Source of the DNA: an uncultured archaeon
GTDB taxonomy: Archaea > Asgardarchaeota > Lokiarchaeia > Sigyniarchaeales > Promethearchaeaceae
Length of the DNA stretch: 14,908 nt
Assembly (NCBI GenBank): GCA_964513765.1
Contig: CAZEPC010000066.1
Span: 1-14,908, forward strand
Reading direction: 5' to 3'
Shown here: in pieces, positions 1 through 14,908 of the stretch
How the letters are laid out: each line of letters opens with the position of its first letter
How positions within the stretch are numbered: position 1 is the first letter of the stretch
Notes under the pieces: model-generated
Told to the model about the DNA's origin: nothing
Database searches by the model: none
What the model saw: only the letters and a program-made list of their open reading frames with translations
Program-made: the position numbers and the translations under genes

Positions 1-128
1 AAATTGAAAATTTCCAAAAAATTAGTACCATATTTCGCATAGGAAAAAAAAGAAAATCCATATAAATAAAATCTATGAAGTAAAAAAGGCTAAAATACCT
101 TGAATTTTCAAGAATTAACAATTTTCCA

Positions 129-1361
129 TTAGGAGTCTAAAATCTTTTTATTGAACTTAATGATACTTATTCCATTATAGGGGCCTTGGGAACCTCCGAT
201 GCTTTCATCCTCAAACAGACAATATATTATTCCTTTTGAGTCATCTACGGCTAAATCAGAGTATGCAGCACCACCGTGCTCTAGAGTATGCGGATCTGAC
301 CATGTTATTCCCTCATCTTCACTAAACCAAACGGCAAGATTTTTTCTTGAACCCCGGCATTTTTCTTTTATTTCTTCAACTTCGGCAAGAGGTTCCACAA
401 ATATGATATCTCTTAGATCATAGTTTTTATTGGGAGAGAATCGGTTTATACTCCCCAAACAGACCGGTTCAGGTAATTCTAAATTAAAGGAATAGGTGGT
501 CCAATCATTTGCACCATCCTCCGAATATGCAAATGCACGATAATAATTTGGAGGATCCCTGATTTCCTTGAATGCATGCCGTGAGCTAATCATTACCCTC
601 CCATCAGCAAGCTGAACTAATTGGGACTCGTTTGGGTTCTGAATCGTGAAAGGTAACATTTCTCCAGCATTCCAACTTTTCCCATGATCATCGGAATAAA
701 TAATTCCGACTTCCGAGGGGTTATGGGATCTTTGGTCCTCTTTATTTGCAGCCATCCAAAATGGAACAAGTATCCTCCCCTTGTATTCACCCCATTGTAA
801 TTGTAAACCATGACCAGGGCCCGCAGCAATCACATTCCAACCCCATTCATCCCGAAATTCCTTCAAAACATTGGTTATATTGGTTGAGTCGCTCCAAGAT
901 TGTCCATCATCTGTGCTTTTAGCATAATATGCGTGATCATAATGATCGCAATATATTAAATGAATGGCATTCGTTTCTTCATCCATGATAGGGACAGGAT
1001 TATTAGTCACAACCTCAACTTTGGGGACAAAATCATCAGATTCCTGATCCAAACCCCTTTCCTCGGCTAAACGGCCAGCCTCCAACATTTCATCCCATCC
1101 TTGAGGTTCTACCAACCTTTGACTTTCTTTCACGACAAATTGTTCGCTCCATTGACCGATCTTTTCCACCGGATCCTCGCAACGCTTCGCAATGATGGCA
1201 CTATGAGCCCAATCAGAACAGCTTCTTTGTCTTGCCTCACAGAATGCCATTAAAGTCCCTTTTTTGGTCCTGACAAGAGCCGGGATTCGATAACAATGAT
1301 AGCCCTTGGTTTTTGATTCAAAGATGCACACTTTTTCGAAAATGGTCTTTTCTTCCGTCAT
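129..1361 (-). CDS. Exo-alpha-sialidase-like BNR/Asp-box glycoside hydrolase (GH33 type), no signal peptide
   Basis: 410-aa ORF with ATG at 1361..1359. The N-terminal 'YHCYRIPALV..GTLMAFCEARQ' matches the sialidase RIP (Arg-triad) region. There are four Asp-boxes (S-x-D-x-G-x-x-W): STDDGQSW, SDDHGKSW, SEDGANDW, SEDEGITW. No hydrophobic N-terminal leader is present. Confidence 0.85.
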   Translation of the reverse strand: MTEEKTIFEKVCIFESKTKGYHCYRIPALVRTKKGTLMAFCEARQRSCSDWAHSAIIAKRCEDPVEKIGQWSEQFVVKESQRLVEPQGWDEMLEAGRLAEERGLDQESDDFVPKVEVVTNNPVPIMDEETNAIHLIYCDHYDHAYYAKSTDDGQSWSDSTNITNVLKEFRDEWGWNVIAAGPGHGLQLQWGEYKGRILVPFWMAANKEDQRSHNPSEVGIIYSDDHGKSWNAGEMLPFTIQNPNESQLVQLADGRVMISSRHAFKEIRDPPNYYRAFAYSEDGANDWTTYSFNLELPEPVCLGSINRFSPNKNYDLRDIIFVEPLAEVEEIKEKCRGSRKNLAVWFSEDEGITWSDPHTLEHGGAAYSDLAVDDSKGIIYCLFEDESIGGSQGPYNGISIIKFNKKILDS

Positions 1362-1426
1362 TTTCCTTCCTTCTATTTTTTCAAGATGGAGTGATAAAAA
1401 AATCTTTCTTTAATAATAGGGGAACT

Positions 1427-1437
1427 TTTATTAATAA
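1427..1437 (+). promoter_or_regulatory. Putative archaeal TATA box for 5S rRNA copy 1
   Basis: 'tttattaataa' is centred about 24 nt upstream of the predicted 5S 5' end (1456). It is conserved inside the duplicated cassette. Confidence 0.4.
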
Positions 1438-1455
1438 TCCAAAATTACTAAATTT

Positions 1456-1570
1456 GTATTCGGTCATAGGCCGGGAAAAACACCAGTACCCATCCCGAAC
1501 ACTGAAGTTAAGGCCCGGTGCGTAGGGGAATAGTTGTATCTTCAATACCGCGAATCCCCTAACTGAATAC
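1456..1570 (+). rRNA. rrf: 5S ribosomal RNA, copy 1
   Basis: Contains the universal 5S core 'CCCAUCCCGAACACUGAAGUUAAG'. Terminal helix I pairs GUAUUCGGU (1456..1464) with ACUGAAUAC (1562..1570). Helix II pairs GCCGGG with CCCGGU, and helix IV/V pairs UAGGGGA with UCCCCUA. A T-rich tract 'ctttatttta' follows the 3' end. Confidence 0.88.
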
Positions 1571-1789
1571 TTCCCCTTTATTTTATCACCAAAATCTTAA
1601 AATCATAAATCTAATCTTTCAGAAGCAAATTTTGGAAGTTTCTAATATTTCAAAGTGAATGGATTAGAGAAAAACAGGTAGGAACGAAGAAAGTTTGAGA
1701 ACAATTTTTATTCTTAATTGAATGATTTGATAAAATGGAATTTAAATCGTTCCATCCTTCTTAAAGTTTATTCCATCGCTTTCAAAACG

Positions 1790-1800
1790 TTTATTAATAA
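1790..1800 (+). promoter_or_regulatory. Putative archaeal TATA box for 5S rRNA copy 2
   Basis: Identical 'tttattaataa' at the same distance upstream of the second 5S copy. Confidence 0.4.
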
Positions 1801-1818
1801 TCTAAAATTACTAAATTT

Positions 1819-1933
1819 GTATTCGGTCATAGGCCGGGAAAAACACCAGTACCCATCCCGAACACTGAAGTTAAGGCCCGGTGCGTAGGGGAATAGTTGT
1901 ATCTTCAATACCGCGAATCCCCTAACTGAATAC
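1819..1933 (+). rRNA. rrf: 5S ribosomal RNA, copy 2
   Basis: The 115 nt are identical to 1456..1570, offset by 363 bp. Confidence 0.88.
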
Positions 1934-2194
1934 TTCCCCTTTATTTTATCACCAAAATCTTAAAATCATAAATCTAATCTTTCAGAAGCAAATTTTGGAA
2001 GTCATAATAAGTTTTTAAATCACCAAACAAAATTCATCCCTCTCTATTAGAGAAGTGGGCTTTTATCGTAAAAAAGCTAAAAAGAGATAAATAATATTCA
2101 CATTCTATGAAATGATAGAAATAAAAACTTCAAAATTAAGAAAAGATTCAAGAATGCAGATAATTTCCTTATTCAAAAAGATCAAAATAAAAAT

Positions 2195-2719
2195 TCAATC
2201 GAATCCAGCTCTATTTAACAGGTTTTTAACCATCAATTTAAAAGATTCATCAATATTTTCACCTGTTTTGGCTGATACTTCAATATGGTCGGCTAAAGCA
2301 TATTTCTCAGATACTTTTTCGGCGTATTCGTAACTCACTTGTCTGTGTTCTTCTAAATCAAGCTTGCTCCCAATTAAGATTATCGGGATAGCTCCAGCGT
2401 TTTCTCTCACGATACTAAGCCAATCACCAATACTGTCGAGAGATTTTTTAGATGTAATATCATATAGAAAGAACGCGGCATTACTTCCCTTGGTGTAGGT
2501 CGGTAAGAGAAATCGGAATCGTTCTTCCCCACCAAAATCCCAAATTTGCAACGAAATCTTCTTCTCATCAATACGAATTTTTTTGGAGAAGAAATCCACT
2601 CCAATAGTAAGACGGGGATTATCGACAAAAACACCTCTGATATACTTATGAGTGAGTGTTGTTTTTCCGACTGATGCTTCTCCGAGCATCAAGACTTTAA
2701 ATGTGTAGTCTGCGGGCAT
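2195..2719 (-). CDS. Ras-superfamily small GTPase, Rab-like
   Basis: 174-aa ORF with an ATG start. G1 is 'GEASVGKT', the switch I/RabF-like motif is 'TIGVDF', G3 is 'WDFGGEERF', G4 is 'GSKLD' and G5 is 'SAKTG'. There is no C-terminal Cys prenylation motif. Confidence 0.9.
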   Translation of the reverse strand: MPADYTFKVLMLGEASVGKTTLTHKYIRGVFVDNPRLTIGVDFFSKKIRIDEKKISLQIWDFGGEERFRFLLPTYTKGSNAAFFLYDITSKKSLDSIGDWLSIVRENAGAIPIILIGSKLDLEEHRQVSYEYAEKVSEKYALADHIEVSAKTGENIDESFKLMVKNLLNRAGFD

Positions 2720-3005
2720 TTTATCAACTTCAGATTGGAATCTAACGATATGTAAAAATTCCGTTATTTCTTGGTTTTTATGTGTTACTATTTCTTTGTT
2801 TGTTCATACTCAAATAGATTTCCATTTCTTTTTAAATGTATCTTTCTCCTTGTATCCTAATAAATTTTTTATCATTTGAAGCTAAAGGGGATGACCAATT
2901 ACATTTTTGAGAAAGGGAAAAAATATTCAGATTTGTTCAAATACCAGAATGTATTAAATCTATAAAGAAAAAAGAACTAAAAAGCGAAAATAAATAATAA
3001 ACATG

Positions 3006-4619
3006 TTAGAATAACGAATCTAACCTATTATGACGCTTTTCAAAAAAAGTACTATGATATGTCTTCACAGGTACTTCACGTAAGAATTTTTCACTCAAAA
3101 TGGTCTTAGGAATATTTATATTTTGATCAGTATGAGGATTAGCAAAAGAATTATCAGGGAAATCTTGTAAATGAAAAATTTGATCCTTCTGATTTTGAGA
3201 GTGGTTAGTTTGAGGAAGACTTTTTTGTATTGGAGAGTACACTTTTTCTAATTTTTTCAGCTGATGAACCTTAAATTTACGTTGCAAATGTGCCAAAAAC
3301 ATTTCAAACTCTTGATTTCTCAGATGAGCCCTCAAATGAGCTTCTATCTGAGGGATTGGTAATACACAAGATTTGTTGATCTTGGAGATGGGAAGTAATA
3401 TCTCAGAAATTTCTTTGATTCTTTTTTCCAAACTTTCAATATCCCGCTTCCCAACCGTTTCAATCCTTAAGGGAAAATCATAGGGAGAGATTTGCAAATA
3501 ACTAGCTCCAAAGGAAAAATGATCAAAATTTGTGTATTTATGAAAGAAATAGTAAGGGGAAAATCCAGAGGTGTTTCTTCTTTTTCTTTTCTGATACAAG
3601 GTAGGAACTATATTAAAACAAGTGGTCCTCTGATTTGTATCTAATGTTTTATAAACCATTTCGGTATCGCAGAAACCCTTTAAGAGATCTCGGTATCTTA
3701 TATCATGAAATACATCAAGATCTTTGTGTTTAGATATTAAATATGGAAATGCACGTATTAATAAATCACGGAGCTGACGGGATTTAGTATCTTTGGTTAT
3801 GCCAATGAGGTTTACTCCTTTTTTCTCGCAAATAGTATAGAGTTTAAGATATTTTTTCACGAGTGAAGTATGCATTTTGCGAAGAAGATCTTGAGCGGTA
3901 AACGTACTCTGAAGGGGAGGGGGGATTATGCTCCCATCCAAGATCACGATATCGGGCAATTGAGGATCAGAATTCAGGAACGAAAGAAGTAAAGAGATCT
4001 CTGCATCTTGCCTTCTTAATCCTGCTAAAAGTCTACCGCCCCTATCAAGTACATCTCCATATTCCAAATGATAGGAATACATTTTACCTTCCCTATTTTG
4101 AGAAAAAGGAATAATTTCGGGCTTTTGTGCCTTAAAATTGTACATAATCCCTGCAACTTTGATAAGAGTTACTTGAGCCCCCAAGAATTTATGAAAGCCA
4201 AGACCTCCATCTACTGCTGCGACTCTTGTCCCTCTAAGATCTTCAATAGAAAAGGGGGTTATTTGGTGAGAAAAAGTTCGTGATCCGAATGGTTTAAAAT
4301 CTTTATTCTGATACGCTTGAAGATTCACCAATTTTTGATCACAAAAATAATGATGGAAAATCTTTAAAAAATCCTCCTTGTCTTGCATATGTTCCAAAAA
4401 TGGGTTTAAAGAGGATGAAAAAGATTTCTCTAGAATTTTTCTTTTCGAGTGCAGCACTTGATTGTAATTTGATTGGAGATCTGAAAGTTCCAGTTTTTTA
4501 TTTTCAGAAACCGGTGATTTTTTAGTAAATTTAATATGAGGGTGTTGAGGATCAATATGTGTTTCCATTTTCACATTAATATCCAAATTGCATCTTTTAA
4601 TAAAAATGACCCACTTCAT
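3006..4619 (-). CDS. NurA-domain-like nuclease family protein (divergent, with N- and C-terminal extensions)
   Basis: 537-aa ORF with ATG at 4619 (alternative ATG at 4568). 'RVAAVDGGLG', 'DIVILDGSIIPP' and 'LIGITKDTKSRQL' resemble the conserved NurA (PF09376-type) acidic motifs. The functional call rests on by-eye motif similarity only. Confidence 0.6.
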   Translation of the reverse strand: MKWVIFIKRCNLDINVKMETHIDPQHPHIKFTKKSPVSENKKLELSDLQSNYNQVLHSKRKILEKSFSSSLNPFLEHMQDKEDFLKIFHHYFCDQKLVNLQAYQNKDFKPFGSRTFSHQITPFSIEDLRGTRVAAVDGGLGFHKFLGAQVTLIKVAGIMYNFKAQKPEIIPFSQNREGKMYSYHLEYGDVLDRGGRLLAGLRRQDAEISLLLSFLNSDPQLPDIVILDGSIIPPPLQSTFTAQDLLRKMHTSLVKKYLKLYTICEKKGVNLIGITKDTKSRQLRDLLIRAFPYLISKHKDLDVFHDIRYRDLLKGFCDTEMVYKTLDTNQRTTCFNIVPTLYQKRKRRNTSGFSPYYFFHKYTNFDHFSFGASYLQISPYDFPLRIETVGKRDIESLEKRIKEISEILLPISKINKSCVLPIPQIEAHLRAHLRNQEFEMFLAHLQRKFKVHQLKKLEKVYSPIQKSLPQTNHSQNQKDQIFHLQDFPDNSFANPHTDQNINIPKTILSEKFLREVPVKTYHSTFFEKRHNRLDSLF

Positions 4620-4790
4620 TTTTCGATTTTTGCTAAAGAGATTTATCTATTTAGAAAACCAAAAATCAGAAGAATTCATAGTTTATATACAAAAATATGG
4701 CTGAGCTTATCCAAAAATAAAGAAAAAACGAAAGTAATTTAATATATCCTTAATTAGTACACTTGTTTTTCCTAGAAATGCAAAAAGATT

Positions 4791-4980
4791 CAAATTTCAC
4801 CCTGAAAAACACGAGACCAGATCTATAATCCACACTCTTTCCAAAATAAATACAAGTTCCACAATTCACACTCTTAATACCAAATTTCACACTACTCTAA
4901 ACATAAGTGACATGCACAAAAGGAAAAAAACAGGGGAATTTCCCTAGAATTCCCCTAATTCTCAATTCTTATTTCACCCT
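4791..4980 (+). repeat. Array of five same-orientation degenerate motifs, core TYCAC(A/C)CT
   Basis: The copies are caaatttcaccct (4791..4803), aatccacactctt (4827..4839), aattcacactctt (4863..4875), caaatttcacact (4881..4893) and atttcaccct (4971..4980). All lie in a non-coding region. Confidence 0.4.
4918..4956 (-). terminator. Terminator-like hairpin plus oligo-T, read on the minus strand
   Basis: A perfect 9-bp inverted repeat AGGGGAATT (4932..4940) / AATTCCCCT (4948..4956) has a 7-nt loop. On the minus strand it is followed by G-TTTTTTT-CC-TTTT (4931..4918). The stem is unusually GC-rich for this AT-rich spacer. Confidence 0.35.
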
Positions 4981-5324
4981 AAATTTCTATTCTGAATTCT
5001 TTTATACAGCAAAAATTATTTTTAAAATATTACGCAATCTCATAATTAGAATTTGCGCTTAGCTGTCTTTTTTTTTGGAATTCAGAATCATCATTGTCTC
5101 AACACGTTTCCACAGCCTAAAACATAAAAAGACCCACACCAAACAAAATGATGTAAAAATTCTGTATATATCAGAAAACATCATATTGACAAAAGGGTTT
5201 TTTATATTTTTATTTTACTTGACCTGCTTAAGGATCACCATTCAACTAACTTAAATTCACATATAAAAATCTTTATATTTGAAATTATTCTATGGAGATT
5301 TATATTTAAAAAACGTGGGTAATT

Positions 5325-6122
5325 TTAGCCCTTCAAGTGTCTCTTACAATTAATACAATACAGTACATTTGAGAAATATTCCCTCCTGCAATAAGGGCAT
5401 ACAAACCTATGTGTGCCGTCCTCCTTTTCAATCAAGCCCACACCATTCCCACCCGAGTTTCCTTTGATACTTAATTGAGATCCAATAGACCCATAAACTT
5501 TTAAAGATGCAGAATCTGACTTTTTTTCAGTCTTTCTCAGATCTGGTTTTTTTTCTTTAGAACTGGATTCAATTTCACCATCCAAAGCTTTCCTAGATTT
5601 GATTTTATAAGAAAGGGATAATACAATTCCTCCCAATAAAAATAGGGAAAAATGAATGAGAAATTGTATCCATAGAGTTGAAGAAAGAATATTCCATAAA
5701 TTGGGAGAATATTTTGATGTGAATTGCCAAAATAGAAAATAGATAAAGGAATAAGAAAACATAATGTTTCGAAATATACCTAATGCTTGCTTCTTTTCCA
5801 TAAAAAAAACACAAAATACAGACAAAACTAATATTAAGACTAAGTGGATAAGTAAGAGCATAGAAAACCATTCAAGGAAGAAAGAACCTTCCGAGACATT
5901 TAAGATCATATTGGTCCCTTGAAAAGGAGAATTTGATGAAACAGACAACCTCCCCCATCCCAAAATAACATAACTTGCTAATATACGGATAAATAAGGTT
6001 TGCATTGTATCTGCATCCAGATCAACATTTATAGGAGGATAATAAGCACCAAAGAGCCATAATATTAAGGAGATTACACCAAAATAAAGAAAGGGGATTA
6101 ATTTTATACTACGACTGTTCAA
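5325..6122 (-). CDS. Polytopic membrane protein with C-terminal cytosolic zinc ribbon
   Basis: 265-aa ORF. The start at 6122..6120 is TTG; the next Met is residue 40. There are about 5-6 hydrophobic helices in residues 1-170. A charged/Ser-rich linker follows, then 'CPYC..(12)..CINC'. A T6 tract follows the stop on the minus strand (5309..5314). Confidence 0.7.
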   Translation of the reverse strand: MNSRSIKLIPFLYFGVISLILWLFGAYYPPINVDLDADTMQTLFIRILASYVILGWGRLSVSSNSPFQGTNMILNVSEGSFFLEWFSMLLLIHLVLILVLSVFCVFFMEKKQALGIFRNIMFSYSFIYFLFWQFTSKYSPNLWNILSSTLWIQFLIHFSLFLLGGIVLSLSYKIKSRKALDGEIESSSKEKKPDLRKTEKKSDSASLKVYGSIGSQLSIKGNSGGNGVGLIEKEDGTHRFVCPYCRREYFSNVLYCINCKRHLKG

Positions 6123-6220
6123 CTTTATATGGACTTAAAAATGCATAAACAAAAAATTTTTCTTTTTAAAAGTAAAAACAATAATTAGAAGCCAAAAAAT
6201 CAAAATAGGAAAAAATCAAG

Positions 6221-8464
6221 ATGGAAAAACGAGATCTTAACAAAAAAGTCGTCGCATTTATGAAAAAAATCCCGAATATTGATTATTTTATCATTTTAAA
6301 TAGCGAAGGGATACCCATTACCAATGTGGCGAGCAGTCGAGACAAGAGGAGGGACCCGGACTATTTATCCTCGATTCTAAGGGTACTTGTTACTCCCTCG
6401 CTCAATATGAAATCTGCCTATGATACCTCCGAGCACCTTATAACAGTCTCTATGTTTTCAAAAATGGTAATTGTCCAGATCAACTTAGAAACCCATTATT
6501 TAGCATTTATAATGGATAAATCCAAATGGCCTATTTCCATTGAGGGATTTTATTCAAAATTAAAAGAACTTTACCTCAAATTATCTCATATTAAAAATCA
6601 CAGAAAGTCTCTTCTCAAAATTGTATATGCAGGGGAACAAAAAACCGATGAGGAAAAAATGGATAAGGCAGCAAAAAAGCTTCAGAAAGCAGAACAGTGC
6701 TTTCAAAGTTTCAGTGCGGGAGATTTCACCCAATATGACATTGAGATCCCCACCTCAGATCCAGAAGAGGCATGCAAAATTATTGGGAATGGACTCACAA
6801 ATTTTTGCATGAAAGTTTCTATTGTGAGTGAAGAGGGAAACATAATTTATCAAAATAAAGAACAGACCACAAAATTATCATACATTAATCTCAATTATTT
6901 ACAAAATCAAGAGGGTGATTTTGAAAATTTGCAGGCAGGGCATCTAATTCTTTCCATCCACTATTTCATGGACGGAGAGGTATTTGTAAGTAGCCCATTG
7001 GGACAAATAGATACCCAAAGGATCGATCTTACCAATCAAATGGCAAATTGGAACGTCGGCTTCAATGAGATTGTAAGTTATAACTATACTGCGGCCGCAA
7101 ATGTACACAATTTATTGCAGTCGGAGGTTTCAAATGATTTCATAGAACTTATAAATTATTTACTTAGTGATATCAATTCACTCCAACAAGAGATAGAATC
7201 ATATCTCAATTCAAATCAGTTTAATAAGGCTATTTCTTTAATGAATAGGGCAGTTTATATACTTCAAAATAATGGTCAATATTCTAATTCTGGAGATTTT
7301 CTGAAATGGATTGGTTATACTTATTTTGAAGCGGGTGAGATCCAAAACTCAATAAAAAATTATCTCTTAGCCAGTAAAGATTATAAAAAAGCGGGAGATT
7401 ATCAAAACCTCGCAAACGATTACACCGATTTGGGTTCGGTTTATGAAACTATTGATAAACCCGCCAGCGCAATGAAATATTATGAAGAAGCAAAACGCAT
7501 ATATCAAGATATTGAAAATCAAGCACAAGTACAAGCCATTGACGAAAAAATATCAGAATTGGAAGCGGAATTGACACAAAAATTACAAGATTATGTACAA
7601 TCCAGGACATTTAAATCAAAATCAATTAGTAAAATGGCCCAAGAATTAGAATTAAACGCAGAAGCACTTCCGAAATCGATTCAGAAATTAATAAGAAATA
7701 ATAAAATCAAGGGTTCCATTAATTTAAGAGCAAACACATACTCGAAAAAGGGCACAGGGCGTACTTTACCGAAGGTAACTGTGCCTTCGTCTGGCAGCAG
7801 TTCAAGTATGTCCAGTAGCAAGAATCAAACATCCGAAGATACTACTCCCAATTACGAAAATGCCCAACAAGAAAAACAACAATTATTGGCAGAAAATCGA
7901 AAATTAGACGCCGATATCTCAAATATAGAGAATAAAATATCCAGAACAAATTTATCCATTATGGATTTCCTTAAATACCAAGGTAAGATTCAAAAGAGAA
8001 ATTTAAATAAGTTGAAGGTACGTATCTATGAGGAACAACCGACCTTTAATGCAGCTGATGGAAGCCCATCAAAATGCGTAATTTGTCTAAAAGAATTTAT
8101 GAATAATGATAAAATAGTGGTGGGCAGTGGATTCCATGGATTTCATACTAAATGTATCAGTAAATGGATAAAAACTCAAGACAAATGTCCTGTATGTGAT
8201 CAAAGGCTTCTTCCATCCATTTTTGAGGAGTCAGATCTGTCAACAAGTGTTGCTATGGGAGATCCACAAGCCGAAGAGAAGATGGAAAGATTAAAAGGAC
8301 AAATAAAAACACTTAAACAATCCTTAGGCGGAGATGCGGACCTATTTGATAAGCTCGTCATGGAACGGGAAAACAAGGCGCGCCTCATGCGAGATATCAA
8401 CAAAAAAGATCAGACTATCCGTGAACTTAAATCCCAACTTAAGGTTTATAAACGACGAGGATGA
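6221..8464 (+). CDS. Multidomain Roadblock/LC7 - TPR-like - winged-helix - coiled-coil - variant RING-H2 protein (putative E3 ligase/GTPase-regulatory scaffold)
   Basis: 747-aa ORF with ATG at 6221. The N-terminal ~120 aa ('KKIPNIDYFIILNSEGIPITNV...LITVSMFSKMVIVQINLETHYLAFIMD') fit the Roadblock/LC7/MglB pattern. A possible second copy lies around 'KVSIVSEEGNIIYQ'. TPR-like repeats span about 7215..7525 ('GYTYFEAGEIQNSIKNYLLASKDYKKAGDYQNLANDYTDLGSVYETIDKPASAMKYYEEAKRIY'). A wHTH-like segment spans about 7620..7745. A Ser-rich linker and heptad-rich segments follow. The RING-H2-like motif 'CVIC-x17-H-x2-H-x2-C-x10-C-x2-C' lies at 8075..8197. Confidence 0.85.
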   Translation: MEKRDLNKKVVAFMKKIPNIDYFIILNSEGIPITNVASSRDKRRDPDYLSSILRVLVTPSLNMKSAYDTSEHLITVSMFSKMVIVQINLETHYLAFIMDKSKWPISIEGFYSKLKELYLKLSHIKNHRKSLLKIVYAGEQKTDEEKMDKAAKKLQKAEQCFQSFSAGDFTQYDIEIPTSDPEEACKIIGNGLTNFCMKVSIVSEEGNIIYQNKEQTTKLSYINLNYLQNQEGDFENLQAGHLILSIHYFMDGEVFVSSPLGQIDTQRIDLTNQMANWNVGFNEIVSYNYTAAANVHNLLQSEVSNDFIELINYLLSDINSLQQEIESYLNSNQFNKAISLMNRAVYILQNNGQYSNSGDFLKWIGYTYFEAGEIQNSIKNYLLASKDYKKAGDYQNLANDYTDLGSVYETIDKPASAMKYYEEAKRIYQDIENQAQVQAIDEKISELEAELTQKLQDYVQSRTFKSKSISKMAQELELNAEALPKSIQKLIRNNKIKGSINLRANTYSKKGTGRTLPKVTVPSSGSSSSMSSSKNQTSEDTTPNYENAQQEKQQLLAENRKLDADISNIENKISRTNLSIMDFLKYQGKIQKRNLNKLKVRIYEEQPTFNAADGSPSKCVICLKEFMNNDKIVVGSGFHGFHTKCISKWIKTQDKCPVCDQRLLPSIFEESDLSTSVAMGDPQAEEKMERLKGQIKTLKQSLGGDADLFDKLVMERENKARLMRDINKKDQTIRELKSQLKVYKRRG

Positions 8465-8474
8465 GAAATATAAT

Positions 8475-8714
8475 ATGGGAGAATATAAATCATATCGGAA
8501 AAAAATATCATTTGTAAATGTGGGTTTTTTCATTTCCATCGGCTTGATAATAGCCTTGATAATTGGGCTTATTTATTTCAATGGAAAGTACCCGCAATAC
8601 GACAATTCTGATATTTTGCGGAGTACTTACATAATTCTCGTCGTAGCAATCATTATTTCGAGTTTTATGATGAGGATTGGAAAAAATAGCGAAAATCCGA
8701 AATATCTTTCGTAA
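8475..8714 (+). CDS. Small 2-TM membrane protein (79 aa), closely following the upstream RING gene
   Basis: The track ORF 8334..8714 overlaps the 3' end of the 747-aa gene. The internal ATG at 8475 lies 10 nt after that gene's stop. Two clear hydrophobic helices are present ('VGFFISIGLIIALIIGLIYF' and 'YIILVVAIIISSFMM'). Confidence 0.55.
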   Translation: MGEYKSYRKKISFVNVGFFISIGLIIALIIGLIYFNGKYPQYDNSDILRSTYIILVVAIIISSFMMRIGKNSENPKYLS

Positions 8715-8720
8715 AAAAGG

Positions 8721-8727
8721 TTTTTTT
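8721..8727 (+). terminator. Oligo-T (T7) archaeal termination signal after the 8475..8714 gene
   Basis: The T7 run begins 7 nt after the TAA stop (8712..8714). Archaeal RNA polymerase terminates at oligo-T tracts. Confidence 0.4.
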
Positions 8728-8770
8728 CTCTTATTATTGAGAATTTTTATAAACGAGCTAAAAGAGGGGC

Positions 8771-8777
8771 AAAAAAA
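8771..8777 (-). terminator. Oligo-T (T7 on the minus strand) after the proteasome beta gene
   Basis: The A7 run on the plus strand is a T7 run on the minus strand. It lies 10 nt downstream of the psmB stop (8789..8787). Confidence 0.4.
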
Positions 8778-8786
8778 GGGAATTGA

Positions 8787-9452
8787 TTAATCCTTTAACG
8801 GGCCTTCCACTGCCTCAAATCCATCTTTTGTAATTTTCGCAATCTGAACCCCATAGCCAGAACCGGCATCCCTCTGACGTGCAGCGGTTAAAGCTTGCTT
8901 GACTAATTCCACACCTTCATCGGTACTCAGATCTGGTTTCCAGTTACCCTCTAATACACCGAGTGCAAAGGTTGATCCGGAACCAAGACTGACGTAATTC
9001 TCTGAATCGGTCATATAACCAATAAAATCGATTGGGAAAAGTTTCCCGACCTTTTCTTTGTGATTATATCCGCCAACGATCATAAACGCATAAAAATAGC
9101 TGCGGCCCCTAAAGAGCATGTTTCGGACCACATTTGCCACATAATCTACCGTTGGTGTCTTATCAAATCGAACGCCCTCTAATCGGGACATCGCTTGGGC
9201 CTGTGAAACAACATATTGGCAATCTGCCACTCCACCCGCAATGGTTGCACCCGTATATTTATTTATTTGAAATAACTTTTGGGCTTTCTTTGTAGCAATC
9301 GTGAAACCTGCGGTTGCTTGGGACTCCGTGGCTAAAATCACACCATCCTTGATAATGATACCAATCGTAGTTGTACCAGTTTTTAATTTTTCTAGTTTAT
9401 CAATATCCGCTTGGCTCATATCTCTATTTTGTGCTGGGTTAATTTGATTCAT
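8787..9452 (-). CDS. psmB: 20S proteasome beta subunit (archaeal type) with N-terminal propeptide
   Basis: 221-aa ORF with an ATG start. 'KTG|TTTIGIIIKDGVILATE' gives the catalytic Thr1 after a ~26-aa propeptide. 'KKAQKLFQI', 'GSGS' and 'ARQRDAGSG' align along the full length with Thermoplasma-type beta subunits. Confidence 0.95.
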   Translation of the reverse strand: MNQINPAQNRDMSQADIDKLEKLKTGTTTIGIIIKDGVILATESQATAGFTIATKKAQKLFQINKYTGATIAGGVADCQYVVSQAQAMSRLEGVRFDKTPTVDYVANVVRNMLFRGRSYFYAFMIVGGYNHKEKVGKLFPIDFIGYMTDSENYVSLGSGSTFALGVLEGNWKPDLSTDEGVELVKQALTAARQRDAGSGYGVQIAKITKDGFEAVEGPLKD

Positions 9453-9520
9453 TTTTGATCCCTTATTTCAGTATATTTAATAAAACCTATTGGTCCTATT
9501 TTATTTTTGTGGTTTTTATA

Positions 9521-10516
9521 TCAAATAAAGAGCTTGATTTTTTTCGAAAGCCATTGAAAAGCTTGTAATAAATTTTGACCAGTTTTGGCTGAAACTTGAA
9601 ATATCCTATAATTATCAGTATATTCACTTGGATTGTATATATCTTCAACCAAATCTGGGGACATTGAATCATTCAAGTCCATTTTATTGGCGAGTATTAG
9701 CAGGGGAATTGGTTTATTTTTTTTGCTCTTTGAAGTTCCTCGGTAGTAAAACCTAAGAATCCGATTAAATTCGCTTTCGGAGTCCTCATGTTTTTCTTCA
9801 TCACCGGCCGAGTCTATCACATAGATTATTGCATTTGGATGTGATAAAACATGAGTCCATCGGTGTCGCAAGCGTTTCTGACCGCCCACATCATACACCC
9901 GCATCGACATCTGTTCAAAAACTAATTTTAATACTTGGGGCGCGAGCGTCGGTGCCGTATCCTCTTGAAAAACACCTGTAATTAACCTTTTAATGATAGT
10001 CGTTTTTCCGACTGCTTCAACCCCAAAAAATATAATTTGGGCAAGGCCAAGCTTTTCTTTCCCCTTCATTTTATTTATTAAAGTGTTCCTTAGCTGATTC
10101 ATTATCATCCCAATTTTCCTATTTGCTTCCACAGTTTTGAAATTTAGAGGGGGTTCTGCCTTCTCAAATGCCCGAGAAATGGAAGAAATTTTTTTAATTT
10201 GGGCTACAGTATTTTTAAAATCCACCTCAAATATTTTTGGATTTTCTTGTTCATCCAAAATTGCCGTAATCATGAGAACTTCACAACCATTAGGGCTTTG
10301 TTCGGAGGGTACCTCAAAAATAAAATTAACAAAATTTGCATCTTCGGCAATAATAATATCTTCAAAACAGCCATTTTGACTGTTGGATTCTATTATATTT
10401 GAGAGGATGCGTTTAATTTTGGAAGATGATTCAATTGAAGGCTGGGAATATTCAATAACCACACCCTCTTTTTCGGATTGTCGGGATAAAATCAACTGCA
10501 TAATAATATGTGACAA
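9521..10516 (-). CDS. Arf/Sar/SR-beta-like small GTPase with ~150-aa N-terminal longin-like (or roadblock-like) domain
   Basis: 331-aa ORF. The start at 10516 is TTG, with the first ATG at 10501. In the C-terminal half, G1 is 'GVEAVGKT', switch I is 'APTLAPQV', G3 is 'YDVGGQKRLR' (Arf-type DVGGQ), G4 is 'NKMD' and G5 is 'SAKTG'. The N-terminal half has a beta-beta-alpha-beta-beta-beta-alpha hydrophobicity pattern. Confidence 0.85.
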   Translation of the reverse strand: MSHIIMQLILSRQSEKEGVVIEYSQPSIESSSKIKRILSNIIESNSQNGCFEDIIIAEDANFVNFIFEVPSEQSPNGCEVLMITAILDEQENPKIFEVDFKNTVAQIKKISSISRAFEKAEPPLNFKTVEANRKIGMIMNQLRNTLINKMKGKEKLGLAQIIFFGVEAVGKTTIIKRLITGVFQEDTAPTLAPQVLKLVFEQMSMRVYDVGGQKRLRHRWTHVLSHPNAIIYVIDSAGDEEKHEDSESEFNRILRFYYRGTSKSKKNKPIPLLILANKMDLNDSMSPDLVEDIYNPSEYTDNYRIFQVSAKTGQNLLQAFQWLSKKIKLFI

Positions 10517-10527
10517 AACGTGCTTTA

Positions 10528-11607
10528 TTATTTTTTGCCTTTTCCTCTTTTCATTTTGTTTTTATTCTTTTTAAATATATGTTGAATCTTTTCTTTCTTT
10601 AAATTGGCGAGGTACAATCCCGATAACACAAGCAATAGTCCGAAAATGACTTGTAGGGTAATTTTCTCATCCAAGACGATCGCACCTGTTATTATTCCCA
10701 CAACAGGTTGAAGCATGGTAAGAATTGCAATTTTTTCAGAACCAATATTTTTATTAGAGAGAGCAAAAGTCCAAAGGATAAAAGCTAAGCCAACACAAGC
10801 CACCCCCAAGTAGACTAATAGCCCCCATTGTGCAGCACTGAGATCAGAGGCTTCTTCAACCAAGCCCAAAGATAGAGATAGAGGTAAAAGGAAACAAATT
10901 GCACATAATAGAATCGAAGCGGTTACGTACAAAGATTTCTCACTATCAGAGATCTGCTTTGTAGAAAATGTATAGGACCCCCAAATAGCGAAAGCCAAAA
11001 TAGATAATAAATCACCCACCAAATGTCCACCGTAGAGTTCTTGGCCTTCACGGAGAATGACTAAGGTGACCCCGCTAAAGGCTAAAAAAAGACCCGCGAA
11101 AAAAAACTTGGTCGGCTTTTTTTTAAGAAAAATAAAATTGAGGATTACCACCCAAAAAGTTTGGGTTTGCCCGATTATGGCTTGATTTGTGGCCGTAGTT
11201 TTTGTGATTCCGTAATATTGAATAATATACGCAAAAGAATAGAGAATCATTCCTGTAAAAAGAAATCTTTTGATATATTTTTTAAGAACCTTCAGAAATT
11301 TTTTGCTTTGCCCCGTAAAAATGATGTATAGTAAGATGAATAATACTCCAAATAGCGTCCTAATCGTAGTAAAATTAAGAGAGAATAAAGGATCTGGAAC
11401 CACCTTCTTTGAAAAAGCAAAAGTAGTTCCCCAAAAGGTCACCGAAAAAATCCCCGCGATATAATAAAAAATCCGATTTTTTCCAGATTCCGATCGTGTA
11501 TGATCTTTAGAAAGGTTATTTTTATTACTTTGGGCGTCTTCTTGAATATTATTTTGAATATCATTTTTTGTTTGGTTGTTTTGCACTGGAATCTCCTTCA
11601 GGAACAT
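10528..11607 (-). CDS. EamA/DMT-superfamily transporter (about 10 TM) with polar N-terminal extension and Lys-rich tail
   Basis: 359-aa ORF with ATG at 11607..11605, directly abutting the stop (11610..11608) of the upstream gene. There are two internally repeated 5-TM halves typical of EamA proteins ('FAFSKKVV', 'ALSNKNIGSEKIAILTMLQPVVG'). Confidence 0.8.
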   Translation of the reverse strand: MFLKEIPVQNNQTKNDIQNNIQEDAQSNKNNLSKDHTRSESGKNRIFYYIAGIFSVTFWGTTFAFSKKVVPDPLFSLNFTTIRTLFGVLFILLYIIFTGQSKKFLKVLKKYIKRFLFTGMILYSFAYIIQYYGITKTTATNQAIIGQTQTFWVVILNFIFLKKKPTKFFFAGLFLAFSGVTLVILREGQELYGGHLVGDLLSILAFAIWGSYTFSTKQISDSEKSLYVTASILLCAICFLLPLSLSLGLVEEASDLSAAQWGLLVYLGVACVGLAFILWTFALSNKNIGSEKIAILTMLQPVVGIITGAIVLDEKITLQVIFGLLLVLSGLYLANLKKEKIQHIFKKNKNKMKRGKGKK

Positions 11608-13746
11608 TTATTTCTTATTCTGCTTTTCTTGTTTTCCAATTTCTTTTTCCTGATTATCTTGCACATCTTTATAGGGTTCTTCTTCATAGTAGGAATCTTT
11701 TTTTACTTCTGTTTCCAAATCCTCCACTTCCCTAAGTACGGAAATAAGGTGATCTTTCTCCACTGTTCCATCGGGTATTTTGGCCAAATATGGATATTTT
11801 CCGGTTAAGTCCTCAAATTCTTTTTTATATTCATCCTCTTCCATATTTTTGATCTTTTCCACATCGCTTATGTCTATGCCATGCTTCTTATAGAGTTCTT
11901 TTAACTTTTTTTCTTGTTCTTCAGGATTTCCCACCACAATAGGAATTTGAATACTTGGCATCCAAAAACTATCATTAACATGGTTATAATTTACCATTGC
12001 CATAATCTTGAATTTCCCTTCCTCCGTTGGAACAAAAGCCGAATCAATATTAATTTTTTCATATGGTTTCAGCTTTCCTACTTTCACAATTCTACGTTTG
12101 ATCATAAAAGAATTGGGTACGAAGAAAGTTACTCCAACATTAGTTAATGTTCTTGAACTTGAATTCTCAATGAGTAAGACAACCCGATTTTCCACATCAA
12201 TTTCTAAGTTTCGGGTTAAAATAATTAATTCCATAAATAAGGGTAAGGGCAGTTCTTCCATCTCGAGGGTATATGAGGTTTCGACCAACGCTTTTATTTG
12301 TGGTAGATAATCGTTGTTAAACAGTTCTTTTTGCTTCTCCAAGGGTAAGGTTTCCTTATTCCTTTTCTCAATAAACATTTCAATGTAATTGTTTAAGAAT
12401 TTATTTACTTTTTTATCAAAAACTGCATGGCGTTCGGAAATACCTTCTACAACATCCTTCATATGAATATTTTTCAAATCTGAATCGAAGGATTCATCCA
12501 TTAAATTGAAAAGAAAACTCTTAATTGTTTCCTCGAGTGCGCCAATATTAAACTTAATGTTTTCAAATCGCTCTACCACTTCTCCAGGATTAAAATGCTC
12601 GCCTTCAATGAGAATATCCACCAACTCAAAATCATCATCAACTTCCAAGGCGAAATCAGATAAGGTAGTATGAACGTATTGAGAAATAAGATCATCAAAA
12701 TTTTGGCGCGCTTCCGAATGCCTCCTTTGAAATTCTTTTCTGAACCCTTCCAAGTAGGGGGTGACCTTCCCGCAATGTATTTTCATCAGATCTTTTTGAT
12801 AATCTCTGAATCTTTCTTCAATATTGCTTAACCATCTTTTTGCCGCATAGAAATCCTCCTTGATTTCTTGGGTATAAAAAGGTATTCTCTCATATTGGAT
12901 CTTAAGAGCTTTGAAAGGCTTTTTTTCCCTCATTTCCTCCAATAAGAACATAAGAGATGTTCCCAAATTATAGAAAGTAATTACTTGTTTCTTCAAGGTG
13001 ATGGCCCGCGCATCCGTCAAATCTTTGAGCTTAAGCTCTAATTCCTCCAATTCATCCGCGAAATAGGCGGGGTTATTGGTGGTAAAATCCTCTAAAAGGG
13101 CGCAAAATTTCTCTGCACAATCAGAAAGTGATTCTTCCGACTGAAAATCAACATGATATTCTTTTGCAAATTCTTGGGCATAATTTTTAGCCTGTGCAAA
13201 ATTTTTTTGAGCTTGGTAATAAAAACTTTGAGAATCATCTACTTGATAGGCATCTTTGGCCTTTTGGGTAAAAATCAAGCCGCTTAATTGGATATTTCGT
13301 ATTTTTAAAAGAGAAATCATTTCATTGTATTGTTGAGCTTGAAGATCATTATCCAATAAGGGAACGAGGAATTGTTCTATAATAATAGCAAGTAATCCAA
13401 GGTGCTTCCTTAATTTTTGAATGTCTGTATCTTCTGATAAAAAACTATCTAACTTAGTAATAACGATGAGATCAATCTGACGGCTTTCGGAGAGTAGTTT
13501 ATTAAAATTTTTATCAATTTCCAGCATTCTCTTTTGTATGGTGTTCTTGGATACGCTGTCATTAATTTCCTCAAATTTCCCTTGATATCCAAAGAGATCC
13601 AATAGAACATCCGTGAGCAAATCAAGAGATTCCGTATACCCGTTGGTAGTACCACATGAGAAACACTGCACTGTGGAACCTTTTGTAATTGGTAGATTGA
13701 CCCCGCAATTTACGCAAGGAAGGCTTGTTATAGACATTTTTATCAT
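11608..13746 (-). CDS. Hypothetical protein: N-terminal zinc ribbon, ~450-aa alpha-helical region, beta-sandwich (CARDB/Ig-like) domain, acidic tail
   Basis: 712-aa ORF with ATG at 13746. 'CVNC-x13-CFSC' lies at about 13654..13716. The middle is long and rich in helix-forming residues. An alternating-hydrophobic beta segment 'NRVVLLIENSSSRTLTNVGVTFFVP...GKFKIMAMVNYNH...IQIPIVVGN' lies at about 11925..12189. The C-terminus is rich in E/K/D. I recognise no named family. Confidence 0.8.
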   Translation of the reverse strand: MIKMSITSLPCVNCGVNLPITKGSTVQCFSCGTTNGYTESLDLLTDVLLDLFGYQGKFEEINDSVSKNTIQKRMLEIDKNFNKLLSESRQIDLIVITKLDSFLSEDTDIQKLRKHLGLLAIIIEQFLVPLLDNDLQAQQYNEMISLLKIRNIQLSGLIFTQKAKDAYQVDDSQSFYYQAQKNFAQAKNYAQEFAKEYHVDFQSEESLSDCAEKFCALLEDFTTNNPAYFADELEELELKLKDLTDARAITLKKQVITFYNLGTSLMFLLEEMREKKPFKALKIQYERIPFYTQEIKEDFYAAKRWLSNIEERFRDYQKDLMKIHCGKVTPYLEGFRKEFQRRHSEARQNFDDLISQYVHTTLSDFALEVDDDFELVDILIEGEHFNPGEVVERFENIKFNIGALEETIKSFLFNLMDESFDSDLKNIHMKDVVEGISERHAVFDKKVNKFLNNYIEMFIEKRNKETLPLEKQKELFNNDYLPQIKALVETSYTLEMEELPLPLFMELIILTRNLEIDVENRVVLLIENSSSRTLTNVGVTFFVPNSFMIKRRIVKVGKLKPYEKINIDSAFVPTEEGKFKIMAMVNYNHVNDSFWMPSIQIPIVVGNPEEQEKKLKELYKKHGIDISDVEKIKNMEEDEYKKEFEDLTGKYPYLAKIPDGTVEKDHLISVLREVEDLETEVKKDSYYEEEPYKDVQDNQEKEIGKQEKQNKK

Positions 13747-13886
13747 GGAAGGATTCGAACTTTACGCTAAATTAATTTAAAAAAAGAGCTCAGATCTTTA
13801 ATAAATTTGTGTGTGATAGGGTATGAAATATTGATAACCAAAAAAGTGAGGATACGAAAAAATGTTTAAAAAATTCATTGAGTGTT

Positions 13887-14381
13887 TCAATGGGTAAAAT
13901 AACAGAAAATTTCATCATCGGAGATTTCCTTTGGACAAACGAACCCATAACGAACAAACTGGACAATCTCGTCCCTTGGGACTTCTCTCAAATTAGCCTC
14001 CCCATAGCCTTTTGTAATAGTCCCATCTGGCTGTAATATTTTCACATTTACATAATCATTTTCTGGAACTGCTTGAATTATTTTTCCGCTCTGACCTTTT
14101 TCAAAGGATTTGAATTCTGCCATAACCGGATCACCTAATGAAGATATTTCAACATCAAAAATATCCTTAAAGCGGATTATTTCACCGTTCTTAATTTTGG
14201 GTCGGGTGAGTTTTCCCTTGTAATTATATTCATCCTCCAATTCTTTTTCAGAAATGAAAAGACTTGATTGATTTTGTTTAATTCTAACATGAACATTCCT
14301 TGACCCTTTTGATTCATCATTTGGATTAGTATATTCTGTATCTAAAATCCAATGGTCTATTTGATTTGATATATATGTCAT
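13887..14381 (-). CDS. Stand-alone GluRS/GlnRS C-terminal anticodon-binding-domain-like protein (tRNA-synt_1c_C-like), no catalytic domain
   Basis: 164-aa ORF with an ATG start. The C-terminus 'VNVKILQPDGTITKGYGEANLREVPRDEIVQFVRYGFVCPKE..IFCYFTH' closely resembles the archaeal/eukaryotic-type GluRS C-terminal signature ('..G.aE..l..l..GdvVQFERfGFvRvD...vf.y.H'). No HIGH or KMSKS motif occurs in this ORF or its neighbour. Confidence 0.65.
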   Translation of the reverse strand: MTYISNQIDHWILDTEYTNPNDESKGSRNVHVRIKQNQSSLFISEKELEDEYNYKGKLTRPKIKNGEIIRFKDIFDVEISSLGDPVMAEFKSFEKGQSGKIIQAVPENDYVNVKILQPDGTITKGYGEANLREVPRDEIVQFVRYGFVCPKEISDDEIFCYFTH

Positions 14382-14383
14382 AA

Positions 14384-14908
14384 CTACAATCCAATTTGTG
14401 AAAATAAACTTTCTGCAATATTTTTAGATTGGATAAAAGATTCATCCCAATGCTTTTCCAATTGAGCTACTGGATTAATTCTTTCGCCTTCTATATTTAA
14501 ATCAAAATGGTCATTTACATTTAAAACAACTCCAAATTGAATTTTTTGGTCAGAAGGATTAACTCTTATCCTGCGGTTACCCCTTTCTCCATCTTTTCTT
14601 TTTGATTCGAAGATTTCTAAATTCAAAAGCTTGGGATTTTCCAAATTCTCTTTCCATAACTCCAGAGGCGTAAGGAAACTTCGTAATTCGTAAAATTTTT
14701 CCTCGTTAGGCATTTTAAAATCATAAATATGATTTAATCCTAACGCTCTAATTGGAGTTTCTCTTAAAATCTTAAAAACACTCATTGCCAAATCTTTCAA
14801 TGGTCCAAAATATGGCTCTTTTGAAGATTTAAATTCGCATCTCTCTTTGGTCATTTCTATTTTAGCCCAATCATCTATTTCAAATCTTACAATTTCTTTA
14901 TGAATTAA
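14384..14908 (-). CDS. Hypothetical protein, probably 5'-truncated by the window edge (weak resemblance to the TIGR04255 family)
   Basis: The track ORF starts at ATG 14854. The same frame stays open for all 18 codons up to the window end (..LIHKEIVRFEIDDWAKIE-MTKER..). Its stop lies 2 nt from the start of the downstream gene. 'IRALGLNHIYDF' is reminiscent of the 'RiGLRYiN' motif. The family call has low confidence. Confidence 0.55.
   Translation of the reverse strand, partial: LIHKEIVRFEIDDWAKIEMTKERCEFKSSKEPYFGPLKDLAMSVFKILRETPIRALGLNHIYDFKMPNEEKFYELRSFLTPLELWKENLENPKLLNLEIFESKRKDGERGNRRIRVNPSDQKIQFGVVLNVNDHFDLNIEGERINPVAQLEKHWDESFIQSKNIAESLFSQIGL

Follow-up and report, generated by a model that had tools for sequence, protein, structure and literature searches.

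A longin–Arf GTPase fusion of an Asgard archaeon that lacks the GP and arginine-finger motifs of its longin family

Membrane traffic and nutrient signalling in eukaryotes rely on Arf and Rag GTPases that operate under longin-domain complexes, and the origin of these Arf/Rag–longin pairings is an open question in eukaryogenesis. Proteins in which a longin and a GTPase are fused have already been reported from Asgard archaea (bioRxiv 10.1101/2020.10.19.343400; PMC10933270; PMC11914678). The architecture of the protein described here is not new, therefore; it is a further example of this published class. [quoted passage not shown] The main texts cited here on Asgard fusions contain no link to GP/Arg-finger longins, and no subclade that has lost these motifs.

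The gene lies on the minus strand of the window (the whole stretch of DNA that was analysed, 14,908 nt), as do all of its features that are located by coordinates below. An uninterrupted open reading frame is present at 9521..10516, with the translation quoted earlier. A first, sequence-only reading had left the start codon ambiguous between TTG 10516 and ATG 10501. Both full-length homologues (P0002 and P0003) possess the N-terminus MQLIL, level with ATG 10501, and gene callers predict a product of 326 amino acids (aa) on two assemblies; the start is therefore ATG 10501 and not TTG 10516, and the complete CDS is 9521..10501 (326 aa plus stop). The same protein, 100% identical, occurs on an independent ENA metagenome contig (L003), where the downstream proteasome gene is also the same. 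The gene product, from an Asgard archaeon of Lokiarchaeia/Promethearchaeia-like type, has two domains, a longin and a complete Arf-family G domain, connected by a continuous helix.

The G domain comprises residues 152–326 (9524..10048), and was assigned from Pfam, phmmer searches of the PDB, and Foldseek. The C-terminal Arf-family signatures pointed out in the sequence-only reading (DVGGQ, NKMD, SAK and PT) are confirmed at verified coordinates, and the Arf-type G motifs are all found: GVEAVGKT, PT, DVGGQKRLRHRW, NKMD and SAK. The G1/P-loop, GVEAVGKT, is at 10001..10024. In switch I, Pro184-Thr185, with the G2 threonine, forms the Arf-type ‘PT’ (9947..9952; PDB alignment). G3, DVGGQ, includes the catalytic Gln208 (9878..9892) and is followed by an Arf-type switch II, ‘KRLRHRW’, both placed by PDB and family alignments. 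G4, NKMD, is at 9677..9688 (motif table), and G5, SAK, at 9584..9592 (PDB alignment). All nucleotide-binding and catalytic motifs are kept, Gln208 included. The Pfam Arf model (PF00025) matches with 113.1 bits and E=1.3e-32, the cut-off being 22.3 bits; on the same domain Ras scores 47.6 bits, SRPRB 39.9 (a partial match) and Gtr1_RagA 25.9. The top 60 phmmer matches in the PDB are Arf, Arl or ArfR throughout (79 bits for Arl3, 75 for HodArfR1); Rag, Rab and SRβ are absent from these 60. Foldseek searches with an AF2 model of the protein return only Arf, Arl and ArfR structures in the top 50, mostly GTP-bound forms, which the model resembles; compact single-chain targets give TMt values of ~0.73–0.89, mostly at an rmsd of 2–3 Å.

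Of the label ‘Arf/SR-beta-like’ given earlier to this protein, then, the first half stands and the second does not. The best model is Arf (113 bits) rather than SRPRB, a soluble longin occupies the N-terminus, and the profile of the N-domain does not resemble SRX (score 11.9, P=0.22); we have dropped the SRβ/SRX analogy. An acidic/basic insert of ~20 aa, reported between G3 and G4, turns out to be a real extension, albeit smaller: ~8–9 extra aa relative to Arl3 and HodArfR1, in the basic α3-β5 loop ‘TSKSKKNKPI’ (9707..9736). In the PDB alignments, DSAGDEEKHEDSESEF pairs with the ordinary β4-α3 segment of Arl3 and HodArfR1, and the extra residues—8 with respect to Arl3 and 7 with respect to HodArfR1, plus one single-residue gap—are found near ‘GTSKSKKNK’. 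Of the 48 family members aligned, the majority have this extension; residues 257–259 within it are the sole stretch with a pLDDT below 50 in the AF2 model.

The longin domain comprises residues 1–150 (10052..10501), and its assignment draws on AF2, Foldseek and hhalign. Built with a 48-sequence alignment, the better of two AF2 models has a pLDDT of 87.4 and a pTM of 0.68. Its secondary structure (E2–9, E13–20, H27–40, E50–54, E57–65, E73–81, H88–103, H108–112, H121–149) corresponds to β1-β2-α1-β3-β4-β5-α2-(short helix)-α3, and reproduces the β-β-α-β-β-β-α longin pattern that had been deduced for the N-terminal ~150 aa from hydrophobic periodicity. The fold begins with strands, as a longin does, and not with a helix, as Roadblock does; the AlphaFold check suggested at that time thus bears out both the topology and a confident fold, with pLDDT values mostly of 76–96 in this region. 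The first AF2 model, from a shallow alignment, was matched by Foldseek to a Lokiarchaeal longin from a Roadblock-Longin protein (8yqg; E=7e-4, TMt 0.57, 145 columns), and to a chain of GATOR1-KICSTOR (9v0j_A; E=7e-4). These longin matches come from this weaker model only, because matches to the G domain fill the list of the better one. Pfam (Longin, Sybindin, Folliculin, NPR2 and other models) yields no significant match for the N-domain or for 42 relatives, the best sub-threshold matches being of single relatives to Afi1 and Folliculin (E=0.025–0.043). Searches of PDB sequences with the N-domain alone, or with a 42-sequence profile, find no longin, and return coiled-coil noise (e.g. NEMO). 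Sequence models, in short, cannot classify this domain.

The two domains are joined by the 29-residue helix α3 (residues 121–149; 10055..10141), which in the AF2 model ends no more than four residues before the first strand of the G domain (β1, E154–160). The last turns of α3 match the N-terminal helix of Arf. The Pfam Arf match starts at residue 142, and PDB alignments to Arf1, Arf4 and Arl2 start at residues 138–146, so that Arf alignments reach into residues 138–152; with the P-loop glycines in register, N3/F5/N7/F9/K10/G11 of Arf1 fall over N139/L141/N143/M145/K146/G147. Arf proteins also change the register of the interswitch by two residues between their GDP and GTP forms. Their defining feature is a free N-terminal amphipathic helix, which docks on the G domain when GDP is bound and comes free when GTP binds (bioRxiv 10.1101/2024.02.28.582541). 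The fusion protein has no such free helix: its G domain is preceded by the longin.

The N-domain is part of an Asgard-wide family that has no Pfam model and is often fused to Arf-type G domains. A profile of the domain gathers 120 representative clusters (50% identity), most of them 290–340 aa long with the domain from residue 1, and about half carry a fused small-GTPase domain. Among 121 family sequences scanned with Pfam, 54 match Arf and nine match V4R; the named members are all from Asgard archaea. Two motifs characterize the family: ‘GP’ in the β1-β2 loop, and ‘S-x-W-A-R-G’ (S-x-W-A-R-G-x-x-E) in the β4-β5 loop. GP is present in 93 of the 112 scorable members, and GP and the arginine together in 82. 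Both are missing in 16, namely 15 G-domain fusions, the present protein among them, and one fragment of 112 aa. In our protein the GP position is degenerate, reading Gly13-Val14 (10460..10465; per-sequence motif table); in the homologue P0002 it reads ‘NS’. The β4-β5 loop reads ‘SEQSPNGCE’ (10280..10306; motif tables and hhalign), in which Ser66 and Glu74 are kept, the equivalent of the arginine finger is gone, and neither Arg nor Lys occurs. GP and the arginine have thus both been lost from this protein and its nearest relatives, and the GTPase motifs have all been retained. The subclade still aligns with the rest of the family (hhalign probability 99.95%, E=1e-38). The N-domain of the present protein is 32–48% identical to those of its two nearest homologues, 38 positions being invariant, and the residues C45-F46-E47, S66 and C73-E74, on the former motif surface, are invariant within the subclade. 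The subclade is rare: a search of 5.8 billion proteins found two full-length relatives; scans of genome and metagenome contigs with N-domain and full-length alignments found no match.

By sequence profile, the wider family resembles the eukaryotic ‘GAP longins’, because its GP aligns with the GP of NPRL2 and its arginine with the Arg78 finger of NPRL2 (Arg78 from the global alignment). Against the NPRL2 profile, hhalign gives a local score of 27.1 (P=7e-4) and a global score of 24.9 (P=1e-4), at a probability of only 27–30%; none of 100 column shuffles reached these scores. C9orf72 scores 24.1 (P=0.002), and FLCN gives P=0.13; the family arginine also pairs with the ‘SLARG’ segment of FLCN, at R164. 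Longins that are not GAPs score at noise level: AP2 σ 10.6, Sec22b 11.4 and SRX 11.9 (P 0.22–0.37). The motif-less subclade alone has no significant similarity to NPRL2 (score 16.3, P=0.09); in the present protein the GP motif of the β1-β2 loop (G13-V14) and the catalytic arginine finger of the β4-β5 loop are both absent.

The neighbourhood of the gene is variable. An EamA transporter and proteasome β are encoded next to it in the window, together with several small GTPases, including at 2195–2719 a Rab-like protein with the reverse of the fusion's pattern (Ras 155 bits, Arf 51 bits). No second member of the longin family, a candidate partner, was found within the 14,908 nt. Among the loci of relatives no conserved neighbour was found; these genes lie instead beside a TPR-kinase, an IS110 transposase, a PAP2 protein, or ORFs without known function. 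Two possible counterparts, a 324-aa ORF upstream of the Ca. Harpocratesius proteasome gene, and a 711-aa ORF upstream of the homologue P0361, which matches in length a 712-aa ORF of the window, proved unrelated. A function based on an operon, including a link to the EamA transporter or proteasome β genes, was rejected since the neighbours vary among relatives.

Taking these analyses together, we think it slightly more probable than not that the protein is a nucleotide switch, cycling between GTP and GDP, whose longin would be a non-catalytic platform for dimerisation or partner docking, like that of FNIP2 or NPRL3, with no built-in GAP. The longin would no longer supply a catalytic arginine and, comparable to FNIP2, NPRL3 and C9orf72, might be the second member of a longin pair. 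The other member could be the longin of a second copy of the protein, or a GP/Arg longin that another part of the genome encodes as a stand-alone protein, and the pairing would bring the fused Arf domain to the regulator or effector of that domain. The partner longin is hypothetical, because no neighbour is conserved among relatives. Since the longin stands in place of the membrane-binding amphipathic helix of Arf, the movement of the interswitch upon GTP binding would probably reposition the longin, and no membrane anchor would be released. The sequence-only reading had proposed a ‘self-regulating or dimerising’ switch. ‘Dimerising’ is plausible as a putative role; ‘self-regulating’ is weakened for this protein, which is without the GP and arginine that its relatives share with catalytic longins of the NPRL2/FLCN type.

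It is considerably less likely that the longin is a built-in GAP that speeds GTP hydrolysis by the G domain fused to it, or by that of a homodimer partner, by positioning Gln208 in the way that MglB does for MglA. The wider family resembles catalytic GAP longins, with the presumed substrate fused to it; the former motif surface (C45-F46-E47, S66, C73-E74) is still conserved in the subclade, and the catalytic glutamine is kept. MglB, the Roadblock-type GAP of MglA, acts without an arginine finger (PMC10933270) and provides a precedent: because such Roadblock GAPs need none, loss of the arginine alone is compatible with GAP activity. Here, however, both of the motifs that are tied to that activity (PMC12290439) are missing, and ‘SEQSPNGCE’ offers no basic residue. 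Somewhat more improbable is a GEF or effector longin, similar to those of TRAPP, Mon1-Ccz1 and DENN, or to SRX, acting either on the fused G domain or on another GTPase such as that at 2195–2719. GEFs do outnumber GAPs among longin and Roadblock platforms (PMC10933270), a generic longin surface remains once the GAP motifs are lost, and several small GTPases are encoded nearby; but the relatives belong to the GP/Arg class (scores of 24–27) and not with the TRAPP, adaptin, SNARE or SRX longins (controls 10.6–11.9), and linkage to a gene for another GTPase is not conserved.

We consider it very unlikely that the protein is a decaying paralogue, a redundant copy with no specific role whose longin is losing its function. 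The diagnostic motifs have indeed gone and the subclade is rare, with its two full-length relatives among 5.8 billion proteins and none in the contig scans, yet the G motifs are all intact, the N-domain retains its 32–48% identity to the two closest homologues, its 38 invariant positions and a confident AF2 fold, and the motif-less state is common to several 50%-identity clusters, which argues that this state is old and maintained. A merger of separate longin and Arf genes, through a frameshift or contig chimerism, is effectively refuted by the uninterrupted frame (9521..10501), the identical protein in an independent assembly, the ~50 clusters of the same architecture and length, and the single continuous helix modelled by AF2 over the domain junction.

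This protein is a variant of its family without the catalytic signature, and comparison of motif-bearing with motif-less members therefore offers a simple test of whether such archaeal longins are real GAPs. For many members of the family, the question of client GTPases (PMC12290439) has a direct genomic answer: the covalently fused Arf-type G domains. A bolder proposal, tentative and in our estimation doubtful, is that the family is a ‘Rosetta stone’, in which the ancestral client of NPRL2/FLCN/SMCR8-type longins would be an Arf GTPase fused in cis, and the motif-less subclade an archaeal non-catalytic half akin to FNIP2, NPRL3 or C9orf72. If so, the division of labour between catalytic and non-catalytic longins would predate eukaryotes, and the question of which GTPases partner the GP-motif longins of Asgard archaea (PMC12290439) would be answered.

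Among known systems, the nearest are the fusions of Prometheoarchaeum MK-D1 (PMC10933270) and the AArfs with N-terminal longins (PMC11914678), which have the same architecture, an Arf/Rag-like GTPase, and the same phylum in common with our protein, and likewise no operon partner. GATOR1 (NPRL2-NPRL3, acting on RagA), FLCN-FNIP2 (on RagC) and C9orf72-SMCR8 (on Arf1) share the longin fold and a client of the Arf/Rag type; in our protein the GTPase is attached covalently, and an Arf G domain takes the place of any DENN domain or NPRL2 C-terminal domain. Without GP and Arg, it is closer to the non-catalytic FNIP2 and NPRL3 than to their catalytic partners. The hhalign support for the tie between the Asgard family and these eukaryotic longins is modest (~30%). 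SRα SRX and SRβ likewise combine a longin-like domain with an Arf-related GTPase, but as separate chains, with SRβ anchored in the membrane; our N-domain lacks similarity to SRX, and our G domain fits Arf far better. In the bacterial MglA-MglB pair, a Ras-like GTPase and its Roadblock GAP, the GTPase is controlled by a dimeric Roadblock/longin-superfamily domain, but MglB is a separate protein of helix-first Roadblock topology, and our G domain is of the Arf and not the MglA type. Finally, HodArfR1 and GerdArfR1 (PDB 8ouk, 8oul, 8oum and 8oun) have G domains ~30% identical to ours (phmmer E=4.6e-20; Foldseek TMt 0.83–0.84), with the same Arf-type switch II and catalytic glutamine. They are stand-alone proteins of ~180 aa that begin with a free, membrane-binding amphipathic helix; where they have that helix, the present protein has a longin.

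Re-translation of the minus-strand ORF 9521..10516 confirmed its coordinates, and the motifs quoted in the sequence-only reading are all present in the product. That reading had left the start open between TTG 10516 and ATG 10501. The two full-length homologues recovered from 5.8 billion proteins, P0002 (54% identity) and P0003 (41%), both begin MQLIL in alignment with the ATG. Translation therefore starts at ATG 10501, and the protein does not include the five codons that TTG 10516 would add. Asgard longin–GTPase fusions are already on record—Roadblock or longin domains are combined with 26 of the 74 small GTPases of MK-D1 (PMC10933270)—and the longin-Arf gene is one more. In texts reporting such fusions we found no statement that places the fused longins in the GP/Arg-finger class (GP in the β1–β2 loop, an arginine in the β4–β5 loop), and none of a fusion branch without both motifs. 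This class assignment and the loss of both motifs in one branch, described below, are computational observations.

The G domain is Arf-like, not SRβ-like. Residues 142–322 match the Pfam Arf family with E=1.3e-32 and 113 bits (cut-off 22.3 bits), and Ras (47.6), SRPRB (39.9) and Gtr1_RagA (25.9) score far below; only the first half of the earlier label ‘Arf/SR-beta-like’ therefore stands. All of the best 60 phmmer matches among PDB sequences are Arf or Arl proteins or HodArfR1, an Asgard ArfR, headed by Arl3 (2e-21) and HodArfR1 (5e-20). An AlphaFold2 model from a 48-sequence alignment of relatives (mean pLDDT 87.4, pTM 0.68) likewise has only Arf-family structures among its best 50 Foldseek matches in the PDB, GTP-bound forms in the majority; compact single-chain targets give TMt of about 0.73–0.89, with rmsd of 2–3 Å for most. 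The catalytic Gln, switch I Thr, NKMD and SAK are retained; switch II reads GGQKRLRHRW, in contrast to GGQDKIRPLW in Arf1. Placement against the published ArfR and ArfL/Rag-like clades bears on the name of the G domain, as many longin-fused MK-D1 GTPases have been described as ‘Rag-like but also close to Arf’ (PMC10933270). The ‘~20-aa acidic/basic insert’ once proposed between G3 and G4 shrinks on inspection: ‘DSAGDEEKHEDSESEF’ matches an ordinary β4–α3 segment in the Arl3 and HodArfR1 alignments, where just 8 and 7 residues and a further one-residue gap go unmatched, right before β5 around ‘GTSKSKKNK’. The true excess, about 8–9 residues, recurs in most of the 48 aligned relatives and contains the sole stretch of the model with pLDDT <50 (residues 257–259). 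It is a family-wide flexible basic loop, not a peculiarity of this gene. A second small GTPase in the window, a Ras/Rab-like protein of 174 aa (2195–2719, minus strand), has the opposite Pfam pattern, Ras 155 bits versus Arf 51; its G3 is WDFGGEE, with Glu at the place of the Rab catalytic Gln.

The N-domain (residues 1–150) is modeled as E2–9, E13–20, H27–40, E50–54, E57–65, E73–81, H88–103, a short helix at 108–112 and H121–149. This is the longin order, β-β-α-β-β-β-α-α, that had been predicted from hydrophobic periodicity; the domain opens with a strand and is therefore not Roadblock. A shallower first model (3 sequences, pLDDT 60.6) showed this topology too and, because its G domain was poor, let N-domain matches appear in its Foldseek list: 8yqg, a Lokiarchaeal Roadblock-Longin protein matched in its longin domain (E=7e-4, TMt 0.57, 145 columns), and 9v0j chain A, from a GATOR1–KICSTOR complex (E=7e-4). 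The 9v0j entry includes NPRL2, and the length of chain A, 363, fits that putative identity. No Pfam model matches the N-domain. Helix 121–149 stops four residues short of G-domain β1, so the two domains are predicted to be joined by a long helix rather than a flexible linker.

Searching 1.84 billion representative proteins with a profile of the three N-domains (E≤0.001) returned 120 clusters, in the majority proteins of 290–340 aa with the domain at residue 1. Among 121 scanned sequences, Pfam matched Arf in 54, Ras in 48 and V4R (TRAPPC3-type) in 9; curated longin models matched none. Named members from a second search are all Asgard (Promethearchaeota, Thor-, Loki-, Hod- and Hermodarchaeota), and are annotated as ‘hypothetical’ throughout, bar one ‘zinc ribbon domain-containing’. 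The family (P0013–P0131) thus includes V4R fusions in 9 clusters, and also members of 160–270 aa with no partner domain, proteins of ~300 aa with no P-loop, and at least one member whose G domain is strongly Ras/Rab-like (best Ras E=7.6e-57).

The family consensus is ‘LSYFDxxxGPxxF...GFFE...NYxFxIPSxWARGxxExLMxS...IYKAFY’. What sets the catalytic longins of FLCN, NPRL2, SMCR8 and C9orf72 apart from other longins is reported to be a GP motif of the β1–β2 loop together with an arginine finger close to it; both occur in some Asgard longins as well, and whether ArfR or Rag GTPases are the partners has been asked (PMC12290439), a question on which the GP/Arg class of the fused longins bears. We compared the family profile by hhalign with human FLCN, NPRL2, C9orf72, AP2S1, SEC22B and SRα sequences, checked against PDB entries. 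An 8-sequence NPRL2 profile scored 27.1 locally (P 7e-4) and 24.9 globally (P 1e-4), C9orf72 24.1 (P 0.002) and FLCN 14.8 (P 0.13); the non-GAP controls AP2 σ, Sec22b and SRX scored 10.6 (P 0.37), 11.4 (P 0.26) and 11.9 (P 0.22). Column-shuffled controls for NPRL2 gave 11.7±2.2 locally and 3.1±2.3 globally, and 0 of 100 reached the observed score. The global alignment sets GP on GP and the family arginine on NPRL2 Arg78; that with FLCN, not significant, falls on the ‘SLARG’ segment containing Arg164. Since hhalign probabilities are near 30%, kinship to the eukaryotic GAP longins has good support from motif and register but no statistical proof.

The window protein has neither motif: ‘EKEGVVIE’ stands at the GP position, and ‘PSEQSPNGCE’, a loop with no basic residue, replaces ‘PSxWARGxxE’. 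Both motifs are present in 82 of 112 scorable representatives and absent in 16, comprising 15 G-domain fusions and a 112-aa fragment; complete loss is thus seen in the GTPase-fused branch alone, to which the window protein belongs together with P0002, P0013 and P0015–P0018, its nearest relatives. Two further homologues, P0003 and P0014, keep GP and lack the arginine. Profile comparison makes this branch unmistakably part of the family (hhalign 99.95%, E=1e-38 against motif-bearing members). It retains other conserved residues, predicted to lie on the face of the lost motifs: the three closest sequences share C45-F46-E47, S66 and C73-E74 without variation. Its longin might still be a GAP, of an arginine-independent, MglB-like kind, or else a longin of GEF or effector type. 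A third rival is a decaying paralogue. An annotation artefact is effectively excluded: an identical protein of 326 aa was also predicted from an independent ENA metagenome contig, where proteasome β follows it too, so the gene is no assembly accident. Cys45 and Cys73 (residues 45–74, window 10280–10369) are absent from the wider family, Cys45 aligning with a Phe of GFFE; from strand order they should share a face with the lost GP and Arg, and they could form a site specific to the subclade.

The longin-Arf gene belongs to a co-directional run, in the order 712-aa zinc-ribbon protein, EamA transporter, longin-Arf, proteasome β; the β subunit shares 67% identity with its counterpart in Ca. Harpocratesius repetitus (Promethearchaeaceae), making the window Lokiarchaeia-like. 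No neighbor is conserved at the relatives' loci, and no second longin-family member is encoded in the window, which fits the remark that Asgard GTPase genes generally lie outside operons of their putative regulators (PMC10933270). The 712-aa protein (11608–13746, minus) carries a CxxC...CxxC zinc ribbon in its N-terminal part and matches no Pfam model, and its stop codon abuts the EamA gene start, upstream of longin-Arf; a 711-aa ORF upstream of one homologue proved unrelated to it. Elsewhere, a 747-aa protein (6221–8464, plus) combines an N-terminal LAMTOR3/MAPKK1_Int-type Roadblock (E=3.5e-5 scanned alone), a TPR/SNAP-like region, a weak PCI-like match and a C-terminal RING-H2 finger (E=1.6e-10), so that Roadblock platform and putative ubiquitin ligase are joined in one protein. 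Tandem 5S rRNA genes (1456–1571 and 1819–1934, plus; Rfam 60.6 bits each) lie in the region 1423–2002, inside a 217-nt direct repeat, 99% identical, with start-to-start spacing of 363 nt. The window also encodes a 410-aa BNR/sialidase-like protein (129–1361, minus), a 537-aa NurA-domain nuclease homologue with no adjoining HerA-like gene in the window (3006–4619, minus), and a stand-alone, fragment-like 164-aa ORF (13887–14381, minus) whose sole match, PF20974 (E=2.4e-7), is the anticodon-binding domain found C-terminally in class I Glu/Gln-tRNA synthetases.

The protein is, then, an intact Arf-type nucleotide switch connected by a helix to a GP/Arg-class longin that has lost its catalytic signature. 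Arf alignments reach back to residues 138–146, and once the P-loop glycines are aligned, Arf1 N3/F5/N7/F9/K10/G11 fall on N139/L141/N143/M145/K146/G147; the last helix of the longin would thus end in the counterpart of the nucleotide-sensitive amphipathic helix of free Arfs. As a hypothesis only, the interswitch toggle known from Arfs and ArfRs would shift the longin domain rather than free a membrane anchor; the Arf1-helix residue pattern is weak in relatives. The longin would pair with another, whether a second copy or a GP/Arg longin that stands alone, and so position the fused Arf for regulation or effector binding; stand-alone longins of that kind, 160–270 aa long, are common in these Asgard lineages. 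We infer that it probably serves as a platform without catalytic activity, in the manner of FNIP2, NPRL3 or C9orf72 within the longin pairs of eukaryotes.

Follow-up and report, generated by a model that had tools for sequence, protein, structure and literature searches.

A P712-EamA gene pair beside a longin-Arf GTPase gene on a Promethearchaeota contig: lineage-specific juxtaposition or three-part machine?

The window, a stretch of 14,908 nt that makes up an entire contig of a Promethearchaeota (Lokiarchaeia-type) MAG, carries a string of three genes for a 712-residue protein (P712), an EamA transporter, and a longin-Arf GTPase, and raises the question of whether the three form one machine. 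The first-pass annotation read the helical trunk and C-terminal sandwich of P712, next to an Arf-like GTPase and a membrane protein, as following the logic of Arf-recruited adaptor or coat subunits and, at minimum, as a GTPase-associated membrane module. Neither reading is supported, with synteny, phyletic distribution, and structure all against the first, and the GTPase gene lying next to the pair only in the window genome. The reading that we prefer, at a probability of roughly 0.6, is that the three genes came to lie side by side within one lineage, on a conserved backbone, and do not form a conserved three-part machine, with P712 a scaffold coupled to the exporter and the GTPase incidental.

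Table 1. Features of the window, with the evidence for each.
Feature	Positions	Strand	Basis or detail
Proteasome beta subunit gene (context)	8787..9452	(-)	PF00227 at 7.8e-48
Longin-Arf GTPase gene	9521..10516	(-)	Arf PF00025; starts ATG 10501 or TTG 10516
GTPase longin domain, residues 1-145 from ATG 10501	10067..10501	(-)	AF2 and Foldseek
EamA/DMT-superfamily transporter gene, 359 aa	10528..11607	(-)	PF00892 at 2.5e-37, two stretches
P712 gene, 712 aa	11608..13746	(-)	ORF; soluble acidic protein
P712 acidic, partly helical C-terminal tail, residues 607-712	11611..11928	(-)	Net charge -10
P712 Ig-like beta-sandwich, residues 501-606	11929..12246	(-)	AF2 strands 504-605
P712 helical body, residues 37-500	12247..13638	(-)	DSSP helices; paralogue homology
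P712 4-Cys zinc ribbon, residues 8-36	13639..13725	(-)	C11xxC14 + C28xxC31
Free-standing GluRS C-terminal (anticodon-binding) piece (context)	13887..14381	(-)	PF20974, NF003169

The three genes are tightly packed on one strand, and every coordinate given in the first-pass annotation was correct on re-checking. The TAA stop of P712 (11610-11608) stands directly against the ATG of the EamA gene (11607-11605), leaving zero spacing. The EamA reading frame ends with TAA (10530-10528), a second TAA right after it, and is separated from the GTPase gene by 11 nt if the latter starts at TTG 10516 (331 aa) or by 26 nt if it starts at ATG 10501 (326 aa); the ATG, which is also the start of the public gene call (P0026), is the likely one. 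The proteasome beta gene follows 68 nt downstream. A crude ORF caller applied to the genome's 155 contigs of 10 kb or more places 20% of same-strand neighbours within 30 nt of each other and finds 21 runs of at least three same-strand genes spaced this closely. The close packing of the string is uncommon, not exceptional. That it leaves no room for internal promoters, as had been claimed, is unsafe, since archaeal BRE/TATA promoters are compact, may sit within the coding sequence of the preceding gene, and commonly produce leaderless mRNAs, and an A/T-rich stretch (AAAAAATAATAAA), of a kind common at 35% GC, lies ~27-39 nt upstream of ATG 10501. The GTPase gene may share a transcript with P712 and EamA or have a compact promoter of its own.

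The AlphaFold2 (AF2) model of P712 (pLDDT 82.3, pTM 0.61) contains the zinc ribbon, helical body, beta-sandwich, and acidic tail first read from the sequence, and no transmembrane segment is predicted. Profile searches placed the protein in no Pfam or NCBIfam family, including those for adaptin, coatomer, and appendage domains, and homologues amounted to 22 matches among 1.84 billion representative proteins. As judged from these sequences, the P712 family is small and restricted to Promethearchaeia, with P712 belonging to its subfamily A. The ribbon has short strands at residues 9-10, 17-18, 25-27, and 34-36 in the AF2 model, its cysteines are conserved across the full-length rows of the A1 alignment, and it gives weak, sub-threshold matches to the RNA polymerase P/RPB12 ribbon. 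Helices of 16-52 residues (DSSP) span residues 37-490, and the body consists of an N-terminal helical region followed by a ~90-residue repeat, with a clear copy at 326-421 and a weak copy at 422-500. The clear copy matches the repeats of a subfamily B paralogue with an hhalign probability of 95-98%, and homology to that subfamily is limited to residues 9-500. The sandwich, located at about 11925-12189 in the first-pass annotation, in agreement with Table 1, is the best-conserved region of subfamily A and is missing in subfamily B; invariant columns cluster within it (F541, F542, P544, N545, F547, W595, and P597). Its best Foldseek matches are TRAP subunits (1.6e-5), complement MG, transglutaminase C-terminal, OCRL ASH, and BBSome domains, with further matches to viral DUF11, BIG2, and TRAP-beta and a weak Transglut_C match in three of 13 family members, and it is of a generic Ig-like type. 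The tail, variable or missing in more distant orthologues, is modelled with helices at 609-683 (pLDDT 51-62) and falls below a pLDDT of 50 from residue 680.

The Pfam match bears out the identification of the second protein as an EamA transporter. It shares two EamA repeats and multiple hydrophobic segments with exporters of the YddG and EamA/YdeD type, but scores far below all NCBIfam equivalog cut-offs (TIGR00950 2.4e-22 and YddG 9.8e-13, both below) and has a Q/N-rich N-terminal extension of ~47 residues that is its own, the orthologues aligning from residue 48-49 on.

As proposed, the third protein is a longin-Arf fusion; such fusions have been described before from Asgard archaea. Its G domain matches Arf PF00025 at 1.3e-32 (113 bits, residues 147-327) and carries the motifs GxxxxGKT, DVGGQ, NKMD (NKxD type), and SAK, as in other Asgard ArfR/AArf GTPases (10.1101/2024.02.28.582541; PMC11914678), with Arl3, the Asgard "Arf GTPase" 8oul/8ouk, Arl2, and Arf1 as its closest solved relatives by sequence. 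The longin domain, which found no match in sequence-profile searches, is evident from the AF2 model (pLDDT 81, pTM 0.79), where it adopts a beta-beta-alpha-beta-beta-beta-alpha-alpha topology. This topology is shared with the longins of FLCN-FNIP2, GATOR1 NPRL2/NPRL3, Lst4, and C9orf72-SMCR8 and with the Lokiarchaeota Roadblock-Longin protein 8yqg (TM 0.58-0.60). Foldseek matches included the FNIP2/FLCN complex (6ulg_N, 3.7e-5), GATOR1 chains, and the Lst4 longin, with TM values of 0.54-0.65 overall, whereas sequence similarity to these regulator longins is undetectable and the window longin is fused in cis to a GTPase. Where membrane-binding Arfs carry an N-terminal amphipathic helix, the protein has none, and the 145-residue longin precedes the G domain instead. 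PMC11914678 mentions longin-Arf fusions from Asgard archaea and reports an N-terminal longin as a variation of AArfs; its authors read such N-termini as implying that many AArfs have no action on a membrane. Orthologues of the window GTPase are rare, being found on two metagenome contigs and in a few genomes, and this orthologue group lacks the R-G motif that the paralogues in the genome carry in their beta4-beta5 loop.

Given these parts, the GTP-bound longin-Arf protein could be imagined to recruit P712 to the membrane at or near EamA, as Arf does with adaptor and coat subunits. Packing of the three genes on one strand favours this, as does the AF2 model, where a long helical region is followed by an Ig-like sandwich in the same order as in adaptor and COPI large subunits. 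Foldseek also retrieved a COPI chain (5a1u_E, 7.6e-5), TRAPPII (7u05_A), the BBSome, and the Rab8-binding OCRL ASH domain. The COPI, TRAPPII, BBSome, and Integrator chains were listed at E values of 1e-4 to 1e-3 and a probability of at least 0.9, so that an architecture-level likeness to trafficking scaffolds keeps some standing. However, every whole-chain match, to COPI, TRAPPII, and Integrator alike, has a TM of only 0.09-0.14 and an r.m.s. deviation of 20-43 Å (0.10 and 41 Å for COPI), and no Sec23/24 or isolated adaptin-appendage entry is among the best 50 matches. The expected solenoid and appendage organisation holds as far as a helical part followed by a sandwich, but fails in that the body is built of ~90-residue repeats and no platform subdomain lies behind the sandwich. 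The long helices of these repeats, which do not form HEAT-type pairs, speak against a HEAT/ARM solenoid, and the generic Ig-like matches and the helices that follow the sandwich in place of a platform speak against an adaptin-type appendage.

A related precedent lies in archaeal ESCRT neighbourhoods, which are reported to encode Ig-like domains of an "adaptin appendage-like" type, in some cases together with zinc ribbons (Makarova et al., 10.1101/2024.02.06.579148). Going by their description, the Ig plus TBP proteins resemble P712 in being archaeal and cytosolic and in joining an Ig-like sandwich to a zinc ribbon and an uncharacterised N-terminal domain, which lends the recruitment idea some weight, but P712 has no TBP/platform domain after its sandwich. 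Pfam and NCBIfam searches found no Vps4, ESCRT-III, or other ESCRT gene within the window.

Gene order in relatives speaks against a three-gene module. The three-gene order is not conserved: the GTPase gene adjoins in one of ~10 orthologous loci with a visible downstream side, that of the window, and in none of eight further paralogue loci. The tight P712-EamA link is real and conserved in the closest relatives, with EamA downstream of a P712 family gene in four loci only (the window, L026, L011, and L010). In L026, the nearest relative, the overlap between the two is 20 nt; in L011 they are 24-33 nt apart, and in L010 a deaminase gene is inserted between them. The slot after EamA is taken by an unrelated 601-aa polytopic membrane protein in L011 and by an opposite-strand gene in L010, and in more distant orthologues Rce1-like and PTA_PTB-like genes come next downstream of P712. 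A proteasome beta gene (psmB) lies further downstream in L011, L016, and L017, behind differing intervening genes.

The GTPase behaves differently. Its orthologues at 54%, 41%, and 40% identity have neither EamA nor P712 adjacent; the closed 6-Mb genome G009, home of the 40% orthologue (the best genomic one), has no P712-family match. Conversely, the P712 family occurs in 54 of 54 genomes of genus g9, where a search of three genomes found no GTPase orthologue at E<=1e-25. By these sequence searches the phyletic patterns of the two are uncoupled. Only P712 and EamA stay together in relatives, so that recruitment of a coat or adaptor by the Arf protein is not supported. A longin placed where membrane-binding Arfs have their amphipathic helix also counts against it, and we consider it very improbable.

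One co-location stands apart. In G003:C4 a distance of 1.4 kb separates a paralogue of P712 from a longin-Arf homologue (28% identity), the two being divergently oriented around a single intervening gene. The finding is post hoc, but with some four copies of this GTPase subfamily in each genome it exceeds chance expectation, and it counts in favour of recruitment and against the GTPase being an incidental neighbour.

The upstream side could point to another partner. In nine of 11 distinct subfamily-A loci the gene directly before the P712 orthologue is GluRS, either in full (L013, L014, L015, L016, L017, L022, and L023) or reduced to a C-terminal piece, at family-level divergence and down to 27% identity. 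The window's piece, residues 60-164 of which match GluRS 458-566 (PF20974 and NF003169), holds the place of the full gene, which in this genome is on contig C72; even a lone fragment is retained in that position in the window's clade. Similarly, of the 10 loci of subfamily B that were examined, seven have S-adenosylmethionine synthetase adjacent, within ~1.4 kb; in six it comes next downstream in the same orientation, and in one (L063) it is on the opposite strand. The family might accordingly be scaffold or assembly factors for GluRS in subfamily A and for the synthetase in subfamily B, with EamA and the GTPase both incidental. Against this, the gaps to GluRS of 70-260 nt indicate no coupling to P712, the arrangement could be ancestral gene order kept around essential genes, and the two enzymes share nothing specific. 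In L010 and L011 the adjacency to GluRS is lost and P712-EamA is kept, and profile and Foldseek searches found no sequence or fold link of P712 to tRNA/synthetase cofactors. We consider such a role quite improbable.

It is also conceivable, albeit unlikely, that no neighbour is functionally linked, P712 being a lineage-specific structural protein and its coupling to EamA an accident of a compact genome in a small clade. The genome-wide frequency of short gaps and the deaminase gene in L010 are in keeping with this, as is the close kinship of the four P712-EamA contigs (46-61% identity), which are therefore not independent cases. Yet the stop-start abutment in the window and the overlap in L026 are classic signs of translational coupling, and in L010 and L011 the pair persists despite changes on both sides, at the GluRS position upstream and in the gene downstream.

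Collectively, these comparisons favour a lineage-specific juxtaposition, on a backbone that in Promethearchaeia would run from GluRS through a P712-family gene and a variable slot to, in some, the proteasome beta gene. The GTPase would fill the slot in the window genome only, and no functional tie of it to P712 or EamA emerged from the synteny, distribution, or structure comparisons. P712 itself would be an Asgard-restricted protein-protein scaffold or adaptor in a generic sense, predicted to be rod-like from the long-helix pattern of its AF2 model, with the conserved sandwich as its proposed main binding surface. In the window's clade an EamA/DMT exporter gene appears to have become translationally coupled to it, and the abutting stop and start here and the overlap in L026 suggest that the two proteins are probably made together. 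P712 may be a cytosolic partner or regulator of the EamA exporter, as the gene coupling in four related contigs suggests.

The AlphaFold2 model of P712, built with eight family members as input (pLDDT 82.3, pTM 0.61), revealed an N-terminal ribbon with four cysteines (Cys11, Cys14, Cys28, and Cys31), a helical body at residues 37–490, a nine-stranded β-sandwich at residues 504–605, and an acidic, helical C-terminal tail of lower model confidence, an architecture that agrees with the one described in the first-pass annotation. The body comprises thirteen helices of 16–52 residues each, leaving out a 4-residue turn at 276–279, and has a net charge of −28. No transmembrane segment was predicted in the protein. 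Searches of Pfam, NCBIfam, and PADLOC produced no family above threshold for P712 and only weak zinc-ribbon and Transglut_C hints, the latter below threshold in 3 of 13 family members; a defence-system reading was dropped, as the PADLOC scan gave no match. A profile of P712 run against PDB sequences returned RNA polymerase P/RPB12 ribbons alone, at an insignificant E of about 0.1. Exhaustive searching of 1.84 billion representative proteins recovered 22 relatives, as compared with 3–4 in a word-indexed search swamped by low-complexity words, and a related-locus search with a narrower alignment added three loci, all duplicates of genomes already in hand. The same gene family is also found in 'Promethearchaeota archaeon Bin_342' and 'Promethearchaeia archaeon BLK3-3.bin.73'.

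Profile-profile comparison of the P712 orthologues (subfamily A) with their paralogues (subfamily B) confined the homology to P712 residues 9–500, the ribbon and helical body. Subfamily B is without the sandwich and contains instead ∼3.5 tandem copies of a ∼90-residue helical repeat, of which one clear copy is found at P712 residues 326–421 (hhalign probability 95–98%) and a second, weak copy at residues 422–500. The helical part of P712 is thus entirely helical and contains repeats, its longest helix reaching 52 residues; from this helix pattern we read it as probably rod-like in shape. The subfamily B members are ∼710 aa in length; one is encoded in the studied genome, and others lie at L057–L063 and L066.

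Coordinates of the P712 locus in the window and of related features on other contigs
Feature	Sequence	Coordinates	Strand	Description
Longin-Arf GTPase gene	window	9521–10516	−	
EamA gene	window	10528–11607	−	359 aa
EamA N-terminal extension	window	11467–11607	−	residues 1–47 or so; Q/N/K-rich, low complexity
P712 gene	window	11608–13746	−	712 aa
GluRS C-terminal piece	window	13887–14381	−	164-aa ORF; anticodon-binding part; 34% identical to a relative's GluRS
156-aa ORF	window	14384–14854	−	ends 2 nt before the GluRS piece, in a different frame
P712/EamA gene overlap	L026	2434–2453		20 nt
601-aa membrane protein gene	L011	3520–5325		follows EamA
Rce1-like and PTA_PTB-like genes	L015	8329–10337		follow P712
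Subfamily B gene of the studied genome	L020 (contig C253)	1858–3984		
GTPase orthologue and 179-aa gene	L067 (genome G009)	7733–9277		same strand

The proposal that P712 resembles Arf-recruited adaptor or coat subunits, with a solenoid trunk and an appendage, was not borne out by the structure comparisons. The best Foldseek matches in the PDB cover the sandwich alone and include translocon-associated protein (TRAP) subunits (1.6e-5), complement MG domains, the transglutaminase C-terminal barrel, the ASH domain of OCRL, and BBSome subunits, the last at no better than about 8e-4. A viral fold library likewise produced only generic Ig-like domains (DUF11, BIG2, and TRAP-beta type). Whole-chain matches were obtained to COPI chain 5a1u_E (7.6e-5), Integrator, TRAPPII, and STAT, at TM-scores of 0.09–0.18 and r.m.s. 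deviations of 20–43 Å (0.10 and 41 Å for the COPI chain), and consequently none is a true superposition. The large subunits of adaptor complexes and COPI have a trunk of the HEAT/ARM solenoid type, whereas the P712 body, with its long helices and ∼90-residue repeat, does not, and P712 gave no Adaptin_N-type Pfam match. Moreover, the adaptin appendage pairs a β-sandwich with an α/β (TBP-like) platform, whereas in P712 the sandwich is followed by helices only. Sec23 and Sec24 combine a zinc finger, a vWA-like trunk, a β-sandwich, and helical and gelsolin domains, and the P712 model has no α/β trunk; neither a Sec23/24 chain nor an isolated adaptin appendage is among the best 50 PDB matches, and no Sec23/24 Pfam domain was detected in P712. 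A recent preprint cautions that likeness between Asgard and eukaryotic repeat scaffolds readily arises by convergence (10.64898/2026.10.28.762692). An earlier study described 'adaptin appendage-like' domains of Ig-like type, in some cases with zinc ribbons, in archaeal proteins near ESCRT genes (10.1101/2024.02.06.579148); in the window we saw no ESCRT gene, be it Vps4, ESCRT-III, or another.

Eleven distinct subfamily A loci were gathered from metagenome contigs and genomes; the relatives' genomes are mostly incomplete MAGs from close kin, so that the counts are not independent. A GluRS gene lies directly upstream of P712 on the same strand, at 70–260 nt, in 9 of the 11, down to 27% protein identity, and a gene for archaeal S-adenosylmethionine synthetase neighbours subfamily B in 7 of the 10 loci examined (all but L019, L058, and L059). 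Such adjacency would fit a functional link between the family and the housekeeping enzymes beside it, a reading we consider quite unlikely. In the window, and probably in L026, the contig of the nearest relative, a free-standing C-terminal piece stands in place of the full GluRS. The full GluRS of the studied genome is located on contig C72, at the contig edge. The 156-aa ORF beyond the piece has no family match and no second copy in the studied genome.

Downstream, the neighbours vary. The gene after EamA is the GTPase in the window only, an opposite-strand gene in L010, and, in L011, that for a 601-aa polytopic membrane protein, followed by the proteasome beta gene. This protein matched no Pfam family, is without a homologue in the studied genome, and was ruled out as a hidden GTPase relative by its polytopic membrane character and its lack of GTPase similarity. 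In more distant orthologues an Rce1-like and a PTA_PTB-like gene come after P712, and the proteasome beta gene lies some kilobases beyond them. Loci of this kind (L015, L016, L017, and L022, the former gene being for a CPBP intramembrane protease) belong to a genus with P712 in every genome and have gaps of 68–91 nt. With the EamA clade and the Rce1-like clade taken together, a multi-pass membrane protein follows P712 in two separate clades. What emerges is a conserved backbone that includes a variable slot rather than a three-gene unit, and the expectation of a conserved three-gene order was not upheld, as the GTPase is kept at no other locus.

The 359-aa protein is, on its profile score, an EamA/DMT transporter (PF00892, 128.6 bits, cut-off 28.2, 2.5e-37, two repeats), with several hydropathy segments of transmembrane grade between residues 74 and 336, the helix count being approximate. 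The P712-EamA pair is confined to the four closest contigs (46–61% identity). In the window the TAA stop of P712 (11610–11608) abuts the EamA ATG in the next three bases, as first reported. In L026 (61%), EamA starts with an ATG before P712 has ended, in another frame; in L011, EamA begins 24–33 nt downstream, and in L010 a deaminase gene stands between the two. The automatic gene call for L026 had placed a spurious opposite-strand ORF at the overlap. The EamA orthologues align from residue 48–49, and the N-terminal extension of the window protein has no counterpart; it seems to be translated, since the only other canonical in-frame start is a GTG at codon 8, near the 5′ end. It is unlikely that the neighbours of P712 are all functionally unlinked. 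We favor, at a probability of roughly 60%, P712 as an Asgard-restricted soluble scaffold coupled to a DMT exporter in its own clade, with the longin-Arf GTPase, of a kind already described, as a recent neighbour. Under this reading, the conserved Ig-like domain of P712 would be a probable interaction surface, and in the clade of the studied genome the P712 gene would have become translationally coupled to that of the exporter. The gene coupling, taken by itself, suggests that P712 may be a cytosolic partner of the exporter.

The GTPase starts 11 nt (TTG 10516) or 26 nt (ATG 10501) past the EamA end (10530–10528), in accordance with the spacing first noted; the public gene call takes the ATG, for 326 aa. 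Using a crude ORF caller, gaps of ≤30 nt were found for 20% of same-strand neighbours in the studied genome, and 21 runs of three or more genes so spaced in 2.6 Mb; the three-gene string is therefore compact but not extraordinary. Archaeal promoters are compact and may sit inside the preceding gene, and the claim that the string leaves no room for internal promoters accordingly fails. A scan for promoters and terminators of bacterial type, a scan unsuited to archaea, revealed nothing above shuffled sequence (near or below expectation).

The C-terminal half of the GTPase (residues 147–327) matches the Arf family PF00025 at 113.1 bits (cut-off 22.3), and the G motifs GVEAVGKT, a Thr in switch I, DVGGQ, NKMD, and SAK can be read in its sequence. 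The nearest solved sequences are all Arf/Arl (Arl3, the Asgard 'Arf GTPase' 8oul/8ouk, Arl2, and Arf1), and by profile and pairwise scores the G domain is clearly of the Arf family. The model of residues 1–145 (pLDDT 81, pTM 0.79) has the DSSP order β-β-α-β-β-β-α-α, that of a longin domain, and its top Foldseek matches (TM-scores 0.54–0.65), among them the FLCN-FNIP2 complex, GATOR1, the Lst4 longin, and the Lokiarchaeota Roadblock-Longin 8yqg, all involve longin domains. Sequence methods were blank for this domain, with no longin-related Pfam match at E ≤ 1 across the 8 members of the set and only coiled-coil noise from its profile against PDB sequences, and the longin label is upheld by model topology and Foldseek; with the Arf profile, this bears out the initial identification as a longin-Arf-like GTPase. 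In place of the N-terminal amphipathic helix through which Arf binds membranes in a GTP-dependent manner, the model has a longin domain of 145 residues, and the last helix of this domain (residues 121–144) enters the G domain. Longin-carrying Asgard Arfs have been mentioned previously, by authors for whom such N termini imply that many Asgard Arf GTPases do not act on membranes (PMC11914678). Contigs C618 and C294 of the studied genome encode further longin-Arf fusions, and a longin-type domain without a GTPase is found on C289 (with a 350-residue non-GTPase tail) and C514 (free-standing). The genome's longin paralogues have in common a 'YYFEIPSDWxRG' motif in the β4–β5 loop, the Arg-Gly of which is missing from the orthologue group of the window GTPase.

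The GTPase orthologues of 54% and 41% identity come from short contigs that carry neither EamA nor P712. Among genomes, the best orthologue (40%) was provided by G009, a closed genome of 6 Mb in which no P712-family gene was found. There a 179-aa, weakly Ras-like gene precedes the orthologue by 39 nt in the same orientation, and the two may form a GTPase pair. Conversely, the genus with P712 in 54 of 54 genomes gave no GTPase match at E ≤ 1e-25 in the three genomes included in the search. Presence and absence of the two are thus uncoupled in the genomes searched. The GTPase-effector module of longin-Arf, P712, and EamA put forward in the first-pass annotation, to which the tight packing in the window would correspond, is hence very unlikely, with GTPase adjacency in the studied genome only and uncoupled phyletic patterns. 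One further co-location was noticed post hoc in another genome, G003, where a subfamily B gene lies 1.4 kb from a divergently oriented, 28%-identical longin-Arf homologue, with an AIR-synthase-like gene between them; none of eight further paralogue loci has such an arrangement. It would be a long shot to take the window and the G003 locus as two surviving traces of an Asgard-specific family of membrane-proximal scaffolds acting as longin-Arf effectors, with P712 linking the GTP switch to the DMT exporter; if true, a prokaryotic Arf-type GTPase would engage, at a membrane protein, an effector composed of a helical rod and an Ig domain.

The window corresponds to the full length of contig C66 (14,908 bp). 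The source assembly (5.4 Mb, 80% complete) contains at least 40 small-GTPase loci, and this richness, with the Roadblock-RING protein, Ras-like GTPase, NurA, and archaeal proteasome beta subunit also encoded in the window, fits a Lokiarchaeia-type Asgard origin. Asgard archaea are studied for forerunners of eukaryotic membrane trafficking, and a genuine Arf-plus-adaptor operon would therefore be important; the studied locus does not provide one. What is gained is a confidently modelled, Asgard-restricted family without a database model, comprising two subfamilies on a ∼90-residue helical repeat, one of which is marked by a conserved Ig-like domain and, within a single clade, by apparent translational coupling to a DMT exporter, together with another structurally supported longin-Arf fusion. 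Both the P712 family and the fusion are concrete targets for pull-down and co-folding.
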